This document shows positions 1 through 64,000 of a stretch of 64,000 nucleotides of DNA, in pieces. The first letter of the stretch is position 1. Each line of letters opens with the position of its first letter. The DNA comes from Basidiobolus meristosporus CBS 931.73. Lineage: Eukaryota > Fungi > Basidiobolomycota. A model generated the notes under the pieces. It saw only the letters and a list, made by a program, of their open reading frames with translations, was not told where the DNA came from and searched no databases. The position numbers and the translations under genes were made by a program. The stretch covers positions 1 to 64,000 of the forward strand of contig MCFE01000144.1 in the NCBI GenBank assembly GCA_002104905.1, read 5' to 3'.

Positions 1-263
1 AACAAGCACAGCCTCTATTTGATCTCCACAGAGCTGAATGGCGAAAGGCAGAATTGTTCCTGGATCGGTTAGAGGACCAGTTAGTAAGTGGGCCTTATGT
101 TGTGGGGGTGAAGTATACAGCTGCTGACGTCCACGTCATCCCATTACTGGTCCATCTAAAGTCAATCAAGGGCGATGTAGTGTTCTCAGGAAGACCTAAC
201 CTACAACAGTATCTAACAAGGGTATCATCAAGAGAAAGTTTCAAATTGGTGTATGATGCATAA
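1..263 (+). CDS. Glutathione S-transferase, C-terminal part (gene starts before the window)
   Basis: The frame from base 3 reads QAQPLFDLHRAEWRKAELFLDRLEDQLVSGPYVVGVKYTAADV...RPNLQQYLTRVSSRESF. This has the GST C-terminal pattern (L..LE..L...PY..G...T.AD, then P.L..Y..R...R.SF). Confidence 0.75.
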   Translation, partial: QAQPLFDLHRAEWRKAELFLDRLEDQLVSGPYVVGVKYTAADVHVIPLLVHLKSIKGDVVFSGRPNLQQYLTRVSSRESFKLVYDA

Positions 264-352
264 CAAAGCAATAAATATGCAAATGTATTTTGATTTTCAA
301 TCAAGGAAGCATCGAGGATTTATGGGCTGATTTAGCGGGAAAGGAAGTTTTT

Positions 353-459
353 GATTGAACTAGCATATATCCTTAGATTAAAAATACTCACGCTGTAACA
401 GTTCGATTGAACTAGCATATATCCTTGGATTTACAAATTACTCACGCTGTAAACAGTTC
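353..459. repeat. Tandem duplication, 2 x ~52-55 bp
   Basis: The unit gattgaactagcatatatcctt(a/g)gatt...actcacgctgtaa(a)cagttc starts at 353 and again at 405. Confidence 0.9.
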
Positions 460-1019
460 TATGTTGCAAGTGGGAACAAGAACAAGATTCTAGTGAATGG
501 TTTATCTACAGTGTTGATTGAATATACAGTAGGCGCGGCCTTTTCAAGAATAATTGTGTAGCGTCCTTTTTCTTCATGCTTCTCAACTAGTTGGTTTCCT
601 GTGGCATCGCACCATGCAGCAGCGTCACGAGCTAAACCTGCGTCAGTAGCAATGATTTCCACACGTTCACCAATAGCAATCTTATCCATCGCTTGCTTCA
701 CCTGCAAGATAGGCCCGGGGCATTGTAAAGCACAAACATTTACCTTCAAGGCAACTGAAGGAGTTTCTGTGGGAGCAGCAGCTGACTGGGAAGAAGGCAC
801 AGGGAATGGCTTGGGGACCGGAGCAATGCTGGTGGAATAAGTCTTATAACCCCCAATCAAATTACGTACATTGCGATATCCATGCCCCATTAATATGCGT
901 TGAGCCAGGTATCCGCGCAGTCCTATAATTCAGTATAGGACAACCGGCCTATTCGTCGGGATTTCGGCAAGATGTTCTCGTAAATCGTCCAAGGGAATAT
1001 TAATCGCACCTGTTAGGGT
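459..1019 (-). pseudogene. Fragment of a bacterial CoA-disulfide reductase-type multidomain gene: rhodanese domain plus TusA/SirA domain
   Basis: Reads TLTGAINIPLDDLREHLAEIPTNRPVVLY*IIGLRGYLAQRILMGHGYRNVRNLIGGYKTY (rhodanese, TGA at 930-932 in the active-site Cys position). It continues LKVNVCALQCPGPILQVKQAM...GERVEIIATDAGLARDAAAWCDATGNQL (TusA CPxP motif). No introns. Confidence 0.8.
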
Positions 1020-1141
1020 GTCCTCCAGGGTGGTCATCTCCGGATAGGCATTATATCAACAGCAGCTCCCTATTCAGGTGTCTGACCCCATTTAGGTAAG
1101 CATCCACTTTTTGTTTCTCTACGCCTTGGATTTCTGTTAGG

Positions 1142-1217
1142 TAACCAAAAATGATCTCAGTGTATTGTAAATCAATCACTAACCAAAAATGATCTCGGTG
1201 CATTGTAAATCAATCAC
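1142..1217. repeat. Tandem duplication, 2 x 38 bp
   Basis: The unit taaccaaaaatgatctc(a/g)gtg(t/c)attgtaaatcaatcac starts at 1142 and again at 1180. Confidence 0.9.
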
Positions 1218-1289
1218 CAATGATTTGGCAATAACTCATAACTTCCTTGATACTTTCCTTAATTCCCAAATACAAAAGTTAGCTTAATA

Positions 1290-1580
1290 TAGATACTACA
1301 AACTTGACCCCAAGTCTAAAAGTGACTATACCAGGTTGGTCAAGTTTGCAGTGGATTACCTCTACTCTATGGCTACAGATCTGCCTGCCTCATCATACAG
1401 ACATGCTGTCCTTGAAGCATTTGGGCTCTTACCTTATTCCATCAGAGTTCTTCACCTCAGAACAAGGCTACTCCTGACACTTCACAAATGTTGAATATTT
1501 AGCAAAACCCACTTAGAGATTGATCCTTGGTGACCCCGATGTACAAGACTTTGCCAGATTTATCAAGGAATCTAGGTAAA
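1290..1580 (+). mobile_element. Possible non-LTR retrotransposon (post-RT) remnant
   Basis: A Met-less frame YKLDPKSKSDYTRLVKFAVDYLYSMATDLPASSYRHAVLEAFGLLPYSIRVLHLRTRLL resembles LINE sequence downstream of RT. No diagnostic motif is present. Confidence 0.25.
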
Positions 1581-3476
1581 TGTATGTTTGTTCGATTGTG
1601 ATGGAGTTTGTATGGTAGGATCCATTGACATTTTGCTGCTTGTTATTGATTGGCCGACTATCTGAAGTTTTAATAGTATATCAAATCTGCGGTTGAGTTG
1701 CTGATCGTCATTTACCACGTATTCGGAGTATAAACTGGATTTTCAATCGTGTTCGCAACTTGGACAAATTGGGAAATAAACCCAAAATAGTAGATTATCC
1801 TGTGTAGCAGGCTTATTATCCTCTGCAGTATATTATCCCGTGTAACAGACATATTATCCAGTGTAGGCGTCCTGAAGTACAAACATTCCAACTGTTTCGG
1901 ATATATGGATAATTTCTCATTATACTACCTAACTGGTCGGACCGTAAAACAGATAAGCCCCTCCCCTCCAAACATAACTCGTCAAATGACTTTCCAAAGC
2001 CAAGGAATCAAGATTGCTTCGAAACCTTTATCTCCTTGAAGATACACAGCACAAAAGGCATGCTGCAGTTGTCACTGTGGTGGTGTGAAAAAGCAGACCG
2101 CTGGCCTGTACTCCTTGAAACTGAGCAAGCTTGGATATATTACCCGGACATTCGATGCTGCCTACCAAGGTGAGGATGAAGGTCTCTCCAGATATCTTGA
2201 ATATCTTAACCAGAGAGTGGAGGATTTCGAAAGTGTTGTATCTTACTTCACCACCTATTGCGGGGATCAGTTCAGTAAACGTTGGAGAATCGTGGAGAGG
2301 AGGTATGGATGTCAGTCTTTCATTTGAAGACCTGCCAAAGGGCCTTCAAGAACCAGAGAAGCCAAGGGTAAAGAGCCATACTTAGCCAACTGGGTCCCAA
2401 AGACCGCTTCATCAGTTACCTGATATGCTTGGCTTGGGTGTCATCTGCTTGCAATACCCGAGCTATTGACCAACAGGAGCGACAGGAAATTTTTGCTCAA
2501 GAACTCCTTGGCAGCCTTCTTGGCCTTGTTCATGTTGTTCAGGTCCAGTCCCAAGAAATCAAGTTTTGGCTCCGGTGCTTTAGAGTACTGCCCCTGATCT
2601 CTTTCTTTGCTTGTTCGTGCTACAGTAGGTCAAGAAGATGGGAGCCCCTTGGCTCTCTGGTCAGGGATACGGTCATAGCAGTAGCAACTTGGAGTGACAA
2701 ATGCCTTTCGACATGTGCCTTGTCTCATGGACGGCCGTATTAATGTCGATAATAAGTTTTTGGGTGCTGCGTAAGGGTAAGCGTCATTTATAGGAAACGC
2801 AATCCATATCCACAGCTTCCGGAGTTCCAGGATAGCATCGATCTCTCCTTGCCCTTTTCTGATGATTATGGAAACTGAAGCTACCACACGCCACTTTGGT
2901 GAAGAAGGAATTAAGCTTGCCAAAGAGCATAAGGAGTTGGATCTTATGGAAGGAGAAGTTTATATATCCCCTCATGACCATGTTACGGAGTTGATCCCCG
3001 AGTTGGTGAACTTCATATAAGTCAGTAACAAGATGATACTTTTGATGTAACTTTCAACCTTGATGCTATTTGTTTCAAGACTAACGTAGTTAATCATGTC
3101 AAATAATTGCATATCATAGTTGAATACCCAGACTACAGGTGACGTACATGTAAGCTAAATGCTCACTAATCTGACAGTAAAAGAAGCACGCCTATTGACT
3201 CTCCAAAACCACGGAAGCAAGGTAATCTGAAACCTTCATCTACCCGAAAATACTCAACCCAAAGCATAGGCGGTTATGTCTATCCCGCTGCTTGATGTAT
3301 ATTACATAATACACCATGAAAGCCATCGTAGTTCTAACCAAAAATGGTTGGTATCTCATCATCAAAAAAAATATGATCATTTGCCAGAAATTTCGATCAA
3401 TTTGTCATCCAGTTACACGAGCCCATTATATAACGTGACTCGATGAACCTGGTTTGGTATTCAGAACTAAATTACA

Positions 3477-4242
3477 ATGCCAGCCAATCTTCCACGCAGA
3501 GCACTACTTGCCATCACCAGCTATAACGAGCCATTTTACGCTAACGGCAGTAAAACTGGACTGTTTTACGACATTGCATCCTTACGAAGCGCTTGTTGAG
3601 GCCGGGTTTGAGGTCGATTTTGCCACCGAGACTGGTACCTACGGGATGGATGAGCACTCCCTGTCCAAGGATTTCCTCTCCGAAGATGATCAAAAGGTGC
3701 TGGCCGACCCTTCACACCCTTTCAATGTCAAGCTGAACTCGCAGCTTTACAAGGCAGAAGATCTCAACCCTGCTGACTATGGACTGTTCTTTGCCTCTGC
3801 TGGCCACGCAACCCTTTGGGATTATCCTACAGCTCGTCACCTGCAGCATATTGCTGAAGACATTTATAAGCGCGGGGGTGTGGTTTCGGCTGTATGTCAT
3901 GGGCCCGCCATTCTCCCCGGAATCATGGACAGCACCACTGGTAAATCCATTATTACTGGCAAAAAGGTTACTGGGTTCACCACCGAGGGTGAGGAAATGC
4001 TAAATCTGCTTGAGCTGATTAAATCGGCCAATGTGGCTACAATCGAGGAAGGAGCAGCGGCGGTCGGAGCAGAGTATGTGGCACCCCCTACTCCATTTGC
4101 CGACTTTACTCATACAGATGGCAGGGTGGTCACTGGAGCTAACCCTGCAAGTGCTAAATCTACTGCCATAAATGCTATCAAAGTGTTCTTGGTCTTTAAG
4201 AGGCTATCCATGTGTATAATATGTAATCCATGTTCATTGTAA
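3477..4242 (+). pseudogene. Hsp31-type DJ-1/PfpI glyoxalase III, frameshifted near base 3570
   Basis: ATG at 3477 gives MPANLPRRALLAITSYNEPFYANGSKTGLFY. The sequence then shifts frame to TLHPYEALVEAGFEVDF...FFASAGHATLWDY...VSAVCHGPA...VTGFTTEGEE...DGRVVTGANPASA, which carries the Hsp31 motifs including catalytic Cys-His. Confidence 0.85.
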
Positions 4243-4487
4243 AGAGAATAACAACCTTCTATGCGAATAAAATACGCAAATACAGCCTATATAGTCATTG
4301 TATTGGTAGGTAAATTTGCGTGTATAGATAATAACTTATAGTACTACCGTTGGCGGCTTAGCTTTGTTTACTCTAATCATGAAAACTCCACAGATTCTTA
4401 CTCCTGTTTTACTAACAATTTCACCGTTGAATAATTAGATAGATATATCTAACAGACCTAGTTATCTACATATCTGTGCCTCATTTC

Positions 4488-4836
4488 TGCTGTAAGAGTC
4501 TTGGAGATATTGGAAGCGATTGGGAGAACAAGTAGATTATTTGGTTCTCACTTAATGATTTATTGAATGTAAAAGTAGTACTAATACTTTTACATGGTCT
4601 TGGCATTACAAACATGTAGAATAGGTCAAGAAAGGTCCCAAGAACATGTGTGCAAAGCTTGGGGCTGTTTGGCCAACATTGAGAATTTTCATGTTCTAGG
4701 TACCTGGTATTTTGGTGCAAATATTCCAAGTAAATCCTGACAAAGAATTTGGTCAGTATTCTCTAGGATTTGAAGGTAATGATCTAAGTGACTAAGTTGA
4801 GTGAATACTTAGGTGGAATTCCGAATTTTTACAACA
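4488..4836 (-). repeat. Copia LTR (349 bp)
   Basis: Termini TGCTGTAAG...TTTTACAACA; flanks ATTTC/ATTTG; homologous to the LTRs at 6523 and 7537. Confidence 0.9.
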
Positions 4837-6522
4837 ATTTGGGCTATTTCTTGTCCCATTGGATCTCTGGGCATTTGATACAGGAATGATTACTTCTGGG
4901 ATACTCCTGGGCACTGCTTCAGGCTGAACCATGGTTGTAGAGTCCTCTGGAGTGAAGAAATTGCATTGTTTTGCTCTGATTCAATCCTGACAATTGGTGG
5001 ACTTGAGATCAGATTTTTGTCATCACCTGCTGTTGTTTTTTGTGGAAATCTTGAATTTTCATTGAACAAAACATCCCTGGACTTGATCAGCTTCATTGCT
5101 TTGGTATTGTAGAGTCTGTATGCTTTACTCTTGTTGCAGTAACCCAAAAATATGCATTTTACACTTTTTGGCTCAAATTTTGACTGATTTCTGGGCAGTT
5201 TCTTGGCATATGCTGTACACCCAAATATTCTTAGATGTTCTGCACTTGGTCTGTAGCCATACCATGCTTCAAATGGAGTAGAATCACAAAGTATTCTACT
5301 ATAACTCTTATTTCTAAGATATACAGCAGTGGCAACTCATTCTGCCCAAAAATCATAGGATAATTTTTGATCATGGATCATAGATCTTGCCATATCAATT
5401 ATTGATCTGTTAGGACATTCTGCTACCTCATTTTGCTGTGGGGAGTATGGTACAGTAGTCTCTTGCATTATCCCATGAATTTTGCAGAAGCGATAGAAGA
5501 GTTTTGCAGTATAACTCCACCAATGTCAGAGCATATTTTCTTGATTTTTTCACCAGTTTCTCTCTCCACCATGGCTTTGAACTCCCTGAGCTTAGACAGA
5601 GCTTCTTCCTTTCTCTCCATGAAGTAAACCCACATGTATCTTGTATAATCATCAATAAAAGTGATTAAATACTTCATTCCACCTAAGGATAAATTTTGCA
5701 TAGGTCCACACAGATCTGAGTGAATTAGATCTTATTTTTTCTTAGTTTTGATCAACCCAGAGCTCCTGAACAATTGTCTGACTTGTTTCCCATATATGCA
5801 GGCTTTACAGTGCTCCAAGTCAGCTGGAGAAGCAATTTCTACTCCAGAAATTAGCTGATCTTGATCATTTTGTGCAAATAATCAAAATTGATGTGCCCAA
5901 ATCTCCTGTGCCAAAGCATTGGTGTTTCTTCATTTAAGTTGCTAATATTGGCTTCCAAACATGATGGAATACAAGTCAACTTGTATTGATTCTGATCTCT
6001 GATACCCAAAGCAATATGGGCACCATTTTGATCAGTGATCTTGCAACCAGAATTGTCAAAGTTGAAACTGAGTCCTTCTGCAGTGGCCTTGTGTACAGAT
6101 AGTAGGTTCTTGGCTATTTCTGGTACATAGAGTACTTCTTTAAAGGTCAGTGTATGGCCTCCGTCACTGCTTCTCAGGCTTACTTGGATAGTTCCTTCTC
6201 CCACTGCATCAAGTGTTCTATTGTCACCCATGAAAACCTTCTTAATTGGAATTTCTTGATATTAGGTAAAAAGTTCTTTTTGGTGTGTAAAGTGTTGAGA
6301 TAATCCAGAGTCAATGTACCACGTCTGAGAATCCTTGTTTGTGGTCATATTTAGTGCAGATATGAATAATCTATATTCAGCTGTTGCAGCATTTCCATAT
6401 TCAGGCTTTGTTTGCTGACTATCTCTCCTTTTGAAGCACTGGTATGATGTGTGTCCTCTCCTTTTGCAGTAGTTACAAAACAGGCTGCTGTTGTCTTTGT
6501 AGGGTCTTGGCTACCTCCTTTG

Positions 6523-6871
6523 TGTTGTAAGAGTCTTGGAGATATTGGAAGTGATTGGGACAACAAGTAGATTATGTGGTTTTCACTTGATAATTTATTG
6601 AATGTAAAAGTAGTATTTATACTTTTACCTGGTCTTGGCATTACAAGCATGTAGAATAGATTAAGGAAGGTCCCAAGAACATGTGTGCAAAGTTTGGGGC
6701 TGTTTGGACAACTTTGAGAATTTTCATGTTCTGGGTACCAGGTATTTTGGTGAAGATATTCTAAGTAAATCCCAACAAGGAATTTGGTCAGTATTCTCTA
6801 GGATTTGAGGGTAATGATCTAAGTGACTAAGTTAGGTGAATATTTAGGTGGAAATACAAATTTTTACAACA
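6523..6871 (-). mobile_element. Solo LTR (349 bp) inserted in gag of the same copia family
   Basis: Termini TGTTGTAA...TTACAACA with a perfect 5-bp TSD CTTTG at 6518-6522 and 6872-6876. Confidence 0.93.
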
Positions 6872-7524
6872 CTTTGTTGGTTATCATTGCTTACTAAAGC
6901 ATTTTCATCTTCCATCTTATTGGCACTTGATTTTCTTAATTCTTCATCCAGGAGCCTTCCATATATGTAATTTAAGGACAAATCTTCAGTTCTGGACTCT
7001 AGGGCTGATCCAACACCCTGAAACTTGTCTGTCAGGCTATTCAGGATGGTAACTAACACATTCTCATCAGTAGTTGGCAGACCCATAGATTCCATTTCAT
7101 CTACCAGCAGGGTAATTCTGTTAATTAGATTTTTCATTTCTTCTCCTGGCTACTTCTTTGTAGTAAAGAATTTTTGTCTCAGATACTTTTTCTTAGCAGC
7201 TGAACATGACTGGTAGGTGTCTTCTAATGTCTACCAGGCATTCTTTGCCGTTTTTGCTCTCAAGCATTGAATTAGCAATTTGTCTTTAACATTAAGGCAA
7301 ATGCAGTTAAAGTCATTTTGTTCTTTTTCTGGTACACTCAGGCTTCTTCTGCCACATCTTTAGGAGGGAATTCTTCTCCCATGACAATATCCCAAAGGCC
7401 TCTCTCTTGTAGCAGCATCTTCATGTTCAACTTCCACACTTGGTAGTTAGATCCATCCAACTTTTCAACAGAGGGAGAAATTCCAGTAATAGCAGTGGTA
7501 GACAATGCAGAGAGTGACAGCTTG

Positions 7525-7536
7525 GGGCTCATAACC
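7525..7536 (-). promoter_or_regulatory. Primer binding site for the tRNAi-Met anticodon half (Ty5/copia type)
   Basis: GGTTATGAGCCC directly follows the LTR end and contains the gag ATG (7532-7530). Confidence 0.8.
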
Positions 7537-7886
7537 TGTTGTAAGAGTCTTGAAGATACTGGAAGTGATTGGGAGAACAAGCAGATTATGCGGTTTTCAC
7601 TTGATGATTTATTGAATGTAAAAGTAGTATTTATACTTTTACCTGGTCTTGGCATAAAAAACATGTATAATAGGCTAAGGAAGGTCCCCAAGAACATGTG
7701 TGCAAAGCTTGGGGCTGTTTGGACAACTTTGAGAATTTTCATGTTCTGGGTACCTGGTATTTTGATGAAAATATTCTAAGTAAATCCCAACAAGAAATTT
7801 GGTCAGTATTCCCTAGGATGCAAAGGTGATGATCTAAGTGACTAAGTTAGGTGAGTATTAAGGTGGAAATATGAATTTTTACTACA

Positions 7887-8560
7887 TTGGAGATATCACA
7901 AGTGATTGGAAGGATTAGTAGATTATGTGGTTTCACTTAATGATTTATTGAATGCAAAAGTAGCATTTATACTTTACATGGTCTTGGCATTACAAACATG
8001 TAGAATAGATGAAGGAAAGTCCCAAAAACATGTGTGCAAAGTTTGGGGCTGTTTGGACAACTTATCTAATTTTCATATTATGGGTAAATATTCTAAGTAA
8101 ATCCCAACAAGGAATTTGGTCAGTATTCCCTAGGATTTGAAGGTAATGATCTAAGTGGTCAAGTTAGGTGGATATTTAGGTGGAATTACAAATTTCTACA
8201 AGAATGAATATTGAGTTGAGTGGGAGTGTTGTAAAAGTTTGTAATTCCACCAAAATATTTACCCAATTTAGTCATTTAGATCATTAAGTAAAAGCCATAT
8301 AATATAATTGTTCTCCCTATCACTTCCAATATCTCCAAAACCCTTATAACAGACTTAAGGTACTTTATTTGAGCTTGTTAAAGCTACAACAGAGTTTAAT
8401 GCATCTCTCCCAGTACTTGACATTTTGGTGAAAATTTACCAAGTAAATCCCAGCAGAGAATTTGAGCAAGAAATGCTAAGCTTCATAAGCTGTGATCTAA
8501 GTGACCAGGTCAATGGAATATTTAGGAGTATTTGCAAAATTTGCAATGGTTTTGAAGCAA
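7887..8560. repeat. Cluster of older or partial copia LTRs in both orientations, one preceded by a polypurine tract
   Basis: Minus-oriented LTR at ~7887-8180. PPT TTGAGTGGGAG precedes a plus-oriented, internally deleted LTR at 8228-8351. A further fragment lies at ~8420-8560. Confidence 0.75.
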
Positions 8561-8711
8561 GCCACACCATCTACACTTCAATCCTAAAAGCCAGATACCA
8601 ACATGCACCCATCTGCTGCAACATAGATAAAAGCACCATTCAGCATCTGTCACTCATTGTTTTTTTCCATCTGTAAGCATGAATTTGTAAGTACCCTGAG
8701 CTAATCAATAG

Positions 8712-9716
8712 TCACCAAGAATCAAACCTACCTTTGATTATATCTTGAAAGATATCATCCATATAGTACAAAGAGGAAATGTGACCACCAGGAATATTCT
8801 TAGCCTTGGCCCCCTTGTAATTGGCCAACAGCCAACTATTTGTAGCTCCTCCAATCGTATCCTTGTCTGAAGTAACCACAAGCATTGGCTTCGAGGCATG
8901 CTCCTCATCCAAACAAGCCGGTTCGAAGCCCCAGTCGGAATGAATTACATCAGAAACCTCAAGAAACCCATCCCAGTTCTTACAACAGGTGACAGCACCA
9001 CGAGCCATTCGACCGATAAATTCGTCGTCCGTTATTTGCTTTTTCTCTAGCCATTCTCTATAGGCCTTCTTTTCGTCCTCGTCCATCAAGTCAAATAAGG
9101 TCTGGCGAAGAAACTGCTTGGCTCCATCTTCCGACTTCATCTTGGAACCAATCACTGAGCTGAATGCCCGCTGGAGCAGACGAAAAGGGATCAACTGCGT
9201 CGGAGGACCCACAGAGAACCAGTTGGCCCAACTGAGAGATTTGGCATGGTCTTTATGGTACTTGAAAGGGGAGAAACCTGCCAGGAGGACGCAACCGACA
9301 ATTTTGCGACCTGGTGGGAAGAGTTCATAGGGAGCACCATAGAGCATCTGCGCAGGCACAGTGCCGTAGGAACCACCAGCCACGTAAATCTGTTCGTAAG
9401 CACCGGTGGGATAAAGATGGGATAATAAGGCACACATATCCTTTGCGAGAGTTTCGTGATATGGAACTTTACTGTCGCGTGAGCTCGTGTTGCCATTGCC
9501 AGCCAACGTAGGGGCGATCCAATGCACACCGAGCTCGCGACATGGCTGTGGGACTTCGTAGGCAGTTCCTACGCTCATAAGACCGCTGAAAAAGATGACA
9601 AGTGTCTGTGAATCTGCTGGCCCATTATGGGCATACGCTAGTTGACGGCCATCAGAGAGTTGCAGGGTGTGCTCTTCCCCGCCGTTGGTTGTACTGTACG
9701 CTGTGGAGTTGGCCAT
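8712..9716 (-). CDS. Alpha/beta hydrolase, intronless
   Basis: N-terminal LQLSDGRQLAY, nucleophile elbow VAGGSYG, SDWGF motif and C-terminal GGHIS. Start assumed at the second Met (MANSTAY); the ORF is open from 9761. Confidence 0.85.
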   Translation of the reverse strand: MANSTAYSTTNGGEEHTLQLSDGRQLAYAHNGPADSQTLVIFFSGLMSVGTAYEVPQPCRELGVHWIAPTLAGNGNTSSRDSKVPYHETLAKDMCALLSHLYPTGAYEQIYVAGGSYGTVPAQMLYGAPYELFPPGRKIVGCVLLAGFSPFKYHKDHAKSLSWANWFSVGPPTQLIPFRLLQRAFSSVIGSKMKSEDGAKQFLRQTLFDLMDEDEKKAYREWLEKKQITDDEFIGRMARGAVTCCKNWDGFLEVSDVIHSDWGFEPACLDEEHASKPMLVVTSDKDTIGGATNSWLLANYKGAKAKNIPGGHISSLYYMDDIFQDIIKGRFDSW

Positions 9717-10442
9717 ATTTGCGAGTGAACGATCAATGGCAGTCTTTTTTATTGCTTTCATGCGTCCAACACACTAGATCTCATCAGGTCTTCAGCGAAC
9801 TGAAGGAATATCACATGATTGACAATTTGTTGTCTGACTGGCCCAACATAACGTTTGCTTTGATATTAGCCGGTTTGCTTGATAACAACCAGTAACTTGG
9901 TTGATTTTTAGGACATTGACCTATGCCTCTGCCTGTTTAGGTTTTACTCCCAAGCGTTGGAAATAAGAGACCAAGTATTAGGACCTACAAACATCGATGT
10001 ATATTTTAGTTGTTTGACATTCAGTCTACATATATGGCTCATCTGCTGTAGAAAAGTATTGCTTCATATGGCTCATTTGCTGAGGAATATACAAACTTGG
10101 CAGAGAATATGGAATAGAAAATTGCTGAATACTCCATCCTGGAAGGTGAATATATTGTGGGTTTCTCACACTCTGATAGAGACCTCGAATAATCCTCGAA
10201 TAATCCTCACAAAACCCCCTTCACTAGGTGGCAAATAGTTGGTTCAACATTCATTTACCTATCCATTACAATTGTCCCAAAATCACCAACCTAATCCCGA
10301 TCTAGAATAGACCAGGTGAATATATATCGAGTGAGAATTCCATCATTTCCACGGGAACCAAGAAATAATGTCGCAGCGGTGGTACATGACATCACCGTAC
10401 ATTGGGTGCTTATAATAGTCACCGACCTACTGCCACCATGAA

Positions 10443-10931
10443 ATGCCATACGCACCTTTTGACTACAGCCTTCCCTACGCCTCCCTTAACTTACGCGAGC
10501 AACCTCACTTGTATCGAGTTGGTAAAGGGGAGCAAGGGGTTCTATTAGTTGAACCATACAAGTCGGAACTACTGCCTCTTTGGCGCTTCCGTACCCCGGA
10601 GATTGCCAGCGAATCCTCTGCGAAGCTACTAGAAAAGTTCGAAGAGTATAGGGAAACGGGGGATTTCGTCGGGATGGATATGGCACGGAAGTTTATACAA
10701 ATGGGAGTCACAAGAGCCCGACGTTATGCGAACCATAAAGGGGGAAGGAAATACCTCAAAACTAAGGTGGGAGGGAAGAAAATAGAGCTACCTAGAGATA
10801 AGGAGGACCCGGTTAAAGCAGAGTCGGCCAGGATCTTTGGGAAAGTTTTAAAACACGTGAAAGAAGACGAAAAGTATCAGAAACTGCTTCATGAACATCA
10901 ACAGAAATACACGTCGCAGGAAAAGAAATGA
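10443..10931 (+). CDS. DUF4385 family protein, intronless
   Basis: Motifs YRVGKGEQGVLLVEPYKSE, WRF.TPEIA and DFVGMDMARKFIQMG.TRARRYANHKGGRKY. Confidence 0.85.
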   Translation: MPYAPFDYSLPYASLNLREQPHLYRVGKGEQGVLLVEPYKSELLPLWRFRTPEIASESSAKLLEKFEEYRETGDFVGMDMARKFIQMGVTRARRYANHKGGRKYLKTKVGGKKIELPRDKEDPVKAESARIFGKVLKHVKEDEKYQKLLHEHQQKYTSQEKK

Positions 10932-11158
10932 ACATCGAGAGAAATGTCTCGCCGCTCTCACGAATATATATGGACACGGATCTATTCTTAGGTTACTGAT
11001 AGCAGCTTAGGTTTGGTACCGATAACAAACACGATAACAAACACAAATAGTATCCTTTCCAAATGGATTTTCCAAGAAAATTTGTATTTCGCCATCACCA
11101 CCAACATCCCACCATATAAAAGGCTAGATCATAACAATCATCAAAGTTTGTTTCAACC

Positions 11159-11964
11159 ATGGCAAATCTCTTTTCACTTGCGCTACTAGTGATCTTGATC
11201 TGTGTAACTCCCATGTGGGGACAGGGTGAGTCCTCCATATCTTGTATAGTCGGAATTGCCAGTACTAACTCCATATATCAGTCGGCGCCAGCTCTAGTAC
11301 CAGTGCGACCACAAGTGCTACCACCAGCAACCCTCCACCGACATCCAGCAATACAGGCAGCCCTTCGCCAACACCCAGTAGCACTTCATCAATATCCAGT
11401 AATAATACAAGCAGCTCAGACAGCCCTTCATCAACGTCTAGTGGGCTAGGCAGTGTTGAAACCGGAAGTGGTAACAACGATACTAGCGACTCGACTAATG
11501 GCTATCCTGGTAGGTTGACGATGATTGAGCCACATGTTGTTTGGCAACAACTCGTTCTTCTCCCTATCGGCAGAAACATCACATTCAAATGGGACTACAA
11601 CAACGATCTAAAGGTTCAACCGAAGAAATTGAGTATCACGCTGCAACTCCCTGGCTCTCGAAACCAATACCCCCTCGCTTTGAACATCTCGGGTGATACC
11701 AAAGAGTGGGTTTGGGATACAAACGAATGGAGCCAGTCGAACCCACCATTGGTACAAGGTATAGGCTATGAGCTACATATCTTTGACCAACGTGGTGAAA
11801 CCGCCCACTATGAGCCTGGACACCTACTTCCATACACTCTTCCATTTCACATGTACAAGTTCAACTCCCAACCCATTCCTCCATCTGAACTATCATCAGC
11901 CATCTCCCTGAGTGGCAGTATCAGCACATTGGTCCTATGTATGTTGATGCTCTTCTTATTATAG
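11159..11964 (+). CDS. Secreted Ser/Thr-rich, probably GPI-anchored cell-surface protein (2 exons)
   Basis: Signal peptide MANLFSLALLVILICVTPMWG. Intron 11226-11281 (GTGAGT...TACTAAC...CAG). Then an S/T-rich linker, a beta-rich domain (ITFKWDY...WVWDT) and a hydrophobic C-terminus. Confidence 0.75.
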
Positions 11965-11990
11965 CCAATTTTACTAATAAACAAATAACA

Positions 11991-14214
11991 CTATGTTGAC
12001 TGGGAAAAATCGGGACATGGCTCGCACAGCAGCTCCTTTTTGAGTCCCTTGCGGGAGCGGAATCTCTTTCCATTGCTCTTGTTTACTAGCCTGTAGAGGC
12101 TAGCGAATGCAAGAGAGACACAGCCCACCCATAAGACCAACAACATCAGGATATTCTCGGCGATTGAGAATCCTCCGTCCAACGAAAGAGACCGAAGCTG
12201 CTGTTCACCAACTGATTGACCCAGGATCACCAAATCAGTGAATTGGTTTTTAGCCAACGCAGCAAAGCCGTATTTTATGGGGGATATCCACTGGATCCAA
12301 GCAAAATAGGCAGGTGCGGAGCCGTTGTTTACAAGCAAGCCACCAAACATCATCAAAGGCAAAACGATTGCCGGGGTGATCGCCAGAGCTATCTGGAGCC
12401 TCTTGAAGAACGAGCCGAGAAGAATCCCCAGCGCAGACCCACAGAGAGCCACCATCACATTGACCAGCATGTAAATGAAAAACTTGCCAGCATCGGCCTG
12501 GAGCCCGATCATCCAATAGGTTATTGAGGAGAATATGATTGGCATGATGATGTTGATGGGTAGCTCGACGATGATTTTCGAGAAGAAGTAGGCGCTGACA
12601 CTGTAGTACCCGCCTCCGTGCTCGCGTAAAAGCACGTTTCTCTCTTCGGCGAAGATCGAGATGGTGGGCATGGCGGTGGAAAATACCTGGTTGGTCCCGG
12701 CAAGGAACAGCGCTCCAGACATGTCCTGTAGCTGCGCAGCCACCGTGTCTTTGTTGGTGACCCTCAGGTAGATCAACCCGATCAACAGCGAGAAGAACAC
12801 CGTTTGGAAGAGCTTCACTCGGAAGATCATCTTGTTACGGAAAGCATTCCTGCTCGCGCGTTTGAGGAGGTAGTTGAACTGCGTCGAGAAGGCACTCCGG
12901 TATTTGAACATCTTTGGGGTGATCGGGCTCAGAAGGGGGTGTGTTGTTGTCTGCTCTACTGTCGCCGCCAACGCGGAGCATTTCCAGGCTTCGAGCACGT
13001 CTCCCAAGCGCTTCCTCTCGGTTTCCGTCGCTTTCTCGTTGCTGTCGACTTCGGGGTCGAAGCGGAATAAGACATTCATGAATATGAAATCGGCAGGGTT
13101 GGTGTACAGCGGGCATGGATATCCAATGGACCGGTAGTACTCAACTGATTGGCTGGTCTCTCCGGAGAAAGTGATCTAGGCAATGGGGGTCAACGTCGTC
13201 CGCGAACACCGAATCCACCTCTCCTTACCTGGCCGTCCTTCAGGATCATCAGGTCGTCAAACATATGGAAAATCTCCGAAGAAGGTTGGTGCATCACCGC
13301 AACAACTGTGCGCCCACTTTGAGCCAGCACCTTCAATGTGTGCACCACCATCATAGCGGTATAAGCATCCTAATCCAAACTTCAGCATCTGAGCTTGAAT
13401 TGATTGGGCATTGCACATACTGACCAACCCTGAGGTAGGCTCATCCAAGAAGAGAATCGATGGATCAGTCACCATCTCCATGGCTATGGCGGTTCGCTTC
13501 CTCTCTCCACCTTGATTGGCTCGTTAGAGATCGATGTGGATAGGCTCAATGCGAGAATAGTTCTACCTGAGATGCCTTTTTTGGTGGCTGTTCCAATGAT
13601 GGTGTCCGCGGCATTTTCAAGCTGAAGGAGCGATAGGATCTCGTCTAGCTTTGCCCTGGCCGCGTCGTCATCCATATTAGGGATTCGAAGCTTGATGGAC
13701 ATAAAGATAGCCTCGCGTACTGTCATGGTCCCCAGAATGAGGTCGTCTTGGAAAACAAACCCCGACACCAATCTGATTGCTGGGCCACTGACTCTCCTAC
13801 CGTTCGCGTACAGCCCTCCACTCACTTTGCCTCCTGTTGTGGCACCGGCCTGCCAATCATATAAGTGTGATGAGCGAAGATGAGCCTGAGAAAGGTACAC
13901 TGACCAACACGTTGAGCAGACTCGTTTTTCCCGAACCGCTTGGTCTAGTTAAGAGCGTAAGTTGAGGTTGGGAATGGGCAACAAGCAGACAGGCCGTACC
14001 CTAACACCGCAGTCAAACGCCCGGGCTGAAATACCCCAGTCAACTGCTTCAGAATAACCTTCTCTTTGGTGGGCCGCTTTGAGAAGAAATGAGGCTTTTT
14101 ATCGTCCGACGGGACCTCCACGGAGTATGTAAGGTCTCTAAAAGTAACTTGAATGGGCTCGGCAGTAGTCTTGGTAAGCATTCCTACCACACACTCTTCT
14201 TTACCCTTCTCCAT
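11991..14214 (-). CDS. ABCG (White-like) half-size ABC transporter, 6 exons
   Basis: After removing 5 GT-AG introns: Walker [18 protein letters not shown], signature [13 protein letters not shown], Walker [18 protein letters not shown], then a C-terminal ABC2 membrane domain. Confidence 0.93.
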
Positions 14215-15132
14215 GGTGAAACTAGATTGGAAATAAGATTGGGATAGGTCTGGAGTATGGCCGACTCTTATATCGATTCTTTCCTTCCCAATGCCTCCAG
14301 TCGTGTGGTGACATTTGACCAAGTTCTTGGTGGTACACCCGCGTTTACAGCCACTATTTGGCTGTGTTTGTCATAAAGATGATGTCTCACCAAACCCTAA
14401 ATAGAACGATCGAGCTCCACTCTCGGATAAATGGGCTTTCTCCCTCCCATCATGTGACTCGATCCGCCAACCCAGTTCTCTATGCGCACACTATACACAT
14501 TCCATGTACAATTAATCAGCTTGCTAAAGTGTTCGAACACTCACGCTGAAGATACATCCAACTGCTGAAATGACCATATTGCCATTTATGGAGTAGACCA
14601 ATCAGCTTCTTTTCCAGAGCCAGATCGGCATTCAAAGATCAAGGGAAATATGGGAGTTTAACGATATAATGCCATAATATACACAATGAATTGTGGTTGG
14701 ATCACAAATTGAGAATACATATATATATTTTAGGTTGACTGCTCGTTTCGTTTCATCAGCCAGATCCATTAATAGACTGATTCTCATCGTATAATGTAGA
14801 GCTCCTTCATAAGAATGCCCGTCATGGTCAATTAAGGAATTAATGGAATCAGGTTCTTTAATAGCTCCTGAATTTTTTTGGCAATTCTGATACTGTTTTC
14901 TTTGTCTTGAACTCATTCTCCTTTTTCCTCTAAAGCCCTCGCTTCTTTATGTTTGTGGTTGTCAACAAATAATCCCTTTTCTCCCAACCACGACTCATTT
15001 CTACAAGTAACCCTGCTTTATCCCACATTTTCTTCCTAAAGCACGACACCCAGAGTTTACTCAAGTCCGTGCCAGTGCCTTTCAACTTGACGGGCTTTCC
15101 CACGCGCTCTAATTTATTGGGACTTGTTCATA

Positions 15133-16776
15133 ATGGCCCACCATTACCGTTCGGGGAGCTCTCATCCGACTTATCCTTCACCAACAGTTGTTGGGGTTCA
15201 TTTTAGAGTAGGAAAGAAAATTGGGGAGGGAAGCTTTGGAATTATATATGAAGGTATTCCAGATTGAAAATGCGTTATCCTTGTTGACTTGGTTTTAAGC
15301 TTTGGACTTTACTTCAGGAGTGAATCTCATTAACAATCAGCCTGTTGCCATCAAATTCGTATCTTTTTTTGCTAGCTCTCGCATAGTTGTCACCTACGTT
15401 GTGCCTGGTATTTTCTTTGATTCACCATGTCCAATAGGAACCACGTAAAACCGACGCTCCACAACTTCGGGATGAATTTCGGAGCTACAAAATCATGGCG
15501 GGAACCCGTAAGTGAACCACATATTCGCCATGCGTTTTAAGCCTCTGGACTTACCCACGGCTAGCGGGAATACCTGCTGTGCATTATTTCGGACAGGAGG
15601 GGATGCATAACGTGCTCGTCATAGATTTATTGGGACATAGCCTCGAGGACCTTTTCGACATCTGTAGAAGAAAGTTTAGCGTCAAGACCGTGGCAATCCT
15701 TGCTAAGCAAATGGTGTGTTTTCTCCGAGAAACATCACAGCTTGTCATGTCGACTAACATAACTTGTAGATCACCCGTGTTCAAGCCGTTCACGACCACA
15801 ATCTAATTTATCGCGATATTAAGCCAGACAATTTTCTTATTGGAAGGCCGCACACAAAACACGCCAACTCTGTATATATGGTCGACTTCGGGATGGCAAA
15901 GCTGTATCGGGACCCCAAGACAATGCAACACATCCCCTACCGGGAGAAGAAAAGCCTCAGTGGGACTGCCAGATACATGAGCATCAACACACATCTAGGG
16001 CGAGGTTAGTAATTAAACGATCGTTAGCCGTAGGGGGTGCTGATCTTTTGATGCTTTCATAGAACAATCAAGACGAGATGACCTCGAATCACTAGGGCAT
16101 GTATTCATGTATTTCCTTCGCGGGTCCTTACCGTGGCAAGGCCTCAAAGCAGCTACCAATAAGCAGAAGTACGAGAAAATTGGAGAGAAGAAGCAAACCA
16201 CACCTGTCCAAGAGCTTTGCCAAGGGTTTCCAGGTTCGTATGTGTTCACCGTGAGACATGCATAGCATTCCCGTACTGATCGACCACGATGCAGAGGAGT
16301 TTGCCACATACCTTACATACACTCGTAAGCTTGGGTTCGAGGAAACTCCAGACTACGATTACCTTCGTGGGCTATTTGACCGTGTTCTTCAAAGTGTGGG
16401 TGCGCAACATGGCGAAGTGTGTGATTGGATGCTACCGGATAATCGTAGCCGCCTCGAGAGCCACGACCAAAAACTACGGCCCTCGGACGTGGCACGGCTT
16501 AACACTGCGCGAGGCACCACGTCTCAGCTCCATAGCGATCGTCACTACCGCCAGGGCCATCTCGAAGCATCCCGTGCCTCGAACCAGCATAGCTCTTCAC
16601 ACCCCACCCGCACCAGAATCAACCCACCCGTCAACCAACATTTCTTGCATACCAACCACAAATACCTTGGCAGAGACGAGCCTCGTATACAAAACATCAC
16701 CCCTCCATACATGGATAAGAAGGGGTTCTGGGAGAGGTTGATGGATCTAGTGCTGTGTCGAACCTGTACTGGCTGA
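15133..16776 (+). CDS. Casein kinase I (gamma/Cki-Yck type), 7 exons
   Basis: Motifs [56 protein letters not shown] and [12 protein letters not shown]. The C-terminus is Cys-containing (LVLCRTCTG). Six introns located. Confidence 0.95.
15359..15437 (+). other. Candidate U12-type (minor) GT-AG intron, CK1 intron 2
   Basis: 5' splice site GTATCTTTT; branch-like TTTTCTTTGAT with its A 17 nt before the 3' AG. Confidence 0.55.
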
Positions 16777-17078
16777 GTACATGCCAGCACCCAGGATTCC
16801 CTTTCACTATCATTTCCCTTTCATTCACCATTTCCATCAGCTAGTTTATTCTTTAGAGCACCACGCAAATGTCGTAGGGGGATACGGATCAAGTGTACAC
16901 TGATTTCTCAAGACTGCAGCTAGACAGCCCAGAAATCTTCTCCCTAATAGTTCGGATTGATCCCATTCCATGTATTTACCCTATGTATTTACCCAGAATC
17001 ATTAAAATTATCCATGGTAGCACGAAAATTTTCCATCCACAAAATAGCTCTCTTCCACACCCGAGCTGGTCCCAGCAC

Positions 17079-18410
<1,332 letters not shown>

Positions 18411-18483
18411 AAACCATTCTGGTCAAACTTTATTCTAGATAGAAAGGATGCGACAGAGAGTCGTAGAGCCAAATGTACAAGTA

Positions 18484-19903
18484 TCAGACTTTGGCCAGCC
18501 CCACCAGCCAAAGAAACCCAACAACCCAGCATGTCAGGGCGGGCGCAGCCAGCACGTACGCGTAAAGCAACAGCTGCGCTGTTTGATCCTCCAGATATCC
18601 TTCAGTTTGGCAGATGTTGATCAGGTTGATGGCAGTGGGACTGCTACCAAGGATCATCATGGTTAGAAGGAACAATGGGTCATCCCCTAGGCTGAAGAGA
18701 TGTCTGCTGGCCATGACAATCCCGGCTGCCACTACCGGCATGAGCAGCAGGCGTACCACCAAGACGTAAACAAGGGATCTTTGGATTCTCTGGCCTTTTC
18801 CAAACAGGCCGTTTAACTGGGAGCCAAGGCATAGTAGTATTAGTGGTATGGAAGCATTCCCGGTGGCTTCCACTGCCCGGGTTAATGGCCTCAATATCGG
18901 ATTCTCCCCGAACATCGCCTCCCGAACTGGGTTGATCAACCCTACGATCAGTCCGATGAATGTGGCGGTGAGTGGAGGATTCAACATCTTTTTGATGCTA
19001 ATTGCCATTTTCTTGACCCTGCTCCAGATTCGGCTCTGCCTAGTCTCTACGGATAAGCCTGCGTCTTGCATTCCATCCGACTCCACCACCGTCAATACCG
19101 AGTCCAACTGTTTCGTTGATGAGTAGATCTTCACCTCATCCACCACGGAGTCAGGCTGGGTCAGGATGGAATTCTGATCTTGAGCGTCAAGCTCCTCCAG
19201 CTCCTTGGGCTTTTTTAGCAAACTCATCCCGTAGCTGAAGCGGAGGAAGTTACCTAGGATTGCAAAGACGACAATGTACGAAATCCCTCTGGTTCAACCG
19301 GGAGTTAGTATCGTTGGCGGAGAAATTGAAGTGGCCCTTTCATACCTCGCTTCAATCTGCTGGGATGTCTCGTTGCCGTGCCACTGCAGTAGGAGAGAGG
19401 CTGAGCTTCCAGCCAGGCTCTGGATCAGGGGGATGGGAAGACTGTTTGTATTCGGAAACATGGTAGCTGCTTGAGAGAAGTTCCTCTCCTCACTGCTAAA
19501 CTTGAAGATAAACGAAGTGATATATGTGATAATGACGGTGGCGATGGTGAACACAAGCGAGTACACAGGGATAGGCCAATACTCCATGAGTATGGATGGC
19601 GAGATGCTAGATGCCACGTTCACAAATAACAGGCATGGCGTGAGGAAATTCAGGTTCAGTGCCGAGAGAAACTAAAGCATCAAAGGTGAGCTGGGGACCG
19701 TTCAGCGAAACTCCCATCCACAAACCTTTTGGTATGAGGGAGTTAGCCATCCGTGCCTGCACAAAAACACTCCTGCTCCGCAGGTGATTGCGATCTGTAT
19801 GATGGCCTGTCAACGAAAGACGGTTTAGCTAAATGGCAGCGTAGGAAGGCCGCTCGCAAGAACCCACCTCGCTGCTGGCTCTCACAAGCTTCAGTACATC
19901 CAT
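18484..19903 (-). CDS. Auxin-efflux-carrier (Mem_trans/PILS-like) family membrane transporter, 4 exons
   Basis: Spliced sequence MDVLKLVRASSE|AIIQIAITCGAG...LNLNFLTPCLLF...FPNTNSLPIPLIQSL...NPPL...GNASIPLILLCLGSQL...SPTAINL; many transmembrane segments. Confidence 0.88.
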
Positions 19904-21867
19904 TTGGACTGGTATCAAAGTGATAAATAGAAAGATCCACCTTGTGAGAGGGAGAAATGATGTCGATTGTACAATGAGCCAGCATGCGCCTGGTTTTTAT
20001 ATACAGACCTGATGCAGCCATGTATGAGGTCGAATAATCCCAGGAAGATGTAACAGGCAGGAAGAGTGCAGCTTTCATCAGGAATACTCGGCTCCGAAAT
20101 CCATAACACACGTTTGGTTCATTTTCTTGCATTATCAGCCATCTCCTTAACGTACGGAGCCCTGGACCCGAAAACCCCACGAACACACCCGTGACATTTA
20201 TTCTCCTTTACATTAGTCTAAACGCTGGCCCATGAGATAACCCGGAAGATTAAGCAACAATGGAAATTCCAAGCGCCAGTACATGTCTAGGATCGTCGTA
20301 TTCTCGATGGCCAATGGGACCAGTCGGACTTCGAAACGTCCTCATTACATTTGTTACACTATACACCGACCATGAGCACACACACAAGAATGTGTAAATC
20401 CCCTGCAAGATCGACACCGCCCGCCCTGCGTCTAATCTATGTTACGCAACTCCACTGGGCGGTGACGGTGTGCAGCAAGTGAAGCGGCCTCGTAAGAACA
20501 AACAGATGGGGGCCTCGATACTAGTGTCATCTTGGTTCAGTCTCAAACCACCCTGCTAACCCAAAGAAGACGCAAGCGAGCAGAGTGATCTGGAATAGGG
20601 CGGATTCCCGGGATGCTCTGGAATATTAGTTTCTGGTCGATGGATGGCATGAGCGAACGAGTCAATGAAAATCGCCGCTTGAAAACATGCAACGAGGGTG
20701 CCGATACAAACGCGTATTCAGTGCACCGCTTTCCATAAATAAGCAGCCATCTGAGCCAAGTCCATAAATAACAATACGGGGATTGGATCACTTTCAGGGG
20801 CAAGAGACACGAATTCCGTTTACCCTTTCGGCTCCTCACCGCGCGATTGGCCAGACTCTTACTGTGTTACATTTGCGGAGGTGGTTGAGATAATTGGTTC
20901 CCAAATCGAGATAATTTCACTGAAACCTGTATGCGATCGATATTTTCAGTGAGGAAAGTTTAATCTAAGGCGGCGCGTAAAGGTTATTGTTGTATTAAGT
21001 TTTTCCTTAAACCAGGCATGGACCTGCTCGAATGATGCCCAGCTTCTTTTTCATTCCCCATTCTGGCTGAACTATTTGGCATCATGAATGAAACCACCGA
21101 GGTCGAGAATTCCGGTTTGATTTTGATTGCTCCCCTTACTGATCTCTCCTTTATATTCGGAAGCGCTGTTTGGTCAGCCTAGCTTCTCTTTTCTTCGTTC
21201 CCTCATTTTATTCCCTATCCGCCTCCCTAATTACCGCCGCTCCTCTGCTTTGATGAGTAACTGTGTTTCCTCTCTGCTTTTCTAAGTGCCTTTTCCTCTC
21301 TCTCTGCTATTTTGCCCTCGCTTGAAGCAGCAACCACAACTAAAGTGAGCGTCTACTGTTCAGGTGTAGCACGTATACCCCACGGGAATCGAGTGACAAT
21401 AATCTTCAGCAACCACGAGGCGACCTGTTTTGGCTTTTGTAATTCCCTCGCTAATACCTAATATAATACCGGCCTTTTCACCCCTTCGCTTCTCCAATCG
21501 AGCCTATTATCCATTTATTCTCGCCAACCGCACGAAAGCGCGCCCAAATACTCCATAGATAGCTTATCTCTGGAAACCAAAAAAATCCCCCATGACCGGC
21601 ACAACGGGCGAAGTCGATTCCCGATTCACCAGAAACCGCGAAAGAGAACCTGTATCGGTAAGCGTGGCTCACTCACTGGACATGGGCTGGTATGCTTATT
21701 CCTCTGTTTTAGCGGCTCAAGGCGTCCATACAACGCCAGAGCCATAGGCTGAGTTTTTTTGTCAACAAGCCACTCACACGGGAGCCTTCCATCAAAGTAA
21801 GAGACATTGCCCAGGCCGGTTGGCCCGCCCCTTCTCGGTGGTAATCCTGTTTTGCTTACTGTAGACG

Positions 21868-23703
21868 ATGAGCACCGCCCCCGCCACGGCGGATTATTCA
21901 AAGCAGATAGGCGATTTGTTGATGGCGGATGATTTCAAGCTCTTGGTAGCAATCTGCCAGACGACCATAAGCGGCGACTCCGCGGCCCAGTTCGCCAAAT
22001 CGATCGTTGTCTGGTTGAAGCAAGAAGACTCGAGCTGGCTCGAGTACTTCCTCAAACGAATCCTGAAGCAGAAGATGACCGAAAACTGTAAGGGCGCATC
22101 CGATTCCTCGCTGTTCACTTTCCAGATTACTGAACCAATCTTTCAGATGCCAAAGGGCTGGACGCAAGCGACACGCTGCGGGAAAACTGCATGACCACGA
22201 AGCTGATCAACTCCTTCCTCTGGTACGAGGGCCAGGACTACCTTGTCGAGTCGCTGCATCGTACCATCCTCTCCATCCACTCGTTCGCGCTGAATTGCGA
22301 GATCGACGGGTTCCGGTTGGGGAGAGATTGCTCGTCACAGCAGATCGAGGAGCACAAGGACTATCTGGAGAAGGCGTGTGTGATGCTGCTGGCCTCCATG
22401 GTGGGGAACCAGCACAAGATGCCCGCTTCGTTTCGACGCCTCTGCCACTTCATGAAAACCGAGATCGAGAATACGTGGGGCCCGATGGCGGCGAAGCCCA
22501 GGGTGGATCCAGACGAGCCAAGGTCCAACCGCGCGTCGTTTACCATGGGGAACTACTGGAAAAGGCTCTCCAGCGAAATCGCCACCTCCATCTCCAAAAC
22601 CAACGGGTACATGATGAAGGGGGACGAGGCGGAACAGAAGCGCCCGCTGTCCGAGATCTACTACTACTCGGCCGGCAAGGACCTCAAGTCCAATCGAAGC
22701 TCGGGATCCTGGAAGCAGGATACGTTGATGTCCGCATCCGAGAAGGCGGTTGGGAGCCTTTTGTTTTTGAGATTCTTCATCCCAGGTAAGTCGGTCGGCT
22801 ACGATCTTCCGATGTATGGATATGCAGCTGACTCGTTTCGCCAGCCATCATCTCCCCCGAGCACTACCGGTTGGTTGATGGGTGCGTCACCCCCGAGGAG
22901 CGTCGGGGGTTCTTGCTGTGCGCCAAGGTGCTTACTGGTATGTGCAACAACGTGGACTTTGGGAAGAAAGAGGCGTACATTCGAATCATGAATCCGTTCA
23001 TCCATGAGTACCGGGCAATGATCAGGTCCTTCGTGAAGTTCGCGTCCGCCAGCTCGTTGGTATGTGTTCCGCACCTGCCTCCATCATCGGCAGCAGCCGC
23101 CCTCTAACCCGTTTGCGTCCACGCAGGGAAGCAACCGGAGACGCCCCAACATGGAGGAATTCCAGGCGACCCTCCACTCCGGCCTCTCGAAAACCGGAGT
23201 CAGTGACGACCTGATCAGCTTCCTGGACTCTAATCTAGGCAAGATCGAGAAAGACTTGCAAGGGGCCACGCAGCTCTTTTCGGTGACCGAGTCTGAGGTA
23301 GACGAGGGGCTTCGCCGGTTGCATCTCCATCTTGCTGACCTTGTGTTTGTAGGGCATAATGAACAACTTCGGCTCCCTGAAGGCGCTCGTGAGCGAACGC
23401 ATGCGAGAGCGTCAATGCCAGCAAGCGGCCAAGCAGCCCGCCCCACAGCCCAGCTCCGTGTACCGATTCATTCGGAGGTTTGGATTCTTCCAGTCAAAAC
23501 CCAAGGTCGAGGAGCTAAGCAAAGGTAGGCCTAATCAATCCCCCTCCACTCCCGGATGCTCACCGAATCTGGAATCTAGAGAACCACCCGGAGCCATGTA
23601 TAACGCCGAACCTAACCTCATCCATTAATCAGCAGCAGTACATGAATTGGACCTAACCCTAACCATAACCCCAGCCGTTTGTGTTTGTTCAGAAAAGCGT
23701 TAA
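21868..23703 (+). CDS. RasGAP-domain protein, multi-exon
   Basis: Arginine-finger-like TLRENCMTTKL, FLR motif VGSLLFLRFFIPAIISPE, and CAKVLTGMCNNVDFGKKEAYI..MNPFI. The last exon and stop are tentative. Confidence 0.8.
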
Positions 23704-24151
23704 ACATGAGATTTTATTCCCATCACCACCAACTCCCTCGCCAACTCCCTCCCCAACTCCCTTGTCCTCACCCTCACCCTCACCCCTCCCCTCGCCATGG
23801 CCATCACTATCCAAATCAATGGACGGCTATTGTCGCAACGGCTTTCAATAAATCCATTCACAACCCTAAATCCGACCTCAAATTCTCCCTTGAAATCGAT
23901 CTGGGGAATCACCTGATTGGCCGGTGGGGCGGACTCCGGCCTAGTGAAAAGTAATCTCCCTTGGGAATTCTCACTTCTTTCCTTTATTTTCTGGCCTTTG
24001 GCTGTACCCCCCCTTTTTCCTCAAACAACTGATTATGTAAGTAGATTTCCTAGTACTCATCCATGGTCCGCAACCGCATCCATCCATGGCCTTGGTGATG
24101 TCGACCGTAACGTGAGACCCGTTCGCTCACTCCCCTTTCCCCCTTCTAGCA

Positions 24152-25070
24152 ATGGCTGATTCTGCAGCACCAAGTGAAAATCGTGGCGGTAACGGCTTGC
24201 TTTGTAACTTCCGATCGCGTGTGTGATGTCGGTGTACTCAACGGGATTCATTTACTAGGACGTGGTGGTTTTGGACGTGGTCGTGGCGGCAGAGGCCGCG
24301 GCGGACGTGGCCGTAGAGGTGGACGCAACGACGAAGAGAAGCAATGGTAAGCTGTGGAATGATGGGTCTGGCCCCCTTCCGCGACTAATCGACTCTTCCT
24401 TAGGGTTCCTGTTACCAAGCTTGGCCGTCTCGTCAAGGATGGAAAGATCAAGTCCATGGAGCAAATCTACCTCTTCTCCCTCCCCGTCAAGGAGTACCAG
24501 ATCATCGACTACTTCCTTCCCACCTTGAAGGATGAGGTCGTCAAGATCATGCCCGTTCAGAAGCAGACCACCGCCGGTCAGAGAACCCGCTTCAAGGCTT
24601 TCGTCTTGATCGGTGACTCTGACGGTCATGTCGGTCTCGGTGTCAAGTGCGCCAAGGAAGTTGCCACCGCCATCCGTGGCGCCATCGTCCTTGCCAAGCT
24701 CAGCATCATCCCTGTTCGTAGAGGATATTGGGGATCTTCCCTCGGTTCTCCCCATACCGTCCCAGCCAAGGTCACCGGTAAATGTGGTTCTTCGGTCACC
24801 CGTTTGGTCCCTGCCCCCCGTGGTACCGGTATCGTCGCCGCTCCTACCCCCAAGAAGCTCCTTCAACTTGCTGGTATTACCGATTGTTACACCACCGCTC
24901 GTGGTTCCACCCGTACCTTGGGTAACTTCGTCAAGGCCACATTCGCCGCTATCGGACATACTTACACCTTCTTGACCCCTGACTTGTGGGCTGAGAACAA
25001 GTTCTCCCCCAGTCCCTTCCAAGAGTACTCCGACTACTTGGCCAAGGCTCAAGACAAGGCTAAGTACTAA
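24152..25070 (+). CDS. RPS2: 40S ribosomal protein S2 (uS5), 3 coding exons
   Basis: RGG-rich N-terminus, then [38 protein letters not shown] and RGYWG...[14 protein letters not shown]. Confidence 0.98.
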
Positions 25071-25536
25071 GTAGATCTCTTAGTTCGTTGTCCTTTCTCC
25101 CTCCCTTCCCCTCCCCCATTCATCCATCACCTCGTTGAGTACGAACATTTGACCCAATTCGTGCCGACGTTACCTTGTGCTGTATTCTAATTCTCGGTCC
25201 ATCATTCCGAAAAAAGACTAATAAAAGTGCAAACACCACCAACTGTTCCTCACCCACATTAGTCACCTGGAGGTTTGTTTGTTGTGTTGGTCTTCCACTG
25301 AGTCGAGGGATTCATCTGGCTGGTCGGGGTCACGTGTCAGGGGCCTAAGCCCTCACCCCTCTCTCTCCCCCCTCTCCCCCTTGCTCTTCAGGATAAAATC
25401 GACCGGGGCAGGGGCTTGTTTGGGTGAACACGACGGAGTGGAAAAGTGTACACACTGGTCTGGCGGAAGAGCAAACCACCCAAACTCCCGTAGTCTAGCA
25501 TATAACCCAAGGGGCAACCCCGAGAAGTGACGTAGC

Positions 25537-26538
25537 ATGGATTCAGGTTTCACCATAAAGAAGTCCTTCATATCGGAGGAGAGCGTGGAGGAGATCAAAC
25601 GCAAGAAGCAGGAGGAGTGGGACCGGGCTTACGCGAACGCGGAAACAAGTAAAGTGAAGTGAGGCGGGGTGGGGCGGGGCGGGACGCCCGAGGTTTTTTG
25701 CCCTTCTAACTCACCTTCTTCTAGAACCTCCGGAGGAGGTGTACGATTCCCGACCACTCTTCGAACGTTTGGCTGAACAGCGGACCCTCAAGGAGGAGGC
25801 CCTTATGGAGGCGGCGAAATTCAGTGAGTTCCCTTTTCCTACCGTTCTCACCACTTCTCCACCTTCCCCCTTCCCCTTCCCCTTCCCTCTTCCCTGTTGA
25901 CTAACTCCTCTCGTTCTGTCTCGCTTCCCCGCCGTTCTTCTAGGTAACCTGATCCACCGGATCGACGACGACGAGTTCGACTTCCTGAAAACCCTGGACG
26001 ACGACGAGCGCAAGAAGAAGCTGGAGGTGCTGAAGGAGGAGCAGGAGGAGCTGGAGAGATACAGAAAGTAAGCGGAGCGAGGGGGAGGGGGAGGGGACAG
26101 CCCCTCCTCGGTAACCCTTATCGAACCCACCGTTTCGCTTGCTCACCAGACCGGTCTTTTTTTTTTCCCGATAACAGGGCGGTGCAGGAGGCCTCGCTGA
26201 GCGCCGTACCCGAGACGACCACCGGCGCGGGATCGACCCCCGCTACCGCTCCCGTTCCCGTTCCCGCTTCCACCCCTAAGACGGCCAGCGCCGAATCGAA
26301 ACCCCGTAAGAGGGACCTGCAGAGGGATCTCCTCAAGAGTGTCATCAAGAAGCGACGTGGGTCAGAGGGGACGGCCGACACCCACGGTAAGAAGTCGAGC
26401 GCCGATCGGTCGGACGCCACGAATTCCCAGGTCCTCTCGAAACCCAATTCAACCCCGAGTACCACCACCACCACCACCACCCCGGTCGTCCAGACGTCCC
26501 TCGGCCTGGTGGACTACTCGGACGACGACAGCGATTAG
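25537..26538 (+). CDS. NIP30/FAM192A (PSME3IP1)-like nuclear protein, 4 exons
   Basis: Spliced sequence FISEESVEEIKRKKQEEW...PPEEVYDSRPLFERLAEQR...NLIHRIDDDEFDFL, ending in LGLVDYSDDDSD. Confidence 0.8.
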
Positions 26539-26757
26539 GGGATCTTTTTTAGCAATCGAGGGTTTATTTGGACATTCTGTCTATGGAAAGCAATAGAATT
26601 AAACTGGCGAAACATGCGCGACGTGAAGTGTAAAGGGCGACGGAGGGGTGATGTTTTTCGGCGGGGGCGGGGAAGGGGAAGGGAGAGGAATGGAGGGGGG
26701 GGCTTGTGATATGGGGTGTGGATGGAATTGTGAGGTGGCGGTTACCGGAGTGAGGGT

Positions 26758-27851
26758 TCAGTAGAACGCGATGGTGTGAAGGATGTGGAGCGGGCTTTTC
26801 GAGCTGAACGAGAGCAGGATGTTCTCCATCTCCTCCTCGAAATCCTTCGCCTGATCGATCTGGTGGGGTTGGGGGGGTGAAGGGTGAAGGGAGACGGGAG
26901 AGGAAGAGAACGTGGTGAGTACGCTTGGCTTGGAAATCCTCCCACTGGGGACCAAGAATGATGGCTTACCATGGTCGCCAACTGAAGGATCCATCTTCCA
27001 CCGATGGCTGCGTCCTCGTGGTTATCCTTGATCTCCACGTTGATCACGTGCACGGGCCGGTTGTACCTCCCTCCGCGGGCGGCAAGCTCTGGTGCGTGGA
27101 GAGGAGTGGGTGAGTAGGAAGCGGGGGAAGGGGGGGGAAAGTAGAAGGTGACTGGGGTCAGGTCAGGTCAGGTCAAGGGCTCACCTTCGCACACTGCGTC
27201 GTAGCACCTTTCCTCGCAGGTGAAGATCACGTCGTACGTTCCCTTGGATTCCTGAAAGCGTTCCGGGGCCCGTTTGATCTTCCGGTTCCGGTCGAGCATG
27301 TTCAACAGCCCGTTCTGGGTGTACCTAAGAAGTGGGGAGGGTGGGTGAGCATCCGCGGGGTCTGTGTGCGTGTGCCGGGCCAGAAGTAGGGTAGCCTGCG
27401 TGTGTGTGTGTGTGTGTGTGGGGGGGGGTGAACCATACGTACAAGTTGAAATCCTTCCCTTTGAGCTCGTTGTAGATGGTGTCGTACGGGGTGCCGAATT
27501 GGTAGATGTTGGGTTTGTCTATGGCGGAACCAGGGAGTCTCACCGCGCTTCCGGTCCCAAACGAGGAGATGTTGAAGCCTTTCTTTCTGGGTGGCGGTTG
27601 ACCAGGGGAGAAAAAAACCGGCTCTGGATTAGTCCAATAAACTTTGGAGGAGGGTGTATGTGTATGTGTGTGTGTGGGGGGGGTGAGCGGTCCGGCTGGT
27701 TCGAGTGGAGGGGTGTGGCGAAGGCCCCTTCGTAGTTGGGTGGTGTTGTGTTCGGGGGGGCGAGATTGGTTTGGTTTACTTACTGTAGAACATGGTGGGC
27801 TTCCATGCTACGGTTCTGGTTACTTGCACAGATGACTGCGAACTTCGTCAT
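26758..27851 (-). CDS. SSU72: RNA polymerase II CTD phosphatase Ssu72, 5 exons
   Basis: Catalytic motif [14 protein letters not shown], then [41 protein letters not shown] and [14 protein letters not shown]. Confidence 0.95.
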
Positions 27852-28203
27852 ACTCGGTTTGCTTACACGACACAGGCGAAAGTGATCAGGTAATTTTGAT
27901 GGTTGAGTAGTTTAATTTATTCGTCCTATGATGGTGGTGGTGGGGGGGGGGGAGAAGCTTTTTTTCCGACTGGTCACGGGACCTGCCAGGATTATGGTGG
28001 TTGTTGTTGGGTGGGACTGGATGAATGGTACAGATGATGATGAATCATTTACTTTGTTGCATTGGTGTGTAGAAGGGTTGAAAGAGAGGGAGGAAGAAAG
28101 AGAGAGAGAGAGAGAGGGGGGGGGTACGGCTCCTAAAGAATGCAATGGTCGATGGATCTATAGATACGATGATGCAATGGGTTCGAAGGCCAAAGGGGCC
28201 GCT

Positions 28204-31200
28204 TTAGTGTCCACGAAGGGAAGTTTTGCTGATCATCTTGCGCTGGCTCTTCTTCTTGGTCTTCTTGGGGGCGGGTGTGTCGTCGTTGATGTAGTGCACC
28301 AGGTCTTCGATGGGCAGATGTCCTCTGGATCCGGCCACCGCATGATCGAATGGATGGCTCTGGAGGGGGGCGGCGCTGGTCTCGGTGACCTCCTCGCGAA
28401 GCTGTTGCATGGCCAGATGCTTCTCGTGGAGTTTCAGTTTGGCCATGTAGACCGCGTTGGCAGTCAGGTCCTGGAGCCATTGGGAGCTCTCCAAGGTCTT
28501 GGGATCCTCTGGGCCGAGGTTTTGGTGGAAGACCTTGTATGCGGCCTTCTCAATGGTAAGCGCTTTCTTGAAGTCCCCGGTGAGGGCGTACGCCTTGGCA
28601 AGCGAATGGTTGCTGCTGGCGGTAAGCACATGCTCCTCCCCTAGGATACTTTCGTGGATGTTCTTCGCGCGCTCGAAGAACACCTTGCTTAGCTCGAAGT
28701 CACGAAGGCTTTGCAACATCACGGCAATGTTGTTGTCGGTGGTGGTGGAGTCGGGGTGTCCGGGCCCGTAGATGATGTCCCAGAAGTTCAACGCGTGCTT
28801 GATGTATTTAAGTGCCAATCTGGTGTTGCCGTTGGCATGCTCGAACAACGCAAGGTTCAAGTAATTGTGGATGGTGTCTGGGTGATCCAGACCACAGGTT
28901 CTCTCCGAAACGATCACTGCCTTGCGTTGGAAATCGATAGCGGTTTCCTCATCCCCAGTATGATGGTAGATCATGGCAAGGGCGGCGTAGCATCTACCGG
29001 TCTCGGGGTGCAAAAAGCCGTAGGATTGTTCGTGGAGGGCCAATGACTCCTGCAGCAATTCAAGTCCAAGCTCTCGCTGTCCTTGGGCCAAACTGATCTT
29101 GCCCGCCTCGAAGGCCTCCTCGGCGAAGACGCTCTTCGGGCTGGCCTCTTTGACGGTGGGGACAATGTTGAGGATGTCGTCAGGGACAAAGGTGGTGGAG
29201 ACCACCGGTTTGCCTTTGGACATCTTGGGCTGGGATTGGGTGACCGCCTCGAAGTGATAATCCCTGGCATGGATCTGGATTCCGACTCGTTGGCAGATCT
29301 CACGCAACAGGGGAAGCTTCTTGATCTTGGATTGAAGATAATCCTCAGGGAGCTTGTATCTGAATCGAAGGACGATCTCCTCGTAGAGCTTGCTTCTCAA
29401 CAAGGCAGGGGTGAGCAAGGAATAGCTGAAGTCAGTCTTCATGGTGGGGACTGGGCTGGCGTTGTGCTCAACTCCGAGGAGACAGTTGAAGAAGTGGGCG
29501 ATGCAGTCCGCAATGTAGATCTGGGGTAGCTCCTGCAAGTACCTACGAAGAAGTCGCTTCGAGGCACGAATGATCATCTCCTGGATGGTGAGATCGGTGA
29601 TCTGCACCAAGCGAGCGTTCTGGATGGATCCAGCCAAGGTGGCGATTCTACCAAGGTATCTCATGTTGATGCCGCGTTTGTGCATCGTCTTGGAAAGGGC
29701 GTTGCCGTCAATGGGTGACACAAGATAGGTGCTCAAATCGATCACAAGATTGGGGATCACGATGGTCTGCAAGAACTTGGACGCCTCTCTCACGGTGTTT
29801 TCTTGTTCAGCCAACACGCTGTCCTTCTCCCCATTTTCTCCGGTTTCGGTCTTCACTTCGGTAAACACGTCGGGATTGAAGGCAAGCTTGAAGTTGGCAA
29901 CATCCTCAGCGGTAACCTCGTATTCAGGTGCAGCGGCTTGTTCCTCAGCGGCCGCGTCGGTTTCTTCCTTGGCGGCACCCTCGACTGGTTTGGCTTGCTC
30001 CTCTCCAGATTCCGGCTTCTGGGCAGAATCGATCTTCTCCTTGATGTATTGTCTGAATCTATGCTCCCAATACAAGTCGATCAGCTCGGGTCTTAGCAGG
30101 GTCATCTTATGTGGGTAAGCTGGGAGATCCCCCTCTTCCTTGGGGGCGGCACACTCTTGTTGCTGGAACTCGATATCCACTGGGTTGATTCTGTACAAGT
30201 CGAGTAGATATCTACGTCCGTCGTCGCCTTGCAGTCCCTTGGTTTCGATGGAGGTGAACAGAGATTTCTTTTCACCCTTCTCATCCACAAGAGTATGCTC
30301 GTCGATGTGAAGGGCCTTGGCGAGCTGTCCCACCAATTCGTGGAATTTCTCATCGGCAGCGATGGTAACTCCGTTATCCACCGATCCGTACACGATCGAG
30401 TTGTCATCCTGTCTACGGAAGATTCCTGAGACGATGCTTTGTGCGACCACACGGACTCCCTTGTAGTCGATCACAGCGCTGCCCAATGAATGCAGATTCT
30501 CTACATCCACGCCATTCAATGCGCGGGCTCCTTCGATGTCCTTGCCGGCGGCGACGTGGGCTGCTTCGTCACCACCCAACTTCTCGAATGCACCTCGACC
30601 GTCGAATCCTTTGCTGAAGAAGATGTTGTTGTGGATGTACATGTGGGATTCGGGGGCATCCAGTGGGTTCACTGGAACAACATTCCCCTCGACAATGGAG
30701 ATGGCTCCCTTGATGGCAGCCTCGGTGAAGTCCGCGTTGACCTTGTTCAGGAGACGGTCCCGGAACACTCGTTCCTGAAGATTGGTGCGGGGAAGCTCGC
30801 GGTGAGATTGGATCTCCTCGTTCCAATCGCGGAAGGAATCCGCCGCATCAGTACCGAAGTTGAGATAAGGCTCAGCGATACGGCAGAGGTCACTGGTGTG
30901 TGGGGTTGGCTTGACGCACCAAGGGTGAGAGGTGATGGAGGCGGGGACGGGAAGGATCTCCAAGACTTGGTGACGGGTAATGAATTCCTGGAGCTCCTTG
31001 AATTTTTGTGCAAACAGTGGTGACAGCTTCTGCAGCAAACTGATCAATGAGTGGCTCTCCACCGCCTTGGTACCAACACGTGGGTTGGGGTCGAAGGACT
31101 GTACTGTGGACTTGTTGACGTAGAAGCCAGACACAGAGGAGGTGATATTGACCACTTCATTCTCCAACGTAGTCACAGTCAAGTACATGAGGTCTCCCTT

Positions 31201-32121
31201 GAGTTTGCGTTGATGTGGGACGGGGTTCCAGCCGGAAAAGGAGAGATTCTTCAAGCAGCGGATGGGGGATCTTTGGAAGTCAGCTGGGAAGAACTGAGAG
31301 AGTGGGAACCGAGCATCCAGGTCATAGTGGGTGAAGGTATGCTCGATAGGAGTTTGGTCCTTACGCTCTGCGATTTCCTTCTCGTTCTCCTCTTTGACGT
31401 CTGCGCAGGTATATCTGGTTAGTTACGAGGAACAATGTGTGGTGGTGTCTGGTCGAGGCTATTTACCAAGATCGTTGCCCGAGATGGCCGTGAAAAGAGG
31501 AATGGCCGAGTCAACGCCAACTGCGAACGCATTGGATTTGATAGGGCCGGCCAGCAGATCTTTCAAGCGAATAAGATGGATGCGGGCTTCCTGCTCGGTG
31601 TACGCATCTACATGCAGACAGATGTGCCAATTAGTACGAGGCTGCGTCGCTCTGCAGATTCCCTTACTTACCCTCCACTAAAGTAAGCTGGCTTTCGGAG
31701 TTGAGGCCTTCCACCTCGGCCAAAGTCATAAAGTCATTGAGCTTCTGACCCTCAAGAGAGAGGTAGAAGCAAGAGTATATGCAGGTTTCTGGGGACTCCA
31801 CCAATGCTTGACGAACATCACGAATTGTCTCCTGGGGATTAACCTAGATAGAAGAGGCGTCGGTGAGTGGATGAACAAGTGGCGGTGATGAGCAAGACGT
31901 GAACACCCACCAACACTTGGGTTTGTCCTCCGGTAGGAAGGAGAACGTTGATTTCAAATGAGTCGTCAACCACCTCTTCTAGAAGTTAGAGTGGTTTAGC
32001 AAAGCGAGGTTAGGTCGAGCAAACCGGTGGTTGACTTACCTTGGGCGACCTCCTTTTCGGCCACTTCGGCGACAGGCTCGGCTTGCGCCTGTTGTGCGTT
32101 GATATCTTCAGCTTGCACCAT
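28204..32121 (-). CDS. CLU1: Clustered mitochondria protein (Clu1/TIF31/CLUH), 5 exons
   Basis: CLU_N region; LSFSGWNPVPHQRKLKGDLMYL; DWNEEIQSHRELP; YNNIFFS-like segment; AQSIVSGI; GDDGRRYLLDL; C-terminal TPR repeats. Confidence 0.95.
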
Positions 32122-33089
32122 GGTTACTGAGGGGTTTGGGGAAAGAGAGATTGACTAAACAAGGTATATGGCTTACTATGGACGTTAAATTTATATCACC
32201 ATCAATGGACAGGCGATCCGGAGAACATCAAAATTTTTAGGGCCGCCAATTTAAAAGCCACCTCTCGAGAATCTCGTAGGAAGCTACCGTGCGAGCCAAT
32301 GATCGCTCGTGATTTTCGGTAAAATGGATTGCTGCATTTGCCCATCCGCAGTTCCCAACTATACTCAAGGTCCATGTAGCAACAGTCTGGGAGACATAGG
32401 CGAGTAGGTTGGCCATATCCGTATACGAATCTGAACAGCATGGCTGGCGGGAATTGGCAGTCGTTAAGCCTATCCTGGTGGAATTTCTTCAGTAAGGTGA
32501 CCAACTCTGCCTACTGGAGAGGACCGAATTTCAGCATTTGCGCGTAATTATTGCAAGTGGCTCTATGCGACCTGATCATACATTGACCAAGCGTCTTTTT
32601 CGCGAAACCAACCTTTTCTTAACATGAGCGGGATGACAACTCTCTTGAACCAATCCTGGGGCCTTTATGAGGAACATGGCCAGCACAATGGGCTCAATGT
32701 TGGCAATTCTTTTGATACATATCCTCACAATACTCAAGCAAACTACCCTACACCTCATACATATAATTAGTGTGCCATTGGGTATTCTCGGGCAGGCATC
32801 ACTCGGTGTGGATGAAAAATCGCATCATCTTCAGCGGTTTGATTCCCTGCGATTTTAGTGGTTTTGGTTGGATTTATTGGGATTAGCATTTAACTTGTTG
32901 TAGGTTTAACTATACCCAATGGATTCTTATCAACAAGTTTTGATATCACCGCTTCTCTAGAAAATTCCATTTAGTCCCCGATACTGTTACCAAGTTGAGA
33001 TTCAACAGACATTGACTTTGTTCACATGTTGCCCATGTCTTGGTCAAAGCTGTTGCAAATAACAAGGCTGACAAATACTTGCTTATAGA

Positions 33090-33570
33090 TGTTGCAAAAG
33101 TCTTGGAGATATTAGAAGTGGTAGGGAGGACAAGTAGATTTTGTTTTCACTTAATGATTCATTGAATGTAAAAGTGTATTTATACTTTTACATGGTCTTG
33201 ACAAAAAAAACACCAAGAATATGTTTAGAGAGGTCTCAAGAGCATGTGTACAAAGTTTGGGGCTGTATGGACTACTTTGAGAAATCTCATGTTCTGGGTA
33301 CCTGATGTTTTGGCAAAAATATTCCAAGTAAATCCCAAAAAGGAGTTTGGTCAGAGTTCTCTAAGATTAGTAGACCATGCTCTGAGTGAATAAGTTGGAC
33401 AGATATTTAGGTGTAATCCCACTTGACTCAATACTCATATTCATTAGTCCTAACTGCAATTCACAGTATTTAAATTTGTCTCTAACCAATGACTTGGTAA
33501 ATATTTGTGCAATGATTTATCTGTGGACAGTAAGCTAAGCTAGCTAAGTTATCCTCTGTAGCTTCAGTAA
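33090..33570 (-). mobile_element. 3' end of a copia element (RNaseH tail, PPT, LTR)
   Basis: LTR homologous to the 6523 copy starts at 33090. A PPT-like TGAGTCAAGTGGGA is preceded on the minus strand by an RNaseH tail (ADIFTKSL..DKF). Confidence 0.75.
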
Positions 33571-34925
33571 TAACTCAATTGCCAATTACACTGACCTACT
33601 CAATGCTAACATCAAGCCCAACCCCACACTTAACAAGTAACTCCATTAAATCCACCATTCAATGAGTATTTCTGCTGTAACACCCTTTTTCCATAACTTT
33701 GGTGGGAACCCTATGTCTTTTTGCCACTGTTCATTCACTGGTTCCTATACATCCTGGTCTTCAGCCAGCACTGCAAGTTCTTGCACCTCATCTGCCAGTC
33801 TTTGCAATAAATCCTTACAATATTCAAATGCATTTTCTTAAGCACTGCTCTTGAAGAAGTGCTGCAACCTCTTAGTGTGCCAAGTAATGTTCCAAAATTC
33901 TACAGTGGGCTTTGTGCTAGTCCTTTGATTACTTGGTGTTGCTGCTTTACCTTTTTATGGGATCTCTACTCTGTCTACAATGGAGGACATGGAGGCTGCA
34001 GTAGACAAATTGCCTTTCTCTGCAAACCCACCTACCTCACTGGGGTGTAGTTCAATGGCTGTGCTTCCAACTCTTGTGAAAACAGCAGTCATCTTGTTAG
34101 CAAACCTACTTGGCTTTTGTGTGATTCAGATTGTGCTTGGTTTACATCATTAATTGGTGAGAGCTTTGTCTGTCAGTGGGATCTCCACTCTGTCAACAAT
34201 GGAGGTTGTGGAGGCTGTGGTAGACAAATTGCCTTCCTTTGCAAACTCAGCTACCTCACTGGAGTGTAGCTCAACTGGCTGCACTTCCAACTCTTCCTCA
34301 TGAAAAATAATTTGGTCCCATGGGTGGATCCAATCTGGATCAGCCATCAGGATCCCATTTGGAGACTGTCATAATATCAGCAGCTTGGAATTAGTGACCC
34401 TCTTAACAATCTCATGACAGGATCATGACAATGTTTGGCTAATTTTACAGCCAAATAAAGTTATAAAACTTGACAGGATTTGATTGGCACTGTAGCAATA
34501 ATTGCATGGCATTGTTGCGGTCTTGATGTGCTCTACAACTATTTTGAATGGATCTAACCAGCCAGTACATCCTACTGCCTTATATGGCAAAAAACTTGAC
34601 AGTGTTTTGACAGCCTCAATGCAAGTCACTGATGGCATTATTATGGCAATATGGTGGCCTACATCTAGTTCTGCATAAAGCTACCATACCAATTTACTAA
34701 ATGGTATTTCTTTTTTCTACCTCCCCTTGTGCAATTCATATATTCCACTGTAGAATCCCCACTCTTTATTTGCTTACCTACTATTACCTTGGGTACTCCA
34801 CATATAGCTTGAATCAAAAAGCTATGGCCTCCTGCTTACTAACCTCTATAAATGCACACACCTGCTGCAATTGACATACTTCTATTACCTCAACTTTACG
34901 GCTTTTTAGTGTGATACTTGCAAAT
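33570..34925 (-). mobile_element. CACTA-family debris: transposase C-terminal region plus an ORF2 fragment
   Basis: 34300-34925 is homologous to 45010-45620, which follows the transposase C-terminus. 33570-34295 is homologous to ORF2 copies at 40400-40950 and 47400-47950. Confidence 0.6.
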
Positions 34926-37058
34926 TGCTGTAAGAGTCTTGGAGATATTGGAAGTGATTTGGGAGGACAAGTATATTATATGGCTCACACTTGATGATTA
35001 ATTGAATGTAAAAGTAGTATTTATACTTTTACATGATCTTGGCATTACAAACACATAAGGTGCATTAAGGAGGGTCCCAAGAGTATGCATGCAAAGTTTG
35101 GGGCTGTTTGGACAACTTTGAGAATTTTGATGCTCTGGATACCTGGTATTTTGGTGAAAATATTCTAAGTGAATCCTAACAAGGAATTTGATCAGTATTC
35201 ACTTGGATTTGAAGATAATGATCTGAGTGACTAAGTTAGGTCAACATTAGGACTAGTCCGTATCAGCCTTAAGCTGAGTGGGAGTGTTGTAAAAATCTGT
35301 AATTCCACTAAAATATCCACCTAGTATATTCAAACTTGTCTCTTGCTAATGGTTTGGTAAATATATCTGCATTCATTTCATCTGAAGGACAGTAAGCTAA
35401 GCTAACCAAGTTATTCTCTATAGCTTCACATAAGAAATGATGTCTAATATCTATGTGCTTAGTTCAAGCATGAAAATTTGGATTTCTACCTAATTGTATA
35501 CATCCTTCATAATCTTGAAATAAAGTAATAGGCATTCTTTGATATAGGCCCAAATCTGTAAGAAGCATTCTTAACCACATTGCTTCTTTTGTGGCTTCAC
35601 AGGCTGCTACATACTCTGCCTCTGTGGTAGAAAGTGCTATGGCTGGTTGGTTTGTTGAATTCCATTAGATTGCTACTTTAGAGTAAAGAAAGGTGTATCC
35701 TGTGGTGGATCTTCTGTCTTCCAAATTTTGTCCCCAAACAGCATCAGAGTATCCTACAAGATCCTGCTCTGAATCCTTTTAAGTGTATCTTAAGCAGATA
35801 TCAGCAGCTCCTTTTAGGTATCTAAAAATCCACTTACCTGCTGCAATATGATCAGATCCATAGTTCTGATTATGCTGGCTGACACTTCCCACTGAATATT
35901 AGATATCTAGACATGTTCTAAGCATAATGTACATCAAACTGCCGGCCATAGATTGATAAGGAAAGTCAGGGCTTTCAGATGGCACCAAGCTCTGCTGATT
36001 TGGTTGAGTGTTGACCAAGTTAAGGTTTGTCTCTGTTGGGGTAGCTGCCAGTTTACAGTCTTCCATTTGGAACTTCTTTATTAAATCATGAATATACTTG
36101 GATTTGCTTAGGGTGATAGTCTGGGCACTTATGTCTATGGAGAACTTAATCCCTAAGTAGTAACTGAGCTCTCCTAGATTGGACATCTTGAACTCCTTAA
36201 ATAGGCTGGATTTAGTCTCTTTCAATGTTGCTAGGTCATTGGTGGCTATAATAAGATCATCCACATATAGAGCTAATAGAGCTGGATTTGCTCTATCTGG
36301 TTTATAGTATATACTATTGTCAGCATTACTCCTTTTGAAACTCAAGGATTCCAAATAAGAATCTATCTTGCTATACCAGGCTCTTGGTGATTGCTTGAGA
36401 CCATGTAGAGATTTTTTAATCTTGCAGACCAAAAGGGGGTTATCTTGGTCAACAAACCCATCATGCTGGTCCATATAAACATCCTCATCAAGTTCTCCAT
36501 TCAAAAATGCAGTTTTTACATCCATTTGATGAACAAAAAATTTATATTTGGCTGCAATAGCCAATATCAATCAGACAGAATTAAAGTTGGCTACCCGTGC
36601 AAAGGTCTCAGTATAGTCAAGTCCTTTTGTTGGAGATTATCCTTTGGCCACAAGTCTTACTTTGTATCTTTAAATTGTACCATCAGCCTCATACTTTATG
36701 TTAACAACCATCTGCATCCAATTGATTTTTAGTTGATTGGTAATTTGACTTAGTCCCAAGTTTGATTTTCCATCAGAGCCAGATATTCCTCAGTCATTAC
36801 AAATCTCCAAAACTTTGTCTGAGGGCTATATAGGGCCTCTTTTACAGTTTGGGGCTCATCACTATGGGCTGAATAGGCATAGGCTAAGTTTGTACCCTCA
36901 TTGATATAATAATTAGGGTTATATCTTGTCTGGTTGGATCTCAGGGCATTTGATACTAGAATGCTCACTTCTGGGATATTCCTGGCCACTGATTCAGGCT
37001 GAACCATGGGTGTAGAGTCCTCTGGAGTGAAAAAATCTTCATTGTTCTGCTTTGACCA
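34926..37058 (-). mobile_element. Ty1/copia 3' half (RT, RNaseH, PPT, 3' LTR) inserted in a CACTA copy
   Basis: Motifs EPQTVKEAL, YKVRLVAKG, HQMDVKTAFLNGEL, LKQSPRAW, LYVDDL and RNaseH DIFTKPL. The LTR starts at 34926. Confidence 0.9.
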
Positions 37059-37059
37059 C

Positions 37060-40000
37060 TTGTACCATGCACAAGGTAAGTGGCATATTCAAACTAGTTT
37101 GACAAGAAGTAGGAGTAAATCATCAAAGCCCCTGTTACTGATATTGGTGAAAATGTGCCACTTCTCTTGCCACAAAATTACATCATTCATCAGTTGATGG
37201 ATCACTGTGCCTACTTGGGTCCATAAAGTATCCTTGACATTTGTTTCCACAGGTGTTGTCTCATTGCATATAGGGATTTGACCGGGCTCATGTGTAGTAC
37301 TGTTATTATGGAAAACAGGCTCACAATCCATAAGTAGGCCTTCTTTGTCAGAGCTATCACTCTGCATGCCATATTTGAAAGGCTGAGGTGAGCCTAAAGG
37401 TGCCACAAACACACATGACTTAGTTTGTGCAAGGTGACAAAGATGGCCAGGTACCAATATAGAAGTATCAACTGGCTGGCAAGATAATGTTGGTACAGTA
37501 GTGACTAATAAATAATCAGATATAACTTGTGTGGCATACCACTGGCTGTGCTCCTTGTGATATATCCTATGCTGTCTGAGTGCTTCATGGCTGAGAGGCT
37601 TGCTACAGTAGCCACATGGTCTTTTTACTCTTCTCTTACAGTGTTGAATCAAAATAGTCTTGTCCATGGGGCAAGCAATTTGACACTTGAATATGATACA
37701 CTTTTAAGTCATTTTTTGCCAATACTCATCTGAATTTAAGACAGTCTTGCATTTGAGATATTGCACCTACATGAATGTAAGATTCAATAATGATCCACCA
37801 TAGTAAGCATTATAAATAAAGTTGTGGCACCACATAAACACATATATTTAGCCCCACTTCCCCTTTGGCTTGACACACTTCCTTATATATGCTGTTAAAA
37901 AATAAAGCAAAGTTGTCTAGTTCCCAAACAAGCCCCACTGCTGACAGCAGCAGAAGAATGGTTTGACAAAAGCTTGCTTTGACATGCAGTGCAACAAGCA
38001 GGACTACATTCAAAAAAGGCCAATCTGACAGTGTGCCCACTGAAGGTATTAAGGCAGAATCCTCAGGCTCTCAGTCAAGTAGGCAATTGAAAACCTCTAC
38101 AGAGCCACAAGCTGATGGATATGCTAAGGCAGATGCAAATATAGCTAACACTGTACCTTCAATTGAAGACCAGTGAGTGGCAGCCATGACATCACCACCA
38201 CCTGTATTAGTAAGTATATTGTCAGCTCATACCAAAGCATTAATGAGGCAATTAGGTGCAGTGGGTGATAGGATATAATCAATGGCCTGGAGAAATCAGG
38301 AAATAGTTCAGAAATCAGATAAGCGGATAATTGGTGTAGTGCAATCAATATCCCAGGTCAAGAAAGCAGTATCTTTGCCGCAAAGAAGAAACTCAGTAGC
38401 TCAATGTCACAGCCAAGAATTGAGCCATTTCTTAGTATAACAGCAGAGGAACACAATACAGTCATTGCAGTGCAACAACAGTGCCCAAAGTAAAGCCCAC
38501 TAAATATCTATCACAGCATGGGAGGGAGACCATGTGGTGCCTATACAAAGCCTAAAAGTCAAAAGACATTGAAGATCTGTGAAGCCATTGAATGCAATAA
38601 TTAAGAGTGGGCTAATATTCAAGAGGTCTTCAGAAGTTTAAGACACCAAGACCTTAAGGCCAGCAAATCATGGGACAATCAGGATCTTAAGGCCAAGCAG
38701 AATGTGCTTGACTTGTTCCATGAGCATTATCCTGGATTCAAATGGGCAAACAGATAATAGGCCAGAATTGGTATGCTAACAATGTATCTTAAGAATAGCA
38801 GAAACTATCAAAGGCAGTAGAACAAAAGTGCCATGGCAAAAAGCCATTGGCTCCCTCATGAGCTCATTACAAGCAAGGCTGAAAGCTCCAAAGAAGCATC
38901 AAAGAGATGTCAGGCAACTGGAAGAGTGCCAATAAGGCACAAGCAGGCAGACACAGATGCATCAGCTCAACATTTATCAAGGAAAAAGTGTAATACCACT
39001 CAAGAAGCACACAGTCAAAGTAGCAGTGAAAGATCTGGAAGTGATAAAAACCAGCGGCTATCTCAGGAGCTCCTCACAACTACAGCTGAGAGCTCAAACT
39101 AAGCAGAAAAGCAACATTAGGTTGACAGAAGAGTGCCAGCAAGAGACAAGCAGGCCAAAACAGATGTGTCAGAGCAGAATATATCAAGGAGAAAATGTAG
39201 GTAATTACAAGAAGCCCTCAGACCAAGTAGCAGTGAAAGACCTGGTAGTGATAAAGGACAAGGTAAAGGGAAAATGTCTACCCAAGCCTGAGTCAGGGAA
39301 GCATGCAAAAAATACTGCAGTTCTTGCCAATTAATGCCGCAAGCCAGGAACAGACTGAATACCATCATAGCCAAGAATAATTACCAACAAGAAAGCCGCT
39401 ACTTTCACAGGAGTCAGAAGCGCAGGTAGTTGAGCTACACTCCAGCAAGGTAGATGAGTTTGCAGAGAAAGGCAGTTTGTCTACCATAGCCTCCATGTAC
39501 TCCATTGTTGACTGAGTGAAGATCCCACTAACAGACAAGGATACAACATTGAGAACTTAAAAGACTATCCCAATGCCTTCAGTGAAACTTGGAACATTAA
39601 TAGGCATACCAAGAGGTTGCAGCACTGCTTTAAGAGCAGTGCTCAAGTAACCACACCTGAATATTGCAAGGACTTATTGCAAAGACTGCCAGATGAGGTA
39701 CTAAATCTTGCAGTGCTGGCTGAAGACTAGGACATATGGGGATCAGTGAATGAACAGTGGCATAAAGCTGTTGGGTTCCTGCCAAAGTCATGGAAAAGGA
39801 GCATTACAGCAGAAATACGTATTGAGCGGTGGATTTTAGTGGAGTTACTATTGAGTATGAGGTTGGGCTTAAAGTTAGTGTAGGGTATAAGGACTTGTTT
39901 AGGTCAGTACAGTCGTCAATTGAGATACAACTGAGTTTTAATGGAGATAAATCCATTTGCACACATAAAAAGTAAGAGAAATGGTTAAGTCAGGAAGTGA

Positions 40001-40100
40001 GGGTGTAAAAAGAGACAATAGCTAATTGATGTACACACGCATAGGAGGTGATTGAGTATCTGGGATCAGAAACCCTATGAAAAATTATTGAGATGATCCC
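37060..40100. mobile_element. CACTA-like copy A: transposase N-terminus (-, 37060-37760) and divergent ORF2 (+, ~37900-40100)
   Basis: Transposase N-terminus MDKTILIQHCKRRVKRPCGYC...NISNRGFDDLLLLL. ORF2 blocks are homologous to the copies at 40110-41960 and 47200-49620. Confidence 0.65.
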
Positions 40101-42632
40101 ATCAAAAGGCCATCACAAAGTTAATGTCCCATGACTCAGAGGTACTGATCTCATCAGGACACTGTCCAGAGACTGTTGAAAAATAATTGCACCCCAGATT
40201 TCACAAAAATCTTTGTCAAAATTTTTCATCACAACAATGTATAAGTGGCTTTTGATTGATTCTCTGCCAATTTGCTCACTTTCTGATCCCAGACACTCTA
40301 TTGCCTCCAATATTTGTGTGAATTGATTGGCTATTACCTCTTTTTCACACTCCTTACTTCCTGACCCAACTGTTTCTCTTACTTTTCATGCATACAAATT
40401 GATTTATTTCCGTTGAAACTTCAGTTGTAGCTCAATTGCCAATTGTATTGACCTATACAAGTCTCTATACCCTACACCAACATTAAGCCCAACCCCACAC
40501 TCAACAAGTAACTCCATTAAAATCCACCACTCAATATGTATTTCTGCTGTAATGCTCTGGTTCCATGACTTGAGCAGGAACCCAACAGCTTTATGCCACC
40601 ATTCATTCACTGGTTCCCCCACGTCCTGGTCTTCAGCCAGCACTGCAAGGCCTAGCTCCTCATCTGCCAGTCTTTGCAATAAATCCTTGTAATATTCCAG
40701 TGCATTTTCTTGAGCACTGCTCTTGAAGAAGTGCTGCAACCTCTTGGTGTGCCTATTAATGTTCCAGAGCTCCACTGTAGGCATTGTGATAGTCTTTTGA
40801 GCTCTTGATGTTGTAGCCTTATCTGTCAGTGGGATCTCCACTCTGTCAACAATGGAGGCTGTGGAGGCTCTGGTAGACAATTGCCTTTTTCAGCAAACTC
40901 ATCTACCTTGCTGGAGTGTAGCTCAACTGGCTGCGCTTCCAACTCTTGTGATAACCGCTGTTTTCTTGTTGGTAACTCTTCTTGGCTACAATGGGATTCA
41001 GTCTGTTCCTGGCTTGCAACATTAATTGGCAAGAACTGCAGTTTTTTTTGCATGCCTCCCTGTCTCAGGCTTGGATAGACATTTTCCCCATACTTTCTTA
41101 GCATACCAATGCTGGCCCAAAATCCCTTTGCCTATTTGAACCCAGGATAATGCTCATGGAACAAGTCAAGTGCATTCTGCTTGGCCTTGAGTTCCTGATG
41201 GTCCCATGGTATACTGGCCTTAAGGTGATGGTGTGCTAGACTTCTGACAGCCCCTTGAATATTGCCAACTTTTCATTATTGCACTCATCAGCTTCACAGA
41301 TCTCAATGTCTTTTCACTCTAGGCTTTAGTACAAACACAACAGTCACTCCTTCCCAAGCTGCAATAGGCTTTTCTTTGAGCTTTATCTTTGGACACTGCA
41401 CTTGTGCTTCAAAGACAGTACAGTGTTCCTCAGCTTTTTCATCAAATGATTGCTTAATTCTTGGCTGTAACATTGAAATACCTGAGTACCCACTTTGCAG
41501 CCTAAATATCCTATTCTCTACCTGGGGTACTGAATGCTCTTTACACATTATCTGCTCAACCTATGTCTGGGACTATTTCAGGATTTCTCTGGGCCATTGA
41601 ATCTACCCAATCAGCCACTGCACCTAATTACCTCATTCATGCTTTGGTATGAGCTAGCAATATAGTTGCTAATATGAATAGTGGTGATGTTATGATGGCT
41701 ACTTGCTGGTCTTCAGATAATGGGACTGTGGTTGCTAAATTTTCATCTGACTGAGCATTATGATCAGCTTGAGGCTCTGCTGAGATTCTCAATTGCATAC
41801 TGGACTAAGAGCCTGGGAAGTCCACATTATTACCTTCAGTGAGTACCCTGCCAATATGGGCTTCTTAGGATATAGCCTCACTTGTTGCACTGAATTTCAG
41901 AGAAAGCTGTTGTCCAACTGTTCTTCTGCTGCTGTCACCAGTAGGGTTTGGTGAAGTGTGGTAATGGAAAGTATTCCATTACTACAATATCTCTAAACCA
42001 ATATTGCACTCATTTCTTTATTTTGCTTTTTGCTATCGTAACACACAAGAGAAAGATCAAGAATTTCCAACTTTGAAGAGCAAATGCTCCAGACCCTGAC
42101 AAGCAATCCACCCAAGAATATTATGTCATACAGAACACGTAGTAGCCAACACATGTTTCAAATTACAGCTCATTTGAAGCAGTACTTAAGGAGTTATGAC
42201 CAAAAGAGTCCAACTATTATATATACTATGCCTTATTGCTAGGATTACTATGGTGACTTTGATTGCGTGTAACTTTTGAACCGGCCAATCAAATCACGTG
42301 ATATTTTCACAGGTGCTGCGCCTATGTCCGATCTGTGCCACTGCAAAATTTTAGCTTTGTATCACGTGTATTGCTTGCGCAATCGCCCAAAAACTTTGAT
42401 CCTTCAAAATTTTCATATATATGACTTCCCCAGCTGAAAAATAAAGAGAGAGCCTCTCTTTCCAGAATCTCCACACTATGATTACAAGTTTAAAGGTTAT
42501 AAGACTTCCCCTGCATCACTTGCACTGTTGAGTATTCTGACTTTGATCAGTACTACATCAGTAAAGAGACTGCAAAGCTCACAAGAATCCAATCTAAGTT
42601 CTACAAGAAACTACCACTTTTCTGTCGGAAAA

Positions 42633-42873
42633 GTCCCCTCTAAGAAACCCCTTTACTCTAAAGACACCCCTTTAGACACCCCTTTAGTCTAAAGACCCCT
42701 TTAGAGACCCCTTTACTCTAAAGAAGCCCCTTTAGGCACCCCTTTAGTGTAAAGTCCACTTTAGAGACCACTACAAGAAGCCCCTTTACTCTAAAGACAC
42801 CCCTTTAGACACCCCTTTAGGTCTAAAGACCCCTTTAGAGACTTCTACAACACACCCCTTTAGGTTAAAGGGG
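42633..42873. repeat. Array of CCCCTTTA motifs (12 exact copies plus variants) in three ~60-bp higher-order units
   Basis: Units start at ~42648, ~42708 and 42781. One inverted copy TAAAGGGG lies at ~42866, and CACTACAAGAA is embedded at 42769-42779. Confidence 0.9.
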
Positions 42874-43374
42874 AGTTCAGAATTTCCATATTAGGAAATA
42901 TTTTCTCAGAAAGAAAAGTGACTTCCAAATAAGGAAAAGTTACTATAAAAGTAAATAAGCCCATTAGTCGACAGAAGGTCAGAACACTGCTGTAGAAGTG
43001 ATAAACACTGCCTACAGTATATTTTGAGCCCATGATTGAGGAAATTAGTGAAAGTTATATCTTCTATTGGTATATCAAACTCCCAATAAACTATTTCAGT
43101 ATTAGCATACTGGAAGTTGTTGTATATTGTTGATTAGCCTCTACATTGTAGAACAAGCCCCAAACTAATCATAATACAACACAACAGAAGAGCCAGACAA
43201 CTTTATTTTATTTCTTGGCAGCATACATATGGAAGAGAGTCAAGCCAAATGGGAAATAGTTTTACATATAAAAGTATATGTGGTGTAACAGCTTTATTCA
43301 TATTGCTTATTATGGCAGGTGATGATTGAATCTTATTTTCATCTAGGTGTAATAGACTTATTCCATTGTATTGT

Positions 43375-44070
43375 GCCACATTGAGCCATGAGTGCCAAGT
43401 GATGCTGTAGTGCACCAGTGCAACCAGGCAGAGCTCTCCTTGGCCACAGTGTGTGAGACATTATTCCACATACTCATGCAAAGCAGCCCTCAAGTCTCAC
43501 CCACTGTGCTGGAGAAAATTCACTTTTTGACCTTCTTTTTGAGACTAATGTTGTGCATGATGTGTAAAGCATAGAACGGCTGAAGATAAGCATTTGGTAC
43601 CCAATACACATGGCATTCTGAGTCTAGTTCCAGAGGTTTCTCACATGCTACAAAATGTATGGCACTATTTTAGTCCACTGCTACTATCTGACACTATACT
43701 TAAATATTAGCCCTAGAATGAAACCTATATAGAGCACTTATAGTGCCAGATTGTACCAGTGGACCAAAATAGTGCCATGTATTTTTTGACATGTTACAAA
43801 CCTGTGGAGCTGTATTTGGAGTGCCTTAGGTATTGAGTACCAATTACATGTCCTCAGTTCTTCTGTGCTTTTACACATTGTGCACAACATTGGTCTTGGA
43901 GAAAAGGCCAAAAATAGGTTTTCTCCAGCACAGTTGGTGAAGCACAGGGGCTGCATTGCAATAGGATGTAAAATTATACTCAACACACTGTGGCAAAGTA
44001 TAGGTCTACTTATGCTCTTTGGCACACTACAGCATAATTTGGGACTCACAGCTCAATGTGTTGCTATCCA
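43375..44070. repeat. Long imperfect inverted repeat (~330-bp arms, short spacer)
   Basis: 43375-43705 matches the reverse complement of 43735-44070 (for example cacattgagc, gccacagtgtg, ctgtgctggagaaaa, atggcactatttt). Confidence 0.8.
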
Positions 44071-45009
44071 AAGGAGCAGGTCTATGTCTCAACATAATAC
44101 TGTGCCAAATTCATATGAGTATTAGCAATAAAGAGATATAATAGTATTGTCTTGTGGAATATCAAGCTGTTTGCCACATGGATATGACAACTTTGATTCC
44201 ACATTGTAAGAGAAGAGAAAAAAACCATGTGGCTATTGCAAGAGCCTCTCAGCCATGAAGAATGCAGTCAGTATAGGAAGTATGACAAGAATCACAGTTA
44301 GTGCTTAGCCACTCAGTCATGTTTGAGCACTCATCAGTAACTACTGTACCAACAATATCATGCCAGCCACTGGACACTTCAATAATGGCACCTAGCCATA
44401 CTTGTCACCTTGCAAAAACTGATACAGGTAAGTTTGTGATGCCTTTAGGCTCACCTTAGCCTTCTGAATATGGCACACAGAATGATAGCTCTGAAGAAGC
44501 AAGCCCACTGATGAATTGTGAGTCTATCTCCCATAACTACAGTACACTGCATGAGCCAAGCAAAATCCCAATATGCAACAAGACAACACCCATGAAAAAA
44601 TGCTAGATTTCTTTATGGAGCCAAGTGAGCCCTAAAATCTATCATCCAGTGAATGATGTGGTGCTGTACCTATTGAAATGGTGTGTTTCCACTAATATCT
44701 GTAATGGAGGCTTTGAGGATCCACAGCTTCATCTTGCCAAAATCATTCCAGGATGTAACTTACCTTGTACATGGTACAGCTAGGCAACCATCATGCTGCT
44801 GGTATTATATAATCCAGAGACTATTCTGATATCTCTATGTATTAACAGTTACATGGCATTCCCATCAGAAAATGCCACTATTGCAAAGTGTCCAACTTAT
44901 GGGGAATCCACAACCAAAGGAGGAAAACATTGTTGACACTCCAGATATATTCCAATAATACCCATCTAAAGTAGCTCATGCGGTTCAACAGATATCATGA
45001 AGCCCTATG

Positions 45010-47200
45010 AAAAATACTTTGGTCTTACAGGTGGTTCCATTCCAGATTGGCCTTATATATCCCATCAGGAGACAATTTTAATATCAGCAGCTTGGAGCTA
45101 ATGACCCTCTATACAATCTTAGGTTGAGATCACAAAAGCATTTGGCTAATTTTACCGCTAAATAAAGTTAAAACACATAACAGTATTGGGGCAGTATTTT
45201 GCAAAGTGTTGCATGACCTTATTGCGATCTTAATGCACTTGACACCTATTTGAGTGGATCTAACTAGCCAGTTGAGCCAATTGCCTTATATGGCAAGAAA
45301 CTTAAAGGTGCTTTGATGGCCTCATTGCAAGCCTCCAGGTGCATTATCATGGCCGTATAGCAGCCCACAGCTAGTTCTGTATAATGCTTTGGTACCAATA
45401 TATCAAATGGCATTTGCTTTTTATACCTTTCCTTGTGCAATTCATATATTCCACTGTAGAATCACCCCTCTTCATTTGCTTACCCACTACTACCTTGAGT
45501 ATTCCACATATAGCTCAAATCAAGGAATTCTATGGCCTCCTGCTTACCAACCTCTACAAACATGCACACAGGCTGCAATTAACATACTTCTATCACCTCA
45601 ACTTTATGGCTTTTTAGTGTGATACTTGTACAGTTGTCATATACTTTGTATTGCTGGTAACATATACATATTGCAAACATATGCTTGGTTGCCACCACTT
45701 CTGCCATGCTTTACTTTACTGGTTACCCACACATTAGGTCTGCTTAGATTCCTACTGCCATAGGTATAGGTGTTGCCATGTGCACATCTGTCTTTGGTAT
45801 TTTCCAACTCTTCCTGGCTGTCCTCCACATACCAACTTGTCACATCCATGACAAACTTTAAGGCTATATTATTGATGAGATTGGGATATGGTAGTACCTG
45901 CAAGTTGATGATCCTTCCTATCTCCCCACATATCCACTCCGTAAGGAGCTCTCAAAAGTTGAAGCAAGGTTCAATTATCTCCACATACCAAGCAAGATGG
46001 AGTAGAGAATGGAAACAGCAGCAGCAGATATCTATGTGTACAGCTTCATGTTTGGAGTATAGCCACTTGAGTCCCATCATAAACTCCTTGCACAAAATTT
46101 TGTAAGGGTCATGGAGATATTGGGAGTGATTGGGAGAAAAAGTAGATTGTGTAGTTTTCACTTAATGATTTATTGAATGTAAAAGTACTATTTATACTCT
46201 ACATGGTATTGGCATTACAAACATGTAGAATAGGCTTAGGAAGGTCAAAAAAACTTGTGTGCATGGTTTGAGGCTGTTTGGACAACTTTGAGAATTTTCT
46301 TTTTCTAGGCACCTGATATTTTAGTTAAAATAAAAAATATCCAGTTGAACCCTATCTTGTGCTTGTATTGTTCTGTATGAATATGAATAGTGATATGAGC
46401 TCATGGGAAGTACTTAGGGTAGCAAACCCTCTGTAAAATCTTGCCAATTCTTTCAAGCTTCTCCTGTTTCTCAAAGGGATCATCTAGCTTCAAATGCCCC
46501 ATGCACAACTGGGTCATTAATATAGGGACATTGTTGAAAGCAAATGCATTGCTCCTAGTGGAAAGCATTTGCTCCAACAGATATCCTCTATCTTGAGTAT
46601 CTCTGGTTTCCAATCAGTTCCATACTCCAATTAGTTGCTTGTAGCTTGCCAACTTGTTGGCAATTGCAAGCTGACTTCTGTATGTCCTCTCTGCAGGAAG
46701 ATGATGTTCTTAGTGTTGGTGTTTGGATGAAAAAAATATGAGTGAGTTATGGAGTAAGTCCCCTGGATCTCACACACTTAACAGCTATACTGTCTGTTGT
46801 ATCCAGAGAAGCCAGCTATCTTGCGGATGGCAGGGGTATCCTGATGCAGATAAAAATATGTGCTTTGACATAATGGCCTTGTACTGTTCTCCAGCTGGAA
46901 ATTATACAAAATTCATCCAGCAAAGAATACAGGTAGCTAACCAGGTTGGACAGTCATTTAGGCCCATGTAACAGTGAGACTACCATCAGATTTTGGCTCT
47001 GAAACTATAAGATAAGCAGCAGATCCAGGTTTATGAGAATCTGTGGCCAGCAAAATTTGCTGGTATTGTTCTTGTTTAATGAAGATCCATCAAGTGTTAA
47101 GGCAAAGGCATGGTCACACAAACCTTCAAAGTAGCCCTAGCTTCTTAGCTGTTTGCAATGTGTGCCATCACTGATGTATCCCAAATTTCACAAAAAACTT
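45010..47200 (-). mobile_element. En/Spm (CACTA) Tnp2-like transposase pseudogene, core and C-terminus, interrupted by a copia LTR fragment at ~46101-46340
   Basis: Reads ISDGTHCKQLR.GYF...FALTLDG...CWPQILINL...NLMVVSLLHGPK..LVSYLYSLLDEF, then DTPAIRKIAGFSGYN..YSC.VCEIQG. The C-terminus reads CFHSLLHLA...LPYPNLINNI. Confidence 0.85.
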
Positions 47201-50060
47201 AGTCAAAATTTTTCATCACAATGATGAATAAGTGGTTGTGGTTTGGTTCCCTGCCAATTTGCTCACTTTCTGATCCTGGCCACTCTATCACCTCCTACAT
47301 TTGTGGGCATGGATTGGCTATTGCCTCTTTTTCACACCCCTTACTTCCTGACTTAACTGTTTCTCTTACTTTTCACATGTACAACTTGATATATTTCCAT
47401 TGAAGCTTCAGTTGTACCTCAATTGCCAATTGTATTGACTTATACAAGTCCCTATATCCTACACCAACATTAAGCTCAACCCCACACTCAACAAGTAACT
47501 CCATAAAAATCCATCACTCAATATGTATATCTGCTGTAATACTCTGGTTCCACAACTTTGGTGGAAACCAACTGCTTTATGCCACTGTTCATTCCCTGGT
47601 TCCCACATGTCCTGGTCTTCATCCAGCACAGCAAGGTCTAGCACTTCATCTACCTGTCTTTGCAATAAATCCTTGCAATATTCAGCTGCATTTTCTTGAG
47701 CATTCCACATGAAAAAGTGCTGCAACCTCTTGGTGTGCCTATTGATGCTCCAAAATTCCACTGACGGCATTGTGATAGTTTTTGGAGCTCTTGACATTGT
47801 GGCCTTGTCTGTTGATGGGTTCTACACTCTGTCAACAATGGATGATGTGGATGCTGTAATAGGCAAATTGCCATTTTCTGCAAACACATCTACCTTGCAG
47901 GAGTGTAGCTCAATTGGCTGCACTTCCACCTATTGTGAAAACAGCTGTTTTCTTGTTGGTACTTTTTCTTGGCTATGATGGGACTCAATATGTTTGAGGC
48001 TTGCAACATAAATGACAAGAACTACAGTTTTTTGGCATGCCTCCCTGTCTCAGGATTGGGTAAACATTTTTCCCTTTATCACTACCAGGTCTTTCACTGC
48101 TACTTTGTCTGAGTGCTTCCTGCATTGGGCTACATTTTCTCCTTAATAAATTCTACTCTGACACATCTGTTTTGGCCTGATTGTCCCTTGCTTTCACTCT
48201 TCTGGCAGCCTTACATCTCTTTTCCACTTGCTTTGAGCTCTCAACTGTAGTGGTGATGGCCTCCTGTCAAAGCAGCTGGTTTTTATTACTGCTAGGTCCT
48301 TCACTGCTACTTTGACTGAGTGCTTCTAGAGTGGTACTATGCTTTTTCCTTGAAGAATATGATGCTTGTGCATCCATGTCTGCCTGCTTGTCCTTAATTG
48401 GCACTCTTCCAGCTACCTGACATCTCTTTAACACTTGTTGGGAGCTTATGACTCTGCTTGTAAAGGGCTCTGGAGGAAGCTGCTGGTTTCTAGCCATAGC
48501 ACCATTGTCCTTCTGCCTTTGATAGCTTCTGCTCTTCTTAAAATACTTTGCTAGCATACCAATGCTGGCCTAATTTCTGTCTGTTTGTTGGGAATTCTGG
48601 ATAATGCTCATGGAACAAGTCAAGAGCATTCTGCTTGGCCTTGAGTTCCTGATGGTTCCATGGTATGCAGGCCTTAAGGTGATGATGTGCTAGACTACTG
48701 ATGGCCTCCTGCATATTAGCTCACTCTTTATTATTGTACCCAATGGCTTCATAGATCTCAATGTCTTTTGATTTTTGGCTTTGGTATAAGCACCACAGTG
48801 TCTCCCTCCCACACTGTGATAGGTTTTTCTGTGGGCCTTTTCTTTGGGCACTGTTGTTGTGCTTCAAAGACTGTTTGGTGCTCATTACAATACATTACAT
48901 TGGAAATGGCTAATTCTTTGCTGTGACATTGAGCTACTTGGGTTCCTTCTTTGCAGCAAGGTTACTGCTTTCTTTACCTGAGATGTTGAATGCTCTACAC
49001 ATATAATTCACTCATCTTGTTTCAAGACTACTTCCTGATTTCTCAGGGCCATTGCATCTATCCAATCAGCCACGGCACCTAATTGCTTCATTATTACTTT
49101 GGTATTAGCCAGCAACATACTAGACTTGCTCCATTGTGCCATTGATCATAGTGCCAGAAAGTGCTGTATATCTTGTTATTAATTTGATATTTTAGGGTCA
49201 TATGCATGTCAATTTTGATCCCAAATTGGCACTGTATGGCACTATCTGGCACTCTATGGCATGATCAGGCACCATCTGGCATGCTATGGCACTATTGGGC
49301 ACTATGATCAGCTGGAATGATGGAACAAGTCTACTTGCTAATATGGGCAGTAGGGATGTTTTGATTGCCACTTGCTGGTATTCAACTGAGGTACTGAGTT
49401 TGCTACATTCTCCTCTACCTGAGCATAACAGTCAGCTTGTGGCTCTGCAGAGGTTCTCAATTGCCTACTTGACCAAGAGCCTGAGGAGTCCGCATTATTA
49501 CCTTCAGTGGGCACACTGTCTACATGGCCTTTTTTGGATGTAGCCCTGCTTGTTGCTCTGAGTGTCAAAGCAAGCTGTTGTCCAACTGTTCTTCAGCTGC
49601 TGTCAGCAGTGGGGTTTGTTTGGGAACTAGACAGTTTTACTTTATTTTTTAGCAGCACATATATGGAAGTGAGTCAAACCAATGGGGAAACAGTGTTAAA
49701 TATATGTGTTTGTGTGGTGCCTCAAATTTATTTATAAAGCTCACTATGGCAGGTCATCACTGAATCTTACATTTGTTTAGGTGCAATGTCTCAAATACAA
49801 GGCTGTCTTAAATTTGCATAAGTATTGACAATGAAGTGATATAATAGTGTTACGTTGTTGAAGGTCAATCTGTTTGCCCCATGGACAAGACTACTTTGAC
49901 TCAATGCCGTAAGAGAAGAGAAAAAAGACCTTGTGGCTATTGTGGCAAGCCTCCCAGCCATGAAGCATGCCAACAGCATAGGATGTATTACAAGGATCAT
50001 GGCCAGTGTCTTGCCACACAAGTCATATTTGATCATTTGTTAGTCACTACCATGTGAGTA
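47200..50060. mobile_element. CACTA-like copy C: ORF2 (-, ~47200-49620) and transposase N-terminus (+, ~49790-50060)
   Basis: ORF2 reads ASIGMLAKYFKKSRSYQR. The plus strand reads MDKTTLTQCRKRREKRPCGYCGKPPSHEACQQHRMYY. Confidence 0.65.
49121..49333. mobile_element. MITE-like insertion (213 bp) with ~35-bp imperfect TIRs and an internal 10-bp tandem array
   Basis: Left end TAGACTTGCTCCAT...TGATCATAGTGCC; right end GGCACTATGATCA...ATGGAACAAGTCTA. The segment is absent from the homologous sites at ~38225 and ~41660. Eight 10-bp TGGCAC-type units lie at 49227-49306. Confidence 0.75.
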
Positions 50061-50065
50061 CTAAA

Positions 50066-51703
50066 TGTAGTACCCACTCTTTGCCCAAGAGTTCTCCCCA
50101 GAGTCCTACCCAAAGTCCCCCAGTATTCTCCCTATGATTCCCCCACGTGTCCTCCCTCTTATTCCTGCCCTTATCTAGTTGGAACATTTACCATAACAGG
50201 AAGGTGTTCACACCCCTATTTTATAATACATTGCCTATTATCTAAGCCCCCCAAGTGATATATATATAACTATCCACTTGAACCAAGTGAGAGGACAGGA
50301 AGAATTGGATGGAAATAAACACAATTCTTTATTACTTTGCTACCTTCTGTTGGAAGCTATTCTGAACCAAGTGGCACTGACTTGAACTATAAACTCTCCC
50401 ACTCACTAAGTACAGTCAGTAATAACCCACATATTTGGTGCTGTCTTTGCATAAATAAGCACAAGTGAGGTTATGTATACTGCAATCAAACTGGAAATGT
50501 TCAAGGGAAAGAGAGAGAAAGCCCTTAAGTGGTTTGATAAGTTTGAGCAAGTTGCAGTTGACGCAGGATGGGACAACAATAAGAAATTAGGAGAGTTTGC
50601 AAGATATGTGGAAGGGTCAGCATGGCAATGGCATTATGGGTTGGAAGATGCAGTTAAAGACAACTGGGATGCACTAGAAGAAGCCTGGAAGACATGCTTT
50701 CTATATGCCAGAGGATACTACTACAAAGCCCTTCTACTGTCCTCACAGAAGAAAAGCAGTGAGAGCTATGAAGCCTATACTGAACTGCTTCTCCACAGAG
50801 TTCAATGTCTCCCAAAGGACAAAATTGCCAAACAACAGCTCATGAGGTATTACATCATGGGCTTAGACAACAAAGTAAGATGTAGGGTAGCCAAAGAGCA
50901 ATAGGGATGCAAAATGTTGTAAGAGTTGATCAAACAAGTTCAAGGGATCATCTTGCTATGGGGGCTACCCTATAGTGATACAGATGATTGAAGAACAGGG
51001 ATCTCCCATAAGAAAGAAAAAATTGCCCCCCAAAAGACCGTGAGTTAGAGGAGTTACTGTAAAAGGTCCAAGAACGCTTGATCAACAATGTCCAAGAAGT
51101 CCCCAAAGAAGGTGATAAACTCTGGGAAGCTGTCATTGATCTAGAGGCCCTGGTACAAGCCCTGACCCAACAGATGGAACAACTGTGACAACAGTACCCA
51201 GGTTATGTATGTGGAGAAGTAAGTCACTAAGCCCACAAATGTAAAACAGTATGGACAAGAACCCATACTAGACACAAAAGAGAAGAAGGCATCAAAAGAC
51301 AGAGTCCCTTGCCAGGAGGCCAACAGGACTCAGTCAATCTGAGCCCTTTGGTCAGAACAGTCAAAGTGTAGAAGAAGAAGTATTGACACAATGCTTCTAG
51401 AGAGGAGGCAAAGGAACCTATGGTAGAGGTTCCATCAAAAGGAAAGAACTTGGAATTAGGTGAGGTGGTGCAGAATGAGCCTTAGGGAGAAGTGTTGAAG
51501 CAAACAAAGAATGCTGGTACATCTTCCCACAGTCTATTCCCCATAATGAAGGTACTGGAGCAAACCAAGGCAACCCTCCCAATAACCAATTTACTGGGAC
51601 CTGCCTATGCTGTAGTCAAGGAACCAATAGAAGGATTGAAGGAGATAACAACCCTTCATGTTAACAAGATGGTTCTACCAAAACCAAATTAAGGTACATA
51701 TAT
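50066..51703 (+). mobile_element. Outer Ty3/gypsy element, 5' part (LTR 50066-50431, PBS, gag)
   Basis: TG...CA LTR, then tatt and TGGTGCTGTC. Gag reads FKGKREKALKWFDKFEQVA..AGW...YVEGSAWQW, with a degenerate zinc knuckle near 51210. Confidence 0.8.
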
Positions 51704-54700
51704 TGTAGTGGGGTCACAGTGACACCCACAGACAGATGTGCTCATTCCCATATTTTCTACTTCCCTATCTCTCTACTACACTTATTTTAGTTGGATCCCA
51801 TTTGTCTTAGCTGATCAGTACTATCCCATAAGCCAGTTGACTATCACACCTGCTTACCTTATTGCATAAGTTATCCGTCACTTTATGTAAGATTAATAGC
51901 AGTAGGTGCTTCCATATTTGCAAGTTCCTGTGCCAGTACTTGCATCACATGATCAACCTGTGTCACCATCCTTACCATTTCCATACCATATATGGTATCC
52001 CTATGTTACACAGGTTTTAGAGTATTCATTCCTGAGTGGTTGGATGTGCTGTACCTCTTAGAACCTTCTGGCACCTACTTAGAACATTCTTGGGTCATTC
52101 TGATGTCATTAAGATTTCTATCAATATCCAGAACCTTTTGGAACACCATGATTAGTAATCACTTAGCCAGTAAGAAAAGTATATAAGGGAGGCTATCCCT
52201 CAGCAATATATCATCATCCCTTTTATCAACATACCAACTTGTTAATTAGTGTGATCACTGCTACCTGTTGCTACCTGAACTTCCAACACCAGACCACAAG
52301 ACACTCCCAGGAAACCATGCTGAGAGCCACCTGACCTTGGAGGCACTACTTGTGAGGAATACTCAGAGTAGGTATCTTTTATTATATTTGATTCTTTCCC
52401 AAGTTTGTTCTTGTACAGGCAAAGATACTTTTCTGTCTTTTTAACTATTGACCACAGCCGCATTCTTATCAAGTCCCTGCTGGCGGAGTTTACAGTTGTT
52501 TTGACTTTGGAAGCTTTAGTACATTGTCATCTCAAAGGATGCTGAATCCAGCACATACTTTTGTTAAGATGCCAACTAAGTTGGGGATTGTAGCTCAATA
52601 GTCTTCCCTTGACAAGCTTGTGGCTTTATTCCCCATCACATTAGATTAGAGTCAGCACCCAAGTACTCCAAGCAAGCTTTTGCCAGAGGTTATTGCACCA
52701 AGTGAATACCCCACACACAAAACACTTGAGAAGTGTTGGATATATCTCTCCATTGGACTTATACACCACCACATAATTGGCACCCAACATGGGGGGTTTA
52801 TTCAAGCTTCCTAGGACCCAACAAGATTTACATGAAGGTTTGAGCTGTTATGCACTTATTGAAAAGAGACTACTAATATTATCTAGATTACAACACCAAC
52901 CTACCTGCCCAAAATGCACTCTATACCATTACCACTCTCACATGGAGCCCCACAGCTTGATGAAAAGAATGTGGAAAGCTTCATATTCAAATGGGAGAAG
53001 CTCTGCAAGATGTGCAGCCTATCAGAACAAGAAATGGTTGAGGACTTCCCCTGCTACTGTACCAATGATATTACCACAAAGCTTCTCAGACAAGGAGACG
53101 TTCTCACTGACTGGCCCTAATGTAGATCTACCTACAGACCAAGTATGATAGACCCCAGATATGCTACGGAATGGAAGACCTCAGACACTTTGGAAGGACT
53201 GGACATTCCAAGCTACCACTTGAAGAGTTCATTCAACAGTATGAAGATATGGCCAAGCCACGCGTAGAGTCCCAGGCTATAACTGAGTTTACCATGACAC
53301 TTTACCTTGCAAAAGGACTTCCCCTGGACTTGGCAAGGAAAGTGGACTTACATGCAGCCAAGGATGACAAGTCTGGCATTCCTTGCTTTGCAAAAATGAA
53401 ATGTGTTCTCCTAGAGGCAAAGCAAACTTCCACCTTTATGAGACTCCTGACATCAAAACTTCTAGATCAGTCAACCAAGGAGCTAAGGAATGCTGTTGCT
53501 GACAATCAGACCTACATTACCAACAGAATTGACCAACTTGCTGAGCAGCTACAAAAGCTAGCCCTCAAGATTATTGACTCAGCTGAGGTAGCTACTGAGG
53601 GACAAAGACCTTTGCCCAGACACTGCATCTGGTGTGACTCTACTCAGCATGCCAGACAAGAATTCTCAGAGCTTAGTCAGCTGCTCAGAGAAGGAGCAGT
53701 ACAGTTTGATGCTGATGGAATGCCTGCTGACAAGGAAGGAAGAAGGATTCCCACTGATTTCCAAAGAGGAGGGATGAGAGCCCTTTTCCAGAAGTCTGAC
53801 TCAACAACCAGAAAAATTATTGTTGATGCCCCTATTGGGACTCATACAGTGAATCCAAGCAGCCCTGACAACAGACAACACAAAGTTGATGCCTTTGTTA
53901 CCAAAAGACACCTCCCTGAAGAACCTGCCAAACCCATCCTTAGAAGTCCATAATTTGAGAAACCTGAAGTTGCTATTGAGAAGAGGCCTAGTACACTGCC
54001 CACCCAAGATTCATTGCCGCACTTTCAGATGACCTCAAGAATAGCAAGCTACTCCAGCCCTCAACTGATTCCTGAAAAGCTGCTGAAGCAGAACCTCACT
54101 TTGTTGGTTGGAGAAATCATGAGTGTATCCCCATCTGTTAGGACAACCTTTGATGAGCAGCTTAGAGCAAGAAAACAAGCCATTGAACATATGGACACCC
54201 ACATAATTCAGAAAAACCATGAAGACTACCAAAAGAAGAACAACACTACTGAATATAAGACCTTTTACTCAGTTGTAACTGCTGTGGTGAAAGGGTATAT
54301 ATATGAAGACCCTGCTGACTGCCATAATGACAGTGGTTCAGAGATTTGTGTTATGCCACTAGACATCTTGAAGACACTTAGAAGCAAGGAGCTACTGCCT
54401 GCTGATAGAGATATTGGATGGAACATGACTGATGCATACTCAGGATCTAGTCCACTCTATAATGTAGTATGCAAGCACCCTATTGAGGTACAAGGGATCA
54501 AGGTCTGGCTTCCCCTCTTTATCTGCCAGAAGTCAAACTTTGACCTTCTACTAGGCAGACCATGGGAGACCAGTACTGAGGCTAAAACTATCAATTATTC
54601 CAATGGATCAGTGTGGTACACTATACAAGGATCAGACCTGGGGCTACAGTCAATGTTCTGAGGAGTAACACCCAACAATAAGAGGACACATATTGCTTGC

Positions 54701-57700
54701 CAGAAGACACATCTTGTTATGGAAGAAGATGAGGAGCCTAGCAATGTACACCCAAACATTTGGAGCTGCTCATTAGGTATGCAGGAGCAGTCTGCTATGG
54801 TTCAAACTAAATACAAGACAGTAGAACAGAGGATTAGACCATCACTTACACCTTTGGCTGATGGATCTTGACCTGCAGATTACATCAGGCCACCAGAAGA
54901 AGCACCAGAAGATATACAACTTACACCTGAGCAACTTAAGCAATTTATCATTGGTGATGGAAATCTAACACCAGAGGAAATCTTATTACTTGAAGGAATC
55001 CTGAAAAGGCTTGATAAGGTTCTCTTATATAATGACAAGGAGATGGAGCTCTTAAAGACATTAGTTGAAAAACCCATCAAGATTCACTCAGTGCCCCACG
55101 CACCCTGGTCATTCAAGCCTTACCCACTGCCCAGAGGACTCTAAGCTGATGTGCATGACCTACCTAAGAAGAAGATAGAAGCTGGTATTCTAGAACCTTG
55201 CCAAGGACCTTATGCTAGCAGATGGTTTGTGACCAAAAAGAAGAATGGAAAGCTAAGGTTCATTCAAGACATGCAACCTGCAAAAGCTGTCACTATTAGA
55301 GATGCTGCTATACCTCCATCTATTGATGACTTTGCCAAAAGCTTTAGTGGCCACTCCATCTACTCAACATATAATCTCTACTCAGGATATGACCAGATCC
55401 CCTTGATGAGACATCAAGAGATATGCTTGCACTCCAAACACCATTTGGACTGTTAAGGATTACAAGACTTGGCTAAGGGGCTACAAACTCTGTGGCTCAG
55501 TTCCAGAGATGCATGTTGAATGCGCTGTACCAGTTTATACCTGAGAAACTTGCTGTCTTTGTTGATGATATAGGCATCAAAGGACAAAAATTCCAGGACA
55601 CCACTGAAGTTATGTCTGGAGTAAGAAAGTTTGTCTATGACCATATATCAGACAATGATGCATATTAGGAGCCATTGAAGAAGCTAGACTCACTATCAGT
55701 GGTGAAAAAAGCATCTTTGGTGTATCAGAGATATCCATTCTTGGACAAATATGCAATACCATTGGTTGATCACCTGGAGTCTCCAAGACACAAAAGATAT
55801 GCAACTGGCCTACCCCCACAGATCAAACACAAGCCCATGGCTTTGTGGCAGCTTATGGGTTCTTTAGTATCTGAATCCCAAGATTTTCTGAGATAGCAGA
55901 GCCAATCTACTGATTACAGAGAGAGAATACCCCAATTATCTGGGGAGACAAGCAAGAAGAAGCCATGCAATTACTGAAAGAGGCCTTAGTATCTCCACCA
56001 GTTCTAAGACCTCTTGACTATCAGAACACTGAATGCCATCTATTTTGACAGTAGATGCAAGCCCTATAGGAGCTGGGGCACTACTTGGCCAAGATGATGA
56101 AGATGGCAGCCACTATGCCTGCAGATATGAGAGCTGTCTATTCTCTCCTAGAGAGCAAAGATACTTGCAGATTAAGAGAGAGCTACTAGTAGTTGTGAAA
56201 ATGCTGAGGAAGCTGAAGTCATAACTCTACATGACACATTTCATCCTGGAGACAGATGCCAGTCCATTTATAGGAATGATCAACAAGCCCAACCTACATA
56301 ATGATGCCACAAACCAATGGATAGCATGGCTGAAAATGTCTGACTTTGAGGTCAGACATATCCCTGGCAAGACAAATGTTTTGGCTGATGCACTCTCAAG
56401 GAATAGACCACAATTATTTGAAGACTTGGACCCTTGCTTTGATGATATGATTGATGCAGTGATCCAACAGATTGCCATCAAAGACCAAGAAGAACTACCT
56501 GGAATCTGATCAAGGAATATCTAAGGACACTCAAGATACCTAGTTGAATGGAAATTCAGGAGTTTAGAGAACCCAGAAGGAAGGCACTCCACTACTATCT
56601 CAAAGATGATCTTCTATTTGAACAATTGAAGCCTGGATTTATGCCAAGAAGAGTAGTCACTACCTCACAAGAGCAACTGAACATGATGACAAGTATTCAC
56701 CAAGGATAACCAGGAGGACATAGAGGATGAGAAGCTACCTACAATACCACAGCTCAGAGGTACTACTGGGAAAACATGTACTATGATATCCAACACTTTG
56801 TTGAGTCATGTGCAGCCTGCCAGAAGAGATCCTCTAAGCATTATGAAGAACCACTGCATCCTACTTATACAATCTGTCTATGGCAAAAGGTTGGTATTGA
56901 CCTTGACCTCATGCCTGCAGCTGGATCAAAGAAGTACCTGATTGTTACTAGATATGACCTTAGTGGATGGCAGAGACTCAAGCCTTGCCCAACAACAAGA
57001 GCCATACCATATGGAGATTAATCCTTGAAGACATTATCTGCAGATTTGGCTCCATCCAACAGTTTGTTGCTGACAGAGGAGAGATGACATCCCAAATGAT
57101 CCAGGAGTTGTGCTCAAAGTACAACATGCACATTGCTTTTACTACAGCTTACCACCCTCAAGCCAATGGAATGATAGAGAGAGGACATGGACCATTGGTG
57201 AACTCTCTTGTCAAGACCTGTGAGAATAACACAACACTGTGGCTACAGCAATTACATCTTGCACTCTGGGCAGATAGAATTACTACCAAGAGAGCAACTG
57301 GATTATTGCCATTTCAGCTACTCCACGGACATGACTACATTCTACCAGTTGAGTTAAACACAGTCACTTGGAACTCATTGAATTGGAGATCCAATATGCA
57401 GACTGAAGACCTCCTTACAACTTGCATACAACAACTTGATCACCATGACTTGAGTATCAACAGAGCTGCTGAACTACTTAAGGATACACAACTGAAGAAC
57501 AAAGTGCCCTTTGACAAATCACACTCAAAAAGACCAAAACCACTATCACTAGGAAACCAGTTTTACTCTTTGACTCCACCTTGGACAAACAACAGAGTTG
57601 GAAGTTTGACAACAAATGGACTGGCCCCTACCTCATTTCCAAGATGATTGAGAATGGAAGCTACTATATATATGAGCTTGATAACACCTAGTTGAGAGCC

Positions 57701-58812
57701 CCAGTTGGAGGAAGCCAACTTAAGTTATTCAAGCATAGGAATTTTGCACATCAAGATTAGTTTGCTTTGACCCAAACTCAAAGCTTAGAGGGGGGTGGAT
57801 GTAGTAGGGTCACAGTGACACCCACAGAAAGATGTGCTCATTTCCATATTTTCTACTTCCCTATCTCTCTACTACACTTATTTTAGTTGGATCCCATTTG
57901 TCTTAGCTGATCAGTACTATCCCATAAGCCAGTTGACTATCACACCTGCTTACCTTATTGCATAAGTTATCCCTCACTTTATGTAAGATTAATAGCAGTA
58001 GGTGCTTCTATATTTGGCAAGTTCCTGTGCCATTACTTGCATCACATGATCAACCTGTGTCACCATCCTTACCATTTCCATACCATATATGGTATCCCTA
58101 TGTTACACAGGTTTTAGAGTATTCATTCCTGAGTGGTTGGATGTGCTGTGCCTCTTAGAACCTTCTGGCACCTACTTAGAACATTCTTGGGTCATTCTGA
58201 TGTCATTAAGATTTCTATCAATATCCAGAACCTTTTGGAACACCATGATTAGTAGTCACTTAGTTAGTAAGAAAGGTTTATTAGGGAGGCTATCCCTCAA
58301 CAGTAAATCATCATCCCTTTTATCAATATACCAACTTTTGATAAGTGTGATCACTGCTACCTGCTGCTACCTGAACTTCCAACACCAGACCACAGGACAC
58401 TCCAAGGAAACCATGCTGACAGCCAACTGACCTTGGAGGCACTACTTGCGAGGAATACTCAGAGTAGGTATCTTTTATTATACTTGATTCTTTCCCAAGT
58501 TTGTTCTTGTACAGACAAAGATACATTTCTGTCTTTATAACTCTTGACCACAGCAGCATTCTTATCAAGTCCCTGCTGGTGGAGCTTACCGTTGTTGTGA
58601 CTTTGGAAGCTCATGCTGACAGCCAACTGACCTTGGAGGTACTACTTGTGAGGAATACTCACAGTAGGTGTTTTTTATTATATTTGATTCTTTCCCAAGT
58701 TTGTTCTTGTATAGGCAAAGATACTTTTCTGTCTTTATAACTATTGACCACAGCAGCATTCTTATCAAGTCCCTGCTGGTGGAGCTTACCGTTGTTGTGA
58801 CTTTGGAAGCTC
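51704..58812 (+). mobile_element. Inner Ty3/gypsy element (~1.07-kb 5' LTR, gag, protease, RT, RNaseH, integrase, PPT, truncated 3' LTR), degenerate
   Basis: LTRs start at 51704 and 57800. PBS at 52778; gag with CIWCDSTQH; protease DSGSEICVM; RT ILEPCQGPYASRWF...LRFIQDM and FVDD; RNaseH LTVDASPIGAGALLGQ; integrase SDRG-like ADRGE and TAYHPQANGMIER; GPY domain; PPT AGAGGGGGG. Confidence 0.92.
58413..58812. repeat. 200-bp tandem duplication inside the 3' LTR
   Basis: The unit atgctgacagccaactgacc...gactttggaagctc starts at 58413 and again at 58613. Confidence 0.92.
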
Positions 58813-60760
58813 TATGTTGATCATGTCAGAGTCATTAGCAAAGCATCTAAAGTTAGATATAGTCCCCAATGACACCACTTGGGTATGGCTAGCAAATGAC
58901 CAACTGGACCCAACAGTAGGAGTAGTGCCTAATTGCACCATCCAGCTAGGCAACTTGATTATACACCAAGATGTTGTGGTCTTACCTGTTTTGCAGCCAA
59001 CAACTTACTCATTGGTGAGAGTTAGTTTATCTAACATAAGATGGACATACTCTACAGTGCATCTGAACTCAGGTGGGATACTGAGAGTATCCCACTGATT
59101 CATGTCACAAATGAGAGCAAGGTGTGTAGCAACAGTGTGACCATTGAAGTGGTGAAACCGTTGCAGTCTCCAACCATCACACAGAAGGTGATAAAAATAC
59201 CACCTGCCAGTGAGATGGTGATCTCATTAGAGACACCAATAGCTTATTTGACAAGCAGAAGAATGATAATTGCAATAAAGGCATCCAAACAACTGGAAGG
59301 AATCTTGTCCCTAAAGTACAGATACCACCAAAATTTGAAATGCAAAGTCTGAAGTGCTTAGTAGTTAACAATGGGCAACACACAGTGACATTGCCTAGAG
59401 GAGGGCTATTGTTAAACCCAGAGGAAGTTGACAGAAACAACCAAGGGCCACCTACAAACAAGGAACCAAAAGAAGAATTCCCCAAACTAAATGTGGATCC
59501 CAGTCCACCACCTGCATCACAAGACAAGTTCCTAGAAGGATTATACCCACTTGCCCCAGTATTCTCTAAGAGCCAAGTAATTGGTCATATACCTGGAGTA
59601 TATCAACAAGTCCATCTTGCTGAAAAATACCCCATAAAGCAAAAAGCCTATAGGAGCTCAAGAATTGATATCAACTACATCAAAGAGGCAATTGAAACTT
59701 TATTAAAAGACAACATCATTGCAGAGAGCCAGTCTCTGTGGGCCTCCCCCATAGTGATAGTCCTAAAGAAAGATGGAAAGCAACATTTTTGCATCAACTA
59801 CCAAAAATTGAACACTGTCACCCAGAAAGAGGTGTATCCACCACTGCAAATAGACAACCTCTTGGGCAGATTGATTGGAGCTAAATATTTTAGCTCTCTT
59901 GACTTAATCCCTGGGTATTGGCAAGTAGAAATAGCCCTGGAATATTGACCCAAATCCGCTTTTATAACATTGTTTGGATTGTACAAATGGAACTAACTAC
60001 CCTTTGGCTTGTACAATGCTCCCGCTATGTTCCAAAGTATGATTGACAATGTGCTAGAAAATTTACAATGGGAATGCGCTCTTGTGTATCTGGACAACAT
60101 CACAATATATTCCCCCAATGTAGAAGAACATATACACAACATGCAATGTATTCTGACAGCCCTCCTCAAGAACCAACTTAAACTACATCCCAAGAAGTGC
60201 CATTTCCTGTATACAAAAATGCTGTCCCTGGGCCAGATGATCTTGGCAGATGGGATATACCCATTTACTTCACTTCTAAAAGCCATTCAAGTGTTACAAG
60301 TCTTGGTATATGAGTTGTAGAGGAATAGGGAGTTTAGCTAGTATTGTATTCACTAAAACCTGAACTGATTTTTATTGAGGTTCCAGCAGCTCCTTGTATA
60401 CATTTTGCCAGATCAATTGCTGACTAATTGTATTTCCTAATGTAGGTTGTGGCTGATGACTCATTTGATTGCATTATCTTCACCAAATAAGATCCTACTT
60501 AATATATCTATTTCTGTCTGATAAGCATCTGCTGATTCATTTGCTGACTAATGCTACTAATTTCATAGATAATACTGATATACTGATAACCTAAACCTAT
60601 ACTAATTGATTTGACCAAGAACTGATCTAACTTAAGCATTCAAGCAACAGATCATAACACAAGATACACCAGCACCAAAGGATATCAATGCAGTGTTGGG
60701 ATTCCTAGGATTAGCCAGCTACTATTGCTGCATTTATTCAAGTGGTGTTCTGAGGCCATT
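58813..60760 (+). mobile_element. Outer Ty3/gypsy pol continuation (protease C-part, RT, start of RNaseH)
   Basis: Reads SQSLWASPIVIVLKKDGK..FCINYQKLN, FSSLDLIPGYWQV, PFGLYNAPAMFQ, VYLDNITIYS and VLGFLGLASYY. Confidence 0.88.
60292..60659. mobile_element. Solo LTR (368 bp) of a different family inserted between RT and RNaseH
   Basis: Termini TGTTA...TAACA with TSD CAAG. Removing it restores the frame KAIQDTPAPKDINAVLGFLG. Confidence 0.85.
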
Positions 60761-60779
60761 CTTACCAGAGTACATTGGA

Positions 60780-61860
60780 AGCATTGGGAGTCTTATGTGG
60801 ACATTATAAGAATATTTATCCAGTAGCCAGTCACCAATGCCAAGTTGACACACCTACAGCTGTGGTGTGAGGGGATTGTAACAGGATTTGAGCAGCTTTA
60901 TTACACACAAAAAGCCAAGTGCACAGATCTCTGCTGTTACTGTTTCCATTCTCCACTCCATGTTGCTTGGTGTGAGGAGAATACTGGGCTTTGCTTCACC
61001 TTTTTTGAGTTTCCTATGGAGCAGATGTGTGGAGTGGTAGGAATACAGGTCAAGTTGCAGGTACTACCACATCCCAATATCATCAAGAATATCACCCTTA
61101 AGTCTGTGGTGGATGTGATGTGTTGGTACATTCAGGACTGCCTGGAAGAGTTAGAAAAACTGAGGACAGATATGCGCATGGAGACACCTACGCCTTTGCT
61201 TTAATAAGCTAAGCAGCCCCAATGCATGGGTAATTAGTAAAGTAATGCAAAATTGGGTTGGGTGCAACAAGCAACTAACTTCTACTAGGAGAGCTCTACC
61301 AAACTATGCCTGGTTTCACTTGGTCACAAGCCAACTTCTACACCATTCAGTACAGAATTCACACAAGCAAGAGCCCAAATGCATCTGTAGGGGGACTAGA
61401 AGCCAGCAGCAGTTAGGTGCTGTCATAGAAGTTTCAAGCAGCCATTAATATTTTGTTGCTGTGGTAGTGACTGGTGAGTGGTCAAATATGACTTGTGTGG
61501 CAAAACACTTGCCATGAGCCTTGTAATACCTGCTATGCTGTCTGCATGCTTCATGGTTGAGAGGCTTGCTACAATACCCACATGGTTGTTTTTCTCTTCT
61601 CTCAAAGCATTGAGTCAAAGTAGTCTTGTCCATGGGTCAGACAGTTTGACACTCAACTACCTACTGCAATTATTTCACTTTTTTGTCAATACTCATGTGG
61701 ACTTAAGACAGTCAGGTTTTTGATATATTCAAACTACATGAATGTACAAATCAATGATAATCTTCCACAACACACATGTTAAATAAAGTTGAGTCCCATA
61801 TACAGACATATTTGTAGTACTATTTCCCTTTTAGTTACACCAAATTCTGTATATATGCTG
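60780..61860. mobile_element. CACTA transposase fragments (C-terminus + at 60780-61200; N-terminus - at 61420-61760)
   Basis: FEQLYY...CFHSPLHVA...FEFPMEQMCG...LPHPNIIKNI on the plus strand; MDKTTLTQCFERREKQPCGYCSKP on the minus strand. Confidence 0.75.
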
Positions 61861-62109
61861 TTAGACAATAAACCAAAGTTCAGGTTGCAGGAAAAGTGCC
61901 AATAAAGAACTAGCAGGCAGTACCAGGTGCATTAGTGCAGCATTTATCAAGGTGAAAATGCAGTACAATAGAACAGTAGTGTAATACCACTCTAGGAGCA
62001 CCAAATCAAAGTAGCAGTGAGAGACCTGGCAATGAGACAGGAAAAGGTAAAGATGTCAGAATAGTGCTTAAGAAAACGCAGCTGAATATTGGAATTAAAC
62101 TTGGCCACT

Positions 62110-62900
62110 AGTGCAAAGCTTTTGGAACAGTCCAGTCATTTTGCTTGATGGTATCATTTGGCACAAGTCTTGGTTTGTATCTTTCAGTTGTACCATCAGC
62201 CATGTGTACTATCTTAAGGACCCATCTGCATCAAGTTTTCATTGTATAAACAGTAATTTGATCAAGTCCTAAATTTGACTTTCCTACAGGGCAAAATATT
62301 CCTCAGTCATTGCAGTTCTCCTAAATCTTGTTTGGGGGCTCTTTGCAGTTGTATTTACAATCTGAGGCTCATTGATCTGGACTGAGTAGGCAAAACATTT
62401 GCATCCTCATTAATTCAGTAAATTTGGCTATTTTGATATAGTTGGATCTCCTGACTTGCAATTTTGTAATGATGACTTCTAGGATATTCATTGGCAGTAA
62501 TTCAGGCTGACTGGTAAGTGTAGAGTCCTTTGGATTGGAAAAAGCTTCATTGATTAGTTCTGATTCAATGCTTGCTTTTAGTGGACTTAAGACCAGATTG
62601 TATCATCATTTCATGTTGTTTTTCTGAAAAATTAGGCTTTCATGAGACAACACATCCTTACTCTCATTGTAGAAGCCCAAAAATATCTATTTTGTACTTT
62701 TTGGCTAAAATATGACTAAGTTCTGGGCAGCTTTTGGCATGTGCTCTGCACCCAGATACACCTAAGTACTTAGAAACTTGCCAGTATCTGTGTAATGTTG
62801 CATATGTAACAGAATCAGAAATTTCCTGCAATTGCCAAGATATTGGGCTATTTGCTATCATACAGCTGCTGAAAGTTTGCTCATCAGCTCTGGACTAGTC
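62110..62900 (-). mobile_element. Copia fragment (integrase C-terminus to RT start)
   Basis: Homologous to 36600-37050 and 4840-5200; reads ADGTTERYKPRLV. Confidence 0.7.
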
Positions 62901-62949
62901 TTAGTCACTTTAGGGCTCAATTACAGTAAACTTTCCACTTTCTGTTAAA

Positions 62950-63800
62950 TGTAAGATCCTGTGCATATTCCCCTCTAATGAGGGTCAAATTAGCACTTTG
63001 ACAGAACATTATTTGTGTGCCCTTAAGCTGTTGCAAAATCCTCCTGACCATTGAAAGACTCACATAACTTTTGTGGCGCAGTTGATTTACCTCTAAAAAG
63101 CTATAAAAACCAGGCTTCTTTTTAAATACACAACAGTCAGCTATTATTACTATTTCATGTGAAGTTCCTTACATCCAAAACTCTTTGCAAGTTGCAGTAG
63201 GTGATGAGCCACAATTGCCTTAATCTAGTCTGAAAGATGACTCCACCAGCATTCAAAACAATACAAATATCTTCCCTGTATAATAGAGGTTTGATTGAGA
63301 AAACTACAGACTTTAGAGAATAAATATGCAGAAACAGCAAACTACGTTTAAGAAGAAAACTCCTCATCATCAACACTAGCATTGGCACTGCGGAGCTCTT
63401 CTGCAAGTGTTGTCATTCAGCTAATGAGATATAGCATGCTATCCTCTGACTTCTTCCTTATGTTAAAGAAAATATATTCTGTCTACCTTGCAGCCTACCA
63501 GACAGGCGTTAGCCACTCCTGTGCTCTTTTGAAAGCAGAGAAGACAGTCTGATCCTAGACTATGTTAAAGGAAGAATTCTTCATGGAGAATTCTGACATG
63601 ATGACTCAGCCCAAAAAATCAAGGATAAAGCTTTGTTTGTTGAAATAATTAGGGGCCCACCTAATTATTCAGACACTATAAACTAGTGCTTAGTTAAATG
63701 ATATATTCCAGAACATTAGTTTACTGAATAGTTTGCAAGATACTTGCTAATTATCAGAAATTATTGAAGTACAGAATACTAGAAATATCTGAAACTTGGC
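62950..63800 (+). mobile_element. Highly degenerate L1/Tx1-like LINE RT remnant
   Basis: CVPLSCCKILLTIERL resembles the RT motif GCPLSPLLF.L.IE.L. YKYL and LRLRRKLLIINTSI follow, with many stops. Confidence 0.35.
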
Positions 63801-64000
63801 AAAATGGACTGGAACTTGGCACATGAGCTCCTGAGACTCCTCTAGTAGTGAATAAAAAGCTACATATTTGCAGTTTTCCAATAGGTACAAATACCGCATT
63901 GCAACTCAATAATTCAACAAGTCAATATGATGTAAATCTTCTAATTCTTCATTTTGTTTCCAATAAATCTCTCTAATGTTTCAGCAATCAATTCCTAAAT

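Follow-up and report, generated by a model that had tools for sequence, protein, structure and literature searches.

A minus-strand reading frame in which a rhodanese domain is followed by a TusA/SirA domain lies near the start of a contig of the fungus Basidiobolus meristosporus CBS 931.73, and the question it raises is whether it marks a fresh arrival of bacterial DNA or the remnant of a gene that the fungus already possessed. The window analyzed here covers the initial 64 kb of contig MCFE01000144.1 (155,026 nt; assembly GCA_002104905.1). Window position 1 is contig position 1, which places the frame less than 1 kb from the contig end. The strain was isolated from gecko dung and sequenced with PacBio technology, and gene transfer from gut bacteria to Basidiobolus has already been published (PMC7466969). 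An earlier note on this DNA had guessed at a gut-associated fungus, which the isolation source bears out, and had read the frame as a fairly recent bacterium-to-fungus transfer that is now pseudogenising. The evidence points instead to a fragment that is probably a 5'-truncated, dead-end duplicate of a resident and maintained Basidiobolus gene family, itself horizontally acquired.

A profile built from 60 full-length homologues and run against the six frames of the 64-kb window gave one match, 1019..474, which covers profile positions 489-674 with an E value of 4e-73. Together with the Pfam match to TusA (E 2.4e-18), this confirms the rhodanese-TusA frame. The fragment proper occupies 531-1012 on the minus strand and contains the C-terminal ~60% of the rhodanese domain, a linker, and the complete TusA domain. 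The locus is laid out as follows.

3..263, plus strand: 3' end of a glutathione S-transferase (GST) gene, cut by the contig start (Pfam GST_C, E 1.7e-9).
333..458, minus strand: 3' flank that the reads show to be common to other gene copies, with a 52-nt tandem duplication at 350-455 (raised depth; unitigs diverge left of 333).
459..890, minus strand: annotated 143-aa ORF (P0001; NCBI, UniRef, EukProt), the last ~20 residues of which are unreliable.
531..1012, minus strand: CoADR-rhodanese-TusA gene remnant, equivalent to residues ~485-638 of the 643-aa fungal protein, or about 24% of the gene.
540..746, minus strand: complete TusA/SirA domain with the CPGP Cys motif and CALQCP (Pfam PF01206, residues 62-130 of the 156-aa piece).
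831..929, minus strand: remainder of the rhodanese domain (IIGLRGYLAQRILMGHGYRNVRNLIGGYKTY), including the conserved Met at 888-890; matches the C-termini of the Npsr and CoADR-RHD structures.
930..932, minus strand: TGA stop at the rhodanese catalytic Cys position (placed by the Cys column, the 3NTA offset, and exact unitigs).
933..1010, minus strand: rhodanese part ahead of the active site (GAINIPLDDLREHLAEIPTNRPVVLY), with 77% identity to bacterial homologues over 26 aa.
1013..1904, no strand assigned: multi-copy repeat at the 5' break (from unitig depth), with a 38-nt tandem duplication at 1142-1217 and no homology to the gene.
About 4486-6300, minus strand: degenerate Ty1/copia retroelement with integrase motifs, in ORF pieces such as FIDDYTRYMWVYF and WHRRFGHINFDYLHKM.

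The GST gene and the transposable element remnants that the earlier note had named as neighbors are therefore both present, the latter as the degenerate copia-like element. Read on the minus strand, the frame runs from YPEMTTLEDTLT across the break into GAINIPLDDLREHLAEIPTNRPVVLY, the stop, IIGLRGYLAQRILMGHGYRNVRNLIGGYKTYSTS, a linker, and LKVNVCALQCPGPILQ, and then through RYTIILEK to the ORF end at 459. In short form it reads ...TLT, the break, GAINIPLDDLREHLAEIPTNRPVVLY, the stop, IIGLRGYLAQRILMGHGYRNVRNLIGGYKTY, the linker, LKVNVCALQCPGPILQ, and ...EK.... Searches of the remnant with P0438, P0480, and P0482 by tblastn returned 67-70% identity (E 1e-68 to 7e-73). The PF01206 match spans profile positions 2-70 of 70 and scores 66.2 bits against a Pfam gathering cut-off of 28.6, and the TusA structures matched in the PDB were 1PAV, 1DCJ, and 3LVJ. 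The Cys-Pro-x-Pro sulfur-carrying motif is kept (LQCPGP), and its Cys is invariant in the alignment. On the other side of the linker, the rhodanese domain begins at GAINIP with its first strand and helix missing, and the 40 residues preceding the stop give a weak Pfam rhodanese signal (E 0.28). No other piece of the gene was found in the 64 kb with the 60-homologue profile and tblastn. By the same profile, the flavoprotein reductase (the N-terminal FAD/NAD(P) pyridine nucleotide-disulfide oxidoreductase and dimerisation domains) is absent from the window. Two candidate remnants were rejected. A stretch at 2755-2850 resembled an upstream part of the gene by tblastn (E 0.4-1) but had a profile iE of 200. 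In the ORF tail, MAFFT and BLAST alignments had extended against the start of DsrE (TRILFLF... against GKTLILFSDD); this resemblance scored 19, compared with 19.9 +/- 3.2 for shuffled DNA, and extra A's end the ORF earlier.

The extent of the piece was examined in sequencing reads, of which X1 and X2 are two runs of one sample, X3 is a second organism from the same study, and X4-X6 come from another study under the same species label. Homology had been thought to reach 1019, and the unitigs set its 5' end at 1012/1013 instead. Upstream of GAINIP they continue as ...VEEYSFSSIP, which is the rhodanese domain start that the window fragment lacks. This longer form was also found in X3, which shows only the longer copy. 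In X1 and X2, the piece identical to the window is accompanied by a second variant that differs at 13-15 positions (93% identity) and is similarly deep. The depth of either is ~2.2 times that measured over the unique stretch 2156-2761, where unitigs and assembly are identical. Read unitigs thus place a closer and longer copy, 93-99% identical, in the same strain, and a search of annotated proteins of 223-709 aa found none nearer to the fragment than the intact fungal P0438. Because this closer copy is seen only as short unitigs, we infer the identity of the parent copy and the age of the break. Some unitigs match rightward from 1011 and differ to the left, with loose ends at 1011/1012 and 1904. 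Moreover, the summed unitig depth over 1013-1904 is about 4-16 times that of 2156-2761; therefore the sequence adjoining the break is a repeat. Copy-to-copy homology also stops near 333. No piece of 1-3500 recurs elsewhere in the window. The tandem duplications of 52 nt (two units, 350-455) and 38 nt (two units, 1142-1217) flank the fragment, and at the former the unitigs suggest copy-number variation. X4-X6 contained next to none of the fragment's words and no piece with at least 85% identity over 459-1012; the fragment's lineage may be absent from that strain or more diverged in it.

A fragment that lies 459-1012 nt from the start of a contig in a PacBio assembly (PMC7466969) could also be a product of that assembly, in which case 1012/1013 would be a chimera joining reads from a full-length copy to reads from the repeat. 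Of the words sampled from 300-1300, the strain's own runs contain only 58-63%. The sequences on either side of the junction are also seen in other contexts, several bases and two indels are unsupported by unitigs, and among the short unitigs of the runs no unitig or read was seen to span the junction. Nevertheless, this explanation is quite unlikely: the TGA variant is real DNA, represented by unitigs identical over 786-993 beside the distinct 93% variant at similar depth, and the chimera would have to have formed inside single reads because PacBio reads are much longer than the 680-bp piece. Across window positions 1-2100, the strain's short-read unitigs and the PacBio assembly differ at ~30 bases, mostly transitions, and by several single-base indels, which reflects either collapsed near-identical paralogues or a poorly polished contig end. 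Relative to the window, every unitig of X1, X2, and X3 carries two additional A's, one following 516 and one following 525. With these bases the ORF would end in ...AAPTVIFNSTL and a stop, near the end of the B. ranarum protein. The tail of the annotated 143-aa protein is doubtful, since the unitigs contradict two bases there.

The stop codon itself was found to be well placed and real. The column of the TGA is occupied by Cys in 60 of 60 homologues. Residues 2-33 past the stop align with residues 533-563 of Shewanella Npsr (3NTA), and B. anthracis CoADR-RHD aligns as well. The stop was therefore placed at 3NTA residue 531, which we take to be the rhodanese catalytic Cys of Npsr. The stop is also supported by the reads, since unitigs of X1 and X2 match the window exactly over 786-979 and 786-993. 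An in-frame TGA at exactly this position raises the idea that it encodes selenocysteine. The N-terminal part of the rhodanese is missing, however, and no SECIS element or other Rfam match was found in 1-3000 at E values up to 1, which leaves this idea extremely improbable; Basidiobolus is mentioned nowhere in the text of a survey of Sec-using fungi (10.1101/314781). The sequence NVCALQCP had also been singled out as unusual. This is correct for its A, which is private to this copy in place of a Gly (the Gly of CGLQCP, two residues before the Cys) found in 60 of 60 homologues, whereas its V is common to all fungal copies. As the flavoprotein domain is lacking, the rhodanese start is missing, and the catalytic Cys codon is a stop, the fragment would be unable to act as a reductase or sulfurtransferase and, judged by its sequence, is presumably dead in both roles.

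Intact relatives of the fragment are found within the genus. In B. meristosporus these are ORY02540.1, ORX88953.1, and ORX75525.1 (643 aa), together with ORX64446.1 (537 aa), and in B. ranarum KAK9700965.1 (667 aa). DsrE is absent from all fungal copies, and the full-length fungal genes all end shortly past TusA. The earlier view that the frame is cut at both ends is therefore right for the 5' end and wrong for the 3' end. The 643-aa copies on L002, L004, and L005 (contigs MCFE01000056, 01001009, and 01001205) share the same small called genes upstream (123/126/155/128 aa). Copies of this gene differ by ~1% (L002 against L003, 150 shared codons), and they are either segmental duplicates or uncollapsed haplotypes. 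The fragment is 70% identical to the intact fungal genes in amino acids and 71-74% in bases (a base divergence of about 28%), which leaves it no closer to them than to the nearest bacteria: 69.9% amino-acid identity to the intact fungal P0438, 69.6% to the bacterial P0390, and 70% to Bacteroidaceae MAG N1166.5. With identities this low to the intact fungal genes, the fragment was assigned to a third lineage of the family.

The bacterial relatives were collected in a scan of one genome per species, which yielded 593 loci. The best 80 of these all belong to Bacteroidales, led by Bacteroidaceae MAG N1166.5 (70%), Bacteroides sp. GD17 (67%), and uncultured Bacteroides UMGS1845 (66%). The bacterial proteins have ~815-830 aa and the order reductase, rhodanese, TusA, DsrE, as the earlier note had stated for this domain combination. 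Its attribution of the frame to Bacteroidetes is likewise supported, both by these loci and by the position of the fungal clade described below. A peptide search found no exact fragment peptides in bacterial genomes, and a scan of JGI metagenomes gave only a 36% identical TusA.

A maximum-likelihood tree was built from 61 rows over the 193 columns covered by the fragment. The fragment falls inside a Basidiobolus clade (UFBoot 99 / SH-aLRT 91), fungal monophyly is seen in 98% of bootstrap trees, and within the clade the fragment lies beside the B. ranarum gene (98/68). This clade is nested among Bacteroides sequences. A phylogeny of the homologues had been proposed as a check on the transfer, and it groups the fragment with the intact Basidiobolus genes, not as a separate bacterial lineage. 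Moreover, all five fungal sequences have two fungus-only residues, a Val where 56 of 56 bacteria have Ala and a Leu or Ile where 56 of 56 have Phe, and the fragment is similar to B. ranarum in its variable linker as well. Taken together, this makes it very probable that the fungal sequences go back to one origin.

These results bear on whether a piece of a Bacteroides gene could have entered the fungus separately and fairly recently, and be decaying independently of the intact fungal genes. Such an origin would fit the equal amino-acid identities to P0390 and P0438 and the 3' flank of the fragment, which has no homology above shuffles to the 3' flanks of the retrieved fungal copies. In addition, placing the fragment beside its closest bacterial protein, P0482, costs 11.7 log-likelihood units and is not rejected by the AU test (p 0.104). 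It is opposed by the fungal monophyly, by the two residues seen in none of the 56 bacteria, by the linker, and by a base identity of only about 70% to any sampled bacterium, and we consider it very unlikely. In fact, synonymous sites are saturated against every sampled bacterium, and for this reason the transfer is not recent. The clade shared with intact genes, the fungus-only residues, the ~28% divergence with dS above 1 among fungal copies, and the ~70% identity to bacteria together argue for an old transfer and a maintained family. What stands of the earlier reading is that this copy is broken; what does not stand is that its transfer was recent or separate. The sequences indicate that only this duplicate is decaying, while the acquired family appears to be old and under selection.

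Substitution rates were compared by the Nei-Gojobori method over 150 shared codons. The fragment has a dN/dS of 0.11 (dS 1.6) against the 643-aa type and of 0.15 (dS 1.13) when compared with the B. ranarum gene; dS to the intact fungal genes ranges over 1.1-1.7. Between the two intact fungal types, dN/dS is 0.175 at a dS of 0.9. From these low ratios it follows that purifying selection acted on the fragment's lineage during almost the whole of its divergence. As they are no higher than the ratio between intact genes, the truncation and the stop arose late compared with the paralogue split.

Low pairwise dN/dS could also reflect a product that is still in use. The ORF at 459-890 has an ATG, is annotated as a protein, and contains the whole TusA domain, Cys motif included, and in the reads the exact sequence has about twice the single-copy depth. 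The stop and the conserved Met might have released this ORF as an expressed stand-alone TusA-like sulfur carrier, perhaps one that works with the intact paralogues. If true, a gene would have been born in a fungus by domain fission of a horizontally acquired fusion enzyme. Such a fission is unlikely: the low dN/dS is accounted for by the history prior to the break, the invariant Gly near the active Cys has been replaced, assembly and reads disagree on the C-terminal tail, and the second organism (X3) shows only the longer copy. The TusA-only product that had been suggested from the ATG at 890 does correspond to an existing, annotated ORF, but this ATG is the conserved internal Met of RILMG and not a new start, and no RNA run was found that contains the stretch. 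Because the RILMG Met is conserved in every family member, the ORF follows automatically from the stop.

The truncated duplicate of a resident family thus remains the preferred explanation, and its history may be outlined as follows. An ancestor of Basidiobolus would have acquired, from Bacteroides, the gene for a sulfur enzyme with four domains (CoA-disulfide/persulfide reductase, rhodanese, TusA, DsrE); this ancestry is visible in the tree, and from it we infer the order of events. The fungal descendants have no DsrE, and they persist as intact genes of ~643-667 aa in several copies in at least two species. Of one lineage of the family, the locus retains the final ~160 codons with ~125 bp of 3' flank, which together form the 680-bp piece 333-1012, and this piece lies between the GST gene and the 0.9-kb repeat. 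In DNA this rich in repeats, ectopic recombination or partial duplication most likely caused the break. The open TusA frame, which starts at a Met found in every family member, is most probably a by-product of the stop and not a new gene.

Relatives of the degenerate Ty1/copia element were observed at L002 7579-10330 and L006 287-1641, with 72-85% identity and a few kb from intact genes in B. meristosporus and B. ranarum; such nearby copies may help the CoADR-rhodanese-TusA family to duplicate. Elsewhere in the window, an uninterrupted 162-aa ORF on the plus strand at 10443-10931 encodes a full-length DUF4385 domain (Pfam E 1.5e-66) and could be another bacterial-type gene.

The fragment itself adds little, as it would be an ordinary leftover of a known acquired family. 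Its interest lies in the picture of such a family being duplicated and eroded in repeat-rich DNA, with at least three diverged lineages in the genus Basidiobolus. The 143-aa protein in GenBank is probably the product of a pseudogene. For transfer screens a caution follows, namely that bacterial best hits of a fragment need not mean a separate or recent transfer.

Compared with known systems, the product of the ORF at 459-890 would have a TusA fold about as large as that of the stand-alone TusA proteins of E. coli (1DCJ/3LVJ) and Thermoplasma (Ta1170, 1PAV), with the same Cys-Pro-x-Pro motif. Unlike these, it has a 60-residue N-terminal leftover of rhodanese and linker, would originate from the truncation of a fusion, and has Ala at the conserved Gly. 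The C-terminus of the rhodanese in Npsr (3NTA, Shewanella loihica) and CoADR-RHD (3ICS, Bacillus anthracis) aligns with the fragment; these are two-domain proteins without TusA, whereas the fragment is without the reductase domain and the catalytic Cys. The nearest non-fungal relatives are the four-domain proteins of Bacteroides and Bacteroidaceae, which have the domains of the retained part in the same order and are 66-70% identical to it. Unlike the fragment, they have the N-terminal reductase and the C-terminal DsrE, and they have Ala and Phe in place of the fungal Val and Leu/Ile. The intact genes of B. meristosporus and B. ranarum differ from the fragment in that they are full length and possess both the flavoprotein domain and the catalytic Cys. 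With them it shares the rhodanese-linker-TusA order without DsrE, the intronless frame, the fungus-only residues, and membership of the same clade.
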